Positions 1 through 64,000 of a stretch of DNA of 64,000 bases are shown piece after piece. Under the pieces are notes generated by a model that ran no database searches, was not told where the DNA came from, and saw only the letters and a program-made list of their open reading frames with translations. Origin of the DNA: a virus; IMG/VR virus record IMGVR_UViG_3300006793_000021, positions 1 through 64,000 of that record. One strand, written 5' to 3'. The position numbers were made by a program, and so were the translations under genes. How positions within the stretch are numbered: position 1 is the stretch's first letter; each line of letters begins with the position of its first letter.

Positions 1-624
1 CCGCCACGTGAAAGCGTAGCAAACGAAGCACCTGTTGGACTACTAAAACAAGTAGGTCGTAAAATAGGAGCAAAAGTTGCTGGAGCAGTTGGTGCTAAAG
101 GTACAGCCGCTAAATTAAGTGGTGCGGCTGAAGTAGGTGACGAAGCAAGACAGTTAAAAGTAGCACTTCAAGGATATGCAGGTAAAACTGGTATAAACAT
201 AAAACAAATGCAAGGTCCACAACTTGCGGCATTTTTAAAATCAAAAGGTTATCCAAATATGCACCTTAAAGGTGTACAAGGCATAATGACGCCTAAACAA
301 ATAGATCAAGCAATAATGACTGCGGCGCAAGATGCCGCAAAAGCAGACGGTGACGGTACAGTAGGAACTAGTACTGCACCTGCACAACCTAGTGCGCCGG
401 CCGCAGGAGCGGCTAAAGGTACTAATGTAGCAGGAAAGCCTACTACAGCACAAGCACCACAAGTTGACAAAAACAAAGATGGCAAAGATGATGCTACAGG
501 TGAACCAATGGGTGCAAAAGTTATTCCAATGAAAAAGCCAGGTGCAGGTATTACTCCTGAAATGCAAAAACAATTAGATGCACTTACACCAACTGAGAAA
601 AAAGTACTGGCTGGAGCAATATAA
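1..624 (+). CDS. Ala/Gly/Lys-rich protein, 5'-truncated; putative internal head protein
   Basis: Frame is open from base 1 (PPRESVANEAPVGLL...) to the TAA at 624, so it extends beyond the 208 start in the track. Low complexity; overlaps the next ATG (TAATG). Confidence 0.55.
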   Translation, partial: PPRESVANEAPVGLLKQVGRKIGAKVAGAVGAKGTAAKLSGAAEVGDEARQLKVALQGYAGKTGINIKQMQGPQLAAFLKSKGYPNMHLKGVQGIMTPKQIDQAIMTAAQDAAKADGDGTVGTSTAPAQPSAPAAGAAKGTNVAGKPTTAQAPQVDKNKDGKDDATGEPMGAKVIPMKKPGAGITPEMQKQLDALTPTEKKVLAGAI

Positions 625-2720
625 TGAAACTACAAGAAGTAACAGGATTTAATTCACGTACAGCAACTATCCTTAACGAAGGATATCAAGATCTAACTGA
701 ACAACAAATACTTTATTTAGGCAAGTGGGAAAAAGAACTTTGGCCACTAGTTGAACAGTATACAAAATTAGCAGAACAAGAACTTACTAAGCAACAAGTA
801 TTAGACATCTTTAGCGGTGCTGAACAAGTTGCTATGGACAGCGGTGATAATAAAACAATCGCAGGTAAAGTAGGCGCAGGTGCGGCGGCTGCCGCTAAAC
901 TACCTGTTGATATTGCTAAAAAGGTTGATGCTAAAATTAACGAACTAGGCAGATTAGCACAAAATGCAGGTCCAGTTAAAAACGCAGATCAAAAGTTTGA
1001 AGATCTTAAAAAACAAATTACAGCAAACAACAGTGACAGTAAAATTGTACAAGGTATACAAAAAATAAGTGACTGGGCAAAAGAAAATCCAGGCAAAGCA
1101 AGTATAGCAGTTGGTGTTCTAACTACTATGGCGGCATTTGCAGGTGGTCCAGCAGGCGGTGCGGCCGCAGGTTTAATACTACGTGCATCTAAAGATTTAT
1201 TGCAAGGTGAAAAACTTTCAACAGCAGTTGGTAAGTCAGTTAAAACAGCGGCATATGGTGCTCTTGCTGGTTTAGCAATTAAAGGCTTAACTGATGGTAT
1301 GATTGATAACATTGCAACAGGTAGCGAAGCAGAAGCAGATGCAATGATGGACGGGTTTGCGGCAGATAACTTTAAATCAGCAGTAGACAGTGCGGCGGCA
1401 GATGCCGGATTTGATGCAGGTGTATTAGATGGTGCAATGGATTATAGTTCTACAGGTAATATTAATGGTTTCTATTACAATTATGATATGACTATGACTG
1501 CTGATCAAGTATCACAATATAAAACACTTGCAAGTGCGGCTTCAAGTGCAAAAGCATTTAGTCCTGAATATTATGAAGCGGCAGGCAAGTTACACGGATT
1601 TTTATCAACAACGCAAACAGCAAACGCAGATTTATCAGCACTGTCAGATACAATTAAAAACATTCCAAAAGAAGTGTGGACAGGCGATCAATTAGATGCG
1701 GCTATTGCTGTTCTTGACAATGCTGAAGAAGCAGTTCAAGCAGTATCAGCAGTTGGCGGCGCGGCAGGCGCGGCGGCACAAGGTGCTCTTGCAACAGTTG
1801 ATGACAAAAACAAAGAAATGCACAAAATTAAGCCAATTGATCCTGATGAAAAGAAACAACTTGAATTAGATCTCAAAGGCGGAAGCGATGCAACTCCAGT
1901 AGATAAAAACTTTGACAAAAGTCAAAAGTTAAGTGACTTTGGTAAAGTTGGCGAAACATTGTCAATGGAAGAAAAGTTTGAATTATATCTAGCAGAAGCA
2001 GATCCTGCACAAGGCGAATTACCTTTAAACAATCCTAATACACTAGGTGCTAAACTAAAACGTGGAGCAGGAAACTTAGCAGGTAAAGCCGCAGGCGCAG
2101 TAAAAGGTGCGGCAAGTTCAGCGGCAGGAGCAGTTAAACAAACTGCAAAAAATGTAGGTAATAAAGTTACTGCTGATAAACTTACTAAACAATGGACTAA
2201 GATGGGATCACCATTAGATTCAGGTAGTATTGCTAATATACTAGCAGATGCTGGTATGAGTAACGACCAAATACAAAGCATTGGATCAACACAAAAAGTA
2301 GAATTAGAACCATCTAAGCCTCAACAAGATCCTGAAACACAGCCAGATGCACCGAGTACGGATACAGCACAAAAAGGTGCGGATTCGGAACAACCAAGTG
2401 CTAAAACACCACCAGCAGTTAAAGATGCACCTATTAAAAAGGGTACTATAATGAACAAAGGTGGTAAAGATTACGAATGGGCAGGCGCACTATGGGTTGA
2501 CACACAAACAAATAAACCTGTTGGTGTACAAGCAAGTTTTGATATGGGATTACCGAATCCTAAATTTACTGCAATTCTTAAGGCTGTTAAAGCTGATCCA
2601 GAATTAGGAAAATTAGTAAAAGCACAACTTACTGCTAAAGGTGTAAAACCAGGTACTGCACAAGCAGGACAAGCGGCACAAGCAGGTGTTAAAGGAACTG
2701 AAAAACTTAAGACTGCTTAA
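624..2720 (+). CDS. 698-aa putative internal head/ejection protein
   Basis: N-terminal MKLQE and several L-x-E motifs (ILNEG, DLTEQ, YLAEA) resemble gp21 cleavage sites. Contains Gly/Ala hydrophobic segments. Confidence 0.5.
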   Translation: MKLQEVTGFNSRTATILNEGYQDLTEQQILYLGKWEKELWPLVEQYTKLAEQELTKQQVLDIFSGAEQVAMDSGDNKTIAGKVGAGAAAAAKLPVDIAKKVDAKINELGRLAQNAGPVKNADQKFEDLKKQITANNSDSKIVQGIQKISDWAKENPGKASIAVGVLTTMAAFAGGPAGGAAAGLILRASKDLLQGEKLSTAVGKSVKTAAYGALAGLAIKGLTDGMIDNIATGSEAEADAMMDGFAADNFKSAVDSAAADAGFDAGVLDGAMDYSSTGNINGFYYNYDMTMTADQVSQYKTLASAASSAKAFSPEYYEAAGKLHGFLSTTQTANADLSALSDTIKNIPKEVWTGDQLDAAIAVLDNAEEAVQAVSAVGGAAGAAAQGALATVDDKNKEMHKIKPIDPDEKKQLELDLKGGSDATPVDKNFDKSQKLSDFGKVGETLSMEEKFELYLAEADPAQGELPLNNPNTLGAKLKRGAGNLAGKAAGAVKGAASSAAGAVKQTAKNVGNKVTADKLTKQWTKMGSPLDSGSIANILADAGMSNDQIQSIGSTQKVELEPSKPQQDPETQPDAPSTDTAQKGADSEQPSAKTPPAVKDAPIKKGTIMNKGGKDYEWAGALWVDTQTNKPVGVQASFDMGLPNPKFTAILKAVKADPELGKLVKAQLTAKGVKPGTAQAGQAAQAGVKGTEKLKTA

Positions 2721-2947
2721 AAATAAGGTAGTCCGCTTTTCTTTGTAGTTTCGAAATTGTCTTCAACCATTTTACCGATTATCTCTCGTTCTTCAGGACC
2801 GAGATAATAGGCTTCTTCGTAGGTTAGACCTCCACGCATTAACCAACACAATTTAGTAAGTTCTAATTTAAACTGTTTAGATTCTTGCTCAAGGACCTTA
2901 ACTTCTTCTAGGATCTCTGGGACGGTCCACGTCAGGATCCTTATTCG
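2717..2947 (-). CDS. 76-codon -1 frame extension of the gp26-like gene (gp51/gpT-like tail chaperone domain)
   Basis: Open -1 frame RIRILTWTVPEILEEVKVLEQESKQFKLELTKLCWLMRGGLTYEEAYYLGPEEREIIGKMVEDNFETTKKSGLPYF* begins at the slippery site; no SD-linked start of its own. Confidence 0.7.
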   Translation of the reverse strand, partial: RIRILTWTVPEILEEVKVLEQESKQFKLELTKLCWLMRGGLTYEEAYYLGPEEREIIGKMVEDNFETTKKSGLPYF

Positions 2948-2953
2948 AAAAAA
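2911..2953 (-). other. Programmed -1 ribosomal frameshift signal
   Basis: U UUU UUC heptamer (2953-2947), 6-nt spacer, then hairpin GGAUC-CUG-ACG-uggac-CGU-cc-CAG-a-GAUCC (2940-2911). Confidence 0.7.
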
Positions 2954-3819
2954 TTCGACTGATCAAATGTAATTGGTACTTCGTAAGTTTCTGGAACACC
3001 TTGTAATTTTTCTTCGTCAGTTGCTTGTGCAATTAACGGCTTTAGTGTAAACTTTTCTTTTTCTGCTTCTAAGTGTGTTTGAATACTATTAAAAAATGTT
3101 TTATCTGCATTTTTAATAAAGTCAAGTATATGTGTTCTGTTAGTTACTAATACTGGATCATCATTTTCTTGTTGTATCTCAATACTTTTAATACCTTTAA
3201 CCATCATGTCTACAGTTAGTTCAGTAAGTTTTGCAAACGAGTTTGTAAATGCTTGAAGTTTATCTTCTTCTTTCATTGTATCGTCGTTAACAACATTAAA
3301 GATACGTTGTTCTTCAAATGTTTTTAAAGCACCGTCTGTAAATTCTCTGTAATTTAATGGACGTAAACGTATTGTCATTTCCGGTAGCATTACAACATCA
3401 TTATATTCAATATTAGCAAACTGATCTAATAATTGTCTTAGATCTACACCCATTTCTTTTTCTTCTCCTGTCACTGGAGTTTTAATTTTAAGTGTCATTT
3501 GTTCGCCGTATGTTGCAAGCCTAATAGCAATAAGACATACATCAAGATCTACACTAGGTAGTTTCCATGCATCTTTGATTGCAGGTATACAACTTTGAAT
3601 TACATCAACTGTTGCTTGTCCGTTAAGTAACGCATCAGGAGTTTTAAACAACAGCTCATCTTTTGCTGTCATTGAATAAACTTCAACTTCTCCGCTCTCT
3701 GGAAAGTCAATTGAACCTGCTGGATAGTGTTTTCCTTGGCTAGGAAGGCTAATATATAACTTAGATTGTCGAAAATACTTACTAAGTGGGTTTGTATCTG
3801 GTGATTTTATTTGTGACAT
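2941..3819 (-). CDS. gp26: T4 gp26-like baseplate hub / tail assembly chaperone
   Basis: Motifs NPLSKYFRQ-LPS-G-YP, MTAKDELLFKTPDALLNG, DLD-LIAIRLATYG. Start reassigned to the ATG at 3819 (GGAG SD upstream). Confidence 0.75.
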   Translation of the reverse strand: MSQIKSPDTNPLSKYFRQSKLYISLPSQGKHYPAGSIDFPESGEVEVYSMTAKDELLFKTPDALLNGQATVDVIQSCIPAIKDAWKLPSVDLDVCLIAIRLATYGEQMTLKIKTPVTGEEKEMGVDLRQLLDQFANIEYNDVVMLPEMTIRLRPLNYREFTDGALKTFEEQRIFNVVNDDTMKEEDKLQAFTNSFAKLTELTVDMMVKGIKSIEIQQENDDPVLVTNRTHILDFIKNADKTFFNSIQTHLEAEKEKFTLKPLIAQATDEEKLQGVPETYEVPITFDQSNFFE

Positions 3820-3829
3820 GTTTTCTCCG

Positions 3830-3837
3830 TATAAATA
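3830..3837 (+). promoter_or_regulatory. T4-type late promoter TATAAATA (tape measure/portal)
   Basis: Exact consensus about 60 nt upstream of the ATG at 3898. Confidence 0.75.
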
Positions 3838-3862
3838 CATTATTAGTTGTATGTATCTACTT

Positions 3863-3870
3863 TATTTATA
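3863..3870 (-). promoter_or_regulatory. T4-type late promoter TATAAATA (gp26-like gene)
   Basis: TATTTATA on the plus strand, about 45 nt upstream of the ATG at 3819. Confidence 0.75.
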
Positions 3871-3897
3871 TACGCAGTTAACTTGGAATAGTGATTA

Positions 3898-6800
3898 ATG
3901 GCCGAAGAAGTAAAAATTGTTGACGTTGCCGGCGGACCTGCCGCAGAAGCTACATTACAAGAAATATTAAAGATAATGAAGCGCGGAGGCCAATCTGGGT
4001 CTGGCGGCAGTGGCGGCGGTGCAAAAGCACAAGACCTGTACACAAAAGCAGTAACACGTGGTACAACAACTACTAAAAAACAAACAGCAGAAGTCAAAAA
4101 AAGCACTAGTGCATTAAAATCGTTTAGTAGCGGTCTTAACTCAACTTTAGGTTTTGCATTTAAAGCACTAGGATCAGTACTAGGTGCTACCACAGGACAA
4201 CTAACAAATTTTGCTGGCGCAGTACAAAATAGTAATAGTGTTACTGAGTTTCTTAGTCAAGTACCTATATTAGGCTCAGCACTTGGAAAAGCAAGTGCTT
4301 ACTTTGATAAAAGTCTAGCAACTTTCCAACAGTTAAGTGAATCAGGTGCTGGATTTGGTAACAATATGTTAGCAATGCGACAAGCATCAGCAGAAGCAGG
4401 TCTTAGTTTAGACCAATTTGCAGATATGGTTTCAGCAAACTCAGCTAACATGACTTTGTTAGGTGGCACAGTTACAGGTGGTGCACAGCGTTTAGGTAAA
4501 TTAACCAAATCACTTAGAAGTGTAGAAAACGGTATGTTTGGTTTAGGTTTCACACAAGAGTCATTAAATGAAGGCATGGCTGATTATATTGAAAACCAAG
4601 CAAGAGCAGGACAACTTAGAGGAAGAACAGATGCATCATTAACAGCTGGTGCTAAAAGTTATCTGTTAGAAATAGACAAACTTGCAAAAGTTACTGGTAA
4701 AAGTAGAAAACAATTACAAGAAGAAATAAACGGCAGAATGGAAGCGGCAAATATCAACGTGCTTGCTTCTAAATTAAGTGGCAAAGGATTAGAAAACTTC
4801 CAAAACAACTTACAATTTTCTTCTGATATTATGGGCAAGTCAGGACCAGCATTTAGTGATGCATTAGGTGATATGGCTGACGGTGTTTCTCAAACACCAC
4901 TAGCACAATATTTAGAAGCAAACGTATCCGGTCTAAAAGAACTACAAGTAGCAAACGCAACAGGAGCAATTAGTCAAGAAGAATATAAAGCTCGTCTAAT
5001 GAAGATGCTTCCAGAGATTACTAAATTAGCAGATACTATGGGTGCGGCAGGTACATCAGCATTGGCCCAAACTGAAGGCATGGGAGAGTTTGTACAAATG
5101 ACTGCTGATGCTAGGACAGCAGGTCAACGTGAAATAGATATGAGAAAAGCCGCGGCTGAACAACAGAAAAAAGATTCTGTTACTGATGTGTTCGCTAAGT
5201 TTAAACAAACTATACAAACTATTAGAAGTAACATTGAAGAAGCATTACTTAAATCAGGCGTAATGGACACACTAGGTACTGCATTATCAGGTATAAGCAA
5301 TACACTTATAGAAGTTACTAAAGGAATTACTGAAAATCTAGTAAGATATCTTAAGAGTGATCAGTTTAAAGCAGACGTTGAAAACTTTAAACAAAAAATA
5401 GTACAAATGGCCGTAAAAGCACAAAGCATGGTCAAATATTTAAGATCAGAAGAGTTTAAGAAAAAGTTTGATGACTTTATGGCAAAAATCGGCGAAGGTG
5501 TAACTTCAATTAAGGCGTTTGTTGCTGATGTTACAAACTTAGGATTGAACGAAGCTATTGCAAAAGCACTAGGTGGTGCTGAAGGTCAAACCATCGGTGA
5601 TGTTGTTAAAGATAAATTTAGCGAAATGATCGGCGGCATTGATTTTTCAGGCATTGCTGTAAAGTTAGGACTTGCTATTACTGGACTGTTCGTAGGTGCA
5701 AAAGTTATTGGCGCAATGAAAAGCGGTATTGGCAGTATGTTTGGCGGATTATTTGGCGGTACCAAAGGAGGTGCTGTTAAAGGTCCAGCAGGTGCAGGCA
5801 AAGCAGGTAAAGGTGTTGGAGACTTTGTTGGCAATGTAGGCGGTGGTGTTCTCAAAGGTGTTGCTAAAGGATTAGCGGCATTTGGCAATCCACAAGTAGC
5901 AATAGGTGGCGCAGTACTAGCAGGAGTTATTCTTGTTATTGGTGCGGCAGTTGCAGGTGCTACGTGGTTAGTAGGTAAATCATTACCAACGTTTGCAGAC
6001 GGCATGAAGTCCTTTGAAGATATAGATGGTGCTAAACTTTCGGCGGCAGGAAAAGGTATGCTTGCAGTTGCAGGAGGCATGGCGGCATTTGGTGCAGGTA
6101 CAGCAGTTGCAGGATTAGGAAACTTAGTAGGCGGAATAGCAGATGGCATTGGTGCATTGTTTGGTGCTGAAAAAGCAAATCCATTAGAACAGTTATTAGA
6201 ATTTCAAAAATACACAATCGACGAAGCAAAAGTCAAAGGCAATGCAAATGCACTAGTTGCATATTCAACTGCAATGGCCGCATATGGCGGTGGTACAGCG
6301 GCAAGTGGATTAGGTTCATTAGTAAGTGGAATAGCAACAGGTATTACATCGTTCTTTGGCGGTGAAACTGGCATACCATATGATGATATAATTAAATTCC
6401 AAGGTTATGCTTTTGATACAGAAAAAGTAAAAGCAAATGCGGCCGCAATGGTAGCATTTAACGAAGCATTAACTTCTAGCTCGGGTGCAGGCGCAAAAAG
6501 CGGTGTAGGAAATGCAGTTGGAGCAATTGGCAATGCTATTGCAGGATTCTTTGGAGCTAAAACACCATTTGATAAAGTAAAAGATTTTGGAGCATTAGAA
6601 TTAAATGCTGAAGGCGTTAAAACAAATGCTGAAGCAATGGTTCATATGGCAAATGCTCTAAACTCATTTACAAGTGGAGAAGCAGGCGAGATTGAAATCT
6701 CTAAAAAAACTGTTACATCATTAGAACGTTTAGCAGGAATGGATAGCACAGGTATTGCTACATTATCTACTAATTTACAAAGTATGGCCGCAATGACAGG

Positions 6801-7128
6801 CTTAGACGCGAATATTACTTCACTCAATTCGCTTGACACAGAGAGCATAACCAGTTATAATACAGCAATGAAAGAATTAGTTGAAGTATTAGGCGAATTA
6901 AATGATGAACTTGCCAAAGATAATAAACTTGGGTTTGGCTCAGGAACTAATGCAGGTGATGTTGTAGCTAAAATGGACACAATAGGCGGCGGCGGATCCG
7001 GCACTGGTAGCTCAGAACAACTAGATCGGTTAAATATGTTAGTTGCTTCGTTATCTGAAATAATGAGAGAAGTAAGTACAAATACCAAAGCGACTGCTAC
7101 TAATACTAGTGGAAACATTTACGGTTAG
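3898..7128 (+). CDS. Tail tape measure protein
   Basis: 1076 aa, helical, Ala/Gly-rich, with hydrophobic stretches and repeated (L/V)GxxxxGIxxFFG units; adjacent to the tail chaperone. Confidence 0.7.
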   Translation: MAEEVKIVDVAGGPAAEATLQEILKIMKRGGQSGSGGSGGGAKAQDLYTKAVTRGTTTTKKQTAEVKKSTSALKSFSSGLNSTLGFAFKALGSVLGATTGQLTNFAGAVQNSNSVTEFLSQVPILGSALGKASAYFDKSLATFQQLSESGAGFGNNMLAMRQASAEAGLSLDQFADMVSANSANMTLLGGTVTGGAQRLGKLTKSLRSVENGMFGLGFTQESLNEGMADYIENQARAGQLRGRTDASLTAGAKSYLLEIDKLAKVTGKSRKQLQEEINGRMEAANINVLASKLSGKGLENFQNNLQFSSDIMGKSGPAFSDALGDMADGVSQTPLAQYLEANVSGLKELQVANATGAISQEEYKARLMKMLPEITKLADTMGAAGTSALAQTEGMGEFVQMTADARTAGQREIDMRKAAAEQQKKDSVTDVFAKFKQTIQTIRSNIEEALLKSGVMDTLGTALSGISNTLIEVTKGITENLVRYLKSDQFKADVENFKQKIVQMAVKAQSMVKYLRSEEFKKKFDDFMAKIGEGVTSIKAFVADVTNLGLNEAIAKALGGAEGQTIGDVVKDKFSEMIGGIDFSGIAVKLGLAITGLFVGAKVIGAMKSGIGSMFGGLFGGTKGGAVKGPAGAGKAGKGVGDFVGNVGGGVLKGVAKGLAAFGNPQVAIGGAVLAGVILVIGAAVAGATWLVGKSLPTFADGMKSFEDIDGAKLSAAGKGMLAVAGGMAAFGAGTAVAGLGNLVGGIADGIGALFGAEKANPLEQLLEFQKYTIDEAKVKGNANALVAYSTAMAAYGGGTAASGLGSLVSGIATGITSFFGGETGIPYDDIIKFQGYAFDTEKVKANAAAMVAFNEALTSSSGAGAKSGVGNAVGAIGNAIAGFFGAKTPFDKVKDFGALELNAEGVKTNAEAMVHMANALNSFTSGEAGEIEISKKTVTSLERLAGMDSTGIATLSTNLQSMAAMTGLDANITSLNSLDTESITSYNTAMKELVEVLGELNDELAKDNKLGFGSGTNAGDVVAKMDTIGGGGSGTGSSEQLDRLNMLVASLSEIMREVSTNTKATATNTSGNIYG

Positions 7129-7136
7129 GAAATTAT

Positions 7137-8891
7137 ATGAGTTGGAAAAAACATTTTACACCAGTTAAAACTGGTAATAACACAGAAGGAAGTTACAGTC
7201 CGTTTACTGCACGAAGTGCCGGTGGCGGTCAAGCTGGTCCTGCACGTTCTAACTATTCATCGTACTTACCAGATGTATACATAGGTAGTCCAAATCGTGT
7301 TGAACGTTATGGTCAATACAATACAATGGATATGGATAGTGAGGTAAATGCCGCACTTGATATTCTTGCAGAATTTACTACACAACAAAACAAACAAAAT
7401 AAAACTCCGTTTTTAATTGACTTTAAAACTAAAGCAACAAATTCAGAAATTACAATTATATCGCAATACTTACAACAGTGGAGTAAATTACAAAACTTTG
7501 AAACACGTATGTTCCGTTTAATGCGTAACGTGTTTAAGTATGGTGATGCATTTTTTGTTAGAGATCCAGAAACTAAAAAATTATTTCATGTTGATCCTGC
7601 AAAAGTTTCAAAAATTATTGTTAACGAAAGTCAAGGTAAAACACCTGAACAATATCTAGTAAAAGACTTTAATTTAAACTTTGCTGAAATGGTAGCAACA
7701 ACTCCATATCAAACAACTGGTCAAGGATCAGGAGGCACAGGCGATGCAGGTTACTTAACTGGCGGCGTTCGTGGCATGGTTGGTAATTCAAGTACAAGTG
7801 CAGGCGGTGGACGTTTTCAACAAGGCGAAAATGAAATTGCAGTTGCATCAGAACACGTTATACATTTAAGTTTATCAGAAGGATTAGACTTAAATTATCC
7901 GTTTGGTAATTCATTACTAGAAACAGTATTCAAAGTATTCAAACAAAAAGAATTGCTCGAAGATGCGATTATTATATATCGTGTACAAAGAGCTCCAGAA
8001 AGAAGAGTATTCTACGTTGATGTGGGCAACATGCCTTCACACCTTGCTATGCAATTTGTGGAACGTGTTAAGACGGAAATTCATCAAAGACGAATCCCAT
8101 CGCAAACGGGGGGTGGCCAAAACGTTATAGACTCAGCTTACAATCCCCTATCAATTAACGAAGACTACTTCTTCCCACAAACTGCTGAAGGTAGAGGATC
8201 TAAAGTTGAAACATTGCCAGGCGGTACTAACCTCGGAGAGATAGATGACCTTAGATATTTTACTAATAAGCTCGTACGCGGTTTACGAATCCCTAGTTCA
8301 TACTTACCGACCGGGCCTGATGATGGAAATTCTCAGTACACTGACGGACGAGTTGGAACAGCATACATACAAGAACTAAGATTTAATACATACTGTGAAC
8401 GTTTACAGAATTTAGTAGTTGAAGAATTTAACCAAGAATTTAAACGTTACATTTTAGAAAAAGGTGTAAACATTGACACAGCAATGTTTGATCTTAAATT
8501 TCAACCTCCACAAAACTTTGCAAGTTATAGACAAAGTGAGATTGATAATGCAAGAGTACCTACGTATTCACAAATGAGTGCAATACCTTATATTTCAAAT
8601 CGTTTTGCAATGTCACGTTTCTTAGGAATGAGTGATGAAGAGATTGCAGAAAACGAAAGACTATGGCGCGAAGAAAATGATGAAAATTTAGAAGCGCAAA
8701 ATACCGATGCCGCAGGAGAGATGCGTGGTGCAGGAATAAGCGGAGCAGGTATAAGTTCAGACTTAGGGAACATTGAAGACGATGCAACAGAAGAACCAGA
8801 TCCAACACTTGGTGGAGATGAAATGGCTGGCGCAACCCCTGAAGCAGGAGCAGAAGAAACCGCACCTCCGGCAACGGATCAAACGATATAA
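7137..8891 (+). CDS. gp20: Portal vertex protein
   Basis: LLEDAIIIYRVQRAPERRVFYVDVGNMP, EDYFFP, GRGSKVETLPGG, LRIPSSYL. Confidence 0.95.
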   Translation: MSWKKHFTPVKTGNNTEGSYSPFTARSAGGGQAGPARSNYSSYLPDVYIGSPNRVERYGQYNTMDMDSEVNAALDILAEFTTQQNKQNKTPFLIDFKTKATNSEITIISQYLQQWSKLQNFETRMFRLMRNVFKYGDAFFVRDPETKKLFHVDPAKVSKIIVNESQGKTPEQYLVKDFNLNFAEMVATTPYQTTGQGSGGTGDAGYLTGGVRGMVGNSSTSAGGGRFQQGENEIAVASEHVIHLSLSEGLDLNYPFGNSLLETVFKVFKQKELLEDAIIIYRVQRAPERRVFYVDVGNMPSHLAMQFVERVKTEIHQRRIPSQTGGGQNVIDSAYNPLSINEDYFFPQTAEGRGSKVETLPGGTNLGEIDDLRYFTNKLVRGLRIPSSYLPTGPDDGNSQYTDGRVGTAYIQELRFNTYCERLQNLVVEEFNQEFKRYILEKGVNIDTAMFDLKFQPPQNFASYRQSEIDNARVPTYSQMSAIPYISNRFAMSRFLGMSDEEIAENERLWREENDENLEAQNTDAAGEMRGAGISGAGISSDLGNIEDDATEEPDPTLGGDEMAGATPEAGAEETAPPATDQTI

Positions 8892-8894
8892 ATA
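8887..8894 (+). promoter_or_regulatory. Late promoter TATAAATA
   Basis: Exact consensus, 5 nt before the ATG at 8900. Confidence 0.7.
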
Positions 8895-8899
8895 CTAAC

Positions 8900-9145
8900 A
8901 TGATACTACGTGAACTATTCTACTATGACAAAGAAACATTCGACAATGTCGAAGACGATCGCTATGAAGAACGCGATGACGAGTCCCCAATTGAATATAA
9001 TGATACACGTAAGACACGGTTAACACTTCGTCAAATCAATAAAGTCCGCAAGGCGTCTGAACTACATAGCAGTGAACAATCAGAAGAATTAAATTTTGTG
9101 CGTCAAATGTATGGAGTGGCAGCCAATGCCGAAGCGGGGGTTTAA
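8900..9145 (+). CDS. Small hypothetical head-module protein
   Basis: 81-aa ORF (MILRELF...RKTRLTLRQINK) directly after the portal gene and a late promoter. Confidence 0.7.
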   Translation: MILRELFYYDKETFDNVEDDRYEERDDESPIEYNDTRKTRLTLRQINKVRKASELHSSEQSEELNFVRQMYGVAANAEAGV

Positions 9146-9874
9146 TTGCCGAAGATAGACAAGTCGCAATACACCAAACAACAATGGAAAATAGTTAGAG
9201 AAGAAAGACGTAACAAAAAACGTGAACGTCTTATTCGTGAAAACACTGTTCCATTAAACACGTTATTGCAAACAGCAAATAAAGGTAAAGTTGGCTTTGT
9301 GCTAGGTAATGGCACAAGTAGAAGTAGTATTGATGTTGAAGAATTACAAAAGCATGGTAAAACATATGCATGTAATGCTGTATATAGAAACGGTATTACT
9401 CCAGACTATCTAGTTGCTGTTGATACAAAAATGATACTAGAGATTACAAGCACTGGTTATCACAACAATAATAAAGTTTACACAAATCCTAATAAATCAT
9501 ATTCAGGTATAAAAAACTTAAATTTTTTCAATCCTAGTAAAGGCTGGTCTAGCGGACCAACAGCATTATGGCTAGCTTCACAGCACGGATATGAAAAAAT
9601 ATACATTCTAGGCTTTGACTACAAAGGACTAGACGATGGCAAAAGATTAAACAATATATTTGCAAATACACGTAACTACAAAAAATCAACAGATGGTGCA
9701 ACTTTTTTTGGTAACTGGATGCGACAAACCATTGCTGTACTACGTGAAAACCCACATATTGAGTTTAACAGGATAATATTACCTGATAACTATATACCTG
9801 ACGAACTAAATACTTTTGACAATTTGAAGCACATTCTAGTAGATGATTTCAAGGAAATATACGATCTTTCCTAG
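9146..9874 (+). CDS. Glycosyltransferase-like protein (Maf/DUF115, sialyltransferase-like fold)
   Basis: VLGNGTSR, YACNAVYR, PDYLVAVD, WSSGPTALWLA, IYILGFD motifs. Confidence 0.6.
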   Translation: MPKIDKSQYTKQQWKIVREERRNKKRERLIRENTVPLNTLLQTANKGKVGFVLGNGTSRSSIDVEELQKHGKTYACNAVYRNGITPDYLVAVDTKMILEITSTGYHNNNKVYTNPNKSYSGIKNLNFFNPSKGWSSGPTALWLASQHGYEKIYILGFDYKGLDDGKRLNNIFANTRNYKKSTDGATFFGNWMRQTIAVLRENPHIEFNRIILPDNYIPDELNTFDNLKHILVDDFKEIYDLS

Positions 9875-9923
9875 CATCTAGTCAAAAAGGCGCAAAAATC
9901 GCCTATATCTACGTAGTTTTCCG

Positions 9924-9931
9924 TATAAATA
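9924..9931 (+). promoter_or_regulatory. Late promoter TATAAATA (head operon)
   Basis: Exact consensus upstream of the AGGAG SD and ATG at 9984. Confidence 0.8.
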
Positions 9932-9983
9932 GTAAATACAAATGACAGCCTTACCATAGGTAACAATTTTATAGGAGAAAACA

Positions 9984-10955
9984 ATGGCAGATCGCAACAA
10001 GTTTGAAGAAATGCTTGAGCGCCTAATTGCAGAAGACAAAGCAGGTGCTGAAGAATTATTTCACGAAATCGTAGTTGAAAAATCAAGAGACATCTACGAA
10101 AATATTTTAGAAAATGACTTAGAAGAAGTAGCCGACGAAGAAGTCGACGAAGCTACTGATGAGGAAGTTGATGAAACTACTGATGAAGAAGTAGACGAAG
10201 CAACTGACGAAGAAGTTGATGAAGACGAAGACAAAGTTGATGAAAACTTTGATCTTGATGAATTTGAAGTTGAAGGCGACGACGACATGGGCGGTGACCC
10301 AGCAGACGATATGATGGGTGACATCGAGGATGCAGTTGACGGCGACGAAGGCGAAGAAGATGAAGGTGGAGAAGGCGATGTTGAAGATCGTGTTGAAGAC
10401 CTAGAAGATGCACTAGACGATCTTAAAGCTGAATTTGAAAAAATGATGGCTGGCGATGAAGGCGAAGAAGCTGGAGACGAAGAAGAAGCTGGTGATGAAG
10501 AAGCCCCTGAAGAAGAGGCTTATAACTTTGGCGAAGCTGAAGAAGATACTGACGAAGCAGTTGAAGAAGCAACAGACGAAGAAGTAGATGAAACTACAGA
10601 CGAAGAAGTTGACGAATCAAAAGAGCCTAAGTCAGACATTGATGTAATGAAAGAGTATGTGGAAAAAGTAACTGCTTCTATGGGCGACAACGGCGCAAAC
10701 GCTAAGTCAACTGTAGCAGGTTCTAACGATATGGGCGGAAGTGCAAGTAACATAGTTGCTGGCGGAGAGTCTGATACAAAAGGAACTACTGGCGGATTAG
10801 CGGCAAACACTACTAAAGATGAAACAGCAGGGAACGTTAACGTACCAGGCGGAAAAGCATCTAAGTCAATGAAAGCTGAACCAAAAGGCCACGGCGCAGA
10901 GAAAAAAGGCGCAGGCGAAACAGCTGACAATAAAAAATCTATAGTCGGCAAATAA
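9984..10955 (+). CDS. Highly acidic prohead core protein
   Basis: Asp/Glu-rich with EEVDE(A/T)TD repeats; lies between portal and protease like T4 gp67/68; strong SD. Confidence 0.65.
   Translation: MADRNKFEEMLERLIAEDKAGAEELFHEIVVEKSRDIYENILENDLEEVADEEVDEATDEEVDETTDEEVDEATDEEVDEDEDKVDENFDLDEFEVEGDDDMGGDPADDMMGDIEDAVDGDEGEEDEGGEGDVEDRVEDLEDALDDLKAEFEKMMAGDEGEEAGDEEEAGDEEAPEEEAYNFGEAEEDTDEAVEEATDEEVDETTDEEVDESKEPKSDIDVMKEYVEKVTASMGDNGANAKSTVAGSNDMGGSASNIVAGGESDTKGTTGGLAANTTKDETAGNVNVPGGKASKSMKAEPKGHGAEKKGAGETADNKKSIVGK
10126..10230 (+). repeat. 24-nt coding tandem repeat (EEVDEATD/EEVDETTD)
   Basis: About four imperfect units here, and a second run at ~10550-10620. Confidence 0.8.
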
Positions 10956-10970
10956 TAAGGTTGAACTAGA

Positions 10971-11606
10971 ATGAACAACTTTTTAAGAGAGCACTTGACA
11001 TTCGACCAGGCTAATATAGTCGTTGAGTCTACCGATAACTCCAAAGGAGGCAAAGACCTTTATATGAAAGGTATTTGTATACAAGGCGGTGTGCGTAACG
11101 CAAACCAACGTGTGTATCCTGTAGAAGAAATTGGTAGGGCTGTCAAAACTCTCAATGATCAAATATCCGGAGGATATAGTGTACTCGGGGAAGTTGATCA
11201 TCCAGAAGGCCTTAATATTAACTTAGACCGTGTAAGTCACATGATAACAGATTGTTGGATGGACGGCCCAAACGGTTATGGCAAGTTAAAAATTTTACCA
11301 ACTCCTATGGGAAAACTAGTTGAAACAATGCTGGAAAGCGGCGTTAAATTAGGTGTTTCCAGTAGGGGCTCTGGTAACGTTTCAGAAGACGGAGGCAATC
11401 AAGTCTCCGATTTTGAAATTATAACAGTTGATGTCGTGGCGCAACCAAGTGCGCCAGGCGCTTACCCAACACCAATCTACGAGCATTTAATGAATGCACG
11501 TGGCGGAATGAAGGCATACGAAATGGCACAGGCAACAAAACAAGACCCAAAGGCACAAAAGTATCTAAAGGAATCGCTAGTGAATATCATTAGCAAACTC
11601 CAATAA
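10971..11606 (+). CDS. gp21: Prohead protease
   Basis: NANQRVYP, LGEVDHP, RVSH, GVSSRGSG, DVVAQPSAPGAYP. Confidence 0.95.
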   Translation: MNNFLREHLTFDQANIVVESTDNSKGGKDLYMKGICIQGGVRNANQRVYPVEEIGRAVKTLNDQISGGYSVLGEVDHPEGLNINLDRVSHMITDCWMDGPNGYGKLKILPTPMGKLVETMLESGVKLGVSSRGSGNVSEDGGNQVSDFEIITVDVVAQPSAPGAYPTPIYEHLMNARGGMKAYEMAQATKQDPKAQKYLKESLVNIISKLQ

Positions 11607-11621
11607 CGAGGAGAAAATAAT

Positions 11622-12731
11622 ATGTTGGATGCACTAAAAACACTTTTCGAAAACGATGTAGTTACGGAAGAAGTGCGCAACGAAATTCAAGAAGCTTGGG
11701 ACGCGAAGATCAAAGAGAATCGCCAGCAAGTAACATCAGAGCTACGTGAAGAATTTGCTAAGAAATATGAGCATGACAAAAGTACAATGGTTGAAGCCAT
11801 TGATACACTTGTATCTGAACGTTTAGCAGAAGAAATTGCTGAGTTTGCGGATGACCGCAAAGCATTAGCAGAAGCCCGTGCAAAATATGCAGTTGCTCAG
11901 CGTGAAAACGCAGAGAAACTAAAAGGATTTGTTATGGAGCAACTAACTAAAGAAGTTGGTGAGCTACATGAAGATCAAAAAGCAATGGCGGTTAACTTCG
12001 GCAAGCTAGAAGAATTTGTTGTAGAAGCACTTGCAAAAGAACTTGCAGAGTTTAACGAAGACAAAAAAGATTTAGCAGAAACTAAAGTACGTTTAGTACG
12101 TGAAGCTAAATCACACTTCGCTAAAGTTAAAACTAACTTTATCGAAAGAAGTGCTAAAGCAGTATCAGAAACAGTTGACAAAGCTCTTAAAGGAGAAATT
12201 GGTCAACTTAAAGAAGATATTGAAGAAGCACGTAGAAACGATTTTGGGCGTAAACTGTTTGAAGCATTTGCTTCAGAATACGCAGGAAGCTACCTAAATG
12301 AAGCGTCAGAAACAGCTAAACTAATTAATGTTATCGCTATGAAAGATAAACAAATTAGTGAAGCAAAAACATTTGCTACTAAAGCTAAAGCATTAGCAGA
12401 ATCTCAGGCAACTGAGAAGAAGCGTTTAGTAGAAGCGGCAGAAAGAAAAGACGTACTTAATGAACTTGTTGGACCTTTAAGCAAGGACCAAAAAGAGATT
12501 ATGACAGACTTACTGGAATCTGTACAAACTGCAAAACTACGTTCTGCGTTTGACAAGTACCTACCGGCAGTAATAGACGGGAATACTCCAGCCAAAAAGG
12601 CAATTTTATCAGAAGGCAAAGAAGTTACAGGCAACCGTGAACAAAGTTCACAAACTAACGTTAGTAGACAAGCAGACGCAGAACAATTCAACAGAAATGT
12701 TGTAGACATTGTGCGTTTAGCTGGAATATAA
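11622..12731 (+). CDS. gp22: Prohead scaffolding/core protein
   Basis: Coiled-coil, Glu/Lys-rich, between the protease and major capsid genes. Confidence 0.85.
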   Translation: MLDALKTLFENDVVTEEVRNEIQEAWDAKIKENRQQVTSELREEFAKKYEHDKSTMVEAIDTLVSERLAEEIAEFADDRKALAEARAKYAVAQRENAEKLKGFVMEQLTKEVGELHEDQKAMAVNFGKLEEFVVEALAKELAEFNEDKKDLAETKVRLVREAKSHFAKVKTNFIERSAKAVSETVDKALKGEIGQLKEDIEEARRNDFGRKLFEAFASEYAGSYLNEASETAKLINVIAMKDKQISEAKTFATKAKALAESQATEKKRLVEAAERKDVLNELVGPLSKDQKEIMTDLLESVQTAKLRSAFDKYLPAVIDGNTPAKKAILSEGKEVTGNREQSSQTNVSRQADAEQFNRNVVDIVRLAGI

Positions 12732-12747
12732 TTTAAGGAGATATGAA

Positions 12748-13920
12748 ATGTCAGAACTACTAGAAAGTCGCTGGCAGGAGACCAAAGGTGCACTAGTTGA
12801 AGGATTAACAGGAAATAAGAAATCTGTTATGGAAGCAACACTTGAAAATACTCGCAAGTATTTGTCAGAGAGTGCAACAGCAGGTGCAACTTCTGCAGGC
12901 AACGTAGCAACTCTAAATAGAGTTATTTTACCAGTTATTAGACGTGTAATGCCAACTGTGATCGCGAACGAGATCGTTGGTGTTCAGCCTATGACAGGAC
13001 CAGTGGGTCAAATCCACACATTACGAGTACGTTACGCTGATGCCTTTACAGGTACAGCAGGCGGATCAGCGGCAGCAGGCGAAGAGGCTTTAAGCCCATT
13101 CAAAATTGCTGAAGGCTATTCAGGTAATGCAAATGGTAAAGCAGATCCAACAGCATCAAAAGAAGGTGTTGCTGGTAACAGACTAAGCATTCAGATTTTA
13201 AAGCAAACAGTCGAAGCTAAGACACGTAAATTGTCAGCTCGCTGGACGTTTGAATCTGCACAAGATGCGCAGTCACAACATGGTATTGATGTTGAAGCAG
13301 AAATCATGGCAGCTCTTGCACAAGAGATCACTGCTGAGATTGATCAAGAAGTATTAACTTCATTAGCATCATTAGCAGGTACAGGTACTGATACTTACAA
13401 CCAAGCTGGTGTAAGTGGTACTGCAACATTCGTCGGTGACGAACATGCGGCATTAGCTGTATTAATTAACAGAGCGGCAAACAGAATTGCACAAAGAACA
13501 CGTAGAGGCGCAGGTAACTGGGCTGTTGTTTCTCCAGCAATTTTAACTGTCCTTCAATCAGCAACAACTTCAGCGTTTGCAAGAACAACTGAAGGTACGT
13601 TTGAAGCACCAACTAACACTAAAATGGTTGGTACATTGAACAACGCTATGAAGATCTATGTTAATACATACGCGGCAGACGACGATGTACTAGTTGGCTA
13701 CAAAGGCTCAAGTGAATCAGATGCGGCAGCATTCTATTGCCCATACATTCCACTAATGAGCTCAGGTGTTGTACTAGACCCAACTTCATTCGAACCAGTT
13801 GTATCATTTATGACTAGATACGGATATGTTGAGTTAAACAACACAGCGTCATCTTTAGGTAACGCGGCTGATTACGTTGAAAAAGTTGAAGTGAATAGCG
13901 GCAACTTATCATTCTCGTAA
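12748..13920 (+). CDS. gp23: Major capsid protein
   Basis: GVQPMTGPVGQI, VEAKTRKLSARWT, AFYCPYIPL, FMTRYG. Confidence 0.97.
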   Translation: MSELLESRWQETKGALVEGLTGNKKSVMEATLENTRKYLSESATAGATSAGNVATLNRVILPVIRRVMPTVIANEIVGVQPMTGPVGQIHTLRVRYADAFTGTAGGSAAAGEEALSPFKIAEGYSGNANGKADPTASKEGVAGNRLSIQILKQTVEAKTRKLSARWTFESAQDAQSQHGIDVEAEIMAALAQEITAEIDQEVLTSLASLAGTGTDTYNQAGVSGTATFVGDEHAALAVLINRAANRIAQRTRRGAGNWAVVSPAILTVLQSATTSAFARTTEGTFEAPTNTKMVGTLNNAMKIYVNTYAADDDVLVGYKGSSESDAAAFYCPYIPLMSSGVVLDPTSFEPVVSFMTRYGYVELNNTASSLGNAADYVEKVEVNSGNLSFS

Positions 13921-13945
13921 GCAGAATATAGTTTTTAACTATACT

Positions 13946-13973
13946 AAAGGGCGGCTTAGGTCGCCCTTTTTTT
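13946..13973 (+). terminator. Rho-independent terminator after the capsid gene
   Basis: AAAGGGCGGC-TTAG-GTCGCCC followed by a T-run. Confidence 0.9.
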
Positions 13974-14045
13974 ACGGCTGAAGATTCGATGTACGGTTAA
14001 ATACCGCAGTAAGAACCCCTAACTATTTTCGAAAGGAAAATAAAA

Positions 14046-15062
14046 ATGAAACGGACTATAGTTATTCTGTCTGCTCTTTTCGCTTTGATATCATTTCAAG
14101 CATTTGCAGACACAAAGACCCTCGAAGAAAGAGTTGCTGATTTAGAAAAGTCAGCACCAACGTTACCAACAGGAATGTTTGTTAACGGAAACATTGAAGT
14201 ATATTACGATTCAGATACTTATGATTCAGATTTTGATACACGAGCAGAAGTGTTTGTAGGACTACAATCTCAATTAGACGGCCCTATTGATTGGGCAGGC
14301 GCAAGTACTAGATTTGACTCTCATTATTCTTTAGATACAACATTAAACAATAGCATTGTTGAAAAACAAATTGGCGTTGGTTTAGGAAATACTAGACTTT
14401 ATGTAGGCGAAACAGATGCACAAAGACTAGGATTTGCTAAAACAGCTAAAATTGGTTTACCACTTATTATTACAGAATCTAATAGTAGAATTGACCATAA
14501 AGAAAAACTTGTACTAACATTTGGCGGATGGGAAAATAATAACGAATTTGATTTTGATGAGCATAGACTAAGCAGAGATTTACCAATTGGATTTACTGTA
14601 GGTTATGATGCAGAAGCAAGTACAGTATACTTAGGTGGTACTGTAAGTTTAGCAGGATTTGCAGAACTATCATATATGCAAATTGGTAATAAAAACAATA
14701 TTACTGACAACGAACTAAATCAACAAGGTGTTGCTGTAGGTTCACAAGTATTACGTAGATACGGCATTCCAGTAGGATTTGGTGTTGAAGTATGGGACGA
14801 TAAGAATACAGGATTAGCAAAAGATGATCGTGTTGACCTTGGTCTTATGTACAACTATTCTAAAGAAACAATGTTTACTGCACATAGAGTATTAAACGAT
14901 GACTTAGGAACTGACGGTACATATCTTGGTGTAGTACATACAGTAGGACCAGTAGAAACAGGTTTCTATTATCATACAGATGTTAAAAATACAAGTGTAT
15001 GGACAGGTGCAACAACTGAGAGTGACGATAGTATTAAAGCTACTCTTAAGTACAAGTTTTAA
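14046..15062 (+). CDS. Outer-membrane porin-like beta-barrel protein
   Basis: Sec signal peptide (MKRTIVILSALFALISFQAFA), short coiled coil LEERVADLEK, alternating amphipathic strands, C-terminal LKYKF (BAM beta-signal). Confidence 0.8.
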   Translation: MKRTIVILSALFALISFQAFADTKTLEERVADLEKSAPTLPTGMFVNGNIEVYYDSDTYDSDFDTRAEVFVGLQSQLDGPIDWAGASTRFDSHYSLDTTLNNSIVEKQIGVGLGNTRLYVGETDAQRLGFAKTAKIGLPLIITESNSRIDHKEKLVLTFGGWENNNEFDFDEHRLSRDLPIGFTVGYDAEASTVYLGGTVSLAGFAELSYMQIGNKNNITDNELNQQGVAVGSQVLRRYGIPVGFGVEVWDDKNTGLAKDDRVDLGLMYNYSKETMFTAHRVLNDDLGTDGTYLGVVHTVGPVETGFYYHTDVKNTSVWTGATTESDDSIKATLKYKF

Positions 15063-15068
15063 TAAATA
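15061..15068 (+). promoter_or_regulatory. Late promoter variant AATAAATA
   Basis: 7/8 match, 6 nt before the riboswitch-like element. Confidence 0.55.
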
Positions 15069-15074
15069 ATATTA

Positions 15075-15115
15075 CGTTCAGCCAATAGGCCGGGAGTAGC
15101 ACAAGCGAAGGAACG
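15075..15115 (+). ncRNA. glnA-motif (glutamine-I) riboswitch aptamer
   Basis: CGUUC-A-GCC-aaua-GGC-CGGGAGUA-GC-acaa-GC-GAAG-GAACG: P1 CGUUC/GAACG, P2 hairpin, E-loop AGUA/GAA, P3. Matches the glnA three-way junction architecture. Confidence 0.75.
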
Positions 15116-15142
15116 CACTTAACCTTTAACAAGGAGAGTGTT

Positions 15143-15241
15143 ATGGATAATTACACGCTTTGGTGCTTTCAACGAATCATTAAACAGCACCATATAAAAA
15201 AAGTTAACTTTTTATTAAAAAAGAGGTTGACTTCTGCTTAA
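15143..15241 (+). CDS. 32-aa basic peptide downstream of the riboswitch
   Basis: AAGGAG SD, then MDNYTLWCFQRIIKQHHIKKVNFLLKKRLTSA*. Below the ORF-track cutoff. Confidence 0.5.
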   Translation: MDNYTLWCFQRIIKQHHIKKVNFLLKKRLTSA

Positions 15242-15255
15242 TAGTTTGTTATATT
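15227..15255 (+). promoter_or_regulatory. Sigma70-type promoter
   Basis: TTGACT, 17-nt spacer, TATATT with an extended -10 TG. Confidence 0.75.
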
Positions 15256-15261
15256 AAGTAC

Positions 15262-15504
15262 ATAAGTTAGACGACGGTGTAACTTAGATAGTGCAAGGAA
15301 GAGGAGTTACAGGCTCCGAACTTGACTAGTAGCTGTAGTGGCATTGCGTGACTGTGGAGACACAGAGACGTATTTCCGAACGTAACTGTTTGGTGCGAGG
15401 TTTGCGGGAACGACAGACAGACTGTTAACCGCATTGTTGGTATTCTGAAGTCCAACCTATCACTTTTATTAAAAGCTCGATACTTAATTGTGTCGGGCTT
15501 TTTT
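15262..15504 (+). ncRNA. Unidentified structured ncRNA (~240 nt)
   Basis: Bounded by a sigma70 promoter and a terminator; no sense ORF in the track; GC-richer than its flanks; several hairpins including a GNRA loop. Confidence 0.7.
15471..15504 (+). terminator. Rho-independent terminator (possibly bidirectional)
   Basis: AAAAGCTCGATAC-ttaatt-GTGTCGGGCTTTTTT. Confidence 0.85.
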
Positions 15505-15511
15505 CTTTTAT

Positions 15512-15519
15512 GATAAATA
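15512..15519 (+). promoter_or_regulatory. Late promoter variant GATAAATA
   Basis: Directly after the terminator and ahead of a structural operon. Confidence 0.65.
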
Positions 15520-15530
15520 CATATGTCAAA

Positions 15531-15598
15531 TAGTGTGCCGCAAGGCGGACTTATGCTGTTTAACCCACAGCGTAGCTCATAGAACGGGCATAGGACTA
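15531..15598 (+). promoter_or_regulatory. Structured 5' leader RNA
   Basis: GCC-GCAA-GGC, UAUGCUGU/ACAGCGUA and GCUC/GGGC stems, closed by UAGU/ACUA. Confidence 0.55.
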
Positions 15599-15617
15599 CT
15601 TAAATAGGAGAAAACAA

Positions 15618-16067
15618 ATGGGAAGACCACTTAATAAAAGATTATTCGGAACACCAACAGCTAATGGTTCTGAAGTTAAAGTAAACTTTCATAACGGCAC
15701 AGCAGTTAAAGAAGGTTATATCGTAAAGCAAAAAGGCTCAAAGAAATTTGTATGTGAAGAAATTGAAACAGCAGGCGAATTTACTTGTGTACTAACAACT
15801 GGTAAATTACCAGCGGCACTAGCGGCAGGCGAAATGTCAATTTCATTCAAAATGGATGATGCAGAAACATACACAGTAAGTAAAATTGCTGGACGTAAAG
15901 CAACATTATCAGCACCAAGTGCAACAGGTACTAACTTATATGACGGCAACAGTGTTGCTTGGAACTTTAGTACATCTGTAGCAGATGGAGCGGCACAAGT
16001 TGAAGAAGCAGGTGATGATAACACATTAACTGGTACTGATGACGACGACTTTACAGAAGACGCATAA
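15618..16067 (+). CDS. Putative virion structural protein
   Basis: 149 aa, strong SD, first gene after a late promoter. Confidence 0.6.
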   Translation: MGRPLNKRLFGTPTANGSEVKVNFHNGTAVKEGYIVKQKGSKKFVCEEIETAGEFTCVLTTGKLPAALAAGEMSISFKMDDAETYTVSKIAGRKATLSAPSATGTNLYDGNSVAWNFSTSVADGAAQVEEAGDDNTLTGTDDDDFTEDA

Positions 16068-16078
16068 GGACTAATTTA

Positions 16079-16444
16079 ATGGGACATCCAGTAAATGTTT
16101 TTTGGGAACTTTTAAAGAATCTAAAAGACTTGGTTGTTTCAGTAAAAATTGGAAGCTCTAAGGCAGTTCCACATGGTGCTGTTTTAGAGCAACTTAGCAA
16201 TACAAAGTTTAAAGTTGAAGACGGAGAAGGAAATCAAGGCGTGTGCGAACTAGTTAATAAAAATACAGAACAATTATTAGACAACGAAATGTCTATTCTT
16301 GGGTTTGTGTTAAACAGTTCAGCATTTGTATATATTGCTTCAATAGTTAACGACATTATGAATGACTTTACAAACAAAGAATATACTTGGCATTTAGATA
16401 ATGATTCTACAACCAATGTATTAATATTAACGGGAAAACTATAG
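16079..16444 (+). CDS. Diverged paralog of 15618..16067
   Basis: Shared pattern MG(R/H)P, VK, G-x3-Q-x4-KF, C-x-L, EMSI. Confidence 0.55.
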   Translation: MGHPVNVFWELLKNLKDLVVSVKIGSSKAVPHGAVLEQLSNTKFKVEDGEGNQGVCELVNKNTEQLLDNEMSILGFVLNSSAFVYIASIVNDIMNDFTNKEYTWHLDNDSTTNVLILTGKL

Positions 16445-17497
16445 ATGTCAAAGTTTCTAAATATAGATGGCGACTATAAAATTTCAGTCACAGACGGTGG
16501 AGAGATTAGACTTGATCCAGGCACCGACGGTAAAGTAAAAATTATCGGTGACTTAGAAGTTGATGGTGACCAAACTATTATTAATAGTTCTACTCTTGTA
16601 GTAGATGATCCTTTTGTCACAGTAAACCAAGGTGGCGTATCAGGCGGAGTAGTAAATAACTCCGAAGGCGATGTTGCAGGTATACAAATTGACAGAGGTG
16701 GAAGTGATGCATTTTGGGTATACGATGAGCAAGGACTTGCTGACGCAGTATTCATAGGTAGACTCGGTAGTCCATCAACAGGAACTATTGTTGATCTTAG
16801 AACATCAAGAATACAAACAGGCGGTGCTGATCTTAAATTAATTAATGACGGTACTGGCATTGTTACTGTAGAAGGTTGTACAGATTATGAAAAACAAATA
16901 TTCGAGTATGACGGATCATTAGTTGACTTTACTGTTAACCCAGTATTAAAAGCAAATCAACATGACACATTAATAAATGCAAAAGGTGTTGTTGATTATG
17001 TAGATGGCTTCTTTGTTGGTAAATTCCAAAACAAAATTGAATCATTAGACACATTTGTTGTTGTACATGATAGTGATGCATTTGCAATAGACGAAAGTGC
17101 TATTGAATTTACTATTGATAATACACCAGCGGCAAAGTTCTTTAATAACAGAGCAGAGCTACAGCATTTAAGAATTCAAGACACAACAATCGAAACTACA
17201 TCAAGTAATGCAGATTTAGTTTTAAGCGCACCTGGAACAGGTAATGTACAAGTCAATGACGTTTTGTATATTACGCAAGGTCCATATCAAGATGATGATG
17301 GAACAGGCGGCGGAGGTATACCAAACTTTGGTGTAGATGCGGACACAGCCAATCCGGACGCTCCAACAGATGGTATTAAATTATACAGTAAAGCAGAAGG
17401 TGCGGCAGGCTCTAGCTTATATTTCATCAATGGTGGATCAGTACAAGATGAATTGGTAAGTAAAAAGAAAGCACTACTGTTTTCGATGATATTATAA
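16445..17497 (+). CDS. Virion structural protein (fibre/baseplate type)
   Basis: GDLEVDGDQT, AGIQIDRG and an SNADLVLSAPGTG repeat shared with the giant fibre proteins. Confidence 0.6.
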   Translation: MSKFLNIDGDYKISVTDGGEIRLDPGTDGKVKIIGDLEVDGDQTIINSSTLVVDDPFVTVNQGGVSGGVVNNSEGDVAGIQIDRGGSDAFWVYDEQGLADAVFIGRLGSPSTGTIVDLRTSRIQTGGADLKLINDGTGIVTVEGCTDYEKQIFEYDGSLVDFTVNPVLKANQHDTLINAKGVVDYVDGFFVGKFQNKIESLDTFVVVHDSDAFAIDESAIEFTIDNTPAAKFFNNRAELQHLRIQDTTIETTSSNADLVLSAPGTGNVQVNDVLYITQGPYQDDDGTGGGGIPNFGVDADTANPDAPTDGIKLYSKAEGAAGSSLYFINGGSVQDELVSKKKALLFSMIL

Positions 17498-17507
17498 AGG
17501 AACAAAA

Positions 17508-17876
17508 ATGGCAATAGTTAATACACAAATTGGCGGTAGCTTTACAGACATACTAACAGTTCCTAGCTCATCTAGCGACCCTAACTACAATCTAGGTGGA
17601 TTCGCTGTTACGACTATTATGTTCTGTAATACAGCGCAAAACCCAGAGTTAGAACTCTACACAGACGGCGGAGACACATATTTAGATGTACATGTGTGTC
17701 CAGGCGGGATTGCCGCAGGAGACGGAAATATGATTTTAAATAATATTCCTATTCCAGCAGGCGAAACATTTTCAATGGACAGTGAGAAGTTGATTTTAGC
17801 ACCAGGTGATATTGTAAGATGTTCAACTACATCTCCAACTAATATTACTGCAACAGTAAGTTACATACCGGTATAA
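17508..17876 (+). CDS. Small beta-rich virion protein (family with 29232 and 44862)
   Basis: TIMFCN...IPAGETF...EKLILAPGD...ATVSY. Confidence 0.6.
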   Translation: MAIVNTQIGGSFTDILTVPSSSSDPNYNLGGFAVTTIMFCNTAQNPELELYTDGGDTYLDVHVCPGGIAAGDGNMILNNIPIPAGETFSMDSEKLILAPGDIVRCSTTSPTNITATVSYIPV

Positions 17877-18391
17877 TGAGATACGTTAGAAGACAAACAA
17901 CCGCTAACAGGTTTATTAGAAACAACAGAGGCATACATATGACCGCTGTTGATAAAGAAATTATTCTTGACAGCGAAAACGTAGTTATGGTTCCAAAAGG
18001 CCGTACAGAAGATCGTCCGCAAAATCCAAAGAACGGGCATATGCGTTACAACACTGATGATAATAGGTTTGAAATATACGAAGCAGACGAATGGAACGGT
18101 ATAAGAAATGCGGCTCCATCAGCTTACGCACCTATTACTGTACAAAACTTAGGCAACGGTGATGCAAGTGAAACTGTATTTGGTCCACTTAATAGTGGCG
18201 ATCCTTTCTATCCTGTACCTGCCGCGGCGCAAAATGTTTTAGTATTTGCTGAAAACGTTTTTCAATTACCTATCACAAACTACACACTTGTACAAAATCC
18301 AGCAGGAAAAACAGCAGGTTATTATTTACAATTTGCATCACCAGTTGATGCAGGCAAACCTGTAACAGTAATACATAACTTCGATAAGTAA
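17876..18391 (+). CDS. Virion structural protein
   Basis: VPKGRTEDRP...GHMRYNTD...FEIY motif shared with the C-termini of the giant proteins. Confidence 0.6.
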   Translation: MRYVRRQTTANRFIRNNRGIHMTAVDKEIILDSENVVMVPKGRTEDRPQNPKNGHMRYNTDDNRFEIYEADEWNGIRNAAPSAYAPITVQNLGNGDASETVFGPLNSGDPFYPVPAAAQNVLVFAENVFQLPITNYTLVQNPAGKTAGYYLQFASPVDAGKPVTVIHNFDK

Positions 18392-18395
18392 ATTC

Positions 18396-18403
18396 AATAA
18401 ATA
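18396..18403 (+). promoter_or_regulatory. Late promoter variant AATAAATA
   Basis: Intergenic, upstream of GGAG and the GTG at 18425. Confidence 0.6.
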
Positions 18404-18424
18404 CTGTGTCAGGGAGATTATTGA

Positions 18425-21400
18425 GTGGCACAAGTAGGTAGAATATCCGGTCCGTTATTAGAAGAAAACCTTTTAAGGCAAGGCATTGCCAACGGAACCC
18501 AAGCCAATTTAAGTTTTAAAAATACCAACAATGATACTACACTTTTAAAAGTTGATGTAGCAAACGGTCGTATTGGTGTAGACTTAGAAGCAGTTGCTAA
18601 CGAACTACAAGTATCTCAAACTATTCAAACAACTGATTTACTATCAACTACAAGTAATGCAGGTGTTGCTAACTTTACAATTATTGGCAACAATATTGAT
18701 GCTATTAATAACCAAGCAATTTATTTAGATGCTGGCGAACATATACAACTGAGTAATTTAGAAACAGAACAGTTTTATATTAGCGACAATTACATACTTA
18801 CTAAAGACACGAATACTGACATTGATTTTAAATTTAATGGCACAGGTAAATTAGATATTAAATCTAATTTAGAAGTCTTTGGCGATATACATGCACAGGG
18901 TAATGTTACACTTGACGGCAATATTACATTTGGTGATGCAGATACAGATAGTATAGATTTTAACGCAGATACTGCTGATGATATTATTCCTGATGTAACA
19001 GATAATTACATACTGGGTTCTACAGGATATAACTGGAACACCTTACATACAGAACTAGTTAACGGACAGTTAATTACTACAGGATTAGTTAATGTAGGAA
19101 ATGTATTTCTTGATTCAAGACAAGGAAACATATTTTATGTTGCCAAAGGCGGCAACGATACATACACTGGCGACCATCCACAAGCACCGTTACTAACCCT
19201 TAAAGAAGCACTTGATCGTTGTGATGCAAGTACAACAGGTCCTGTAACTGTGTTTATATATCCAGGTGAATACGAAGAAATATGTCCGTTAGAAGTTCCT
19301 GCCAATGTTAGTATTATGGGTAACGATTTAAGAAACGTTATTATTAAACCAACAGCAGGTACTAATGATAAAGATATTTTCTTACTAAATGATAGCTCTA
19401 CAATTACAGAAATTACTGTAAAAGACTTTTACTACAATAGCACTAATAATACAGGACATGCATTTAGATTTGCTCCTGATGCTGTAATTACAAATAGAAG
19501 TCCCTACATAAAAGACGTATCAGTAATTACAAAAGGTAGCGTAACAAGCGCAAGTGATCCAAGAGGATTTGCACAAGGCGATGCAGGTAAAGGCGCACTA
19601 GTAGATGGTGCTGATCTAAATAGTGCTAGTATTGAAGGCAGTATGCTATTTCATAGTGCAACATTTATAACACCAAATGCAGATGCACTAACAATGACAA
19701 ATGGTGTTAGAGTAGAATGGCTAAACTCATTTACATACTTTGCAAAAAGAGGTATGTATGCTGTTAGAGGATCTACAGGAAGAACAGCATATGGAACTAC
19801 AAACTATGGTGCAGAATTACGTTCTATAGGATCAGCAAACGTATATGGTACTAAAGGTGCTGAAGCAGATGGTGCTGATACATTAATGTATCTTATACAG
19901 CACAATATGGCATATATTGGCGCAGGCAAGTTTGTTGATAACGATCCTAGTAGGCTAATACAAGCAAATGAAATTACTGAATTAAACTCAGGTAAAATTC
20001 ATTTTGTTACAACTGACCAAGGCGGTTCTTTTAGAATCGGCGACAACTTCTTTGTTGACTTTGAAACAGGTAATACAACAATTAACATTGATGATTTGTC
20101 AGTCAATCAATTTAATGCGTTAAGAATTAATACAGGTACAAACACAACAGTAATTGACGGTGCTTTTATAGATACCGGAAATTTAAGAATACAAAATAAT
20201 ATTATTCAAACTGATGTAGGTGATTTAATAATTGAATCAGCAGGTAAAATAAATCTTAATGATAATACAAATGTTACAGGTGATGTTGATATTATAGGTA
20301 ATTTTAGTTATGGCGGTGCGTTAAATGTTAAAGGTAACGAACTAAGTGACGCACTAGTATTCAATGCAGAACTACAACAGAACTTCAATCCACATCAGAA
20401 CTTAACTTTTAGTTTAGGATCATTTAATAACAAATGGCTTATAGCACACTTATCAAGAATGGAAGTTGGCGACATAAGCATCTATGATAATGTTATTGAA
20501 ACAAATGTATCAGACGCAGACTTAGAGTTACGTGCTAACGGCACAGGCAAAATTCTTGCTCCAAACAATAATGTAGATGTTACAAATAATTTAAATGTTA
20601 ATGGCCTTGCTACACTTGCTAATACAAATATTACAGGAACTGTAACACATGTAGGAACAACAAATCAAACTGGTAATACTAATATATCAGAAGATTTAAA
20701 CGTAACAAGTACACTTGATGTAGACAGTAACGTCCAACTTGAAGAAATATTAATTGATAGTAACTTTATTACTACAACTACAAGTAATGCAGATTTAGAA
20801 TTACGTGCCGCTGGAACAGGTATTGTTAATTTACAAGATAACGTTAATGTAACAGACAACGTTAGTGCTGATAATATACAAACTACAAGTGCAACATTTA
20901 CAGCAAACGTTACTAGTGATAATGCTAATATTGGAAATATTGAAATAAATGATAATAATATTAGTGCAACATCAACAGATTCTAATTTAATATTAAATGC
21001 TAACGATGAAGTTAGGGTTCTTGGAACTGATACGGTATTTGAACAAGACCTTACAGTATCAGGACTTAGTGTAATACCCAATACTAATATTACTGGAACT
21101 TTAACTCATACAGGTAATAGAGTAACTTCTCCAGGCAGTGATCTTACACTAAACGGCGAACTTACAGTTGATAATGTTTATATCGAAGATAACTTTATTA
21201 CCACTACTACAGGTAATTTATTATTAGAAGCAACAGGAGATATTGTTGCTGATACAAATAATGTTTCTATCACTAACGATCTAACAGTTAGTGGAGTAAC
21301 AACACTAGACGACACTACAATTAATTCAACCCTAACACATGTAGGTGATAATGTACAAACAGGAAATTTGGCTATTGGTGGCCGTTTGGATATCGACAGT

Positions 21401-23545
21401 ATCAATATTGACACTAATGTTATTACTACTTCCGCAGTAGATACTGACCTTGATTTAAGATCAACAAACAGAATATATGTACCAAACGCAGACGTAGAAG
21501 TAACTAATAATACCACTGTTAGTGGTGTCACAGACCTGCGTACAACGTCTCTAAGCGGTAGTTTAACACACGTTGGTACTAGAACAATAACTAACGAAGA
21601 AACACGCTTAAAGGGCTTTATATACGAACGAAATGTAAATCACTGGAGGAATTTTGGTGCTATTGACGGAAATAGTTCTGCTGTATATGACGGTGTAACA
21701 TATAATGCAGGAAGCAATGTTCCTGAGATTAATATTGGCGGAGCCACATATGTTCAAGGTACTCTAGTCGATGTTGACGGGCCTAATTTTTATTTTACAA
21801 TTCGAAAAGTAGGTGATACTGAAGTTGTAAATATTCCTTCACAATATACACAGGTTGGTAATTTAGATGTTACCGGACAAGTTGACTTCCAAGGAGATGT
21901 ACAACTTACCGATGTTAATATTAGTGACAATGTTATTACAACAACTATAGGTAATAATGATTTAGATTTACGTGCTTCAGGCACAGGTGAAGTTCTTATT
22001 GACGGCACCAATATGCGAGTTACACAAGACTTATTTGCCGCTAGTATAGCAACTAATGATATTTCAATTAACCAATCATTAGTACTTGATGAGCTTGTTA
22101 TAACTGATAGTAATATTGAAATTAATGAAAACTATATTAGTACTAAAGTATCTAATAGTGATTTACAATTACTTGCTACAGGCGATGTTACAGTAGCATC
22201 AAATGATGTTATACTTTCACAGAACTTAACAGTTAACGGTACAACTACTCTTGCTAATACAAATATTACAGGTACACTTACACATGTTGGCGATAGAATA
22301 CTCACAGGGGATTACAATCTTACTGGTAATTTAAATATCAGTTCTCTTGCTACAGATAGAGCTTTCCAATTTGATGATGTTAAAATAGAAGGTAATGTAT
22401 TACAAACTACTTTGTCTAATAGTAATTTAGATTTACGAGCCGCAGGTACAGGTGAAATATTATTTAATGAAGACTTGCATATTAATAAAAATTTAGATAT
22501 AGGATCATTCAATGTTGATGCTGTTGCAGTAGACGATAATGTTTCATTAGAAGTTATTGAATTAAGTACAGATGTACAATTCTTTGATAATGTTATTACA
22601 ACTACTAATTCAAATAGTGATTTAGAATTACGCACAAATGGTACAGGTAGTGTATACCTTCAAGAACTAGATATCTTAGGCAACAACATATCAACTTCTG
22701 ATTCAGCAATTACTATTGCACCAACAGAAAATTTAAACATTACATCTACTACTGCTTTACTAATACCAAGAGGAACATCAGCTCAACGTGTACAAGATAC
22801 AGGAAGCATATTAGATGGCGGATCAGCATTTAACAATGCATCTATACTAAGTGGTGGTAGTGCATCAACAGTATTTGATTCTGAATCAATAGTATATAAT
22901 TCAGGTGCATCAATACTAGCAGATCAAGGAACTCCAGGAGCAATACGTTTTAACACTGACGATAATGTGTTTGAAGGAACTACGCAAAATACAGTAACAT
23001 TTAATGGCGTTTATTCATCTGATAGATTAACTAGTGTACTTGCACATCCTACAAATGATACTATATTGTTTACTACAAATAGTGTAAGTGCTGGTGTTAT
23101 AGATAGCACAGGAATTACACTAAACGGCTTACAAGTAGACGATGTGTTTATTAATGATTCAACAATTACTACAAACGTTTCTAATAGTGATTTAGAATTA
23201 ACACGTAACGGAAACGGAGAAGTAGTACTAAACAATATATCAATTATTGGAAATACTATTAAAAACAATACTAACAAAGGTGTTGTTAATATAGTAAATT
23301 CAGGATTTGGTTATACTAAATTTACTGGTACTGGCGGTGTAGTTATTCCGTTTGGTGGCACAGCAACACAGCCTGATCCAGCAACAAATCCAATACCAGT
23401 AGGTGACACAAGATACAACACTGATACTCAAATACTTGAAACTTGGGACGGCAACACGTACCTTACTTCAATGGGTCCTAACCCACCAATTACTCCAGCA
23501 GAGTTTAACGACTTGCTGTTGGAATACACTATTATCTTTGGGTAA
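18425..23545 (+). CDS. Giant fibre/baseplate protein, 1706 aa
   Basis: Beta-helix-like domain (FYVAKGGND...APLLTLKEA) and many N(S/A)DLELRAxGTG repeats; paralog of the next gene. Confidence 0.75.
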   Translation: MAQVGRISGPLLEENLLRQGIANGTQANLSFKNTNNDTTLLKVDVANGRIGVDLEAVANELQVSQTIQTTDLLSTTSNAGVANFTIIGNNIDAINNQAIYLDAGEHIQLSNLETEQFYISDNYILTKDTNTDIDFKFNGTGKLDIKSNLEVFGDIHAQGNVTLDGNITFGDADTDSIDFNADTADDIIPDVTDNYILGSTGYNWNTLHTELVNGQLITTGLVNVGNVFLDSRQGNIFYVAKGGNDTYTGDHPQAPLLTLKEALDRCDASTTGPVTVFIYPGEYEEICPLEVPANVSIMGNDLRNVIIKPTAGTNDKDIFLLNDSSTITEITVKDFYYNSTNNTGHAFRFAPDAVITNRSPYIKDVSVITKGSVTSASDPRGFAQGDAGKGALVDGADLNSASIEGSMLFHSATFITPNADALTMTNGVRVEWLNSFTYFAKRGMYAVRGSTGRTAYGTTNYGAELRSIGSANVYGTKGAEADGADTLMYLIQHNMAYIGAGKFVDNDPSRLIQANEITELNSGKIHFVTTDQGGSFRIGDNFFVDFETGNTTINIDDLSVNQFNALRINTGTNTTVIDGAFIDTGNLRIQNNIIQTDVGDLIIESAGKINLNDNTNVTGDVDIIGNFSYGGALNVKGNELSDALVFNAELQQNFNPHQNLTFSLGSFNNKWLIAHLSRMEVGDISIYDNVIETNVSDADLELRANGTGKILAPNNNVDVTNNLNVNGLATLANTNITGTVTHVGTTNQTGNTNISEDLNVTSTLDVDSNVQLEEILIDSNFITTTTSNADLELRAAGTGIVNLQDNVNVTDNVSADNIQTTSATFTANVTSDNANIGNIEINDNNISATSTDSNLILNANDEVRVLGTDTVFEQDLTVSGLSVIPNTNITGTLTHTGNRVTSPGSDLTLNGELTVDNVYIEDNFITTTTGNLLLEATGDIVADTNNVSITNDLTVSGVTTLDDTTINSTLTHVGDNVQTGNLAIGGRLDIDSINIDTNVITTSAVDTDLDLRSTNRIYVPNADVEVTNNTTVSGVTDLRTTSLSGSLTHVGTRTITNEETRLKGFIYERNVNHWRNFGAIDGNSSAVYDGVTYNAGSNVPEINIGGATYVQGTLVDVDGPNFYFTIRKVGDTEVVNIPSQYTQVGNLDVTGQVDFQGDVQLTDVNISDNVITTTIGNNDLDLRASGTGEVLIDGTNMRVTQDLFAASIATNDISINQSLVLDELVITDSNIEINENYISTKVSNSDLQLLATGDVTVASNDVILSQNLTVNGTTTLANTNITGTLTHVGDRILTGDYNLTGNLNISSLATDRAFQFDDVKIEGNVLQTTLSNSNLDLRAAGTGEILFNEDLHINKNLDIGSFNVDAVAVDDNVSLEVIELSTDVQFFDNVITTTNSNSDLELRTNGTGSVYLQELDILGNNISTSDSAITIAPTENLNITSTTALLIPRGTSAQRVQDTGSILDGGSAFNNASILSGGSASTVFDSESIVYNSGASILADQGTPGAIRFNTDDNVFEGTTQNTVTFNGVYSSDRLTSVLAHPTNDTILFTTNSVSAGVIDSTGITLNGLQVDDVFINDSTITTNVSNSDLELTRNGNGEVVLNNISIIGNTIKNNTNKGVVNIVNSGFGYTKFTGTGGVVIPFGGTATQPDPATNPIPVGDTRYNTDTQILETWDGNTYLTSMGPNPPITPAEFNDLLLEYTIIFG

Positions 23546-23567
23546 CAACACCCTTTTATCTTAAACG

Positions 23568-23575
23568 TATAAATA
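23568..23575 (+). promoter_or_regulatory. Late promoter TATAAATA
   Basis: Exact consensus, intergenic. Confidence 0.8.
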
Positions 23576-23580
23576 CTATT

Positions 23581-23708
23581 AATGCAAAGCAAGACCATTG
23601 TGGACCAACATATCTACAAGCTGAGCAGGACTAACTGTGGTTATCCGGCAAAGAGCGTGAGCTGAAAATTAGGGTAGAGGGACAGGATCCCCGTATTGAG
23701 GAGAAAAG
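23581..23708 (+). promoter_or_regulatory. Long structured 5' leader
   Basis: About 130 nt, GC-richer; AGC-GUGA-GCU, UUAUCC/GGGUAG and GGGA-cagga-UCCC next to the GAGGAG SD. Confidence 0.5.
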
Positions 23709-26700
23709 ATGAGCGCCATCGGTCGTATTAGCGGTCCGCTCTTAAAGTCGAATTTATTGCGTAACGGCATAGATTTAGCATTTGAGACGGATTTATTATA
23801 TCTTGATGTAAACAATCAACGCATCGGTATCAAAAACGCAACACCTCAATACGAGCTAGACATCACAGGTACAACACGTACAACAGATATAAGAGTTACA
23901 AATAGAGCAGACATTGGTGATATCAATGTACTAGGTAATACTATTTGGAGCGACAACCAATACCTATACTTAGGTACAGTAGACAACATTGTTTACAACA
24001 ACAAATTACGTGTAGATGATATTGACGTTGAAGGTAACGTTATTAGCACAAACACATCAAATTCAAACTTAGAATTACGTCCAAACGGAACAGGCGAAGT
24101 ACATGTTTATTCAAACATGGAAGTGGACGGAAATATACATGCTACTGGAAATATTACAGCAGATGGTAATATTGTACTAGGTGATGCAGACACTGATAGT
24201 ATTACTTTCAATGCAGATGTAGCATCAGATATTATACCAGATTTAGATAATACTTATAACTTAGGTTACAAAGGTACAGAGTATACACAAAATGCAGGTA
24301 ACTTTGCATTAGGTGATGCTACAATTACTGTTAGTAGCGGTACTGGAACACTTAACGTACCTGCAAGTGGTACTGCTTGGGCAGATGACGTTGTTAACAC
24401 TACAGCAAACATTGCTGATAGTTTATTATTAGCATTACAGTCTACATCAGGAACACTACACAAAATTACAACAACTAGTGTTTGGACAGGAACAAATCCA
24501 AGACAAGCATCAATATCAGCACCTAGCATTTTAGACGGAACTTACAACGTAGTTCAAGTTAACCTTGGTGCAAAACGTTGGGCTGATGTTTGGGTAGATA
24601 ACATTGTAACTAACGGTATTAATACCGGAACTATTATTGTTGACGGAGTTGACCTAACACTACGCCAAGGTAACATTTTTTATGTTGCAGAAAATGGCGA
24701 TGATACACATACAGGAACTCATCAACAAGATCCTTTTGCAAGTATCAGTAAAGCACTTAGTGTTGCAAGTTCAGGAGATACAATTCATGTATATCCTGGT
24801 ATATACACAGAAACATTTCCACTAACTGTTCCAGTAGGAGTTACAGTTAAAGGACAAGGTATACGTGGCGTAACTATACAGCCAACAACAGCAACACGTT
24901 ACAATGATGCATTTTTGCTCAATGGCGAAACGACTATTGAAGATTTAACAGTTAGTGATTTTTATAGTGGCGGAGCATTCCACGACACAACAGCGGCAAG
25001 CGCAGGATCTGCAACTTTAAATGTTGGAACTGCACCATTTGCACACACGTATGTAAGTGGCGGAACAATTACATTTGGTGGCACTGATTATGCAATTACA
25101 AATGCTGTTTATACTCACGGAACTGGCGAATTAGTAATTACACACGCAGGACCAGATGCCGGCGTAGGAACAAATACATTTATTAAAGATATTGTGTTTA
25201 GTTGCAATGGCGGTAATAGAACATTCCCAGACAACGGATATGCATTCCGTTTTGCTACAGACTTTGAAGTAACTAGTCGTTCACCATACATTAAAAATGT
25301 ATCAGTAATTACAAAAGGTAGTGTAACAAGTGCAAGTGATCCAAGAGGCTTTGATGCAGGAGATGCAGGTAAAGGTGTATATGTAGATGGTGCATACGCA
25401 ACTATAAATTCTAAAGAAGCGGCAATGTTATTTCATAGTGCAACATTTATTACTCCAGGAGTTGATGCACTTACAGCAACAAACGGTGCTAGAATAGAAT
25501 GGTTAAACTCATTTACATATTTTGCAAATAGATCAGCATACGCATTTGATAGTAACGATGGTCTAAAAGGCGAAGGTAAAACACGTATTAGATTAAGTGG
25601 TATCTCCGGCACATTTGCTGGCGGCGAAACAATTACATTTACATCTACAGATAATTCAACAGTAGTTACTAAAGTAATTAACAGTGTTGAAAACAGCGAC
25701 ACACTTGTTATTAATGGAAAAGACACAGGCTTATTAGGATTTGACTTTACTCCGTTAAGTATATCATCAAGTGGCGGAGCAAGTGCTACTGCTATTGAAA
25801 GTTTAGATCTAAGAGACTTTGGTGCTGAAATACGCATGATTGGTAGTGCTAGTGTTTACGGTAATAATGGCTTAGTAGGTGACGGACCAGGTGTATTAGT
25901 TTACGCTATTGGACACAACCTTGCATATATTGGTAATGGTAAAGCAGTTACTAATGATCCATCAACTGTAATACAATCACAAGAAGTTATTGAATCTAAC
26001 GATGCACAAATACGTTATAACTCAGTTGACCATAAAGGTGACTTTAGAGTTGGTGATTTATTTTATGTAAACCAAGAAACAGGTAGTGCTTCATTTAGTG
26101 TTAGTGATTTTGTAATTAACACAACTAACGGAGTTACATTTAACACAGGTAGCGACACTACTTTTGTTGATGGTTCAAAAATTGAAACTGGTGATTGGCG
26201 TATAAGTGGCAACACAATACAAACACTAACACAAGATGCAAACTTTAATGCCGCTAGTGGTACAATTAAATTAAATGATAATGTAGATATTACAGGTAAC
26301 CTTGATGTAACAGGTAATGTTACAATTGGCGGTAATATTACAATTGGTGACGAAGCAACAGATACAATAGAAATTGTTGCAGGAATTGATAGTGACATTA
26401 TTCCTAAACTTAATGGTGTATATAGCTTAGGTGAAGCAACTAAACAATGGAGCAATATTTGGGTCAATCAAGTTAACATTGATAGTATAAAAATACGTGA
26501 TAACTTTATTGAAACTACAGAGTCAAATGCAGATTTAGAAATAAGAGCAAACGGCACTGGCAACATCTATATACCAAACAATAATGTACAAATTGATAAT
26601 GCTCTTACAGTTGCAGGACTTGCAACACTTGCTAATACAAATATTACAGGTACAGTAACGCATGTAGGTACTACTAACCAAACTGGTACTACTAATGTTA

Positions 26701-29225
26701 CAGGTAATGTTACTGTAACACAAAACTTAGATGTAGGTGCCGCGGCACAGTTTGAAGAAATATTAATTGATGATAACTTTATTACTACAACTACAGGAAA
26801 TACAGATTTAGAATTTCGCACAAGCGGAACAGGTAATATTATTGTTCCAGATAATAATGTTAACATAACAAATGATTTAACAGTTGCAGGCGATATTAGT
26901 GCAAGTAACTTAACTGCTAGTGCAAATATAACAAGTGCAACAGCAAACATTGGCGATGTACAAATTAGCGGAACAACTGTAGAAGCAACGGCTTCAAATG
27001 CAGATTTAGAATTACGTGCTAACGGAACTGGAGATGTAACTGTTCCTACTAGTAATGTTGTGCTTGGCCAAGCACTTCAAGTTTTGGGTACTACTGACTT
27101 ACAAAATGTAAACTTAGGTGGTGTTCTTACACATTTTGGTAATACTGTACAAACAGGTAACTTTACCCTTACTAACGGAGAGTTTACAAACGGCGATATT
27201 AAAATTGATGGTAATACAATTGAAACAACTGCTTCAAGTTCAAACTTAGAACTACGTGCAAATGGTAGTGGTATTATTAGTATACCAACTAACAATGTTG
27301 CAATTACATTAAATTTAGATGTTGACGGTGATACAGATTTACAAGCAACAAATATTACAGGTACACTTACGCACTTAGGCGATACTAACCAAACAGGAAA
27401 TTATACTGTAACTGGTCAAGCAGATATTGATAGTGTACAAATTGATAGTAACTTTATTACTACTAATGTTTCTAATACAGATTTAGAATTACGTGCTAAT
27501 GGCACAGGTAAAGTATTAATACCAAATAACAATGTACAGATTGATAACAATCTTACAGTAAGTGGCGACACAGATTTACAAGCAACAAATGTTACAGGTG
27601 CAATAACTCATGTAGGTAATACTACACAAACAGGTAATACTGATCTAGCAGGTAACTTTGATATTACTGGCACTGTTACTGTGTCAAGCGTAGCACAGTT
27701 TGAAAATGTAAACATTACAAACAACGTTGTAACTACTACAGAATCAAACAGTGATTTAGAATTACGTGCGGCAGGAACAGGCGAAGTAATTGTTCCACAG
27801 AATGATGTACACATAACAAATGATTTAATTGTAGACGGAACTATTACAGTAGGTGATATTAATAGTGCAGGTACTATTACAGCAAATCAATTTAGTACAG
27901 GCGACATATTAATTGATGATAATTTCATTACTACAACAGCAAGTAATTCAGACTTAGAATTACGAGCAAGTGGTACAGGTGAAGTTGTAGTTCCTAGCAA
28001 TGATGTTTTACTTTCACAAAACTTAACAGTTGACGGATTAGCAACACTAAAAAATACAAATATTACAGGTACAGTAACACATACAGGTACTACTAACCAA
28101 ACTGGTGATTTAAACTTAACAGGTGCATTAGATGTTGACGGCGATATTACTATTGCTGGAGCAGTACAATTTGAAAATATACAAATTGCAGGCAATGTAG
28201 TTGAAACAACACATACAAACAGTGATTTAGAGTTACGTGCTAATGGCACAGGCAAAGTTATTATTCCAACTAATGATGTTGAAGTTATTGGTAACTTAAC
28301 AGTTGATGGAACACTAACAGTTGGCGATATTGTTAGTACAGGACAAATACAAGCAAACACATTTTATACAGGTGACATACGTGTAGACGATAACTTTATT
28401 ACAACAACTACAAGTAATTCAGACTTAGAATTACGAGCAAGTGGTACAGGAAGTATTGTAATTGATACGCTTAGTATTAACGATAGCACAATATCATCTA
28501 CAGGCGATCTTACTTTAGCACCAAGTACAGAACAAGTTATTATAGATGCAACAGGATCTGTAAAACTACCAAGCGGTACAACAGCACAACGTCCAACAGG
28601 CGTAGCAGGACAGATTAGATTTAACAGTCAATTATCACGCTTTGAAGGATATGACGGAACTAACTGGATTGTATTACACGGTGTAGAAGATTTAGACGGT
28701 GATACTAAAGTAACTGCTGAACAAACAACAGGTGCAAATGACAACACTATTAGGTTTGATGTAGCAGGTAACACTATAGTTGATATAACAAATATTAGAA
28801 TGTCAGCACCAAAAGTAACCGTTGATGACATCACTATTGACGGTAATGTGATAAGTACTACTACAACTAACACAGATATGATTCTGGGTGCAAATGGCAC
28901 AGGTAGCGTTAAGATAGATAATATTGCTTTTAGTGATAATACTATTACTAACACTTCGTCAAATGCTGTAACGCTGTTATCAAATACTGATAATGGCTAT
29001 TTTAAGTTTGGTACAACTTATGGTATGGTTTTACCAGGCGGAACGGCAGCTGAGAGACCACCTGTAGCATATACCGAACAAGGTATGATGCGTTATAACT
29101 CAGCTGACGGTCGTGTTGAAATATGGGATGGATCAAACTGGGTATCTGTAGCAGGTGCGCAGTCAGGTGTAACAAGAGCTGAAGCAGAAGACATAGCACT
29201 CGAAATTGTATTGAGTTTAGGATAA
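23709..29225 (+). CDS. Giant fibre/baseplate protein, 1838 aa
   Basis: Same architecture as 18425..23545 (GRISGPLL N-terminus, beta-helix, DLELRANGTG repeats, RP-G-RFN C-terminal motifs). Confidence 0.75.
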   Translation: MSAIGRISGPLLKSNLLRNGIDLAFETDLLYLDVNNQRIGIKNATPQYELDITGTTRTTDIRVTNRADIGDINVLGNTIWSDNQYLYLGTVDNIVYNNKLRVDDIDVEGNVISTNTSNSNLELRPNGTGEVHVYSNMEVDGNIHATGNITADGNIVLGDADTDSITFNADVASDIIPDLDNTYNLGYKGTEYTQNAGNFALGDATITVSSGTGTLNVPASGTAWADDVVNTTANIADSLLLALQSTSGTLHKITTTSVWTGTNPRQASISAPSILDGTYNVVQVNLGAKRWADVWVDNIVTNGINTGTIIVDGVDLTLRQGNIFYVAENGDDTHTGTHQQDPFASISKALSVASSGDTIHVYPGIYTETFPLTVPVGVTVKGQGIRGVTIQPTTATRYNDAFLLNGETTIEDLTVSDFYSGGAFHDTTAASAGSATLNVGTAPFAHTYVSGGTITFGGTDYAITNAVYTHGTGELVITHAGPDAGVGTNTFIKDIVFSCNGGNRTFPDNGYAFRFATDFEVTSRSPYIKNVSVITKGSVTSASDPRGFDAGDAGKGVYVDGAYATINSKEAAMLFHSATFITPGVDALTATNGARIEWLNSFTYFANRSAYAFDSNDGLKGEGKTRIRLSGISGTFAGGETITFTSTDNSTVVTKVINSVENSDTLVINGKDTGLLGFDFTPLSISSSGGASATAIESLDLRDFGAEIRMIGSASVYGNNGLVGDGPGVLVYAIGHNLAYIGNGKAVTNDPSTVIQSQEVIESNDAQIRYNSVDHKGDFRVGDLFYVNQETGSASFSVSDFVINTTNGVTFNTGSDTTFVDGSKIETGDWRISGNTIQTLTQDANFNAASGTIKLNDNVDITGNLDVTGNVTIGGNITIGDEATDTIEIVAGIDSDIIPKLNGVYSLGEATKQWSNIWVNQVNIDSIKIRDNFIETTESNADLEIRANGTGNIYIPNNNVQIDNALTVAGLATLANTNITGTVTHVGTTNQTGTTNVTGNVTVTQNLDVGAAAQFEEILIDDNFITTTTGNTDLEFRTSGTGNIIVPDNNVNITNDLTVAGDISASNLTASANITSATANIGDVQISGTTVEATASNADLELRANGTGDVTVPTSNVVLGQALQVLGTTDLQNVNLGGVLTHFGNTVQTGNFTLTNGEFTNGDIKIDGNTIETTASSSNLELRANGSGIISIPTNNVAITLNLDVDGDTDLQATNITGTLTHLGDTNQTGNYTVTGQADIDSVQIDSNFITTNVSNTDLELRANGTGKVLIPNNNVQIDNNLTVSGDTDLQATNVTGAITHVGNTTQTGNTDLAGNFDITGTVTVSSVAQFENVNITNNVVTTTESNSDLELRAAGTGEVIVPQNDVHITNDLIVDGTITVGDINSAGTITANQFSTGDILIDDNFITTTASNSDLELRASGTGEVVVPSNDVLLSQNLTVDGLATLKNTNITGTVTHTGTTNQTGDLNLTGALDVDGDITIAGAVQFENIQIAGNVVETTHTNSDLELRANGTGKVIIPTNDVEVIGNLTVDGTLTVGDIVSTGQIQANTFYTGDIRVDDNFITTTTSNSDLELRASGTGSIVIDTLSINDSTISSTGDLTLAPSTEQVIIDATGSVKLPSGTTAQRPTGVAGQIRFNSQLSRFEGYDGTNWIVLHGVEDLDGDTKVTAEQTTGANDNTIRFDVAGNTIVDITNIRMSAPKVTVDDITIDGNVISTTTTNTDMILGANGTGSVKIDNIAFSDNTITNTSSNAVTLLSNTDNGYFKFGTTYGMVLPGGTAAERPPVAYTEQGMMRYNSADGRVEIWDGSNWVSVAGAQSGVTRAEAEDIALEIVLSLG
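27940..28450 (+). repeat. Exact 40-bp direct repeat within the coding repeats
   Basis: CAAGTAATTCAGACTTAGAATTACGAGCAAGTGGTACAGG at 27940-27979 and 28411-28450. Confidence 0.85.
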
Positions 29226-29231
29226 GAAAAA

Positions 29232-29561
29232 ATGGCAACATTATTTAAGAATAAAGTAGTAAAAGAAATAGGTACGTTACCGGTTGACATATATGAAACT
29301 GATGCAAGTACACGAGCAACCGTTATTGGTTTAAGTATTACAAATTTAACAACATCATTTGTTTATGTTGATGTTATTATATTTGATGATACAAGTGTTG
29401 CAGGTTTCTATTTAAAGGATACAGTGTTGCCAGCTAATACAGCACTAAGAGTTGTTAACCAAGGTGAAAAACTTATATTAGCGGCTAATAACAAATTACA
29501 AGTTCGAGCTAGTGTCGCAGACAGTGTTGACGTAGTATTGAGCTTTGTGGAGATTGTGTAA
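29232..29561 (+). CDS. Small beta-rich virion protein
   Basis: VIGLSITN...LPANTAL...GEKLILAANNKL...VVLSFVEI. Confidence 0.65.
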   Translation: MATLFKNKVVKEIGTLPVDIYETDASTRATVIGLSITNLTTSFVYVDVIIFDDTSVAGFYLKDTVLPANTALRVVNQGEKLILAANNKLQVRASVADSVDVVLSFVEIV

Positions 29562-29938
29562 TGACATATTATGTAGGTAATAACCCACAAGACGTTTTAG
29601 ACGGGTTTATTAAAAGATATTTTTACGGTATGCGTAGGAATGAAGATGGTGAATTATTTTTAATTCGTATTGACCAGCTTCAAGGACAAGAAAATGTTGC
29701 AGTAATTAACGACATTGGTGTATCAGCAAATAACTTTTTAGACTTTGAAGAAGGTATTGATTATTTAGATGGAGTAGACGCAGAGCATAATATTGTTTAT
29801 GCAAACTTGCGATATCCACAGATTAGATGGGACGGACGTTCATTAGTCTATTATATTGATCCCACAGACGGACAATTTATAATGAGAATATCAGAAGGAT
29901 ATGACTACCCTGAGAATATTTCAGGACCAGGGTATTAA
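29561..29938 (+). CDS. Hypothetical virion protein
   Basis: 125 aa, translationally coupled (TAATG), inside the structural operon. Confidence 0.6.
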   Translation: MTYYVGNNPQDVLDGFIKRYFYGMRRNEDGELFLIRIDQLQGQENVAVINDIGVSANNFLDFEEGIDYLDGVDAEHNIVYANLRYPQIRWDGRSLVYYIDPTDGQFIMRISEGYDYPENISGPGY

Positions 29939-29949
29939 GGAGCAACTAA

Positions 29950-32900
29950 ATGGCAGAGTTTAAGTTAGATAGATTTAAGTATGTTTGGAAAGGTGATTGG
30001 ACCCCAACTACTGACTATCGAAGAGACGACATTGTAAGAGTCGGCGGTAAAAGTTATGTGTGTATTGTTACACATACTTCAAGCGGAACGTTCCTTACAG
30101 ACTTAGAAGCAACATTACCAGGATCAAGTCCACCACAACCATATCCACAATGGACGGTGATGACAAGTGGTAAATCTTTTGCTGGCACTTGGACACAAGG
30201 CGTTGCATATAACTTAGGTGACATAGTACTTTATAACGGCTCTTTATATAAATGTAATGATTCACACAACAGCGGAAACTTTGCTTCAGAATATCCTTTT
30301 TGGGATCTGTTTGCATACGCACAAGAATTTTTAAAAGATTGGACAACAGCAACAACATATGCACCTGGCGGCATTGTAAAATATAACGGTATAGTTTATA
30401 TTTGTCATATACCACATACATCAAGTTCATTACTAGAAAATAATATTAATGACTGGTTAGAATTTGGTAACGGTATTGAATACAAAAGCACATGGACTGC
30501 TGGCGTTGACTACAGAAAAAATGACTTAATACGCTACGGTGCTAACATATTCCGTTGTACAACTAGTCATACAAGTGCAGGTTTAGCATTTGATCAAACT
30601 AAATTTCAAATTGAATTTCCAGGTACACAAGCAAACTTAGCTGTTTGGCAAGATACTGAATTTTACCAAGAAGGTGACGTTGTACGTTACGGTGGCTTTA
30701 TTTACTTTGCAATAGCAAATAGTATTGATGTTGATCCTAGTAGAAGTCAAGAAGATAGTACAGTAGCATGGATTGTACTTGCTAAAAACTCAAGTTTTGC
30801 AGGTGAGTTTGTTTCAGGCACAGCATATAAAACAGGTGAACTAGTTTTACGTGGTGGTTATTTGTACAGAGCATTAACTGATGTTAACGTTGTTGATGGT
30901 ACAGATAGTACTGTAGATTATTTAGATAATAGCATTTGGGAAAAAGTTGCTGAAGGTAACAAGTGGTCAGAAGTATGGAAGGAAAACACTAACTACGCAG
31001 TTGGTGAAGTTGTTTACTATAAAGGTAGTGCGTATGTTTGTACATTTGAACATGATGCTACACAAAGAGACAATCCAGAAAACGGTAGCGGATATAGTTA
31101 TTGGGATCTACTTATTCAAGCAGGTCGTCCAGCAGGTATGGATACCAAAGGTGACTTACTTACATACAACACATTAGATGACGGCAGTTCACAAGGCGAT
31201 ATTGGACTACCAATTGGACAAGAACAACAAGCTCTATCAGTTGCTGACGATTATGAAGCATTTTGGAGAGACTTTGCTAATGATGCAGAAGCAGTGTATG
31301 TTGCACCAAAAGGATTTGACTTACCTGGTTACGGCAAAGACTGGAAACAACCTTTTGCAACTATTAGACATGCTTGTGAATATATCGAAGATACATTTCC
31401 AGCACTAACTCCTGCAAAAATATTTATTGCGGCAGGCAGATATGAAGAAGTTGGACCAATAGCAGTTCCAGCAGGTTGTGTTGTTATGGGAGATGAATTA
31501 CGTGCAACAAACATAATTGCAACTCCTGCAATTCCAGAATACGAAGACAACTATCAATATGTAAAAGAAACAGATACTTATATTAGTGGATTTATTTTAG
31601 ATCTTATACAAAATCAATTCTTAACACCTACAAGCGGAAATAGTGAACCACAAGTATTAGTAGGACCAGTATCAGATCAACCTACAGCACAAAGAATTTT
31701 AGAATTAATTGCTGAATATGAACAGTTTATTGAATTCCGTTTACCTACAGAATCAGGAGATGTTGATCCTGCTCAAACAACTGTATCAAACGATTTAACA
31801 ACTAACTCAGCATTTAAAGCGGCATCAGAACAGTTGATGGCTAACAGAGAATTTATTGGTAACGAAGTGTATGCAAGACTAACACTAAACTTTCCAAGCG
31901 TTACATTTACTAAGAAATATGTTTTAGCAGATGTAAGAGCAATGATTAGAGGTGTTGCACAAGACTTATTATACGAAGGCAATCATAGAACATTATATGC
32001 GGCAAGACGTTATACAAATAGTGCATTAGGCGGACAGTTTGATGACTTGTTTTATATGAGAGATACTACAGGACTAAGAAACTGTACAACTGAAGGTCTT
32101 ACTGGAACACTAAATCCTCCAGGCGTGTTTGACTTATATCAACGTCCAACAGGTGGCGCACTTGTATCATTAGATCCAGGTTGGGGACCAGCAGACGAAC
32201 GTGTTTGGATTAAAAATAGATCACCATACATGCAAGGTGTAACAAACTTTGGCTTTGCTTGTGCAGGTATGAAAGTTGACGGAAACTTACATAATGGCGG
32301 CAACAAGTCAATGGTTGCAAACGACTTTACACAAGTATTAAGCGACGGTGTTGGAGCATGGATTACTAATAATGCTAGAGCAGAACTTGTGTCAGTGTTT
32401 ACATATTATTGTTCAGTTGGTTACTTGTCAGAAAATGGCGGCATTATACGTGCAACAAATGGTAACAACTCATATGGTAGATTTGGTAGTATTGCATCAG
32501 GTGGAGACACAACAGAAGTTCCACAATCAACTACATTAATGAATAGAAATAACGAAGCACAAGTTGATAAAGTATTTGCAGGTTTATCAGATGATAGAAT
32601 CTTAGCATTTGAATTTAGTCACACTGGTGAGAAATATACTAGTGCAACTTCAACAGTAACAGGTGCTGGATCAAGTGTTAGTACAGAATTTAGAGATTAT
32701 AGAGCCGGTGCTTTATTCCAAGCAAGACTAGTTAATACTCAAGGATCAGGAAGCGAAGGCGGTAGTAATTATCTAGTAAGACAGGGTTACGCACAGGAAA
32801 CACCAAATGCCGCAAGTACACTAAAATTATCAACTACAGATGCAACACAGTTTTATAATGAAATTGAAGGCATGAGAGTTGTAGTTTTATCAGGACTAGG

Positions 32901-35445
32901 TGCAGGACAGTATGCATATATTACTGCATATAATAGTGCAACTAGAGAAGCTACTTTGACAAAAGATTCAGATGGTACATTAGGGTGGGATCATATTATT
33001 CCAGGAACTCCTTTAGTAGCATCATTTGACGCAACTACATATTATAGAATAGAACCAAGAGTAGTTGCAAGTGATCCAGGTTGGTTATCAGAAAATAAAA
33101 CTATTGAACGTTTAGATTACGTTAGTGCAGACTTTGGCGGAACAAGTCAGTTATATCCAAGTTTAGATGGTCAAGTAGGAACAGGCGAAACTTTTGGATT
33201 AGATCCAATTGCAAGTAATTGGCGTGTACAACGTTCAGGTAACATTTATACACTAACACTAGTAACTGGCGGTGCTGGTTATGCAGTTAACGATACAATT
33301 ACACTAAGTGGTACAGACTTAGGAGGCGCAAGTCCTGCTAATGATATTTCAATTAGAGTAGCATCAGTTACAGACGATAGTTCAAATAGTGTTGCAACAT
33401 TTACATATTCAGGTGAACCAGTAGGCGGATTATTTGTTGCTATCGATGATAAATCACAGGCGGCATACAGTGCAGATGGCAACACTTGGGTACAAGTTAA
33501 TTTAAGTTTTGACGCTGGAACTGATGAATACATAAAAATATTAGCAGAAGAAAATAAATTCTTAGCATTTGCTACAGGAATGAATACTTACAGTTATTCA
33601 GAAACAGCAACAAGTTGGACTACTAGAGCATTGCCAATAACTAGAAATTGGACTGATGCGGCTTTTGGTAGCGGCACGTTTGTATTAGTTGCTTCAGGAA
33701 CAGCAGATGCACTTTATAGTACAGATGGACTAACATTTTCACAATCAGTATTACCACAAACAGATGACTGGGCGGCAGTACAATACGGTCAAGGAACATT
33801 TGTTGCAGTAACAAGTGGAGCAACACAAGACGTTGCTACATCACCAGATGGTATTACATGGACACTGAGAAACGCAGTATTACCAGCAGGAAGTAAAACT
33901 TGGACTAATGTATTATTTGGTAAAAATAGATTTGTTGCTATAGCAACTGATGGAACAACAGCATATTCATTAGACAAGGGTGTAACTTGGACAGCAGGTG
34001 GTAGTTGTAACGAAAGTGGAGCCTTTGTTGTTAAAAACGGCATATATTCGCAAGGTGTGTTTATGGCAGTTGGTTGGGCAACTACAGTTGGATCTGGCTT
34101 TACACTAGAAGGTTATGAAAATGCATTAGTATCAGAAGACGGTATTACATGGACACCACAATCATTAAATTTAAGTTATAAGTGGGCGGCGATTGCTGAA
34201 GCACCATTAGACGGAACTCCAAAGTTCATGGTAATTGCACAAGATGCAGACGGTGGCTTACAACATGTAACAACAGGATGTAAAGCTCTTGTTAGAGCAA
34301 GTGTTAACCAAGGTAAATTCCAAGACTTATTGATATGGGATCCAGGCAGTGGTTATAATGATGCAAATCCTTTAACATTAACTGTTACAGATACGCAATT
34401 TGTATCAGAAGTTGAATTTGAAAATAGAATTGGTACAGGAGTGTTATCACAACCAGACTTTATTAATAGAGGTGGCGGTTATCGTATAACAAGTACAAAC
34501 GTAACTATTGCAGGTGATGGTTATGCAGATATTGTACCAGAAGCGGCATTTATGACACTAGCAGGAGTTGCAACAATTCCTGGACCAGGTGTGCAAATTA
34601 AATTTGAAGGCTTATTAGAAGAAGCTACAGATGACCCAAATGATTTAAAATTATTCTCAGGTATTGAAATTACAGATTTAGGTGATGACGGTAGTGGCGC
34701 AGGAACAAGACTAGTTGCTTTTAAAGTTTCTCCAAGATTAAGAAACGAATATAATTTAGCACACGGTACAGTTGTAACACTACGTGAACGTTATAGTCAG
34801 TGTAGAATTAGTGGACACGACTTCCTAGACATTGGTACAGGTAACTTTGTAAACACAAACTATCCTGACATATATGCAGGCGGAGCGTACTACACAGCGG
34901 CACCAGAAAATGAAGTATTAGAGCAAACAGGCGGAAGAGTATTTTATGTAAGTACTGACCAAGATGGTAACTTTAGAACAGGTGAATTATTCAGTGTACA
35001 ACAGGCAACAGGTATTGTTACTATTAGTGCTGAATTCTTTGACTTAGACGGTCTGTCAGAACTAGCACTTGGTGGTGTTAGATTAGGTGGTTCAGGTACA
35101 GTTGTTAATGAATTTAGTACAGACCCAACTTTTGCGGCAGACTCCAATCAGGTTATTCCAACACAAAGAGCTATTGCTTCATTCTTAGCAGACAGACTAA
35201 GTGTTGGTGGTGAGAACTTAGAGACAAACGCAATACAGGCAGGACAAGTAAGAGTTGGTACAGTTGATAACGTTATAGAACATGCATCAGACGGCGCTAT
35301 TGACATACCAATTGATGTTTCAATTGATGGAACATATACATCGACAGATGAGTTTGGTGTAGAGACAACAGAACAAGTTGCAATAAGTGGTACAATATAC
35401 ACTATGCAACAATTAATGAAAGGCCATGACGACTCTGTTCAATAA
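29950..35445 (+). CDS. Giant virion protein, 1831 aa (carbohydrate-binding-like repeats, beta-helix, Asp-box propeller)
   Basis: W-x5-Y-x2-(G/D)D-V-x-Y-x-G-x2-Y-C repeats, SxDGxTW Asp-boxes, NDFTQV-SDG-G, GHDFLDIGTG. Confidence 0.75.
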   Translation: MAEFKLDRFKYVWKGDWTPTTDYRRDDIVRVGGKSYVCIVTHTSSGTFLTDLEATLPGSSPPQPYPQWTVMTSGKSFAGTWTQGVAYNLGDIVLYNGSLYKCNDSHNSGNFASEYPFWDLFAYAQEFLKDWTTATTYAPGGIVKYNGIVYICHIPHTSSSLLENNINDWLEFGNGIEYKSTWTAGVDYRKNDLIRYGANIFRCTTSHTSAGLAFDQTKFQIEFPGTQANLAVWQDTEFYQEGDVVRYGGFIYFAIANSIDVDPSRSQEDSTVAWIVLAKNSSFAGEFVSGTAYKTGELVLRGGYLYRALTDVNVVDGTDSTVDYLDNSIWEKVAEGNKWSEVWKENTNYAVGEVVYYKGSAYVCTFEHDATQRDNPENGSGYSYWDLLIQAGRPAGMDTKGDLLTYNTLDDGSSQGDIGLPIGQEQQALSVADDYEAFWRDFANDAEAVYVAPKGFDLPGYGKDWKQPFATIRHACEYIEDTFPALTPAKIFIAAGRYEEVGPIAVPAGCVVMGDELRATNIIATPAIPEYEDNYQYVKETDTYISGFILDLIQNQFLTPTSGNSEPQVLVGPVSDQPTAQRILELIAEYEQFIEFRLPTESGDVDPAQTTVSNDLTTNSAFKAASEQLMANREFIGNEVYARLTLNFPSVTFTKKYVLADVRAMIRGVAQDLLYEGNHRTLYAARRYTNSALGGQFDDLFYMRDTTGLRNCTTEGLTGTLNPPGVFDLYQRPTGGALVSLDPGWGPADERVWIKNRSPYMQGVTNFGFACAGMKVDGNLHNGGNKSMVANDFTQVLSDGVGAWITNNARAELVSVFTYYCSVGYLSENGGIIRATNGNNSYGRFGSIASGGDTTEVPQSTTLMNRNNEAQVDKVFAGLSDDRILAFEFSHTGEKYTSATSTVTGAGSSVSTEFRDYRAGALFQARLVNTQGSGSEGGSNYLVRQGYAQETPNAASTLKLSTTDATQFYNEIEGMRVVVLSGLGAGQYAYITAYNSATREATLTKDSDGTLGWDHIIPGTPLVASFDATTYYRIEPRVVASDPGWLSENKTIERLDYVSADFGGTSQLYPSLDGQVGTGETFGLDPIASNWRVQRSGNIYTLTLVTGGAGYAVNDTITLSGTDLGGASPANDISIRVASVTDDSSNSVATFTYSGEPVGGLFVAIDDKSQAAYSADGNTWVQVNLSFDAGTDEYIKILAEENKFLAFATGMNTYSYSETATSWTTRALPITRNWTDAAFGSGTFVLVASGTADALYSTDGLTFSQSVLPQTDDWAAVQYGQGTFVAVTSGATQDVATSPDGITWTLRNAVLPAGSKTWTNVLFGKNRFVAIATDGTTAYSLDKGVTWTAGGSCNESGAFVVKNGIYSQGVFMAVGWATTVGSGFTLEGYENALVSEDGITWTPQSLNLSYKWAAIAEAPLDGTPKFMVIAQDADGGLQHVTTGCKALVRASVNQGKFQDLLIWDPGSGYNDANPLTLTVTDTQFVSEVEFENRIGTGVLSQPDFINRGGGYRITSTNVTIAGDGYADIVPEAAFMTLAGVATIPGPGVQIKFEGLLEEATDDPNDLKLFSGIEITDLGDDGSGAGTRLVAFKVSPRLRNEYNLAHGTVVTLRERYSQCRISGHDFLDIGTGNFVNTNYPDIYAGGAYYTAAPENEVLEQTGGRVFYVSTDQDGNFRTGELFSVQQATGIVTISAEFFDLDGLSELALGGVRLGGSGTVVNEFSTDPTFAADSNQVIPTQRAIASFLADRLSVGGENLETNAIQAGQVRVGTVDNVIEHASDGAIDIPIDVSIDGTYTSTDEFGVETTEQVAISGTIYTMQQLMKGHDDSVQ

Positions 35446-35466
35446 AATGCGCAGATATCATAGATG

Positions 35467-35474
35467 GATAAATA
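35467..35474 (+). promoter_or_regulatory. Late promoter variant GATAAATA
   Basis: Intergenic, upstream of GGAG and the ATG at 35498. Confidence 0.65.
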
Positions 35475-35497
35475 CAGTAACTTGGAGTTAAGAACAA

Positions 35498-38400
35498 ATG
35501 GCAGAGTTTAAATTAGGTAGAATTAGATTCGTTTGGAAAGGTACATGGAGTACTGGCAGAACGTATTATCAAGACGATGTCGTCACAGTAGGCGGCAGAA
35601 TGTACATATGTACGATTGGACATGAAAGTGACGCAGACTTTTATAACGATTTCGATATAGTACCCCCAAAATGGAATCTTGTTTCAGATGGACAAGCATG
35701 GAAGGGTAACTGGTCCCCAAATACAGCATACATTTACAATGATATTGTAAAATATGGCTCAGGACTTTATATTGCAAATACCAATCATACTTCTGCAAAT
35801 ACAACGGGCACAGGCTCTTTTGCAGTAACAATAGAAACAAATGCTTCTGCTCCAGGCAATAATGTTTTTGTTGTCGATGGTGTACAATATCCAAACTTAC
35901 AACTTACTGCTGGTTACACTTATACTTTTGTACAAGATGATGAATCAAATGATACTCATCCGTTTTTATTCAGTGAAACAAAACACGGTACACACAACGG
36001 TGGAACTACATACGAAACAGGCGTTACTTACTACCTAGACGGCGCTGTAGTTGCTGATAAAGCAACTTATGTTGGAGGCTTTGATGCGGCAACAACACGT
36101 AAAATAGTAATTGCAGTTACAGGCGCAACTCCAGATCCTTTATACTACTATTGTCATAACCATAACAACATGGCAATTGATGCAGAAATTGATATTCAAC
36201 TTGTTGGATTAGAAAATGACGAATCAAAATGGGATACCTTTACAAACGGTATTACTTGGAAAGGTGATTGGCAAACAGGCTTTGGTTATAAAGTAAATGA
36301 CATTGTTAAATATGGCGGAAGTTCATATGTGTGTAATACAGCACATACTTCAGGATCATTATCCGATGGCTTAGAAGTAGACCAAGCAAAATGGGATTAT
36401 CTAAACCAAGGTATTGAATATAAGTCACAGTGGATTACTGGAACACGTTATAAAGTAAATGACGTAGTACGTTACGGTGCTAGTTTGTGGATTGCAACAG
36501 CACAGCATACAGGTTCAGCATCATTTGGTACTGACAGTGCTAATTGGGAAAAATTTGTAGAAGGCTTCCAGTACGAAGGCGAATGGGATGCCTATAAAGA
36601 TTATCAACCAGGTGATATTGTACAATATGGTGGTTACCAGTATATTGCAAAAACAGATCACATTGGAGAGTTTCCTTCAACAAGTACAGTAAACTGGGAC
36701 TTGTTTAGTGAAGGATTTAAATTCCAAGACGAATGGGGTGCTGATAGTACAGCACAAGAATATAGAGTAGGTGACGTTGTACGTTACGGTGGTTTTACAT
36801 ATCTATGTATTTTAGACCACACTAACCAAGAACCACCAAATGCTACTTACTGGAAAAAGTTTACTTCAGGATTAAACTGGAGAGCAGTATGGGCAGACGA
36901 TGTAGAATACAAAGTTGGTGATGTTGCACGTTACGGTGATAACTCATACATATGTATTAACGGACATTTATCAGATGGTGATAGCGCAGGCAGTGCAGGC
37001 TTTGCTATTAACTCAAGACCAGACCAAGACACTGGTGGCGTATATTGGCAAGTTATTGCTGTTGGTACAGAACAATCTGTGCTTACTACAAAAGGTGACT
37101 TAGTTTACTATAGTGGATCTGCTCCAACAAGATTACCAATTGGTGAAGATGGTCAAATTTTAACTGTTAACTCCGAAGGACTTCCTAACTGGGAATTCAT
37201 AGGCGAAACAGATGATGTTTATTATGTTGCAGGTCACGGTAAAGATAGCCCAGCACCAATATATGGTAAAACAATTGATAGACCTTTTAAAACTATTAGA
37301 TATGCGGCACATCAAATTGAACGTGGTGCAAAGAATCCTAATGCGGCAAAACTACTTGAACTAAACAGAAGATTTATTCAAAGAGAAATTGTTGAATTTA
37401 CAGACAATCAAATTACAAATAACGTTGCTCCATTTACAAGCAGTTTTGCATACGTTGCAGAAAAATGTGAAAGAGATATGGGTCTTATTGTAGACGCAGT
37501 TATTTGGGATATTAAACATGGCGGTAACGAACTTACATGGGACGCAATGTACGAGTATGTTAAAAATGCAACTAATTTTTACACACTAGGACAAGAAGCA
37601 GAAACAGTAGCAAGTATTAACTACGGTGTAACTGTAATGACTGCTGTTTTAAATCAAACAGCACCAGCAGTAAATTATCAAACATTAAATGGTGATAACT
37701 CAACAGCGATTGTAGCACAACATACAGATGCAAGTTTATCTGCTGAAACTGTAATTGACCATATTACAGCAAATGTTAAAATGATAACAGATGCAATTAC
37801 AGCATCTAACCCAAATCAAGTGTTGCCTAAGAAAATTGTTCCAACAACATTAATTAAAGTTTCTACAGGATACTACTACGAAGTACTTCCAATTATTGTA
37901 CCAGCTGAATGTTGTATTATGGGAGACGAATTACGTGCAACAAACGTACAGCCTCGCAAAGCAACAAATGCTACACTAACACCAAAACAAGATATACCAT
38001 TTAGTTTTGAAGGACTTTCTCGTGTAGAAGAAGTTGTTGCAGATATTGTTGAAGGTGTTGCAGTTTCCAAAACAACAGCAAATGCATTAACACAAGACCA
38101 AACATGGCCTTATGCAGAAACTGATGTAGTTGGTCCGCAAGTACAAAAATTAGCACGTACTATACGTAGACAAATTGATAGTTCAACAGGTACTAAAGTT
38201 GAAGCAATTTATACACCTATATACGAAATGACTGATCCAAATTTTGGACGTTCAAGAGATTTATTCTTACAAAACAAAGCATTTATACAAGCAGAAATAA
38301 TTGCTTACATTGAAGAAAACTATCCAGGACTAAGTTACAGTAAAACAAAATGTAAAAATGATGTTGGCTTAATTATGGACAATGTTGCGTATGACTTAAC

Positions 38401-41400
38401 ATACGGCGGTAACTGGATGAGTGTTGAAGCAGGTAAAGCATACTTCAACGGTAATACAAATACATTACAAATTAACAGTACTGAAAAAACAGCAACGTTA
38501 GCGGCATACGCACAACTTAAATCATTACTACAAACAGTTGGACGTAATATTGTAGTTAACCCAACTAGTCAAACACCAGATGATGCGGCAGACGTATCAA
38601 CTGTTGCAGTTCCTCAAATTGCAGGTACAGGTGGTAGTGTTGCAGTTTCAACAGAAATAGGTAACTTACTAGACGATGTAATTTACACAATTGATAACGG
38701 ATATGACAATGCTCCGGCAATTACATATCCAACAATTCCAGCAACATCGGATGCACAGTTAGTACAAACTCAAACTACTACTGACTTACTAGGAATACAA
38801 ACTGGGACTATTGACTTTATTAGTAAGAACTTTGGTTCATTCAAATATAATAGTGCAACTTGCCGCAGAGATTTAACAAATATTATTACAGATGTTGCAT
38901 ATGATGTAGCATTAGGTACAAACTATAACGGTGTGTTTAGTGGTATTGCTTATCAGCGTCCAACTAACTCATATAACTTAACATCACAGCGTATTGAAAC
39001 AATTGGTGCATTACGTTTTGCAAGAGATGAGCTAAAAGCAGACATTACTGATGCAACAGCAGAAGCAAGAATGGTTGCGGCATTTAATGAAATAGTTGAT
39101 ATTATTGATAACGGACTAGCGGCGGCAGATGCAAATGTATATCCAACACCAAGTTCATTACCAACAACAAATGCTGATGATGCGTTTGCAGACTTAAATG
39201 CAAACATTGCATTTATAAAAGCAGAAATTAATGCTTGGATTGATGATCAAGTTTTATTAAACACAACTACAACACCAGATCCAAACAGTATTTGGTTTAA
39301 CTTTACATATGATGCAACTAAGTGTGCAAGAGATGTAGGCTATATTATTGAAGCAATGAAGTATGATATACTTTATGGCGGTACAATGGGAGCATCAAGA
39401 ATTGCTGAATCCTACTTTGGAATTTACGGCGATACTTATCCTGCAGGCCAAACAGCACAAACTGCGGCGGCATATGATAGACTTGCTACAGTATTAGATC
39501 AAATTGCAAGAGAAGCATCAGTAACTAAATCTTCAGGTAACGCATTGAACCAAACACAATTAGGTTCAGCGGCAACTTCAACTGAAGGTAATGCATTACT
39601 TGCAAACATGCAAATTATTGAAGATGTATTAACAGCAGGAAATGCTAACGGCATGCCAGCAGTAGTATATCCAGACTTAGCATCATTAGGTGTATCAGCT
39701 ACATTGCAAACTGAAAAAGGCGCAATGGATACTGCTAGAGCACAAACAATACTAGATGTTATCCAATATATTTCAGATACTTACAATGACTTTAATTACA
39801 ATCATGCTAAGTGTTCAAGAGATGTTGGATTAATTATAACTGCTTTTGTATACGACTATGCATTGAATACTAACTATGCTAGTATGTTTGCGGCGCAGTC
39901 ATACTTAAGAGCACCAAGTAAAAATGTTGTTAACGATCAAAAAACTGCAAGTATTGCGGCATTTGAATTTGCAAGAACTAAAGTATTAGAATCAGTAGTT
40001 ACAGCAGGTGGCTTTGCTCCAGCAGTACAAGCAGTAAACAATACTTGGGAATGGATTGATGATACAATCTTTAATGCTACAGCAGAAGGTGGTAAATCTA
40101 ACAGCGATCAAGAAGTATGGAACGCAGTAAGACACTTAGAACTTAATAAAGAATTTATTGTAGAAGAAGTTGTTGCACACGTTGATGATTGGTTCAAGAT
40201 AGCAGTTTCCAAAACTGATCAAGCATCAAGCGTATTAACAGTAGCAGACACAAGTTGGTTAAAAGCAAATCAAAAAGTGCTTGCACAAAACATGGATGAC
40301 TCTGCAGACGCAGTAACAGACGCAAACCTTGCAGTAAGTACAACTTACTATGTTAAAGATATTTTAAGCGATACAACACTTACATTATCTGCAACACCAG
40401 GTGGTTCAGCTGTTGCATTATACGACACTGATTCAATTGTAGTACAATTAGATGAAGGTAAATTACGCAACGATATGTCTGATATAGTTGAAGGCATTGC
40501 ATTTGATGCAGTTCTTAATACTAACTACAACCAAGTAGCATTAGGCTTAGATTTTGTAACAGGCGACAATGCATCAATAACTGCACTAGGTAAAACACAA
40601 ATTGCGGCAGGTATATCATATGCTAAAGGACTAGTTGCAGGAATAAAAGAGTTTAGAACAAATGCAACTTACTTGTCAAGATCAAATGCAGGATTTGACG
40701 AAGTTACTGATATTGTAAACAACGGTGCAGGCAATGCAAACGCATTAACTTTCACAGGCACAAACAATGCAGTTGACCAAGTAGCAAACAATGAAGCATT
40801 TATAGCAACAGAAGTATTAGAATGGATTAACCAAAACTATAATTCAATTTACACAGCAATGGACACTACACAGTTTACAACTGAAATAGGGTACATAGTT
40901 GATGCTTTAAGATATGACTTATTAAATGGTGGTAACAGTGCAACACATAGACTTGCTACAAGATACTTTACAAGTACAGAGTTTAAAGCTAACCTTGGTA
41001 ATAATGCTACTGCAAGTGGACTTGCATTTAACTACTTACAATCGTTTATTGATAACATTGTATTAGATAATACAGCAGGTTGGTCAAAATTAAGCGGCGG
41101 AACACAAGATACATCTGCTTCAGCTGGTACAGCAACTCAAGCAACAACAGCACAAGCATTAGTAGGAATAATAGAATCAGTTGCAGGCGGTAACGCGGCA
41201 GGTGTTAAAAATTATCCAACAATGACACTAGCAAGTGCTACATCAGTAAGTAATGTTATAGCACATGCTTCTAAAATTGGAGTTAAAGCAGTACGTAGTG
41301 TAAGTAATACTTACAGAGCATCGTTTGAATTAAAAGCAGATTATGCTTACAATAAAACATTATGTAAACGTGATGTACGTGAATACATTGAAGCAATGAA

Positions 41401-44400
41401 ATGGGATATGACTAACACTCAAGAGTGGGCAAGAACATATACTGACAACATTAGCTTTAATAGACCGGGTGCTTATAAATCAAGACTAGCGGCACGTTAC
41501 TATGTTAATAATGTAATAGGATCACAAGAAGAAGATTTCTACTACTTACGTAACGGTACAGGTTTAAGATTACAAACAATGGAAGGCCTACAAGGCGACC
41601 TAAGTCCAGAAAATGCTTACGGAACAAGACGTCCAACAGCAGGTGCATATGCATCATTAGATCCAGGCTATGGTCCAGACGATGTAAGAGTTTGGATTAG
41701 TGCAAGATCACCGTACATACAAAACTGTACAACATTTGGATTTGGTGCAATAGGACAAAAAATTGACGGTGCCCTACACAACGGTGGTAACGACTCAATG
41801 GTATCAAATGACTTTACACAAGTTATTAGTGATGGTATTGGTGCATGGATTACAAACAACGGTAGAGCAGAACTTGTGTCAGTGTTTACATACTATTCAC
41901 ATGTAGGTTATCTTGCAGAGAACGGCGGACGTATACGTGCAACAAATGGTAACAACTCTTACGGTGCATTTGGATCAGTAGCAGAAGGTACTGACCCAGA
42001 AGAAATAGCAGTAACAGGTATCATTGATAATAAATTCCAGTATAACGCTACTGTAGCAACTGTTAATACAGATGCAGATCAGTTACTAGCATTAGAATAC
42101 TCACATGCTGGTAATGACTATACTGAAGCAAAACTAGACTTCTTTGGACCAGGTTCAAACGAAGAAACAGTATCAGATGAATTTAGAGACGGTGCAGTTT
42201 ATCAAGTTGGTATTGGTAATACAGTAAATGTTACAGACGGTGGTAAAGGTTACTTAGTTGTTACTAATACTGCACAAGCAGGTAGTACTACAAGTCTTAC
42301 AATATCAGCAACAGACGGTAACATTAGTTCAGCATACATTGGTATGAGAGTACAAATTGTTGGCGGTGCTGGTGCAGGTTTATTTGGTATAATTGACACA
42401 TACAATGCAGGTTCTAAAGTAGCAACTGTTGAAAGAGAAAGCGACGGAGTTGCAGGTTGGGATCATGTACTTCCAGGATTTACTTGGGAAGAACCTAACT
42501 CAACTTCAACATATTTGATTGAACCAGCAGTTTCGTTTACTGCTCCAACTAACACTTCAGGTGATAGTACGCTACCAACATCAACAACTTGGTATGCAAA
42601 CGAGTTTATTGAAACAGCGGCTCAATATACAGGAGTTGCTTCTGAAACTGAATCAGACGGTAATGGTGCAACATTTGATGTTACACGTAACGGTAGCAAA
42701 TACTATGTTACAGTTAATGCCGCAGGTACAGGTTATGTTAGAAACGCAACTGTAACAATTAAAGGTTCTAACTTAGGTGGCGTAGATATAACACACGATA
42801 TAACAATAACATTAACATCACTTAATGCTAATGGTGCAGTTGTAGACTTTGACTTTATTGGTCAAGGACGCAAAGGATTCTTCCTTGGCGCAGGCGCAGG
42901 TAGTAACGGTGCAATTAGTTATGATGGTATTACATGGCAGTCACAAAATATTACAGCACCAGGTGCAGGTAATTGGTCAGACATTGCTCAAGGTTTACTT
43001 GATGATGGATCAACTACATTCCACCCAAGCTCAATAATTATTGTTGGTGACGGAACTAACGACATAGCACGTTCCGGAGACGGCGATACTTGGACAGCTG
43101 GTACTTTACCAGGTGCAATGAGTAGTGCAGGTGAAAAGAGTGTTGCATTTGGTAACGTTGACGTTGCAGTTAATAGATACGTTGTTATTTCAGATGATGA
43201 CAGAGATGTTGCTTATTCAGAAGATGCAGGTCAAAACTGGACATTAACATCAAGTGCATTATCAGCAGTAGGCTTTGATAGTATTACATACGGAGCAGGA
43301 TTATATGTTGCTGTACGTTCAGGAACAACAAGCATAAGTTACTCAACAAATGGTGTTGTTTGGACTGATGTTACTGCACCAGGAACAATATCAGGACCAG
43401 TAGTTTGGGGTAACGGACGTTTTGTTGTAACAGGCGGAACAGTTGGTGTAATGTACAGTTTAGATGGTATTACATGGGCAGATCCAGCATACCCAGGCGG
43501 TGCAAACGTAAGTACACTTGCTGGAACAGAACGTAACTTAGCATATGGACACGGTGTGTTTATTTTAACATCAGATGATACAGACGGAGTTCTTTATTCA
43601 GAAGATGCAATAGTTTGGACACTACAATCATTAGGATCTGCTGTAACAGGTGGATTTAATGCAGTTGCATTTGGTAACCCTGAGAAGATGGGAGTGTTTA
43701 GTATACTTCCTAATGCTACAGGTACAAGTGCAAAATACGCTAAGATTGGTGCTAGAACAAAAGCAAGAGCAGGTTTAGCAAATGAACAAATATTTGAGTT
43801 TAGAATTTATGAACCAGGTTCAGGCTACACAAGCGCACCAACTATTACTGTAACAGATCCAAATAACATTGAAGATGTTACACCAGTAGTAAGATTAGGA
43901 ACAGGAGTACTTGGACAACCAACATTTATTAATAGAGGTAGTGGCTTTACAACTGCAACTGCATCAATTGATGCATTAAACAGTAACGGTAATGCAGACT
44001 TCTTACAAAGTGGATCGTATATTGCTGTAAGAAGACTTACTGCAAGACCAGTTAACGGATCTAATGTTGAGTTTGCAGGACTTCCAGGACAATTCTTTAA
44101 GTTGGTTAGTACAGTATCGTTTATTGGTAGTAATGATGGATCGTATACAACGTTCTTACAAGTTTCACCAGCAATAACTACAGCAAATATTCCATCAGAT
44201 GGAGATGCTGTAAATATGCGTATCAGATTTAGTCAAGTACGTCTAACAGGACATGACTTCCTAGATATTGGTACAGGTAACTTTGCAGATACTAACTATC
44301 CAGGTGTACCAGTTAACGTACCTAACCAGGATAGAGAAACACAAGATGCTAATGGTGGTAGAGTGTTCTACACAGCAACTGACCAAGACGGTAACTTTAG

Positions 44401-44794
44401 AGTTGGTGACTTGTTTAGTGTTGAACAGGCAACTGGTGTTGCAACATTGAACGCTGAAGCGTTTAACATTGCAGGTCTACAAGAACTATCATTGGGTGAA
44501 GTTACACTAGGTGGTAACTCAGCAAGTATTACTGAATTTAGTACAGATCCATTCTTTACTGCAAACAGTGATACGATTGTTCCAACACAGCGAGCGATTA
44601 AGGCATACATTGAATCACAAATTGGTGGTGGTGGTGCTACGCTAGTTGTTAACAGTGTTACAGCAGGTGATATATTCATAGGCGGAACACAAATTACAAC
44701 AGTGTCAGGTAGCCCAATAACAATTAAAGCGAACATTGTGTTCAGTGGTACAGTGCTAGGATATCCTCTAGCATGGAATTATTACCAGAGATAA
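35498..44794 (+). CDS. Giant virion protein, 3098 aa; paralog of 29950..35445
   Basis: Same MAEFKL N-terminus and C-terminal core, plus helical KCxRDxGxIxxAxxYD repeats and a cupredoxin-like insert. Confidence 0.75.
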   Translation: MAEFKLGRIRFVWKGTWSTGRTYYQDDVVTVGGRMYICTIGHESDADFYNDFDIVPPKWNLVSDGQAWKGNWSPNTAYIYNDIVKYGSGLYIANTNHTSANTTGTGSFAVTIETNASAPGNNVFVVDGVQYPNLQLTAGYTYTFVQDDESNDTHPFLFSETKHGTHNGGTTYETGVTYYLDGAVVADKATYVGGFDAATTRKIVIAVTGATPDPLYYYCHNHNNMAIDAEIDIQLVGLENDESKWDTFTNGITWKGDWQTGFGYKVNDIVKYGGSSYVCNTAHTSGSLSDGLEVDQAKWDYLNQGIEYKSQWITGTRYKVNDVVRYGASLWIATAQHTGSASFGTDSANWEKFVEGFQYEGEWDAYKDYQPGDIVQYGGYQYIAKTDHIGEFPSTSTVNWDLFSEGFKFQDEWGADSTAQEYRVGDVVRYGGFTYLCILDHTNQEPPNATYWKKFTSGLNWRAVWADDVEYKVGDVARYGDNSYICINGHLSDGDSAGSAGFAINSRPDQDTGGVYWQVIAVGTEQSVLTTKGDLVYYSGSAPTRLPIGEDGQILTVNSEGLPNWEFIGETDDVYYVAGHGKDSPAPIYGKTIDRPFKTIRYAAHQIERGAKNPNAAKLLELNRRFIQREIVEFTDNQITNNVAPFTSSFAYVAEKCERDMGLIVDAVIWDIKHGGNELTWDAMYEYVKNATNFYTLGQEAETVASINYGVTVMTAVLNQTAPAVNYQTLNGDNSTAIVAQHTDASLSAETVIDHITANVKMITDAITASNPNQVLPKKIVPTTLIKVSTGYYYEVLPIIVPAECCIMGDELRATNVQPRKATNATLTPKQDIPFSFEGLSRVEEVVADIVEGVAVSKTTANALTQDQTWPYAETDVVGPQVQKLARTIRRQIDSSTGTKVEAIYTPIYEMTDPNFGRSRDLFLQNKAFIQAEIIAYIEENYPGLSYSKTKCKNDVGLIMDNVAYDLTYGGNWMSVEAGKAYFNGNTNTLQINSTEKTATLAAYAQLKSLLQTVGRNIVVNPTSQTPDDAADVSTVAVPQIAGTGGSVAVSTEIGNLLDDVIYTIDNGYDNAPAITYPTIPATSDAQLVQTQTTTDLLGIQTGTIDFISKNFGSFKYNSATCRRDLTNIITDVAYDVALGTNYNGVFSGIAYQRPTNSYNLTSQRIETIGALRFARDELKADITDATAEARMVAAFNEIVDIIDNGLAAADANVYPTPSSLPTTNADDAFADLNANIAFIKAEINAWIDDQVLLNTTTTPDPNSIWFNFTYDATKCARDVGYIIEAMKYDILYGGTMGASRIAESYFGIYGDTYPAGQTAQTAAAYDRLATVLDQIAREASVTKSSGNALNQTQLGSAATSTEGNALLANMQIIEDVLTAGNANGMPAVVYPDLASLGVSATLQTEKGAMDTARAQTILDVIQYISDTYNDFNYNHAKCSRDVGLIITAFVYDYALNTNYASMFAAQSYLRAPSKNVVNDQKTASIAAFEFARTKVLESVVTAGGFAPAVQAVNNTWEWIDDTIFNATAEGGKSNSDQEVWNAVRHLELNKEFIVEEVVAHVDDWFKIAVSKTDQASSVLTVADTSWLKANQKVLAQNMDDSADAVTDANLAVSTTYYVKDILSDTTLTLSATPGGSAVALYDTDSIVVQLDEGKLRNDMSDIVEGIAFDAVLNTNYNQVALGLDFVTGDNASITALGKTQIAAGISYAKGLVAGIKEFRTNATYLSRSNAGFDEVTDIVNNGAGNANALTFTGTNNAVDQVANNEAFIATEVLEWINQNYNSIYTAMDTTQFTTEIGYIVDALRYDLLNGGNSATHRLATRYFTSTEFKANLGNNATASGLAFNYLQSFIDNIVLDNTAGWSKLSGGTQDTSASAGTATQATTAQALVGIIESVAGGNAAGVKNYPTMTLASATSVSNVIAHASKIGVKAVRSVSNTYRASFELKADYAYNKTLCKRDVREYIEAMKWDMTNTQEWARTYTDNISFNRPGAYKSRLAARYYVNNVIGSQEEDFYYLRNGTGLRLQTMEGLQGDLSPENAYGTRRPTAGAYASLDPGYGPDDVRVWISARSPYIQNCTTFGFGAIGQKIDGALHNGGNDSMVSNDFTQVISDGIGAWITNNGRAELVSVFTYYSHVGYLAENGGRIRATNGNNSYGAFGSVAEGTDPEEIAVTGIIDNKFQYNATVATVNTDADQLLALEYSHAGNDYTEAKLDFFGPGSNEETVSDEFRDGAVYQVGIGNTVNVTDGGKGYLVVTNTAQAGSTTSLTISATDGNISSAYIGMRVQIVGGAGAGLFGIIDTYNAGSKVATVERESDGVAGWDHVLPGFTWEEPNSTSTYLIEPAVSFTAPTNTSGDSTLPTSTTWYANEFIETAAQYTGVASETESDGNGATFDVTRNGSKYYVTVNAAGTGYVRNATVTIKGSNLGGVDITHDITITLTSLNANGAVVDFDFIGQGRKGFFLGAGAGSNGAISYDGITWQSQNITAPGAGNWSDIAQGLLDDGSTTFHPSSIIIVGDGTNDIARSGDGDTWTAGTLPGAMSSAGEKSVAFGNVDVAVNRYVVISDDDRDVAYSEDAGQNWTLTSSALSAVGFDSITYGAGLYVAVRSGTTSISYSTNGVVWTDVTAPGTISGPVVWGNGRFVVTGGTVGVMYSLDGITWADPAYPGGANVSTLAGTERNLAYGHGVFILTSDDTDGVLYSEDAIVWTLQSLGSAVTGGFNAVAFGNPEKMGVFSILPNATGTSAKYAKIGARTKARAGLANEQIFEFRIYEPGSGYTSAPTITVTDPNNIEDVTPVVRLGTGVLGQPTFINRGSGFTTATASIDALNSNGNADFLQSGSYIAVRRLTARPVNGSNVEFAGLPGQFFKLVSTVSFIGSNDGSYTTFLQVSPAITTANIPSDGDAVNMRIRFSQVRLTGHDFLDIGTGNFADTNYPGVPVNVPNQDRETQDANGGRVFYTATDQDGNFRVGDLFSVEQATGVATLNAEAFNIAGLQELSLGEVTLGGNSASITEFSTDPFFTANSDTIVPTQRAIKAYIESQIGGGGATLVVNSVTAGDIFIGGTQITTVSGSPITIKANIVFSGTVLGYPLAWNYYQR

Positions 44795-44802
44795 CAGTAA
44801 CG

Positions 44803-44810
44803 GATAAATA
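44803..44810 (+). promoter_or_regulatory. Late promoter variant GATAAATA
   Basis: Intergenic, upstream of AGGAG and the ATG at 44862. Confidence 0.65.
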
Positions 44811-44861
44811 TTAGTAAGATAAAATGTTGAAATATCTAGCATATAACAGGAGATTAAGATA

Positions 44862-45188
44862 ATGGCAAACGGAGTACTAGGATCAGCGGATTTAGCCGCG
44901 ACAACGTATACTAACATATACGATGTACCCGATGGAAACTTTTCTGTAGTGTCGGTTAGCATTTGTAATAAAAATGCAACATCGATTACAGTAAGGCTTG
45001 CATTGGCAAAACCAGGGCAGTCACTACCACAGGCAGATGACTATATAGAATACGAAACAGAGATATTACCAAATGGTGTACTTGAAAGAACAGGTGTTGT
45101 TCTTGAAGCAGACCGTAAAGTATTTGCTCGTTCGTCAGCAACACAGACAACTGTAGTAGTTTACGGTATAGAAACAGCAACAGTATAA
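44862..45188 (+). CDS. Small beta-rich virion protein
   Basis: VSVSICN...ILPNGVLERTGVVL...VVVYGIE. Confidence 0.65.
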   Translation: MANGVLGSADLAATTYTNIYDVPDGNFSVVSVSICNKNATSITVRLALAKPGQSLPQADDYIEYETEILPNGVLERTGVVLEADRKVFARSSATQTTVVVYGIETATV

Positions 45189-45199
45189 GGAAATAGATT

Positions 45200-46108
45200 A
45201 TGGCTAGAAGAATTTCAACAGGAAAACTAGGAAGACCAATACTAGGAAACATTAGTGTTGAAGATAGCACTTTTGGTTCAGTGATAGCCAATGCAGATGT
45301 TGTTTTAGAACCTAACGGTACAGGTATTGCTCGTTCTACAAAAGACTTTAGAGTAGATAGTGCAAACTCTTTACGTTTAGGAGACAGTGATAACACTAAC
45401 TACGTTGCTTTTAAATCTCCAGCGGCAGTAGCTAGTAATGTTACATGGACGTTGCCAGGCGCAGACGGAACAGCAAACTATCTATTAGCAACAGACGGAT
45501 CAGGAACATTAAGTTGGGCTTCACCGTCATTGGCACTAGCAAGTGATACAGCAAGTGGTAACATCAATGTTGTACTTACAGCTGATGCAGGATCAAGTTT
45601 TTCAAACGCAAAACGTTCATCAAGAATACAGTTTGCACCCAACTCAGGTAATTTAACAATTACTGGTGAGCTAGGTGGAGCAACTGGTAACTTTAGTGGA
45701 ACAGTCACAGCAGGCGGATTTGCAACTACAGGTGGTGCAAGTTTTGGTAGTGATTTAACAATTACAGGAACATTAACAGCAGGTACAGTTGCGTCAACAG
45801 GCGACATTACAGCGGCTGGCGATATTACTTCTAACTCAGATATTAGATTGAAATCTAATATTATTGGTATCAAAGATGCTTTAGCAAAAGTATTAAAATT
45901 AAATGGTAAACAATATACAATGAATGGCAAGGACAATCAAATTGGTTTGCTTGCACAAGAAGTTGAAGAAGTATTACCACAAATGGTTCATACAGCAAAC
46001 GATGATATGGGTACTAAAGCAATTAACTACCAAAACATGGTAGCACTACTAGTTGAAGCTGTAAAAGAATTACAGCAGGAAATAAAAGGTTTAAAGGGGA
46101 CAGCATAA
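45200..46108 (+). CDS. Tail fibre with C-terminal intramolecular chaperone (peptidase S74)
   Basis: TWTLPGADG...LATDGSGTLSW; SDIRLKSNI, GLLAQEVEEVLP, LLVEAVKEL. Confidence 0.85.
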   Translation: MARRISTGKLGRPILGNISVEDSTFGSVIANADVVLEPNGTGIARSTKDFRVDSANSLRLGDSDNTNYVAFKSPAAVASNVTWTLPGADGTANYLLATDGSGTLSWASPSLALASDTASGNINVVLTADAGSSFSNAKRSSRIQFAPNSGNLTITGELGGATGNFSGTVTAGGFATTGGASFGSDLTITGTLTAGTVASTGDITAAGDITSNSDIRLKSNIIGIKDALAKVLKLNGKQYTMNGKDNQIGLLAQEVEEVLPQMVHTANDDMGTKAINYQNMVALLVEAVKELQQEIKGLKGTA

Positions 46109-47251
46109 ATGGCTTTCTTTGTAGGAGCAACTGAAGTAGTTCCAGTACCACCCGGAAATGATTCCACTCGCGGAGGAGAATTAATGTCCGATGGCGATGG
46201 AACAGCATTCTGGGGATATATGGGTGCGGCAAGCGGCGATCCGGCAGCAGTTGACACAGGTCAATGGCGATATAGATCTATATATACACATGGATACTTA
46301 GCGGCTGGCTACAAAGGTTCCAATCCTTGGAGAAGTGTTAATAAAACTTGGCACAATACAGATACAACATTATACTGCGGCGAGCAGTTAGCAAGTACAC
46401 AAGCATATACAAACGGTGTATGGAGTGATCATCATGCATATGTAATGACTGGTGGTGGCTTTAGTGGTACTAGTTCAGCAATATCAAGTTATAGTTTAGC
46501 AAATGGTTCGATTAGAATGTTTACATCAGATGGATTTTCATCTAGTGGTGTTAGCTACGGCTATGTAGGAAATGATCCAAAGAATGAAGGACTAGGTTAT
46601 GGTACATCAGGATATGGTAACCACGTAGGTGGTATGAGAATGCACGTTAACCGTTATGACTTTCCTGCGGCAAATGACATTAAAGGTCAAAGTGGTTGGA
46701 TTAACGGCGGCGGCAGTGCAGATACATCACGTATGCACTTTCCAACAGAAGTTATGTACAGTGGATGGAATTCAGGTACAGATGGATACGGCTGTGGCGG
46801 GCATGGAGAAAACAGAGGATACTTTGCTTGGACATCTACTTATAGATACGTGACATGGGCAAACTCAACATGGTCAGGAACAGGATCATGGGGTGGATAT
46901 AGTAAAGACAGACATTGTAAAATACAATCAACAAAATGGGGACACCATTATATTGGTACAGGTAACAATGTTACAGCTGGTAAAGCAAGATTTAGTGATG
47001 CAACAGGTTCAACTGTAGCAAACTTTAACAAAGTAAGAAGTTACGGAGAAGATAATTCAGAAGACGGTCAAGATCATGGATATATTATGGGACACTTTGA
47101 CGGTCAACAAAATAACCACACTATTAAACAAACACACTCAAGTGATTCAGAAGTAACTATGGGCGCAGGGTGTATGCCTAAAGGACATTATGGACAAAGT
47201 TCCGGAGCATGTTCAACAGGTGCGGCAAGTATTTTAGGGGGTGTAGGCTAA
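46109..47251 (+). CDS. Gly/aromatic-rich putative beta-propeller fibre-tip protein, paralog 1
   Basis: Fibre-type G-x-L-x-SDG-x4-W N-terminus and Kelch-like GY-x2-GG repeats. Confidence 0.65.
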   Translation: MAFFVGATEVVPVPPGNDSTRGGELMSDGDGTAFWGYMGAASGDPAAVDTGQWRYRSIYTHGYLAAGYKGSNPWRSVNKTWHNTDTTLYCGEQLASTQAYTNGVWSDHHAYVMTGGGFSGTSSAISSYSLANGSIRMFTSDGFSSSGVSYGYVGNDPKNEGLGYGTSGYGNHVGGMRMHVNRYDFPAANDIKGQSGWINGGGSADTSRMHFPTEVMYSGWNSGTDGYGCGGHGENRGYFAWTSTYRYVTWANSTWSGTGSWGGYSKDRHCKIQSTKWGHHYIGTGNNVTAGKARFSDATGSTVANFNKVRSYGEDNSEDGQDHGYIMGHFDGQQNNHTIKQTHSSDSEVTMGAGCMPKGHYGQSSGACSTGAASILGGVG

Positions 47252-48405
47252 TGGCATTTAAAATAGGAAATACAGAATTAGAATTTTTACCACAAGGTAG
47301 TGATAGTTCACGTGGTGCAAAACTTATTTCAAATGGATCAGATGGTTCGTTTTGGGGATATATGGGCTATACAGGCGCAGGCTCTGTACAAGGCGGCGGA
47401 GCATGGAGATATAGATCTATATACACACATGGTTATTTGGCCGCAGGGTACAAAGGTTCTAACCCATGGCGTTCAGTAAACAAAACATGGCATGCTACAG
47501 ATAGTACTTTGTACTGTGGAGAACAAATTTCAGGACCTCAATCATACTGTGACGGTTTTTATTCAGACTATAATGGTTATATTCAAGCAGGTCCTACAGG
47601 TAGAGCATTTAACGCTGGTGGCGATTGGATGGCAAGTTACGGATTAGCAAACGGTACTATACGTATGTTTACAGCAGATGGTTTTTCATCAGCTGGACTG
47701 AGTTACGGTTATCAGGGTAACGATCCAAAGAATGAAGGCTTAACATACGGTAGTGGTGGTTTTACAAATCACGTAGGTGGTATGAGATTAAGTACATCAA
47801 TAGTTGATGCGGCAGGAACACAAGACATTAAAGGTCAAGGTGGTTGGATGAATGGTGGTGGTACTAGTACAACACACCGTATGCATTTTCCAACAGAGGT
47901 TATGTATACTGGATGGGATAGTGGTAACTCAGGAAGAGGTACAGCGGCCGCAGGCGAAAGTCGTGGTTATTTCCAATGGTCCGGCACTAACTACAAATAT
48001 GTAACTTGGAGTAACAGCACTTGGACATCTAACTGGCCACAAGGCGGCGGCTGGGGTAAAGATAACCACTGTAAAATACAATCAACAAAATGGGGTCATC
48101 ATTACATCGGTACAGGAAATAATGTTACATCAGGTAAAGCACGTTTCAGCGATGCTACTGGTGCTACGTTAGCAAACTTTAGTAAAGTTAGATCCTATGG
48201 CGAAGACAATCCAATGGACGGACAAGATTGGGGTTACATCATGGGACACTATGATGGACAGCAAAACAATCATACTATTAAACAAACACACTCAAGTGAT
48301 TCAGAAGTAACACTTGGAGCGAATGCAATGCCTAAAGGACACTATGGACAGAGTTCCGGAGCGTGTTCAACAGCGGCGGCAACGGTTATCGGAGGAGGAA
48401 TGTAA
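47251..48405 (+). CDS. Putative beta-propeller fibre-tip protein, paralog 2
   Basis: Start is likely the ATG at 47251 (MAFKIG; TAATG overlap). Collinear with paralog 1. Confidence 0.65.
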   Translation: MAFKIGNTELEFLPQGSDSSRGAKLISNGSDGSFWGYMGYTGAGSVQGGGAWRYRSIYTHGYLAAGYKGSNPWRSVNKTWHATDSTLYCGEQISGPQSYCDGFYSDYNGYIQAGPTGRAFNAGGDWMASYGLANGTIRMFTADGFSSAGLSYGYQGNDPKNEGLTYGSGGFTNHVGGMRLSTSIVDAAGTQDIKGQGGWMNGGGTSTTHRMHFPTEVMYTGWDSGNSGRGTAAAGESRGYFQWSGTNYKYVTWSNSTWTSNWPQGGGWGKDNHCKIQSTKWGHHYIGTGNNVTSGKARFSDATGATLANFSKVRSYGEDNPMDGQDWGYIMGHYDGQQNNHTIKQTHSSDSEVTLGANAMPKGHYGQSSGACSTAAATVIGGGM

Positions 48406-49550
48406 TGGCGTTTTTCTTAGGAGCAAATGAAGTAAAACCGGTACCACCGACTAGTACAGCAGATACAGGTGCAAAACTTATTTCAGACGGTAGCACAGGT
48501 GCAGGTTGGGGATATATGGGAGGCGGCTTCACACAGTTAGATAATAACCAGTGGAGATATAGATCTATATATACACACGGATACTTAGCAGGTGGTTATA
48601 AAGGTTCAACTCCGTGGCGCTCAGTAAATAAAATTTGGCACAATACAGATACTACTGTTTATTGTGGAGAACAACTTTCTAACTTTTGTGCATATACAAA
48701 TGGCTTTTGGAGCGATTATCATGCATATATTTGTTCAACTAACGGTTACAATAATGCACACGATCAAATTTGTTCATACAGTTTAACAAACGGATCAATT
48801 AGAATGTTTACATCAGATGGTTTTTCATCATCTGGAATTGGTTATGGTTACGTAGGTAATGATCCTAAAAACCAAGGACTAGGTTATGGTACAGCAGGTT
48901 TTGGTAACCACGTAGGTGGTATGAAAATGAATGTAAACAGAGTTGATGCACTTGCATGTGAAGATATCAAAGGCCAAAGTGGTTGGATATCAGGCGGTGG
49001 TGATACAAGTACTAACCGTATGCACTTCCCAACAGAAGTTATGTATACTGGTTGGGATTCAGGAATGTCCGGGCGTGGAGATGCAGTTAGTGGTGAAAAT
49101 CGCGGTTACTTTAATGGTAACGGTAACCAGTATAAGTACGTTACTTGGGCAACAACAACATGGACAAACGGTTGGGACCAGGGTGGCAACTATGGTAAGA
49201 CAAGTTACCAAACTAAGAACTTAGGTTCTAAATGGGGACATCTTTACGCATTTACAGGTAACAATGTTACATCAGGTATTGCAAGATTTAGTGACGCAAC
49301 CGGCGCCACATTAGCAAACTTCAGTAAGGTTAGATCTTATGGAGAAGAAAACTCCATGGAAGGTCAGGACTGGGGATACGTAATGGGTCATTACGATGGC
49401 CAACAAAACAATCATACAGTAAAACAATCATATAGCAGTGATAGTCAGACTACAATGGGAGCGGCGGCAATGCCTAAAGGGCATTACGGTCAAAGCTCAG
49501 GAGCATGTAGCACTGGAGCTGCCACAGTTATAGCGGGAGCAGGATTCTAA
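48405..49550 (+). CDS. Putative beta-propeller fibre-tip protein, paralog 3
   Basis: Start is likely the ATG at 48405 (MAFFLG; GGAGG SD; TAATG overlap). Confidence 0.65.
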   Translation: MAFFLGANEVKPVPPTSTADTGAKLISDGSTGAGWGYMGGGFTQLDNNQWRYRSIYTHGYLAGGYKGSTPWRSVNKIWHNTDTTVYCGEQLSNFCAYTNGFWSDYHAYICSTNGYNNAHDQICSYSLTNGSIRMFTSDGFSSSGIGYGYVGNDPKNQGLGYGTAGFGNHVGGMKMNVNRVDALACEDIKGQSGWISGGGDTSTNRMHFPTEVMYTGWDSGMSGRGDAVSGENRGYFNGNGNQYKYVTWATTTWTNGWDQGGNYGKTSYQTKNLGSKWGHLYAFTGNNVTSGIARFSDATGATLANFSKVRSYGEENSMEGQDWGYVMGHYDGQQNNHTVKQSYSSDSQTTMGAAAMPKGHYGQSSGACSTGAATVIAGAGF

Positions 49551-49551
49551 A

Positions 49552-50379
49552 ATGAAATATATAATTACAAAGACAGAAGCGATGAGACCATATTTTGGTA
49601 TGTCTGAAAACGATCCAAACATGTACTGCAAAGACATGTACACCTTATTTGATTTAAGTTGTGTAGAAATTGCAGAACCTTTATTTGATACAATATATCC
49701 AACTATACCAGCAGGTTACGAAGAAGTATCAGCAACTGAAGCTAAGTACGGAACGTTGTTTTTCTCAGAAGTAAGAGATACTGTTAAGATTTGGAATAAC
49801 GAATATGGATGGGCAGAAACTGCTGATATTCCAGAAGAGCAAAAAGTTCCTTTTACACTTACTCCCGAGATTAAGGAAATGATACGTACATTTATGTACC
49901 GCTTTGCAAAAGAAATTATTGAAACAGAATACAATTATAGATTCCGCCACTTGCATAATACTACTGAATTAGAAAAAGCAAGTTGGGAAATACAAAAGCA
50001 CGAAGCTCGTGAATGGTTAACTTACGCTGACGATCCTGCACACGTAACACCATTCCTTGATTATCTTGCTGTACAAAGATCAATGGATAAAACTACTCTT
50101 GCAAATAAAATTTTAGAAAAGTCTGAACAGTATCAAGATAACTTATCTACTATGCTAGTTGAATACCAATCACTAATTAAGCAGTTTAAAAACTCAGGAA
50201 GTATTTGGGATATAAACATATTATACGAAAAATACCTTGGTATTATGATGCCAGCGGCACAAGCTATGTCATTAGGACTTATGGATGTAGGCGGTGTACG
50301 TATATTTGAAGACCCAGATACTGGTGAAACAATGGTAGATCAAAACAATCCTAAATTTGGTAACAAGCTCAATTTCTAA
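49552..50379 (+). CDS. Tail fibre assembly chaperone-like protein
   Basis: E-x2-SW-x2-Q-x2-EA...TPFL-x2-LA-x2-R...LANKILEK pattern of fibre-associated proteins. Confidence 0.5.
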   Translation: MKYIITKTEAMRPYFGMSENDPNMYCKDMYTLFDLSCVEIAEPLFDTIYPTIPAGYEEVSATEAKYGTLFFSEVRDTVKIWNNEYGWAETADIPEEQKVPFTLTPEIKEMIRTFMYRFAKEIIETEYNYRFRHLHNTTELEKASWEIQKHEAREWLTYADDPAHVTPFLDYLAVQRSMDKTTLANKILEKSEQYQDNLSTMLVEYQSLIKQFKNSGSIWDINILYEKYLGIMMPAAQAMSLGLMDVGGVRIFEDPDTGETMVDQNNPKFGNKLNF

Positions 50380-50445
50380 CTGTTAGAAATAGCATCTAAG
50401 TAAATAAGTATAGTCAAAAGACTAACTATTTCTTAGGAGAAAAAA

Positions 50446-51318
50446 ATGAGTGAACAAGCAAATAATGCTGAGAAAAATAATGCCAATGCGCATATGGCAT
50501 TAGAAACTAGAGTAAATCCATACGACGGATTTGAAGAATTTTTTAAGTTATCAGAACAAGACAGTAAAATACTGGACGGTGCATTAAACTTAAATAGTGG
50601 ACAATCAGCGTATCAGTCAGAGCATTTTGTTGCTGACTCGCAACTTACCCCATATAGAAAATTAAAACAGTGTTTGTTAGAATTAGAAACAAGACACCAC
50701 TCTTGGCATAATATTAACAACAGTTTAAAACGTAAACTAGTTGAAGTTAAAATTGCAAAAAGAGACTATGATGCATGTCAAGATGAATTACAAAAAGAAC
50801 TAATTGCAGTTGACATTGAAGACATGGAACATGATGTTAAAGTATGGAACCGTAAAATTAGACAAGCGGCAGAAGAAGTACAAACATACTTAAACTTAAC
50901 AAAGAAGATTGCTGGTGATGATAATGAATTATTAGACAAAGCAATGTCATACGATCATGAAGAAGAAAGAAAATATTGGGTAACACGTATGGCTAAACAA
51001 GCGGCTATGGATATGGTATCCTACGGACGCATTGGTTCAGGTAATATGGATTCAATTGCTATGATGCCAGAAGAAGATCAAATCGAAGCATTGGCAACAA
51101 CTATACAGTACAATGAAAGATTACAAAATGGACTTGCACAAATTGCAGGTGCAGTTAATGAAGGCCTTTTAGAAAATAAAAATGCTATTCCAAACTATGA
51201 CGTACCAAGTGTAACAGATAAGTTAATGGCAACACAAATCTTAAGCGGCAAATCTAAAGACAAGGAATCAAATGTTCAGCATACCCCTGAATCCAAAACT
51301 GGACCAGAAACAGTTTGA
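50446..51318 (+). CDS. Coiled-coil hypothetical protein
   Basis: 290 aa, AGGAG SD, GTAAATA promoter variant near 50400. Confidence 0.6.
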   Translation: MSEQANNAEKNNANAHMALETRVNPYDGFEEFFKLSEQDSKILDGALNLNSGQSAYQSEHFVADSQLTPYRKLKQCLLELETRHHSWHNINNSLKRKLVEVKIAKRDYDACQDELQKELIAVDIEDMEHDVKVWNRKIRQAAEEVQTYLNLTKKIAGDDNELLDKAMSYDHEEERKYWVTRMAKQAAMDMVSYGRIGSGNMDSIAMMPEEDQIEALATTIQYNERLQNGLAQIAGAVNEGLLENKNAIPNYDVPSVTDKLMATQILSGKSKDKESNVQHTPESKTGPETV

Positions 51319-52330
51319 GGAATTCTATCAGTTTCTGATTGATTATAAAAGTTACATATACGATGTATACATAACTACTCGTATACCTCCTTTTGATCAG
51401 GATGCGATGGGAGATATTTTTGTAAATGACCCGAATGACTTGATTGAAAACTCACTCATTATTCAAGACAAGTTAGGCATTCCAGTGTCTGCTACATTTA
51501 ATAATACTCTTGTGCGACCTGATCAAAAGAACTTAGATTTATGGATTGAAAACTTTAAAAGTCTATATCATCATAAAGGCATTAGGTCTGCTACTATCCC
51601 ACATACACACTGGGTAATGACAGGGCAAATACAAAAAGAATTCCCTCAATTAATGATTAAAAATACTATATTACGTGAAGTAAACACTGCGGCTGATGTT
51701 GCAAAACAAGCAGAAGCAGGATTTCATTACATTAATATTGACAGAGATTTAGTACGTGATAGAGATACTTTAAAGAAAATAAAACAAGTTAAAGAAAAGT
51801 ATAATGTTAAAATAGCAATACTAGGCAATGAAGGTTGTGTAGGTAGTTGTCCTGTAATGCCAGAACATTTTGAATTTAATAATTCAAGAACATCAACAGG
51901 ACCACAATATTTTAATGATGCTATTAGTCGTATAAGTTGCCCTAAGTGGGATATTACAGAACCAGTAACAGCATTAAAAACAGCAAACATTCCGCCTTGG
52001 AGACAAGATTGGTATGAGATGTTATACTATGTTGATGTTATTAAGATGCACGGCAGAGAAAGTGTAGCACAGTTATTTTCTACAATGGATATTGTTAAGA
52101 AATATGCAAAAGGAGAAGAAATATTATTTTCTGATTTTGATGAATATATTTACGATAAAAATTTAGAAGGTAAGCCCATCCAAGCATGGAGAGAATTTAT
52201 TAAGAATTGTAAGTTTGATTGTTGGGATTGCAATAAATGCGATAACTTATATGAAGCAAAAAATGGTAAGCCTCAACTAACAATTAAAAATATAATAGTG
52301 GAGTCAATATGTGGCGCATACACGGACTAA
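51272..52330 (+). CDS. U32-family (TrhP/RlhA/UbiU-like) putative Fe-S protein
   Basis: TIM-barrel-like; INIDRDLVRD, NEGCVGSCP, ISC, VIKMHGRE, and C-terminal CKFDCWDCNKC. Confidence 0.65.
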   Translation: MFSIPLNPKLDQKQFEEFYQFLIDYKSYIYDVYITTRIPPFDQDAMGDIFVNDPNDLIENSLIIQDKLGIPVSATFNNTLVRPDQKNLDLWIENFKSLYHHKGIRSATIPHTHWVMTGQIQKEFPQLMIKNTILREVNTAADVAKQAEAGFHYINIDRDLVRDRDTLKKIKQVKEKYNVKIAILGNEGCVGSCPVMPEHFEFNNSRTSTGPQYFNDAISRISCPKWDITEPVTALKTANIPPWRQDWYEMLYYVDVIKMHGRESVAQLFSTMDIVKKYAKGEEILFSDFDEYIYDKNLEGKPIQAWREFIKNCKFDCWDCNKCDNLYEAKNGKPQLTIKNIIVESICGAYTD

Positions 52331-52899
52331 CAAGTCACAAAGTACAAATGCTACTAAATCAGTTATGTCGTTGCGGGCAATCTTATTTAGAAGTAGGTTG
52401 CTATTTAGGTGCAACAGCGGCAGCCGCACTAGACGGTAATAAACTAAAAGCATACTTTGTAGATCATTGGGAAGAGCAAGTACAGCCCTTAAGAGATGAT
52501 CTACCACCATTACCAGAAAATAGTAAAGAAGACTTTGTTAAAAATATCAAGTACTATAAAGGCGAAAACAAAATTAAAGTATTTGATTCAGATTTGTTTG
52601 ATGTAGATCTTGACCAAATTGATCCGATTGATATTTTCTTTTATGACGGTCCTCATGGTCCGCAAATGACATTTAATGCTGTAAAGTACTATGCAACAGT
52701 ACTAGCTGATCAAGCTATAGTAGTAATAGATGATGCTAATTTTGAAGGTAGTGTTAGTGGAGCAAAAGCCGCACTTAAAGAGCATGGTTTTAGCATATCA
52801 TTTGAACGTCTTATACTTGAGGAAGAGCCCGAAAACGCCGAAGGTTGGTGGAACGGAGTTTTGATATTAGGTGTCTCTCGTCCTTCACTTTCTAAATAA
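52309..52899 (+). CDS. Class I SAM-dependent methyltransferase (Methyltransf_24-like)
   Basis: YLEVGCYLGAT, VDHW, IDIFFYDGPH, VVIDD; has its own GGAG SD. Confidence 0.8.
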   Translation: MWRIHGLTSHKVQMLLNQLCRCGQSYLEVGCYLGATAAAALDGNKLKAYFVDHWEEQVQPLRDDLPPLPENSKEDFVKNIKYYKGENKIKVFDSDLFDVDLDQIDPIDIFFYDGPHGPQMTFNAVKYYATVLADQAIVVIDDANFEGSVSGAKAALKEHGFSISFERLILEEEPENAEGWWNGVLILGVSRPSLSK

Positions 52900-52925
52900 A
52901 TACAATATAAGTTTAGGAGATTACA

Positions 52926-54065
52926 GTGGCAGGATCAAGTTCAGCACCAATTGTTGATAGATTAAGAATCATACCAAGAGCAGACGACTTTCTTGATAGA
53001 AATGTTGGCTCTAGTGGAGAAGTATTCTTTTCAAGAGACACAAACACATTAAGAGTTTACAGTGGTAAAGACGTATCAGGCTTTGAAATGGCAAGAGCTG
53101 ATTTAAACAATGTAGACTTAACTTCATTTTTACGAACATCTACTTTAGCAACTACAAGCGTATCAGCACTAAGTGATGTAAATTATGTATCTACACCTAC
53201 AGTAGGACAAATACTATCTTGGGATGATACTTATCAAGCATTTATTCCAACAGACGCTGACTTGTCAGGTGGTAATTCATCTATTGACGTATCAGAAACT
53301 GCTCCAACAACACCGGCATCAGGTAACTTATGGTTAAACACTGCTACAGGTAAATTATACATTTATATCGATGATGGTACAAGTACACAGTGGATTGAAC
53401 CAGCAACAACTGGCGGTGGCGGCAGTAGTAATGCTACTACACTTGCAGGACAATCAGCAAGTTATTATTTAGACTATAATAACATTACTAACACACCAAC
53501 TATTCCAACTGATATTAATAGTTTAAGTAATGTAACAGCAACAGGTCCGTCAGATGGACAAATACTAAAATGGAGTACATCAAACAGTGCTTGGGAATTA
53601 GCAAGTGATCTTGTAGGTGGCGCAGGCGGCGTACAACTTTCAGACTTTAGTATTACTGCAAATGCAGTAGGAACAGCCGCACTATCATATGATAATACAA
53701 CAGGTGTGTTTACATATACACCACCAGATTTAAGTTCTTATCTAACAAGTTATTCAGAGACATCAGGATTAAATGATGTTGTTTCTAGAGGGTCAACTAC
53801 AGCACAAGCAGTAACTATTAATAATACATTAACAGTAGGAAATGTAGTTACAAACGGTTCGGGCACACCGGAAATAGTAAGTACAAGTACAATTACACTA
53901 GATGCTCCAGATGGAACTATAGTACAAAGCGGTCCATTTAGATTGCCAAGTTTTACTACAGCACAAAAGAATGCTCAGTCATCAGTTAATGGTGATATGG
54001 TATACGATAGTACACTTAACAAAGCACAAGTGTATGAAAACGGTGCGTGGGCTAACTTAGCATAA
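52926..54065 (+). CDS. Fibre-type virion protein
   Basis: LSDV...GQILxW repeats, GNLWLNT, LSYDNTTGVFTYTPP; promoter-like TAAATAAATA at ~52893. Confidence 0.65.
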   Translation: MAGSSSAPIVDRLRIIPRADDFLDRNVGSSGEVFFSRDTNTLRVYSGKDVSGFEMARADLNNVDLTSFLRTSTLATTSVSALSDVNYVSTPTVGQILSWDDTYQAFIPTDADLSGGNSSIDVSETAPTTPASGNLWLNTATGKLYIYIDDGTSTQWIEPATTGGGGSSNATTLAGQSASYYLDYNNITNTPTIPTDINSLSNVTATGPSDGQILKWSTSNSAWELASDLVGGAGGVQLSDFSITANAVGTAALSYDNTTGVFTYTPPDLSSYLTSYSETSGLNDVVSRGSTTAQAVTINNTLTVGNVVTNGSGTPEIVSTSTITLDAPDGTIVQSGPFRLPSFTTAQKNAQSSVNGDMVYDSTLNKAQVYENGAWANLA

Positions 54066-55894
54066 TGGAAAAAGAATACGCAGTCATAGTTAGACGTGAT
54101 CAAAATATTAGCGAAGTAGAAGCTGATATTATTGCTTCTACTGGAAGCGGTCCAATACCTAACAGAAGCGTGGAAGTTGCTAACCCTAGACTAGGGTCAA
54201 CTCGTATAACACATTTTATGCTTACTGATAAAGAAGCAGATAATTTATCAACAGATCCAAGAATACTAGCAGTAGAAATACCACCTGATCAAAGAGACGA
54301 TATTGAAATAGGTCTTAATTCTAGACAAGCAGGTAATTACTGGAGAGGAACATTTAACAATGCTAATGATCTTAATTGGGGACTTAGACGTTGTATAGAT
54401 GCAACAAATCAATACGGTACAAGTACAACAATTTCAGGAGACTACCTTTATACGTTAACGGGCGCAGGAGTTGATATTGTAATACAAGATAGTGGCATAC
54501 AACCAGGACACCCTGAATGGGAAGATGAAAACGGAGTTACTAGACTAGTACAACATGATTGGTACGGAGTAAGTGGAATAGCAGGAACACAAAATGCTAA
54601 CCATTACAGAGATAGAGATGGACACGGTACACATTGTGCAGGTATTGCCGCAGGTAAAACATATGGTTGGGCAAAACATGCAACTATATATTCACAAAAA
54701 TTAGCAGGACTAGAATTGATAGGTGCTACTGACGGCACTGGTATTCCAGTTGCAGATGCATTTGATAGTATTAGATTATGGCACAATAATAAAGTAAGTG
54801 GCAAACCAACTGTGGTAAACATGAGTTGGGGATATAGAAGTACTTCAAGTGTTGATCCTTCAAGTGGTACGTATAGAGGAACTCCATGGACATTTTCAAC
54901 ACAAACTGATGCACAATTATTTGCAGACTACGGTATAGTTACACCTAACGGAAATGGGGACAGAACATTCCCTGCACAAAATGCTTTTGCTGATGCAGAA
55001 GTTGAAGATATGATTGATGCTGGAATTCATGTTGTTATTGCCGCAGGTAATGATAGTTACAAAGCAGATGTTTCAACAGGTAATGATTGGAATAATTTTG
55101 TTTCTGTAAGTGGAGTATCAAGACTATATCATAGACCTAGTTCACCTTATTCTGACAGAGCATTTAATGTTGGCAACATTAGTTACGTTACTAATGGCGG
55201 CACTGATCAATCAGCAAATTCTAGTAAAAAAGGACCTGGTGTAAACATATGGGCACCTGGTACTGAAATAATGAGTTCATCAAGTAATGAAGCTGATTCT
55301 GGATATACAACTTATGATTATCCAGGTAATAGTAATTACAAAATCATGAAGATAAGCGGTACGTCAATGGCAGCACCTCAAATAGCAGGACTAGCGGCAT
55401 TACACTTACAAGCAAACTCATTACAAACCCCAGAACAATTAGTTACATTAATGACTAGTGTTAGTAAAAGTGTTGTTTATGAAACAGCAAATAATGATAC
55501 AGATTATGATAATACTAGAAGTATTTTAGGTTCACCAAATAGAATGATGTTTAGTAGATACGGCGTAGAACGTCCGTATAGAACAAATGGATCTATGACG
55601 TTTACTAATTCACTAGCAGTACTAAATGAAGACGGACCTCAATTAGAAACTAATGCTTGGTTAGATGACAATGGTACAAATGTATCAGTATCTAGTATTA
55701 TTTCAGGAGTTGCTTTACAAGTTAATGCTGTACTTGCAACCAATCCATCAACACCATTTAATATACAAGGACGTTTAAGCGGTGCTACAACAACTGTATC
55801 TGCTATAAGTGCTAATACAGGAACTATATTAGAAATAGACGTCAACAATTCATTTGGATTTCAAGTAGGAGAAGGGCTGAACATTATTGCATAA
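54065..55894 (+). CDS. Subtilisin-like serine protease (S8)
   Basis: Catalytic triad motifs IQDSG, HGTHCAG and SGTSMAAP; oxyanion AAGN. Confidence 0.92.
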   Translation: MEKEYAVIVRRDQNISEVEADIIASTGSGPIPNRSVEVANPRLGSTRITHFMLTDKEADNLSTDPRILAVEIPPDQRDDIEIGLNSRQAGNYWRGTFNNANDLNWGLRRCIDATNQYGTSTTISGDYLYTLTGAGVDIVIQDSGIQPGHPEWEDENGVTRLVQHDWYGVSGIAGTQNANHYRDRDGHGTHCAGIAAGKTYGWAKHATIYSQKLAGLELIGATDGTGIPVADAFDSIRLWHNNKVSGKPTVVNMSWGYRSTSSVDPSSGTYRGTPWTFSTQTDAQLFADYGIVTPNGNGDRTFPAQNAFADAEVEDMIDAGIHVVIAAGNDSYKADVSTGNDWNNFVSVSGVSRLYHRPSSPYSDRAFNVGNISYVTNGGTDQSANSSKKGPGVNIWAPGTEIMSSSSNEADSGYTTYDYPGNSNYKIMKISGTSMAAPQIAGLAALHLQANSLQTPEQLVTLMTSVSKSVVYETANNDTDYDNTRSILGSPNRMMFSRYGVERPYRTNGSMTFTNSLAVLNEDGPQLETNAWLDDNGTNVSVSSIISGVALQVNAVLATNPSTPFNIQGRLSGATTTVSAISANTGTILEIDVNNSFGFQVGEGLNIIA

Positions 55895-55919
55895 ATATTG
55901 TAACAGCAAGGATTAATAT

Positions 55920-57566
55920 ATGGCTTTAAATTTTCCAGACGCACCTAATGCAGACGATACTTATACCGAAGGTAGTGTAACCTGGGTATATGACGGCACT
56001 GTATGGAACATACAAGCAAGTTCTGCATCATCAGATCAAAACTTATTTGATACAATTAATGCAGATACAGGAACAGTAACAGCATCTAATACAACTGATG
56101 CATTAACAGTTGCTGGCGGTACAAATGTAACTACTGCTATTGTTGGAAAGACGCTTACTATTAATTCTAGCGCAGTAGGAGGATCGTCAGATGTTATTAA
56201 AACAGTTACTACTGATGACGGATCGTATACAGCAAGTGGAGAAGATACTTTAAAAATATTAGGTAGAACAAATATTTCTACAGAGCTTACTACAAATACA
56301 AATGAATTACATATTGATTTAGACTCACACAGTATTGACTTTTTAAGTGATGTTGATACAACAACTTCTGCGCCAGCAGTTGGGCAAGTGTTAAAGTGGG
56401 ATGGTGTACAATGGGCACCAGGCTTTGACTCTACAACAGGCGGCGGTGGTACTGATGCAGATACTTTTGATGGATTTGACAGTACCTACTTTTTAAACTA
56501 TAATAACTTAACCAATACACCAACTGTTGCTACACTATCAGACTTTAGTGTAGGCAATGAAAGAACACCAGACGGTAATGGTGCTATTGAATATGATAAT
56601 ACAACAGGTGTGTTTAGATATACACCACCAACACCGGGCGGTATTGGTGCATTAAGTGCAGAAGTAAATGATTTATCTGATGCAGTTACTTGGGCAGATG
56701 TACCAGATGCAAATATTACACAATCAAGTGTTACACAACACCAAGCCGCACTAAGCGTAACAGAATCACAAATTAGCGACTTAGGTAGTTATATTACAGA
56801 CTACACAGTAGTTGCTAATGACTTAAATGCTATTAGCGTGGGCGCACTTAGCGATGTTGATCTTACTGGAGTTAGTAACGGAGAAGTGTTAGCATGGAAC
56901 AATACTAACAGTAGATTTGAACCAGCATCTCCTGCAGGATCAGGCGGTATTGCACTAACAGATTTAAGTGTAACATCAAATACGCCAAGCGGCACAGGCA
57001 CACTTACGTATGACAATGCTACTGGAGCATTTAGTTACACACCACCTGTTACAGGTGCAACTGAAATTGACGATTTAAGTGATGTTAGTATTGCTTGGGT
57101 TGGTAACTTACCATTAGATAATAAAGGACAGTTATTAAGTTGGACTGGTAGTACATTTATTAACTATACAGGTACTACTATTGATAAGATTACAGAAAAC
57201 ACATTAGTAGAATTTCAAGTTGGTAATGTAGGTACACAGTCTTACAATTTCTTTCCACATTATTCAGGACAAAATCCAACAATATATGTAATGTCAGGCA
57301 CAACAGTTTCGTTTAAATTAGACGGAGCTCAAGGACATCCATTTGCTATTCAAGATCCTACAGGAACTACAATTACAGATGCTACACAAATTTTCCATGT
57401 ACAAACTAATGGTAATAAAACTACTGGCTCATTAGCACAAGGTAGATCAGAAGGTGTATTGTATTGGAGAATACCTGAAAGTTATTCAGGTGGTTATAGA
57501 TATCAGTGTACTGCTCACCCTGCTATGGTTGGATCAATTCAAATAAAAAGATTTAGTCAAATTTAA
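55920..57566 (+). CDS. Fibre protein with a C-terminal cupredoxin-like domain
   Basis: LSDV/GQVLKW repeats; GHPF...YQCTAHPAMVG. Confidence 0.7.
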   Translation: MALNFPDAPNADDTYTEGSVTWVYDGTVWNIQASSASSDQNLFDTINADTGTVTASNTTDALTVAGGTNVTTAIVGKTLTINSSAVGGSSDVIKTVTTDDGSYTASGEDTLKILGRTNISTELTTNTNELHIDLDSHSIDFLSDVDTTTSAPAVGQVLKWDGVQWAPGFDSTTGGGGTDADTFDGFDSTYFLNYNNLTNTPTVATLSDFSVGNERTPDGNGAIEYDNTTGVFRYTPPTPGGIGALSAEVNDLSDAVTWADVPDANITQSSVTQHQAALSVTESQISDLGSYITDYTVVANDLNAISVGALSDVDLTGVSNGEVLAWNNTNSRFEPASPAGSGGIALTDLSVTSNTPSGTGTLTYDNATGAFSYTPPVTGATEIDDLSDVSIAWVGNLPLDNKGQLLSWTGSTFINYTGTTIDKITENTLVEFQVGNVGTQSYNFFPHYSGQNPTIYVMSGTTVSFKLDGAQGHPFAIQDPTGTTITDATQIFHVQTNGNKTTGSLAQGRSEGVLYWRIPESYSGGYRYQCTAHPAMVGSIQIKRFSQI

Positions 57567-57807
57567 GTAGACTATTTAACTCACGTCTTAGATCAACAGT
57601 TTCTTTAATAAGCGAATTAATATTGCCTAGTTTAGCAAAGCCTCTACTAGACGAATGTACTGTATCTATACTTTCTATTTTATCTTTAAGGGTTGCAAGT
57701 AACTGTTCGCAATGTAGTTTTCCTTTTGGGTTAGTTACTTGTGTAATTGCTTGTTCCCAACGTAAAATATCATTTACGTAGTCGTTATGCTGTGCTAGTG
57801 TTCGCAA
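57553..57807 (-). CDS. Hypothetical protein
   Basis: 84-aa helical ORF ending the minus-strand operon. Confidence 0.55.
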   Translation of the reverse strand: MRTLAQHNDYVNDILRWEQAITQVTNPKGKLHCEQLLATLKDKIESIDTVHSSSRGFAKLGNINSLIKETVDLRRELNSLLKFD

Positions 57808-58159
57808 GTTCTTCTCCTGTTGGAGTTAAGTTATATGTGTCAGCATCATCGTCAATATCGCCGACTTCAGTAAAACTACCACTAGGACTTAAACATTCAA
57901 TACTTGCAGGCATAAGTGCTGGTACATTAAATACTTGTCCTTCTTTTAGATTTGATTCAAATAGTTGTCCTGTTGCAGTATCAATATAATTTAGTCTAAA
58001 ATTACCATCGTTAATAAACCAACTTTTATTTTTAACTTTATGAAAGTGCATACTAGTTTTATTAGGTTTGTTAAAGCCTACAATTTTACTATAATATGAA
58101 TCTGTTTTAGCCCATATTGCTTCGTAACCGTAGGACGTTTGTTTTACATTCTCTGTCAT
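57785..58159 (-). CDS. Cupin-fold protein (sugar isomerase-like, possibly degenerate)
   Basis: YGYEAIWA, TSMHFHKVK, LKEGQVFNVP, FTEV. Confidence 0.7.
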   Translation of the reverse strand: MTENVKQTSYGYEAIWAKTDSYYSKIVGFNKPNKTSMHFHKVKNKSWFINDGNFRLNYIDTATGQLFESNLKEGQVFNVPALMPASIECLSPSGSFTEVGDIDDDADTYNLTPTGEELANTSTA

Positions 58160-58597
58160 TTATTCCTCTAGTAAATCTATAACTTGAAATACTGTTTCTA
58201 ATTTAGAAAGGTTAGTTTTATTTTGCAGTGTATTTCGTAGTCCTTGATGTAATGTCTTTGGCCAACAACCAAAGTCAACCCACGCATATCCGCTGTGTTC
58301 ATCGTTAAGAATAGGAATAAACTCTCCTTTACAGCACACAAGGTATGTATGAAAATTGAACTTTGCATCGTTAGATACAAAAGTTTCTAACGGAATAGTT
58401 TTTACAATAGGAGTTGTTTCAGATACTTCCTCAGCAATTTCTCTCTTTAGAGCTTCAAATGGTGTTTCACCATTTTCGTTACCGCCGCCAACAAGTCCCC
58501 AAGTCCCAGCAGTTTTACCACCAGCTCTATGTAAAAATAAAAAACGTTTAGTGTCAAGAGCATAGAATAGTTCTCCACTACAAATTATCTTGTTCAT
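58160..58597 (-). CDS. NUDIX hydrolase
   Basis: WGLVGGGNENGETPFEALKREIAEEV Nudix box; LNDEHSGYAW. Confidence 0.9.
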   Translation of the reverse strand: MNKIICSGELFYALDTKRFLFLHRAGGKTAGTWGLVGGGNENGETPFEALKREIAEEVSETTPIVKTIPLETFVSNDAKFNFHTYLVCCKGEFIPILNDEHSGYAWVDFGCWPKTLHQGLRNTLQNKTNLSKLETVFQVIDLLEE

Positions 58598-58605
58598 ACT
58601 AGTAA

Positions 58606-60123
58606 TTAGCCGTCTAGGTTAATTGACCAGTCACCTTTGGCATATTCACCGTCTACACTTAGTAGCCATTGATCGCCGTCCCAGTAGTATTGTACACCTG
58701 TATTAAGATTTGTAGTATATAAAGTAGTAATTACTTCATCGTTGTATATAAGTTTATCAGCACTTGCATCAAATACTATTTGCCATGCAGTGCCGTCCCA
58801 TTCAATAATATCATTAGAGTTTGCAACAAAGTCTGTTCCGTTTGCATTTTTCCAAGCATCAGCACCATCTGTATTTGTTGTACTACCAATGCTACCTAAT
58901 AATAACAGTCTTAGTCCTGCTACTTTAGCAGTAGTTGGGTCATAACGTAATGGATCAATAATGTAGTCTATACTTGAATATTGATTTGCATTACGTGCAG
59001 GGCCTTGTACAGTACTATTACTAGGTAATGTATCTCTATCAAAGTCAATTGTAAGTTTAGTTTCGTCTAATGGATTAATAGTAATACGTCCTGCAAGCAT
59101 TCCGTTTATATCAGGCTTTCTAAAATATGCAATACTTAACCCTGCTCTGTAAGATCCTAATAATGCATCAAAATGGTCTCCCCATTTTATATTACTAGGC
59201 AATCCGTTTTTAAGAATTTGTGCTTGACCATTTAAAATTAATACTCTATGTTGTGTGTAATTTTTTACTACTTCTTTAGTATGTCTAGTTTTTTGTTTTC
59301 TAGGATTCATTATGCCGTCACCATCACTAGGTGCCGCACCTGTGTCAACAACATTAGTAGTGTTATCTAATGTATCTTGTACAACAGGTTCAGTCATTCC
59401 GCCCATACTAAACAAATTAGTACCTTGTAACATCTGTTCAAAATCAACATATCCGTCACCGTCAAAGATGCTTGTAACAATATTTGTAACAACGCCTAAA
59501 CGTTTTACTTTTGCTGGAGGACTAATATAAATTGGAGTACTAAATGTCATTGATCCAACATCTATTTCGCTATCAACACCTGTTGGTATTGAACGACTAC
59601 TAAAGTTAACACTATCAAGCATAATAGTTGTTAAACTAGTCCAGTCTAAATAGTTGTCAGTTGTTTGTATATCTAAACTTGGATTAAAGAGCATTAATAT
59701 TTGCTCCATAATTTGTAATTTCATATCTGTGTTTGTTGACCATAGATCAACATTTACAGTTAGCCTGTATGGTGTTGGCATCAAACGTTCTACAGTATAT
59801 TGTTTACCTGCTTCATCATTATAGGCGCCCGCACTATCTTTTCCACGTTCTCTAATATGTCTTTTGTTTACATAACTGGAATCACTAGTACGATCTCTAT
59901 CTAGTTCTAGTCCTGTAATGTAAACAGCCATACGTGGCGCACTAGGTATTTTATTTTCTGAATTATCTCTTAATATTGAGCCTACTTGTCTAGTAAGATC
60001 TCCGTACAATACAGGTACTTGCTTTTCAGTGCCATCACCTGTTTGATAACTGAAGTTACTAAACAGACGCATCATCTGTACAAGATACTTTCTTATTTGT
60101 CCGTCATAAAAATGTTCAGCCAT
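58606..60123 (-). CDS. gp15: Tail completion / sheath stabiliser with C-terminal extension
   Basis: FYDGQIRKY-LFSNF, VPVLYGD, PRMA, PTPY, KLQIMEQILMLFNPSL. Confidence 0.8.
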   Translation of the reverse strand: MAEHFYDGQIRKYLVQMMRLFSNFSYQTGDGTEKQVPVLYGDLTRQVGSILRDNSENKIPSAPRMAVYITGLELDRDRTSDSSYVNKRHIRERGKDSAGAYNDEAGKQYTVERLMPTPYRLTVNVDLWSTNTDMKLQIMEQILMLFNPSLDIQTTDNYLDWTSLTTIMLDSVNFSSRSIPTGVDSEIDVGSMTFSTPIYISPPAKVKRLGVVTNIVTSIFDGDGYVDFEQMLQGTNLFSMGGMTEPVVQDTLDNTTNVVDTGAAPSDGDGIMNPRKQKTRHTKEVVKNYTQHRVLILNGQAQILKNGLPSNIKWGDHFDALLGSYRAGLSIAYFRKPDINGMLAGRITINPLDETKLTIDFDRDTLPSNSTVQGPARNANQYSSIDYIIDPLRYDPTTAKVAGLRLLLLGSIGSTTNTDGADAWKNANGTDFVANSNDIIEWDGTAWQIVFDASADKLIYNDEVITTLYTTNLNTGVQYYWDGDQWLLSVDGEYAKGDWSINLDG

Positions 60124-61523
60124 TAGTTATCTGCCTTAGGTTTTAATACTTGTGAAAGAGCTTGACGTTGTTGCGTTCTTTCATTGTAAAGTGTTATTGT
60201 ATGCAGTCCTGCATTTTTAATAGCAGTAGCACTTGGTAAAGTTAATTTTACAAGTTGTGTACTGCCGTCTTGACTTGTATATGGCTTTAGTATTCCAGGA
60301 TAGTTAGTAGCACTATTCATTGGATAGTCTACAACTGCATAACTAACTACATCGATGCCATCTCTAGTGTCACTAGTGTGTTCTATTCTTATATATTTTG
60401 CTGACATATCAGCAATGTCTGTTAGCAACTCAGTTTGTCCAATAGTTAATTGCATAAAGTCTGTTGCTATAGGAGTATCGTATAGATAAGTGTCTACATC
60501 ATTAATAAACGATCCTCTTAGTGTATCTTTAGTTCCATTATTCATTGGAGCTCTCTTAACATCATGTACTTTTATCCAACGATTTTTTTCGTATCTAAAT
60601 AACCTTTGAGGTAAAAAGTCTGTTCGCATAAAGTAGTCACCGTCTACAGAGTTAACTGGAAAACTTATACCGCTACCAAACTGACTTCCGTTAGGTGCAA
60701 ATTCATCACCTATCAATAGTCCATCATAACCGTGTCCTCTAGGTGTTGCTTTGTCAGTTATTGTACTGCCGTCATCAGCAACTTGTTCTACTGCGGCTCT
60801 ACCTGTATCTTCATCTACTGCAAGTGTATATAATGCTGTATCTGTATCATACCCGCTTTTAGGAGTATTAGTATTTGCTTCTGCAACTACAGCATTGTTA
60901 ACATTCATTTCTGCTTCGAATGTTGATAATACATCACGTAGTGTACCATCTTCTGGATAGTCTTCACTTGCTGGTAAGTCAAGTATATCTTTGTACTCTT
61001 GACTGTCTACTATTTGTTTTAATTTAAGTCTATATAAGTGTGGATACCAAGTTGGTGAAAAGCCTTCTGCGGCTCTATTAATATCTTCAATAACATAAAA
61101 ACGTTTTAGTGCAACACTAAAATCATTCATTGCAAATTCATCTTTTAAATGAGGAAGCTCTATAACATCGCCAGGCATAAGTTTACGCCCAACTGTTTGT
61201 ACTGATGTATTAATATGTACTGTCATAAACAAAGTATCGTTGCTTAAGAACAAACCAAATTGGCTTAGATCAAAGTCAATGTCCTGTACATTGTAAATAC
61301 CTCTGATAGTGTAGATATCTTTATCATACTTTCTATCTCTATTTTCTAAAAACAACATATCTTGGATCTGTGTATGATCCTTTTCTGTTGTTCCGTCATT
61401 CGTACCGATATACTTATGGACAAACAGGTCTGTTCCTCCAATATCGAACATTTCATTTATCTGGCGGTCTAAGAATTGAAAGTCTTTTCCGCGTTCTGGT
61501 TTATATAAACTTAACTTTGGCAT
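60123..61523 (-). CDS. gp14: Neck protein / head closure
   Basis: LFLENRDRKYD, LSQFGLFL, GRKLMPGDVIELPHL. Start reassigned to the ATG at 61523 (MPKLSLY). Confidence 0.75.
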   Translation of the reverse strand: MPKLSLYKPERGKDFQFLDRQINEMFDIGGTDLFVHKYIGTNDGTTEKDHTQIQDMLFLENRDRKYDKDIYTIRGIYNVQDIDFDLSQFGLFLSNDTLFMTVHINTSVQTVGRKLMPGDVIELPHLKDEFAMNDFSVALKRFYVIEDINRAAEGFSPTWYPHLYRLKLKQIVDSQEYKDILDLPASEDYPEDGTLRDVLSTFEAEMNVNNAVVAEANTNTPKSGYDTDTALYTLAVDEDTGRAAVEQVADDGSTITDKATPRGHGYDGLLIGDEFAPNGSQFGSGISFPVNSVDGDYFMRTDFLPQRLFRYEKNRWIKVHDVKRAPMNNGTKDTLRGSFINDVDTYLYDTPIATDFMQLTIGQTELLTDIADMSAKYIRIEHTSDTRDGIDVVSYAVVDYPMNSATNYPGILKPYTSQDGSTQLVKLTLPSATAIKNAGLHTITLYNERTQQRQALSQVLKPKADN

Positions 61524-61528
61524 ATACA

Positions 61529-61561
61529 TATTTATCGTAACGATAGTAACTACGATAAATA
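61529..61561. promoter_or_regulatory. Back-to-back late promoters forming an 11-bp inverted repeat
   Basis: TATTTATCGTA-N11-TACGATAAATA; each arm contains GATAAATA. Confidence 0.75.
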
Positions 61562-61580
61562 CTATGACGGAGAAAACTAA

Positions 61581-62567
61581 ATGGCAGTTAACCAAACACA
61601 AAAACAAGCAATATTTGACTATGTAAACGCCTTCCTGGGCGGTGGTATGGTTGATGTAGAACTGGATCCAATCCACTATGAAACTGCTTTATCTAAAGCA
61701 CTTAGTAAATTTAGACAAAGGTCTGATAATTCAGTTGAAGAATCTTACTTGTTTATGCCTACTGTAGTTGATCAGAACGAATATGTATTACCAAATGAAG
61801 TAGTTGAAGTACGTAAACTGTTTCGCAGAAGCATTGGTTCAAGACCTGCTACATCTGCATCAGGAGGTCCTATATTTACTACGTCACATGTTGCCACAGT
61901 TTCAAAAAATCAAACATTTAGTACAAACTATAATTTAAATTCTATTGCAACTGTTGTTGTAAAAGTAAATGGACAAGCAACTACTGATTATGCAATTGAC
62001 TACACAACTAGAACAATAACTTTTAATTCTGTACAAGCAGTTGGTAATGTTATTGGTATAGAATTATATGAATCAGGAGAAGCAGGTGGCGGATCATTAT
62101 TTGAACCGTTTAACTTAGCATACACAAATGCATACCTATTATCAAGTTCAAACATGGGCGGACTAGCAACATACGATATGTTTAGTCAGTACCAAGAACT
62201 AGTAGGAAGAATGTTTGGATCATTTATTGAATTTAAATGGAATACTACAAGTAAAAAATTAACATTACTACAACGCCCAAGAGCTGAAGAAGAAATATTA
62301 ATTTACGCATATAACCATAGACCAGATAGTGAACTACTTAATGACTATCTTGCCAATCAGTGGATCAAAGATTATACACTAGCAAGTTGCAAATACATGC
62401 TAGGTGAAGCACGTAGTAAGTTTGCTACAATCGCAGGACCACAAGGCGGCTCAGCACTTAACGGTGATGCTCTTAAACAAGAAGCCGCGGCTGAAATGGA
62501 AAAACTTGAAATGGATGTAATTAACCAAGTTGCTGGTGGCGTAGGTTACGGATTCACAATAGGCTAA
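61581..62567 (+). CDS. gp13: Neck protein / head-tail adaptor
   Basis: LGGGMVDVELD, WIKDYTLA-K-LGEARSKF, GPQGG-LNGDALK. Confidence 0.85.
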   Translation: MAVNQTQKQAIFDYVNAFLGGGMVDVELDPIHYETALSKALSKFRQRSDNSVEESYLFMPTVVDQNEYVLPNEVVEVRKLFRRSIGSRPATSASGGPIFTTSHVATVSKNQTFSTNYNLNSIATVVVKVNGQATTDYAIDYTTRTITFNSVQAVGNVIGIELYESGEAGGGSLFEPFNLAYTNAYLLSSSNMGGLATYDMFSQYQELVGRMFGSFIEFKWNTTSKKLTLLQRPRAEEEILIYAYNHRPDSELLNDYLANQWIKDYTLASCKYMLGEARSKFATIAGPQGGSALNGDALKQEAAAEMEKLEMDVINQVAGGVGYGFTIG

Positions 62568-62634
62568 AAACCACCTAAGTTAACGCTAACGATTTTGGTT
62601 CCTTGTAAATACAATATAACAAGGAGGTCCCACA

Positions 62635-62877
62635 ATGTGCTCACCAGAAGTGCGTAAAGAAGCCAACCGTTTAAATTGGATTATCAAAGGTAAACTTATT
62701 GATCTATCCTGGAGCGACATAGAAGTCGAAAAAACTTACCATTCATATTTTAAAAGACTTTGGGGAAATAACGAAAGTTATATCCATGAAGACGGATTTG
62801 AAGAAGCATGGAAAATTCGTCAAGAAGAAATGCTGTCTGAAGAAATGGTAACTGTTGCCAATTTAGGCTACGATTAA
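62635..62877 (+). CDS. Hypothetical protein
   Basis: 80 aa, AGGAGG SD, GTAAATA at ~62605. Confidence 0.65.
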   Translation: MCSPEVRKEANRLNWIIKGKLIDLSWSDIEVEKTYHSYFKRLWGNNESYIHEDGFEEAWKIRQEEMLSEEMVTVANLGYD

Positions 62878-62879
62878 GG

Positions 62880-62908
62880 TTGACATTAACTTTGTAATAG
62901 TATATACT
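62880..62908 (+). promoter_or_regulatory. Sigma70-type early promoter
   Basis: TTGACA, 17-nt spacer, TATACT. Confidence 0.85.
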
Positions 62909-62936
62909 GTAAAGTATATTCAATAAGGAGTTATGT

Positions 62937-63497
62937 GTGTTACCTAAACTATTAGTTGTTGGACACGGCCGACACGGTAAAGATACTGTATGTGAAATGT
63001 TAGAAGCATACGGATATACGTTCCAATCATCAAGCAAATTTTGTTCAGAACTTTTTATCTATAATGATTTGAAAGATCAATACGGATATGCTAATGAAGA
63101 AGAGTGCTATGCAGATAGGCACAATCATCGTACTGAGTGGTATGATATGATACACAACTATTGTAGCGATGACCTAGCACGTTTAGGACGTAACTTATTT
63201 GATCAGCATGATATCTATTGTGGACTACGTAACAAGCGTGAATTCTTTGCAATGCAAAATGAAGTAATATTTGACCATGCTATTTGGGTAGACAGAACAG
63301 ATCATTTGCCCTTAGAAAGTTATAGCTCTATGAGTATTGAACAATGGATGTGCGACTACACTATTGACAATAATGGTACACTAGATAGACTAGAAAAAAA
63401 TGTTAACGTGCTTATTAAAACAATATTTAAAAATCGGGGACTAAGTCTCCCTGCTTCCACACAACTCCCTCTTTTTGCAGAATTCTCTGACAGTTAG
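62937..63497 (+). CDS. Deoxynucleoside monophosphate kinase-like P-loop protein
   Basis: GHGRHGKDT P-loop, GLRNKRE, DYTIDNNGTL. Confidence 0.75.
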   Translation: MLPKLLVVGHGRHGKDTVCEMLEAYGYTFQSSSKFCSELFIYNDLKDQYGYANEEECYADRHNHRTEWYDMIHNYCSDDLARLGRNLFDQHDIYCGLRNKREFFAMQNEVIFDHAIWVDRTDHLPLESYSSMSIEQWMCDYTIDNNGTLDRLEKNVNVLIKTIFKNRGLSLPASTQLPLFAEFSDS

Positions 63498-63762
63498 CAC
63501 ATATTGTTTTTAAGTTTTGTGGACGGCAGTTTTCTAAATTTCCGTCTATATGAAACACATTAAACTGTTCTGAGTGTTTAGATTTATAATTACACTTCTC
63601 GCAACTGCTCTTTTTCTCATAGCCTCTTTGCTTCCATTTAGGTATTCCATGACCTGCTCCATTACGTAAGCAACGCTCACACAATGACCTATAGTAAGTT
63701 CTACCATCTTTTTTATAGTTTATAGCCGCAGGACGTTGTCCGCATTTGCATAAAGGTCTCAT
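63427..63762 (-). CDS. Zn-finger HNH endonuclease-like protein
   Basis: CKC...CERC, CEKC, HIDGNLEN...NLKTICANC. Confidence 0.75.
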   Translation of the reverse strand: MRPLCKCGQRPAAINYKKDGRTYYRSLCERCLRNGAGHGIPKWKQRGYEKKSSCEKCNYKSKHSEQFNVFHIDGNLENCRPQNLKTICANCQRILQKEGVVWKQGDLVPDF

Positions 63763-63878
63763 ACTGTATTTACCTCACCTTTTCGGTACCTTTTTTTATG
63801 GTATATTACAGGTGAATTATTCTTAAACTGCTAAATAACTATAACAAAGACTCATTCATTATTAATAGGAGAAATATA

Positions 63879-64000
63879 ATGGCACTAACATCACCAGGAG
63901 TACAGGTTAGCGTAGTAGACGAAAGTTTTTACACACCCGCTGAACCAGGTACAGTACCAATGATATTCGTTGCCACCGCCGCAAATAAAACAAATGGCGC
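63879..64000 (+). CDS. gp18: Tail sheath protein, 3'-truncated
   Basis: MALTSPGVQVSVVDESFY; AGGAG SD; CTAAATA at 63831. Not in the ORF track. Confidence 0.85.
   Translation, partial: MALTSPGVQVSVVDESFYTPAEPGTVPMIFVATAANKTNG

What the first reader, a model, noticed from the sequence alone, without database searches (positions are those of the whole stretch)
15061..15241. Glutamine (glnA-type) riboswitch on a phage late transcript controlling a small basic peptide
Seen: a minimal aptamer at 15075-15115, then a stem CACUU-aa-CCUU/AAGG-a-GAGUG (15116-15140) that buries the AAGGAG SD of a 32-aa Lys/Arg/His-rich ORF. Known: glnA RNAs bind L-glutamine and in cyanobacteria control gifB, a small basic inactivator of glutamine synthetase; they also occur in marine metagenomes. 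Inferred: the phage senses glutamine late in infection and makes a peptide acting on nitrogen assimilation or lysis timing. The junction reads CGGGAGUA rather than the usual GGAAGUA, so specificity could differ.
Basis: partly seen in the sequence, partly recalled or inferred. Interest (0 to 1): 0.75.

Follow-up and report, generated by a model that had tools for sequence, protein, structure and literature searches.

The report
Phage glutamine riboswitch gating a micro-protein
A giant marine phage carries a genuine glutamine-sensing RNA switch at the start of its own late transcript that most likely turns on a conserved 32-residue basic helical peptide when nitrogen is plentiful; the sensor class is well known, while the peptide family and its job are not.

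Summary
Rfam's glutamine (glnA, type 1) model matches 15073-15119 at 42.3 bits (threshold 35). Across 108 distinct related aptamer-to-AUG sequences from viral contigs, P2 and P3 covary perfectly. The short helix joining the aptamer's 3' tail (from C60) to an RGUG box between SD and AUG also covaries (CACU-AGUG 34, CACC-GGUG 30, CACC-AGUG 0). This fits the published but unproven ON-switch model, in which glutamine captures C60 and melts the RBS-blocking helix. The unit has its own T4-type late-promoter box (AATAAATA, 6 nt upstream). The ORF shows a coding signature and belongs to a family of 34 distinct single-helix basic micro-proteins. One is an unannotated ORF behind the published Melnitz phage riboswitch. 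The odd junction G (position 24, E-loop) is confined to this lineage and is not a ligand contact, so changed specificity has no support. The peptide's function is unknown. A role as glutamine-synthetase inhibitor or lysis peptide is not supported. This scan has noted phage glutamine switches with small peptides before, on other DNA (87 notes). Verdict: a real, ordinary-class riboswitch regulating an undescribed micro-protein.

The parts
15061..15068 (+). T4-type late-promoter-like box AATAAATA, overlapping the double stop of the upstream 338-aa ORF; it ends 6 nt before the first aptamer base
   Evidence: Sequence. An NTAAATA box lies within 30 nt upstream of 63 of 96 usable viral aptamers, against 1.7% of random 30-nt windows; the modal distance is 6 nt. 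In the window, 15 of 29 NTAAATA boxes fall in the 6.9% of DNA that is non-coding, mostly 21-133 nt before structural ORFs. Promoter activity is inferred, not shown.
15073..15119 (+). Type 1 glutamine riboswitch aptamer (RF01739), minimal form: P1 5 bp, P2 3 bp with loop AAUA, P3 2 bp with loop ACAA, E-loop, C60 at 15116
   Evidence: 42.3 bits against a gathering score of 35. P2 pairs 1-3 and P3 pairs 1-2 are canonical in 108 of 108 distinct sequences, with 3-5 pair types each. Eight of 8 aptamer-bearing relatives pass the gathering score at 43.3-58.0 bits.
15094..15094 (+). G in place of the consensus A at junction position 24 (first E-loop position)
   Evidence: numbering from the crystallised sequence printed. 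A occurs in 125 and G in 2 of 127 IMG/VR matches, and both G cases belong to the window's lineage. All 137 bacterial matches have A. The G lineage scores 42.3-43.3 bits and A relatives score 45.3-58.0 bits.
15115..15141 (+). Expression platform: a hairpin that starts with G59/C60 of the aptamer and pairs the tail CACUU with GAGUG and the anti-SD CCUU with AAGG of the SD
   Evidence: It is the minimum-energy fold at -8.6 kcal/mol, z -2.7. Tail/box covariation: CACU-AGUG 34, CACC-GGUG 30, CACU-GGUG 3, CACC-AGUG 0, CAUC-GGUG 10, CAUC-GAUG 6. Across 108 platforms the median z is -3.1 and C60 is paired in 101. Without G59/C60 the energy changes from -8.1 to -4.1 kcal/mol.
15131..15136 (+). Shine-Dalgarno AAGGAG, 6 nt before the AUG
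   Evidence: At least 2 of the 4 SD core bases are paired in the platform fold of 101 of 108 sequences.
15143..15241 (+). 32-aa basic micro-protein gene (a family of 34 distinct peptides; signature aromatic-x-x-W-C-[FY], then a basic helix)
   Evidence: Coding signature: pairwise differences by codon position are 810/664/1199. In-frame synonymous codon pairs number 505, against 131 and 202 in the other frames. In-frame stops are 0, against 21 and 40. AlphaFold2 on 15 sequences gives one helix, residues 3-31, pLDDT 92.7.
15227..15255 (+). Sigma-70-like promoter (TTGACT-17-TATATT with TG) of the next unit (manA-like RNA); its -35 box lies inside codons 29-30 of the peptide ORF
   Evidence: TTGAC[AT] overlaps or abuts the ORF's 3' end in 9 of 12 family loci examined. 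This is the boundary of the cassette and is not shown to belong to the switch.

Best explanation
This is a self-contained late transcription unit of a jumbo T4-like marine phage. It consists of a late-promoter box, a minimal type 1 glutamine riboswitch, a translational expression platform and a 32-codon gene. When glutamine is low, the nucleotides just 3' of P1 (G59, C60 and the tail ACUU) pair with the GAGUGU box between SD and AUG, and CCUU pairs with the SD. The ribosome-binding site is then locked in a hairpin. When glutamine is high, the aptamer closes: P1 keeps G59 and the long-range G23-C60 pair takes C60. The hairpin loses about half its stability, the SD opens and the peptide is made, so this is an ON switch. 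The product is a cationic single-helix micro-protein of an undescribed family. Its target is unknown, and I think a binding partner other than glutamine synthetase is most likely. What is shown: family membership of the aptamer, covariation of P2, P3 and the tail/box helix, the coding signature of the ORF, and enrichment of the promoter box. What is inferred: glutamine binding by this G24 variant, the ON direction, promoter activity, and any function of the peptide.
For: RF01739 scores 42.3 bits against a threshold of 35, full length. Relatives score 43.3-58.0 bits. P2 and P3 are canonical in 108 of 108 sequences with several pair types, whereas partner shuffles reach at most 68-93 of 108. For the tail/box helix, 84 of 108 sequences have a fully complementary 4-mer between SD and AUG, against a shuffle mean of 57 and maximum of 67. 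The contingency counts are CACU-AGUG 34, CACC-GGUG 30 and CACC-AGUG 0. The hairpin is the minimum-energy fold. Platform stability is general: median z -3.1, and 87 of 108 have z below -2. Removing G59/C60 halves the stability, from -8.1 to -4.1 kcal/mol. The published structural and genetic work fits. Klahn et al. 2018 (passages) show that a type 1 switch turns IF17 synthesis on with glutamine. They postulate, from Ren et al., that the G23-C60 pair melts a short P1-attached helix that blocks the RBS. The ligand-contacting nucleotides named in Huang et al. 2019 (passage) are present in the window. ORF reality rests (codon-position bias, open frame) and: 124 of 131 aptamer contexts have an SD and start codon, there are 122 complete ORFs of 6-81 aa, and 119 of 119 that are 15 aa or longer are net positive. 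The late promoter box rests. A contig from an RNA library (X2, 268 nt, 4 differences) spans 15035-15301; this is weak because DNA carry-over is not excluded.
Against: Nothing here measures glutamine binding or regulation. The A24-to-G change hits a position that is A in 125 of 127 viral and 137 of 137 bacterial matches, and it lowers the model score. The aptamer in this lineage could therefore be weakened. The sequences carrying G are too close to each other (94-98% identical) to show selection since the change. P2 (3 bp) and P3 (2 bp) are at the short end of the family. The covariation sample was collected with a pattern that fixes P1, the junction and the first two tail bases (CA), so those positions say nothing. 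Many sequences are related, so shuffle controls overstate significance. The ON direction rests on analogy with gifB and on a 4 kcal/mol calculation. Exact TATAAATA is not enriched in the window (5 found, 8.9 expected); only the shorter NTAAATA box is enriched, and only in non-coding DNA. No homologue of the peptide has a known function.
Confidence: 0.75

Rival explanations
1. The aptamer of this lineage is crippled or re-tuned by the A24-to-G change. The unit would then be expressed constitutively (or stay off), or respond at a different glutamine concentration. The riboswitch is ancestral but no longer works as in its relatives.
For: Position 24 is A in 125 of 127 viral and 137 of 137 bacterial matches. 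The G lineage scores 42.3-43.3 bits and A-junction relatives 45.3-58.0. Position 24 lies in the E-loop that organises the junction.
Against: Everything else is intact: P1, P2, P3, G22, G23, C58-C60 and the platform. The G is shared by at least five distinct sequences (window, the L011 type, the L084 type, L166 and L203), so it is not a sequencing error. The ORF behind it stays open and conserved. Position 24 is not among the reported ligand contacts.
Confidence: 0.15
2. It is a glutamine OFF switch. Ligand binding locks the SD-like GAAGG of the aptamer into the E-loop. That frees the CCUU anti-SD to pair with the true SD, so the peptide is made only when glutamine is low.
For: The aptamer's 3' strand GAAGG (15107-15111) resembles an SD and could compete for the pyrimidine anti-SD (sequence). 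No experiment fixes the direction for any phage example.
Against: The covarying helix starts at C60 and includes G59, the nucleotides that the bound aptamer claims. This predicts melting on binding. The only tested type 1 and type 2 switches are ON switches. The full-length fold does not pair CCUU with GAAGG.
Confidence: 0.08
3. The 32-aa peptide is a phage analogue of the cyanobacterial glutamine-synthetase inactivating factors (IF7/IF17). It would shut down host nitrogen assimilation when glutamine is high.
For: It has the same regulatory logic and slot as gifB. Some viral cassettes of the same build do carry DUF4278 (IF17-like) YRG peptides: 26.5 and 30.5 bits against a cut-off of 25.3 for 2 of 3 tested. 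All 119 cassette peptides are basic.
Against: The window's peptide and its family have no DUF4278 match. A family member follows the Melnitz riboswitch, and the Melnitz paper states that neither OM43 nor the phage encodes glutamine synthetase (passage). The peptide is predicted to be one rigid helix.
Confidence: 0.1
4. The ORF is incidental. The aptamer would be a 3'-UTR element of the upstream 338-aa gene, or would control the downstream manA-like RNA and 149-aa gene. The Lys-rich tail would merely be the translation of the A-rich UP element and -35 box of the next promoter.
For: The last 14 codons overlap an A-rich stretch and a TTGACT -35 box. In the 50-aa-peptide lineage the homologous A-rich/TTGACT DNA is non-coding.
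Against: The frame is open in 15 of 15 family members with a third-position excess, while the other frames hold 21 and 40 stops. The INF[IL]L codons vary synonymously, and members without any TTGAC box keep the motif (L142, L163). An SD at the right spacing and the covarying box sit directly before the AUG. Three unrelated small ORFs occupy the same slot behind the same platform.
Confidence: 0.04

Closest known systems
Type 1 glutamine riboswitch of the Synechocystis gifB (IF17) leader (Klahn et al. 2018, PMC6212724; structure of the Synechococcus aptamer by Ren et al. 2015, known to me only through)
   Same: Same Rfam family. Same three-way junction, E-loop, G22/G23 and C58-C60. A short helix that begins at C60 and occludes the RBS. 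A small basic protein as product. Presumably ON with glutamine.
   Different: It is phage-borne and follows a T4-type late-promoter box, not an NtcA-controlled promoter. It has minimal P2 and P3, and G at position 24. The product is a 32-aa single helix without DUF4278. Here the P1-attached helix is supported by covariation, whereas for gifB it was a postulate.
Glutamine riboswitch of Methylophilales (OM43) phage Melnitz and of pelagimyophages (Buchholz et al. 2022, PMC9004378)
   Same: Closest cultured relative of the element. The aptamer and platform are 81% identical over 72 nt, the aptamer scores 52.8 bits, the hairpin is the same and a 32-aa ORF of the same family follows. It is a T4-like marine myovirus of a heterotroph.
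   Different: In Melnitz the unit follows the tmRNA gene and has no NTAAATA box directly upstream. The paper reads the switch as controlling the tmRNA, and the small ORF is not annotated. The window's unit lies in the head-gene cluster of a much larger phage.
Type 2 glutamine riboswitch (Downstream-peptide motif, RF01704) with DUF4278 peptides of marine picocyanobacteria (Weinberg et al. 2010; Huang et al. 2019)
   Same: A glutamine sensor directly in front of a very short ORF. An ON switch that probably frees the RBS. Nearly the same ligand pocket.
   Different: It has a pseudoknot fold and not a three-way junction. It is chromosomal and cyanobacterial, and its peptides carry YRG/DUF4278 repeats.

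Membership tests
Glutamine riboswitch type 1 (glnA RNA, RF01739) | Covariance-model score at or above Rfam's gathering score, over the whole model | tested here: met
   42.3 bits against 35, model positions 1-53 of 53, E 7.5e-6 for the window.
Glutamine riboswitch type 1 (glnA RNA, RF01739) | Three-way junction with P1, P2 and P3 kept by compensatory changes | tested here: met
   P2 pairs 1-3 and P3 pairs 1-2 are canonical in 108 of 108 distinct sequences with 3-5 pair types each, whereas partner shuffles reach at most 68-93. P1 was fixed by the search pattern, so it is uninformative.
Glutamine riboswitch type 1 (glnA RNA, RF01739) | Ligand-pocket nucleotides C1:G59, G2:C58 and G22, and the long-range pair G23-C60 | tested here: met
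   All are present in the window: C15075, G15076, G15092, G15093, C15114, G15115 and C15116. Their identity as contacts is taken from passages.
Glutamine riboswitch type 1 (glnA RNA, RF01739) | E-loop built from GAAGUA and GAAG | tested here: inconclusive
   The AGUA/GAAG core is intact, but position 24 is G and not A. A occurs in 125 of 127 viral and 137 of 137 bacterial matches. The effect on folding is unknown.
Glutamine riboswitch type 1 (glnA RNA, RF01739) | Selective binding of L-glutamine | not testable with these tools
   This needs in-line probing, ITC or NMR.
Glutamine riboswitch type 1 (glnA RNA, RF01739) | Translational platform: a short helix attached to P1, involving C60, that blocks the RBS | tested here: met
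   It is the minimum-energy fold. The tail/box helix covaries. C60 is paired in 101 of 108 platform folds. Stability falls from -8.1 to -4.1 kcal/mol without G59/C60. Regulation itself was not tested.
GS inactivating factor IF17 / DUF4278 (PF14105) | Match to the DUF4278 profile (YRG repeats) | tested here: not met
   The 32-aa peptide and another family member have no DUF4278 hit at E up to 1. YRG peptides from other viral cassettes do match.
T4-type late promoter | TATAAATA-like box a few bases upstream of the transcript start | tested here: inconclusive
   AATAAATA lies at 15061-15068, one mismatch from TATAAATA (consensus recalled). The NTAAATA box is present before 63 of 96 aptamers, against 1.7% background, and is enriched in non-coding DNA before structural ORFs of the window. 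Exact TATAAATA is not enriched. Transcript starts could not be read from contigs.

The most novel reading that the evidence does not exclude
The unit is one instance of a modular viral 'nitrogen checkpoint'. This would be a portable cassette of late promoter, type 1 glutamine switch and C60-tail/RGUG platform. It is exchanged among T4-like marine phages and the chromosomes of streamlined heterotrophs (SAR86, Pelagibacteraceae, OM43 phages). It gates at least 15 unrelated families of nitrogen-rich cationic micro-proteins. Because one host (OM43) is reported to lack glutamine synthetase, and because at least 16 of 82 cassettes sit directly behind the major head gene, these peptides would act on something other than GS. 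One possibility is that they are virion- or DNA-associated polycations, made only when nitrogen allows.
Probability: 0.25. Interest if true: 0.7.

Novelty: new member of a known kind. Interest (0 to 1): 0.42.

Why it matters
The sensor itself is textbook, and phage copies are already in print. Three things give the locus some value. First, at about 71 nt from first aptamer base to AUG it is one of the smallest complete natural glutamine switches. With its relatives it gives covariation evidence for the P1-attached, C60-containing helix, which the literature I read still calls a postulate ('mode of action remains unclear'). That makes the ON mechanism directly testable with a short RNA. Second, it shows that what these phage switches control is a set of tiny, mostly unannotated basic proteins. 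This includes an unannotated ORF in the cultured phage Melnitz, where the switch was read as controlling a tmRNA. That system can be grown, so the peptide's role can be tested. Third, together with the bacterial hits, it adds to the evidence that type 1 glutamine switches are common in marine heterotrophs and their phages and are not confined to cyanobacteria.

Tried and rejected
The full HMMER scan of 1.84 billion representatives then gave only 8 hits, all 29-55 aa, all metagenomic and at most named 'hypothetical'. The ESM Atlas gave nothing usable, with a best score of 0.76. Pfam and PHROGs gave nothing for the 32-aa peptide, the upstream 338-aa ORF or the downstream 149-aa ORF. Ren et al. 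2015 is not held, so the exact role of A24 could not be read. Supplements of the papers were not opened and may list phage or heterotroph examples. MAFFT aligned the variable loops poorly, so I counted pairs by position from the invariant anchors instead. Only assembled contigs were available from RNA libraries. They cannot show starts, strand or level, DNA carry-over is not excluded, and parts without cover mean nothing. The full-length thermodynamic fold does not reproduce the aptamer, as expected for a fold held by non-canonical pairs. The idea of a membrane-active lysis peptide was dropped because the helix is not amphipathic: muH is 0.073, against 0.204 for shuffles, and 91% of shuffles are higher. 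An intrinsic terminator in the platform was rejected because no U-run follows the hairpin. Neighbour censuses gave no single context. Upstream: major head protein 16, Hsp20 6 and SAM decarboxylase 6, of 82. Downstream: thymidylate synthase 12, peroxiredoxin 6 and tail fibre 4, of 76. No cultured phage holds a relative of the 149-aa protein.
Full report
What is there. The window is part of a 75,320-base viral record that CheckV rates about 21% complete. That implies a jumbo phage. Its major head gene (12748-13920, phrog_138, E 3.8e-101) is about 70% identical in DNA to those of PA5oct-, 121Q- and Rak2-like giant myoviruses. From 3898 to 57566 almost every large ORF is on the + strand, including four of 1706-3098 aa, so this is the structural module. 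The finding lies between a 338-aa ORF of unknown family (14046-15062) and a 149-aa ORF (15618-16067).

The observation. Rfam's covariance model for the glutamine riboswitch (RF01739) matches 15073-15119 at 42.3 bits, against a gathering score of 35, over the full model. It is the only copy in the record. In it, GCACUU (15115-15120) pairs with GAGUGU (15136-15141) and CCUU (15123-15126) pairs with AAGG (15131-15134), so the SD AAGGAG is buried. The ORF 15143-15241 encodes MDNYTLWCFQRIIKQHHIKKVNFLLKKRLTSA. The junction does read CGGGAGUA (15091-15098). All parts of the observation are confirmed.

Comparative evidence. Proteins flanking the site recovered 98 related viral loci, and 42 of them hold the aptamer segment. 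Combined, this gave 131 distinct aptamer contexts, and 108 distinct, N-free aptamer-to-AUG sequences. I counted pairs by position from the invariant anchors. P2 pairs 1-3 and P3 pairs 1-2 are canonical in 108 of 108, with 3-5 pair types each, whereas shuffling partners gives at most 68-93 of 108.

Beyond the aptamer, the four bases after P1 are complementary to a 4-mer between SD and AUG in 84 of 108 sequences (shuffle mean 57, maximum 67). The variable position covaries cleanly: CACU with AGUG 34 times, CACC with GGUG 30, CACU with GGUG 3 (wobble) and CACC with AGUG never. CAUC goes with GGUG (10) or GAUG (6). There are caveats. The pattern fixed P1, the junction and the first two tail bases. 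Many sequences are related. The other 24 of 108 use a different platform.

Folding each platform from G59 to the AUG gives a median of -8.8 kcal/mol and a median z of -3.1. C60 is paired in 101 of 108, and at least two SD core bases are paired in 101 of 108.

Mechanism. The passages I read in Klahn et al. 2018 show that a type 1 switch raises IF17 synthesis when glutamine binds. They state that the mode of action 'remains unclear'. Following Ren et al., they postulate that formation of the G23-C60 pair melts a short helix attached to P1 that blocks the RBS. The phage sequences fit that picture exactly: the covarying helix begins with C60 (15116) and, in the window, even with G59 (15115). Taking those two bases away lowers the hairpin's stability from -8.1 to -4.1 kcal/mol, and its z from -3.0 to -0.8. 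I therefore read the element as a translational ON switch. The direction is inferred and not shown.

A late unit of its own. Upstream of 63 of 96 usable aptamers there is an ATAAATA or CTAAATA box ending 5-13 nt (mode 6) before the first aptamer base. Only 1.7% of random 30-nt windows have one, and the box often follows a terminator. The window has AATAAATA at 15061-15068, overlapping the stop codons of the upstream ORF and ending 6 nt before C1. Within the window, 15 of 29 NTAAATA boxes on the + strand lie in the 6.9% of DNA that is non-coding, mostly 21-133 nt before structural ORFs. The match to the T4 late-promoter consensus is from my recall, and exact TATAAATA is not enriched. So 'late transcript' is supported in a sharper form: the switch probably sits at the very 5' end of a dedicated late RNA. 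RNA-library contigs cover the unit (X2: 268 nt spanning 15035-15301 with 4 differences). Being contigs, they show neither starts nor strand, and DNA carry-over is possible.

The peptide. Behind the same aptamer and platform, close relatives of this phage carry three unrelated small ORFs, of 32-33, 50 and 63-64 aa. Across the whole sample, 124 of 131 contexts have an SD and start codon. There are 122 complete ORFs of 6-81 aa (median 38), and all 119 that are 15 aa or longer are net positive. They fall into 15 clusters, and two of these are DUF4278 (IF17-like) YRG peptides.

The window's peptide belongs to the largest cluster, with 34 distinct members. In 15 aligned members W7 and L25 are invariant and C8 and I13 nearly so. 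Differences pile up at third codon positions (810/664/1199). In-frame synonymous codon pairs number 505, against 131 and 202 in the other frames, which also carry 21 and 40 stops. AlphaFold2 predicts one helix, residues 3-31, at pLDDT 92.7. The helix is not amphipathic. A profile search of 1.84 billion representatives finds 8 clusters, all 29-55 aa and all metagenomic. There is no Pfam, PHROG or Atlas lead.

The last codons overlap the A-rich region and the -35 box of the next promoter. Even so, the INF[IL]L motif varies synonymously and persists where no such box exists. It is therefore conserved as protein.

A cultured relative. The only isolates with similar DNA are the four Melnitz (OM43) phage records. 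There the aptamer (52.8 bits) lies 3' of the tmRNA gene. It is followed by the same hairpin (-11.2 kcal/mol, z -3.3) and by an unannotated 32-aa ORF, MTLYQQWCY.... That ORF aligns to the family profile (hhalign probability 83.6%, E 8e-6). Near-identical metagenomic peptides joined cluster 1. The record annotates a 33-aa ORF on the opposite strand instead. The paper (passages) reads the switch as controlling the tmRNA. The geometry favours control of the small ORF. The same paper states that neither OM43 nor Melnitz encodes glutamine synthetase, which weighs against a GS-inhibitor role for this family.

The junction variant. By the numbering of the crystallised RNA the G is at position 24, the first base of the E-loop strand. 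The reported glutamine contacts are C1:G59, G22 O2' and C58, with G23-C60 closing the pocket, and all are intact here. G occurs in 2 of 127 viral matches, both from the window's lineage, and in 0 of 137 bacterial matches. The lineage scores 42.3-43.3 bits against 45.3-58.0 for A-junction relatives. A change of ligand is therefore unsupported. A change of affinity, or partial loss of function, cannot be excluded.

Distribution. None of the 80 listed titles is cyanobacterial. They are SAR86, SAR116, Pelagibacteraceae, other Alpha- and Gammaproteobacteria and similar, some on contigs of 0.4-1.1 Mb. The pattern is biased to the CGUUC/GAACG form of P1, so this says nothing about cyanobacteria. Several phage peptide families recur there: '...DNPFYP' in SAR86 and the 64-aa NGNGTSGY family in a Pelagibacteraceae contig. 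The window's family does not.

The papers I saw (search listings and passages) mention RF01739 in cyanophages, in Melnitz-like phages and in SAR86. None of those passages analyses the platform or the peptides, and I did not see their supplements. Earlier notes of this scan describe similar switch-plus-peptide units in other phages. Two leads were partly borne out here: chromosomal copies in marine Gammaproteobacteria, and SAM decarboxylase as a frequent neighbour (6 of 82).

Verdict. This is a real type 1 glutamine riboswitch with a well-supported translational platform. It sits on its own late unit and gates a conserved but undescribed micro-protein. It is a new member of a known kind, of moderate interest, mainly as a compact test case for the ON mechanism and as a pointer to overlooked phage micro-proteins.

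Noticed in passing
window 15227-15502: A full-length manA-like RNA (15264-15466) scores 40.8 bits, below the gathering score of 55.2. It has its own sigma-70-like promoter (15227-15255) and a terminator (15471-15502). In relative L054 the same element passes the threshold (58.6 bits), and in L036 the slot holds three tRNA genes instead. It looks like a stand-alone ncRNA gene and not a 5' leader.
   Followed up: partly
window 15513-15620: A freshwater-2 RNA (RF02980, 67.9 bits) sits directly before the conserved 149-aa ORF and after an ATAAATA box (15513-15519). The segment is present in 89 of 98 related loci. The motif therefore appears to be the leader of a late structural-module gene of this phage group.
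   Followed up: partly
L348 (Melnitz MZ577097.1) 1500-1669: The published Melnitz glutamine riboswitch lies 3' of the tmRNA. It is followed by an SD-sequestering hairpin and an unannotated 32-aa ORF of the window's peptide family. The record annotates an opposite-strand 33-aa CDS there. Control of the tmRNA by the switch looks doubtful.
   Followed up: yes
L228-L347 (bacterial species genomes): The same aptamer core is abundant in marine heterotroph genomes: at least 120 stretches, many in tandem, and none of the 80 listed titles cyanobacterial. Some copies are followed by peptide families shared with phages. This is at odds with the 2018 statement that the class is exclusive to cyanobacterial genomes.
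   Followed up: partly
L010 and L087 (one contig), against window 15063-15454: A close relative lacks the aptamer, the 32-aa ORF and most of the manA-like RNA, joining the upstream ORF almost directly to the freshwater-2 leader. So the cassette is dispensable or recently gained.
   Followed up: partly
window 15227-15241 and 11 related loci: The stop codon or last codons of the peptide ORF overlap a TTGAC[AT] -35 box in 9 of 12 family loci examined. The meaning of this tight overlap between a translated ORF and the next promoter is unexplained.
   Followed up: partly
L119, L122, L154, L167, L196, L202, L205 and others: Several viral and bacterial loci carry two glutamine aptamers in tandem, 7-8 nt apart, before one small ORF.
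   Followed up: no
window 18425-44794: Four very large + strand ORFs (1706, 1838, 1831 and 3098 aa) follow the head genes. They were not analysed.
   Followed up: no

What the first reader, a model, noticed from the sequence alone, without database searches (positions are those of the whole stretch)
15227..15504. Stand-alone ~240-nt structured ncRNA with its own sigma70 promoter and terminator
Seen: a promoter-to-terminator unit with no sense ORF. Stems include UAAGUUA/UAACUUA; UAGU-g-CAAG/CUUG-ACUA enclosing GGAGU/GCUCC with a purine-rich internal loop; CUGUG-GAGA-CACAG; UGCGG/CCGCA enclosing ACAG/CUGU; GUUGG/CCAAC; and a possible long-range GAUAG/CUAUC. I cannot match it to tRNA, tmRNA, RNase P, SRP or 6S. 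Inferred: an early-expressed phage RNA of unknown class (protein decoy, anti-defence RNA, sRNA or ribozyme) inside a late region.
Basis: partly seen in the sequence, partly recalled or inferred. Interest (0 to 1): 0.8.

Follow-up and report, generated by a model that had tools for sequence, protein, structure and literature searches.

The report
Free-standing manA-family RNA gene in phage
The flagged stretch is a real, self-contained gene for a folded RNA of about 245 bases in an uncultured marine phage, but it is a divergent copy of the already catalogued "manA" RNA, whose role in nature is still unknown, and not a new kind of RNA.

Summary
Window 15227-15508 is a promoter-to-terminator unit with no conserved ORF, and its folded RNA is strongly supported: 78 distinct homologs, 95% of cells paired against 38-44% in slid controls, and 52 of 65 pairs with double changes.

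The interpretation "unknown class" does not hold. The RNA matches the whole Rfam manA model (RF01745) at 40.8 bits, E 1e-10. That is below the 55.2 cut-off, but homologs at the same site pass it.

This copy is a gene of its own rather than a gene leader:
- A sigma70-type promoter is present in 71 of 77 homologs.
- 49 of 77 have terminators, with unrelated sequences.
- There is no anti-terminator signal.
- A tRNA-Gly sits in the same cassette in relatives.
- A close relative has the unit deleted.
- One metatranscriptome holds a 216-nt contig over exactly this RNA.

Two loop-loop contacts covary. By my inferred helix numbering they are the kissing loops that a 2026 cryo-EM preprint reports as holding manA RNAs together in pentamer-based cages in vitro.

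Earlier agents of this scan reported the same kind of free-standing manA gene on other phage DNA. Biological function remains unknown.

The parts
15227..15255 (+). Sigma70-type promoter: -35 TTGACT (15227-15232), 17-nt spacer, extended -10 TG-n-TATATT (15247-15255). The predicted start is about 15262.
   Evidence: 10 of 12 matches, TG present. The GGTTGAC and TGnTA columns are invariant in 20 of 20 aligned homologs. The promoter pattern is found in 71 of 77 distinct homologs, 62 of them with TG.
15262..15466 (+). manA-family RNA core, nine helices. My model R1 matches 15262-15464; Rfam RF01745 matches 15264-15466.
   Evidence: 40.8 bits, model positions 1-192 of 192; the only R1 hit in the window; covariation.
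15263..15286 (+). P1, the 5' hairpin (15263-15269 with 15280-15286; inner pairs 15271-15272 with 15277-15278).
   Evidence: helices 1-2: all 9 pairs show changes on both sides.
15287..15291 (+). P2 5' strand GAUAG. It pairs with CUAUC at 15457-15461 and closes the multi-helix core.
   Evidence: Rfam alignment. In one search, helix 3, 4 of 5 pairs never vary, so covariation neither supports nor contradicts this helix.
15294..15324 (+). P3: CAAG/CUUG (15294-15297 with 15321-15324) enclosing GGAGUU/GGCUCC (15303-15308 with 15312-15317) across a purine-rich internal loop.
   Evidence: helix 4 is invariant; in helix 5 all 6 pairs show double changes.
15326..15399 (+). Three-way junction. P4 is 15326-15331 with 15394-15399. 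P5 is 15332-15333 with 15341-15342. P6 is 15345-15349 with 15368-15372 and 15352-15356 with 15361-15365, with a GAGA tetraloop at 15357-15360. P7 is 15376-15381 with 15388-15393.
   Evidence: helices 6, 7, 9 and 10 (23 of 24 pairs with double changes). A GNRA tetraloop is present at this place in 60 of 78 homologs.
15337..15339 (+). L5 loop bases AGU, complementary to ACU at 15385-15387 in the L7 loop: a loop-loop (kissing) contact.
   Evidence: The first pair is A-U in 24, G-C in 22, U-A in 11 and G-U in 12 of 79 sequences; the other two pairs are G-C in 75 of 79 and U-A in 72 of 79.
15403..15433 (+). P8: UGCGG/CCGCA (15403-15407 with 15429-15433) enclosing ACAG/CUGU (15413-15416 with 15422-15425). 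The L8 loop CAGA lies at 15418-15421.
   Evidence: helices 11-13 (9 of 9 pairs with double changes).
15436..15456 (+). P9: GUUGG/CCAAC (15436-15440 with 15452-15456). Its 11-nt loop holds UCUG (15444-15447), complementary to the L8 loop CAGA.
   Evidence: helix 14; each RNA's own L8 and L9 loops give a mean Watson-Crick run of 3.96 against 2.96 for swapped partners, and 0 of 2000 permutations reach the observed mean.
15471..15508 (+). Intrinsic terminator (13-pair stem 15471-15502, then a T run).
   Evidence: A terminator lies within 30 nt of the RNA's end in 49 of 77 homologs, with 42 different sequences. No anti-terminator complementarity was found.

Best explanation
Window 15227-15508 is a free-standing gene for a divergent member of the manA RNA family (Rfam RF01745).

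Shown:
- Host-type RNA polymerase would start at about 15262, exactly at the first helix, from a near-consensus extended -10 promoter.
- The RNA folds into nine covarying helices.
- An unconditional-looking intrinsic terminator follows about 6 nt after the last helix, giving an RNA of about 245 nt with no ORF and no downstream gene that depends on it.
- The unit behaves as an accessory RNA-gene cassette. In relatives, the same promoter/terminator cassette at the same site carries manA plus tRNA-Gly, or tRNA-Gly alone. In one close relative the unit is deleted, leaving only the RNA's last 8 bases.

Inferred:
- The RNA acts as an RNA in its own right rather than as a switch for a neighbouring gene.
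- It most likely works by assembling with copies of itself.
- Two loop-loop contacts, L5-L7 (15337-15339 with 15385-15387) and L8-L9 (15418-15421 with 15444-15447), covary across the family.
- By my numbering of the helices, these are the two intermolecular kissing loops that a 2026 cryo-EM preprint reports as building the manA pentamer and the 60-subunit cage in vitro.

Not known: what such an assembly would do in an infected cell.
For: Identity:
- Full-length match to RF01745 at 40.8 bits, E 4.8e-9 on 701 nt and 1.2e-10 on the 75-kb record.
- My model R1, built from the window's clade, also hits sequences that pass Rfam's cut-off: L021, L046, L047 and L104, L125, L126, L136. It hits Pelagibacter phage Mosig as well.

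Structure:
- 25 homologs from loci found through the two flanking proteins: 95.8% of cells paired against 32.5-44.5% in slid controls, 39 of 62 pairs with double changes, 0 of 500 shuffles as high.
- 78 distinct homologs: 95.0% against 38.0-43.6%, 52 of 65 pairs with double changes, 0 of 500 shuffles.

Stand-alone gene:
- Promoter in 71 of 77 homologs and terminator in 49 of 77, with 42 different terminator sequences.
- For 37 distinct terminator arms, complementarity to the RNA's 3' part is no better than for shuffled arms (mean z -0.18; 0 of 37 below -2).
- The downstream 149-aa gene keeps its own freshwater-2 leader in 20 of 20 loci scanned. It also keeps it in L002, where the unit is deleted.
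- Cassette series: promoter-manA-terminator (window); promoter-manA-7 nt-tRNA-Gly-terminator (L123, L112); promoter-tRNA-Gly-terminator (L072).
- In cyanophage S-CREM1 a canonical manA (96.6 bits) lies between tRNA-Leu and tRNA-Asn with 1 nt or less on either side.

Transcript: in RNA run X6 a 216-nt contig of word depth 120 covers 15263-15475 with 6 differences, while the only listed X6 contig on the upstream 338-aa gene has depth 2.9. This is one run, and a contig cannot prove ends or strand.

Self-assembly:
- Loop-loop covariation.
- GNRA tetraloop on the sixth helix in 60 of 78 homologs.
- The preprint 10.64898/2026.07.01.735769, sections 7, 8 and 13 read, reports manA decamers, octamers and a 60-mer built from pentamers held by L5-L7' and L8-L9' kissing loops.
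Against: - The window copy scores below Rfam's gathering cut-off (40.8 against 55.2). Only 7 of 36 loci holding this subfamily pass it.
- 28 of 77 homologs have no terminator within 30 nt. Several run into genes: gp32-like SSB, rubrerythrin, a peroxiredoxin-like protein and Hsp20 (I named all but Mosig's annotated genes by eye from their N-termini). Among canonical manA copies, only 13 of 63 have a terminator. A leader or riboswitch role in those copies is therefore not excluded and could be the family's primary role.
- Covariation cannot tell an intramolecular loop-loop contact from an intermolecular one.
- The mapping of my helices onto the preprint's L5, L7, L8 and L9 is inferred from helix order and from the GNRA loop on the sixth helix. 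I could not see the preprint's figures or supplements.
- The preprint is in vitro only (refolding with 10 mM MgCl2; the phrase 'in vivo' occurs 0 times) and is not peer reviewed.
- The transcript evidence is one contig from one run.
Confidence: 0.55

Rival explanations
1. It is a monomeric trans-acting RNA. It is a manA-class fold released as a free early RNA that binds a small molecule or a host or phage protein (a sponge or decoy) without self-assembly, and the covarying loop-loop contacts are intramolecular tertiary contacts.
For: The evidence that it is a stand-alone gene applies equally here. The junction and internal-loop sequences are highly conserved: AUAGUGCAAGGAA, AACUUG and UCCnACCUAU are invariant or nearly so, as expected for a binding pocket. 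Covariation of the loops is equally compatible with contacts within one molecule.
Against: Cryo-EM of five manA RNAs in the preprint shows the kissing loops between molecules. No ligand or protein partner is known.
Confidence: 0.2
2. It is a transcription-attenuating riboswitch. The manA fold is an aptamer and the terminator at 15471-15502 is its expression platform, controlling early read-through into the 149-aa gene at 15618.
For: Rfam and Weinberg et al. 2010 file manA as a cis-regulatory riboswitch candidate (passages). The terminator starts only about 6 nt after the fold. Other family members sit directly before genes, for example 24 nt before rubrerythrin in Mosig, where the ribosome-binding region AUAGG resembles one strand of helix P2. 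In canonical copies 50 of 63 lack a terminator.
Against: No anti-terminator complementarity was found in 37 distinct terminators. The terminator hairpins are strong (-5.0 to -19.7 kcal/mol) compared with the best alternative duplexes (-2.8 to -11.4). The downstream gene has its own late-type promoter box and its own leader RNA and keeps them when the unit is deleted. A tRNA-Gly replaces or follows manA in the same cassette.
Confidence: 0.15
3. The unit encodes the antisense 62-aa ORF (15267-15455, - strand), and the RNA structure is incidental.
For: The ORF exists and is open in the three closest relatives.
Against: Only 16 of 78 distinct homologs are stop-free for 60 aa or more on the antisense strand. 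Substitutions are compensatory in helices. The promoter and terminator point the other way.
Confidence: 0.01

Closest known systems
manA RNA motif (Rfam RF01745; Weinberg et al. 2010, PMC2864571, passages read)
   Same: It aligns to the model end to end and has the same nine-helix layout. This includes the closing helix, the three-way junction with a GNRA-capped arm, and the two 3' hairpins. It is found in marine phages, and homologs at the same site pass the family cut-off.
   Different: It scores below the cut-off (40.8 against 55.2). It has a different conserved core wording (AUAGUGCAAGGAA here, GGGAGUGACUGAAUAA in the Rfam consensus). The phage has a head protein about 70% identical to those of giant phages rather than being a T4-like cyanophage. 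It is bounded by its own terminator instead of leading a gene.
[quoted passage not shown]
   Same: Complementary L5-L7 and L8-L9 loops and a GNRA loop on the sixth helix are present here and covary across 78 homologs. These are the contacts reported for the manA_A0F1 pentamer and 60-mer.
   Different: Nothing about assembly was tested for this sequence. The loop numbering is my inference. The preprint's RNAs are other family members studied in vitro.
Canonical manA in cyanophage S-CREM1 (OP535465; PMC9964418, passages read)
   Same: It is the same family, and it also stands as an RNA gene among RNA genes: it lies between tRNA-Leu and tRNA-Asn, near the wcaG and abiF RNAs.
   Different: It scores 96.6 bits. 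It has no terminator of its own and would be released by tRNA processing (inferred) rather than by termination.
Small stable RNAs C and D in the phage T4 tRNA gene cluster
   Same: They are phage-encoded stable RNAs of unknown function made alongside tRNAs.
   Different: There is no known sequence or structural relationship. This is named only as an analogy.
Riboswitch-terminated transcripts that act in trans, such as Listeria SreA (recalled, not checked)
   Same: They consist of an aptamer-like fold followed by a terminator, giving a short free RNA.
   Different: There the terminator is ligand-controlled and a downstream gene is regulated. Here no alternative pairing was found.

Membership tests
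manA RNA (Rfam RF01745) | Score at or above Rfam's gathering cut-off (55.2 bits) | tested here: not met
   The window copy scores 40.8 bits. This is an operational threshold. Homologs at the same site that my model R1 links to the window copy pass it: L021 61.1, L046 58.6, L047 57.9; L126 61.9, L104 57.9, L136 57.5, L125 55.9. That is 7 of 36 loci holding this subfamily.
manA RNA (Rfam RF01745) | Significant full-length alignment to the family model | tested here: met
   Model positions 1-192 of 192; E 4.8e-9 (701 nt searched) and 1.2e-10 (75-kb record). No match in 14 control genomes.
manA RNA (Rfam RF01745) | The family's helices are present and maintained by compensatory change | tested here: met
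   95.0% of cells paired and 52 of 65 pairs with double changes in 78 distinct homologs; slid controls give 38-44%.
manA RNA (Rfam RF01745) | Position in the 5' untranslated region of a gene (Rfam type 'Cis-reg') | tested here: not met
   A terminator follows at 15471-15502, with no anti-terminator signal. The next gene has its own leader and keeps it when the unit is deleted. This concerns context, not the fold. 28 of 77 subfamily members do lack a terminator.
manA RNA (Rfam RF01745) | Occurrence in marine phages | tested here: met
   The window is an IMG/VR virus record. Homologs occur in 55 of 99 related viral loci, in 76 of 80 further viral loci, and in Pelagibacter phage Mosig.
Self-assembling manA RNAs (2026 preprint) | Complementary L5-L7 and L8-L9 loops | tested here: met
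   AGU/ACU and CAGA/UCUG in the window; covariation. The numbering of the loops is inferred.
Self-assembling manA RNAs (2026 preprint) | Formation of pentamer-based oligomers or cages | not testable with these tools
   This needs native gels, SEC or cryo-EM of this RNA.
Riboswitch | Expression platform with mutually exclusive pairings | tested here: not met
   37 distinct terminator arms against the RNA's last 80 nt: mean z -0.18, none below -2.
Riboswitch | Specific ligand binding | not testable with these tools
   No ligand for manA was named in the papers I could search.

The most novel reading that the evidence does not exclude
manA RNAs are not gene switches at all. They are free-standing phage RNA genes whose products build RNA-only multimers or cages in infected cells. 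On this reading, the many different but always matching L5-L7 and L8-L9 loop sequences (at least eight distinct L8-L9 pairs; three Watson-Crick types at one L5-L7 position) are lineage-specific assembly codes. These codes would keep each phage's RNA assembling only with itself.
Probability: 0.3. Interest if true: 0.8.

Novelty: new member of a known kind. Interest (0 to 1): 0.4.

Why it matters
manA has been an unexplained riboswitch candidate since 2010, and a 2026 preprint shows that it can build RNA-only cages in the test tube. This locus and its relatives bear on that in three ways:
- Many natural copies are complete genes with their own promoter and terminator.
- These copies can be exchanged with a tRNA gene within the same cassette.
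- The loop contacts reported to hold the cages together have been maintained by compensatory change in nature.

Together these points argue that assembly, or at least the loop contacts, matters biologically. They also suggest that the catalogue label 'cis-regulatory' is incomplete.

There is a practical point too. Rfam's cut-off misses most of this subfamily (7 of 36 loci pass), so it goes unannotated in marine phage genomes. The copy in the isolate phage Mosig is one example.

Tried and rejected
- tRNA or tmRNA: ARAGORN finds none in the window.
- Rfam at gathering thresholds does not report this RNA. It reports only the glutamine riboswitch and freshwater-2. The other sub-threshold Rfam matches (VrrA, NsiR1, trpB, BsrF, Thr leader) only reflect the terminator and have E of 0.75 or more.
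- blastn against 50,697 phage records. The whole intergenic region matched only the glutamine-riboswitch part in four Melnitz phages. A homolog that passes Rfam matched only phage Mosig. The S-CREM1 manA matched only itself.
- The MAFFT-only consensus fold misaligned the variable stems and recovered 30 pairs. I replaced it with a covariance-model alignment.
- PHROGs and Pfam give no family for the flanking 338-aa and 149-aa proteins.
- Antisense ORF: rejected.
- Anti-terminator: no signal.
- tRNA adjacency is not general. In canonical manA loci a tRNA lies within 300 nt in only 7 of 65. In this subfamily it is directly adjacent in 2 of 79.
- RNA runs X2, X4 and X5 gave no cover over 15292-15465. 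As contigs, these holes prove nothing. X2 has a 151-nt contig of depth 2.6 across the promoter (15125-15275), which may be DNA or read-through.
- Literature. One search was wasted because 'manA' matched 'management'. 'freshwater-2' found no relevant paper. I found no paper describing manA as a terminator-bounded gene or in pelagiphage-like or giant phages. The Melnitz paper has 0 occurrences of manA. The pelagimyophage paper reports finding no riboswitches with Riboswitch Scanner.
The additional files of Weinberg 2010 and the supplements of the 2026 preprint may list contexts, sequences and helix numbering that bear on these claims.

Full report
**What is there**

The finding lies in a 555-nt gap between a 338-aa ORF (14046-15062) and a 149-aa ORF (15618-16067), both on the + strand.

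At Rfam's own thresholds the gap holds a glutamine riboswitch (15073-15119, 42.3 bits) and a freshwater-2 RNA (15534-15620, 67.9 bits) that runs into the start codon of the 149-aa gene.

Between these two RNAs lies the flagged unit:
- a promoter, TTGACT-17 nt-TATATT with an upstream TG (15227-15255);
- a 13-pair terminator (15471-15502) followed by a T run.

There is no + strand ORF of 30 aa or more inside the unit and no tRNA or tmRNA in the window. The + strand folds better than shuffled sequence (z -3.6), and better than the - strand does (z -2.2).

**What it is**

A sensitive Rfam scan aligns 15264-15466 to the whole manA RNA model (RF01745, positions 1-192) at 40.8 bits. The E-value is 4.8e-9 for the 701 nt searched and 1.2e-10 for the 75-kb virus record. 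The score is below the family's 55.2-bit cut-off.

I collected relatives through the two flanking proteins: 98 viral loci. Counting the window's own locus L001, 55 of 99 loci hold a homolog of the RNA, giving 25 distinct sequences.

I scanned 20 of these loci with Rfam. Sixteen of them carry the RNA, and in three it passes the manA cut-off at the same site: L021 61.1, L046 58.6, L047 57.9 bits. In a second set of 20 loci that all carry it, four pass.

The window copy is therefore a divergent member of a known family, in a subfamily that Rfam's threshold mostly misses (7 of 36 pass).

**Structure**

I built a covariance model (R1) from the window and its three closest relatives, using the manA-derived structure.

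R1 finds one copy in the window and 24 more in 61 related loci. It finds 76 in 80 further viral loci that I fetched with a conserved-motif pattern. It also finds one in the isolate Pelagibacter phage Mosig.

| Set | Cells forming standard pairs | Slid controls | Pairs with changes on both sides | Shuffles reaching observed values |
|---|---|---|---|---|
| 25 sequences from loci found through the flanking proteins | 95.8% | 32.5-44.5% | 39 of 62 | 0 of 500 |
| 78 distinct sequences | 95.0% | 38.0-43.6% | 52 of 65 | 0 of 500 |

These alignments were fitted to the model, which favours the structure. The slid controls and the number of pair types argue that the signal is real. Compensatory changes are also visible in the plain MAFFT alignment of the four closest relatives.

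Two helices, AUAG/CUAU and CAAG/CUUG, never vary, so covariation says nothing about them.

The antisense 62-aa ORF is not conserved: only 16 of 78 homologs are stop-free for 60 aa or more.

**A gene of its own**

- *Promoter.* It is present in 71 of 77 distinct homologs with enough flank, 62 of them with the TG extension. It ends 5-17 nt before the first helix.
- *Terminator.* One follows within 30 nt in 49 of 77 homologs, with 42 different sequences. For 37 distinct terminator arms, complementarity to the RNA's last 80 nt is no better than for shuffled arms (mean z -0.18; none below -2). I see no expression platform.
- *Downstream gene.* It carries its own freshwater-2 leader in 20 of 20 loci scanned, preceded here by GATAAATA (15512-15519). 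That box resembles the T4-type late promoter quoted in the Melnitz paper.
- *Deletion in a relative.* In L002, whose upstream protein is 93% identical, the gap is 162 nt. The upstream gene's stop codon is followed directly by CCTATCAC, the last 8 bases of the RNA, then the same terminator and leader. This is a clean deletion of the riboswitch, small ORF, promoter and RNA.
- *The same cassette with other RNA payloads.* L123 and L112 have promoter, manA, 7 nt, tRNA-Gly, terminator, late box and freshwater-2. L072 has promoter, tRNA-Gly, terminator, late box and freshwater-2.
- *Cyanophage S-CREM1.* A canonical manA (96.6 bits) lies between tRNA-Leu and tRNA-Asn with 1 nt or less on either side.

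**Evidence pointing the other way**

28 of 77 subfamily members lack a terminator. Several of these lead into genes: gp32-like SSB, rubrerythrin, a peroxiredoxin-like protein and Hsp20. Apart from Mosig's annotated genes, I named these by eye from their N-termini.

Among canonical manA loci, only 13 of 63 have a terminator and only 7 of 65 have a tRNA within 300 nt. A leader role in those copies is therefore not excluded.

**Transcript**

All available RNA runs are kept as contigs, which cannot prove ends, strand or level.

In run X6 a 216-nt contig of word depth 120 covers 15263-15475 with 6 differences. The only listed X6 contig on the upstream gene has depth 2.9. This fits an abundant discrete RNA, but it is one run.

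**How it may work**

Earlier notes of this scan pointed me to a July 2026 preprint, which I then found and read: abstract and sections 7, 8 and 13.

It reports cryo-EM structures of five manA RNAs as octamers, decamers and a 60-subunit icosahedral cage. All are built from pentamers. In the cage-former, the pentamers are held by the intermolecular kissing loops L5-L7' and L8-L9'. In another RNA they are held by L5-L7', L3-L8' and a GNRA loop L6 docking on P6'.

The work is in vitro and says nothing about function in cells.

Counting helices 5' to 3' in my model, the only GNRA loop (GAGA, 15357-15360) is on the sixth helix. That fits the preprint's L6, so I map L5, L7, L8 and L9 accordingly. This mapping is an inference, because I could not see the figures.

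Before reading the preprint I had found that the L5 and L7 loops are complementary (AGU at 15337-15339 with ACU at 15385-15387) and that the first pair covaries: A-U 24, G-C 22, U-A 11, G-U 12 of 79.

After reading it I tested L8 against L9. The window has CAGA (15418-15421) and UCUG (15444-15447). Relatives have GAGA/UCUC, AUGA/UCAU, AGGAU/AUCCU, AAUGAU/AUCAUU, CUGAU/AUCAG, AUGGAAU/AUUCCAU and GGUA/UACC.

Across 50 distinct loop classes, the mean Watson-Crick run with the RNA's own partner loop is 3.96, against 2.96 with swapped partners. None of 2000 permutations reaches the observed mean. Relatedness among the classes inflates this test somewhat.

Covariation shows that the contacts are selected in nature. 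It cannot say whether they form within one molecule or between molecules.

**The phage**

The window is part of a 75,320-base IMG/VR record that CheckV rates 21% complete. Its head protein is about 70% identical to those of giant phages such as Vibrio phage 2.275.O and PA5oct.

Yet a homolog of the RNA from a related locus (L046) is 75% identical to one in the 141-kb Pelagibacter phage Mosig. The glutamine riboswitch is 81% identical to one in Methylophilales phage Melnitz. This suggests that these RNA cassettes move between marine phage lineages.

**Verdict**

- The claim of an unknown class is not.
- This is a new, sub-threshold member of the known manA family, arranged as a free-standing gene.
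- Earlier agents of this scan reached the same reading for look-alike units behind the capsid gene of other uncultured giant phages.
- What this window adds is the cassette series with tRNA-Gly, the deletion variant, and covariation of the two loop-loop contacts.

Noticed in passing
window 15073-15241: A glutamine riboswitch (RF01739, 42.3 bits) is followed by a 32-aa basic ORF (15143-15241) whose 3' end overlaps the manA promoter's -35 box. In the loci fetched, ORFs after this riboswitch fall mainly into three conserved small basic peptide families of 28-33, 50 and 63-65 aa. The family includes one in phage Melnitz.
   Followed up: partly
window 15512-15620: A freshwater-2 RNA (RF02980, 67.9 bits) forms the leader of the 149-aa gene and includes its ribosome-binding site and ATG. 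It is preceded by a T4-late-promoter-like GATAAATA box. The motif is present in 20 of 20 related loci scanned, so it looks like the leader of a conserved, highly transcribed late gene.
   Followed up: partly
L002:4015-4075 (also L079, and L008 with a 155-nt gap): This is a natural deletion variant. The stop codon of the 338-aa gene is followed directly by the last 8 bases of the manA RNA and its terminator. The riboswitch, small ORF, promoter and RNA are gone.
   Followed up: yes
L123:4120-4500, L112, L072:2740-2900: The same promoter/terminator cassette upstream of the freshwater-2 leader carries manA plus tRNA-Gly (L123, L112) or tRNA-Gly alone (L072).
   Followed up: yes
L028:2480-2890 (and L034): At the same site there is a promoter, a very short ORF, a terminator and then three tRNA genes (Trp, Gln, Cys) in place of manA. 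The glutamine riboswitch and its small ORF are kept.
   Followed up: partly
L100:2460-2740 (Pelagibacter phage Mosig MT647606, 108168-108374): This is an unannotated manA homolog (R1 62.1 bits) with a TTGACA/TGTATATT promoter and no terminator, 24 nt before a rubrerythrin gene. The ribosome-binding region AUAGG repeats one strand of helix P2 and could compete for its partner. In L140 a peroxiredoxin-like gene 28 nt downstream has CAAGGAA, repeating a strand of P3. These are only two cases.
   Followed up: partly
L222:1246-2144 (Synechococcus phage S-CREM1): A run of RNA genes without ORFs: wcaG, tRNA-Met, tRNA-Leu, manA, tRNA-Asn, abiF, tRNA-Gly. manA abuts the tRNAs on both sides.
   Followed up: partly
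L101:2086-2573 (Methylophilales phage Melnitz-1): The record's 'SsrA' tmRNA feature overlaps the stretch that is 81% identical to the window's glutamine riboswitch. L155 carries an alphaproteobacterial-type permuted tmRNA about 1.7 kb from its manA copy.
   Followed up: no
L109-L179 and L229-L299 (several loci): Many manA copies without a terminator lie upstream of a gp32-like single-strand-binding protein gene, in both subfamilies, with a TATAAATA box in the linker.
   Followed up: no
window 15499 (run X6, record 27): An RNA-run contig over the late box and freshwater-2 leader continues upstream into a different terminator sequence, the one seen in L027/L033/L113. Relatives with other cassette versions are therefore present in the same sample.
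   Followed up: no
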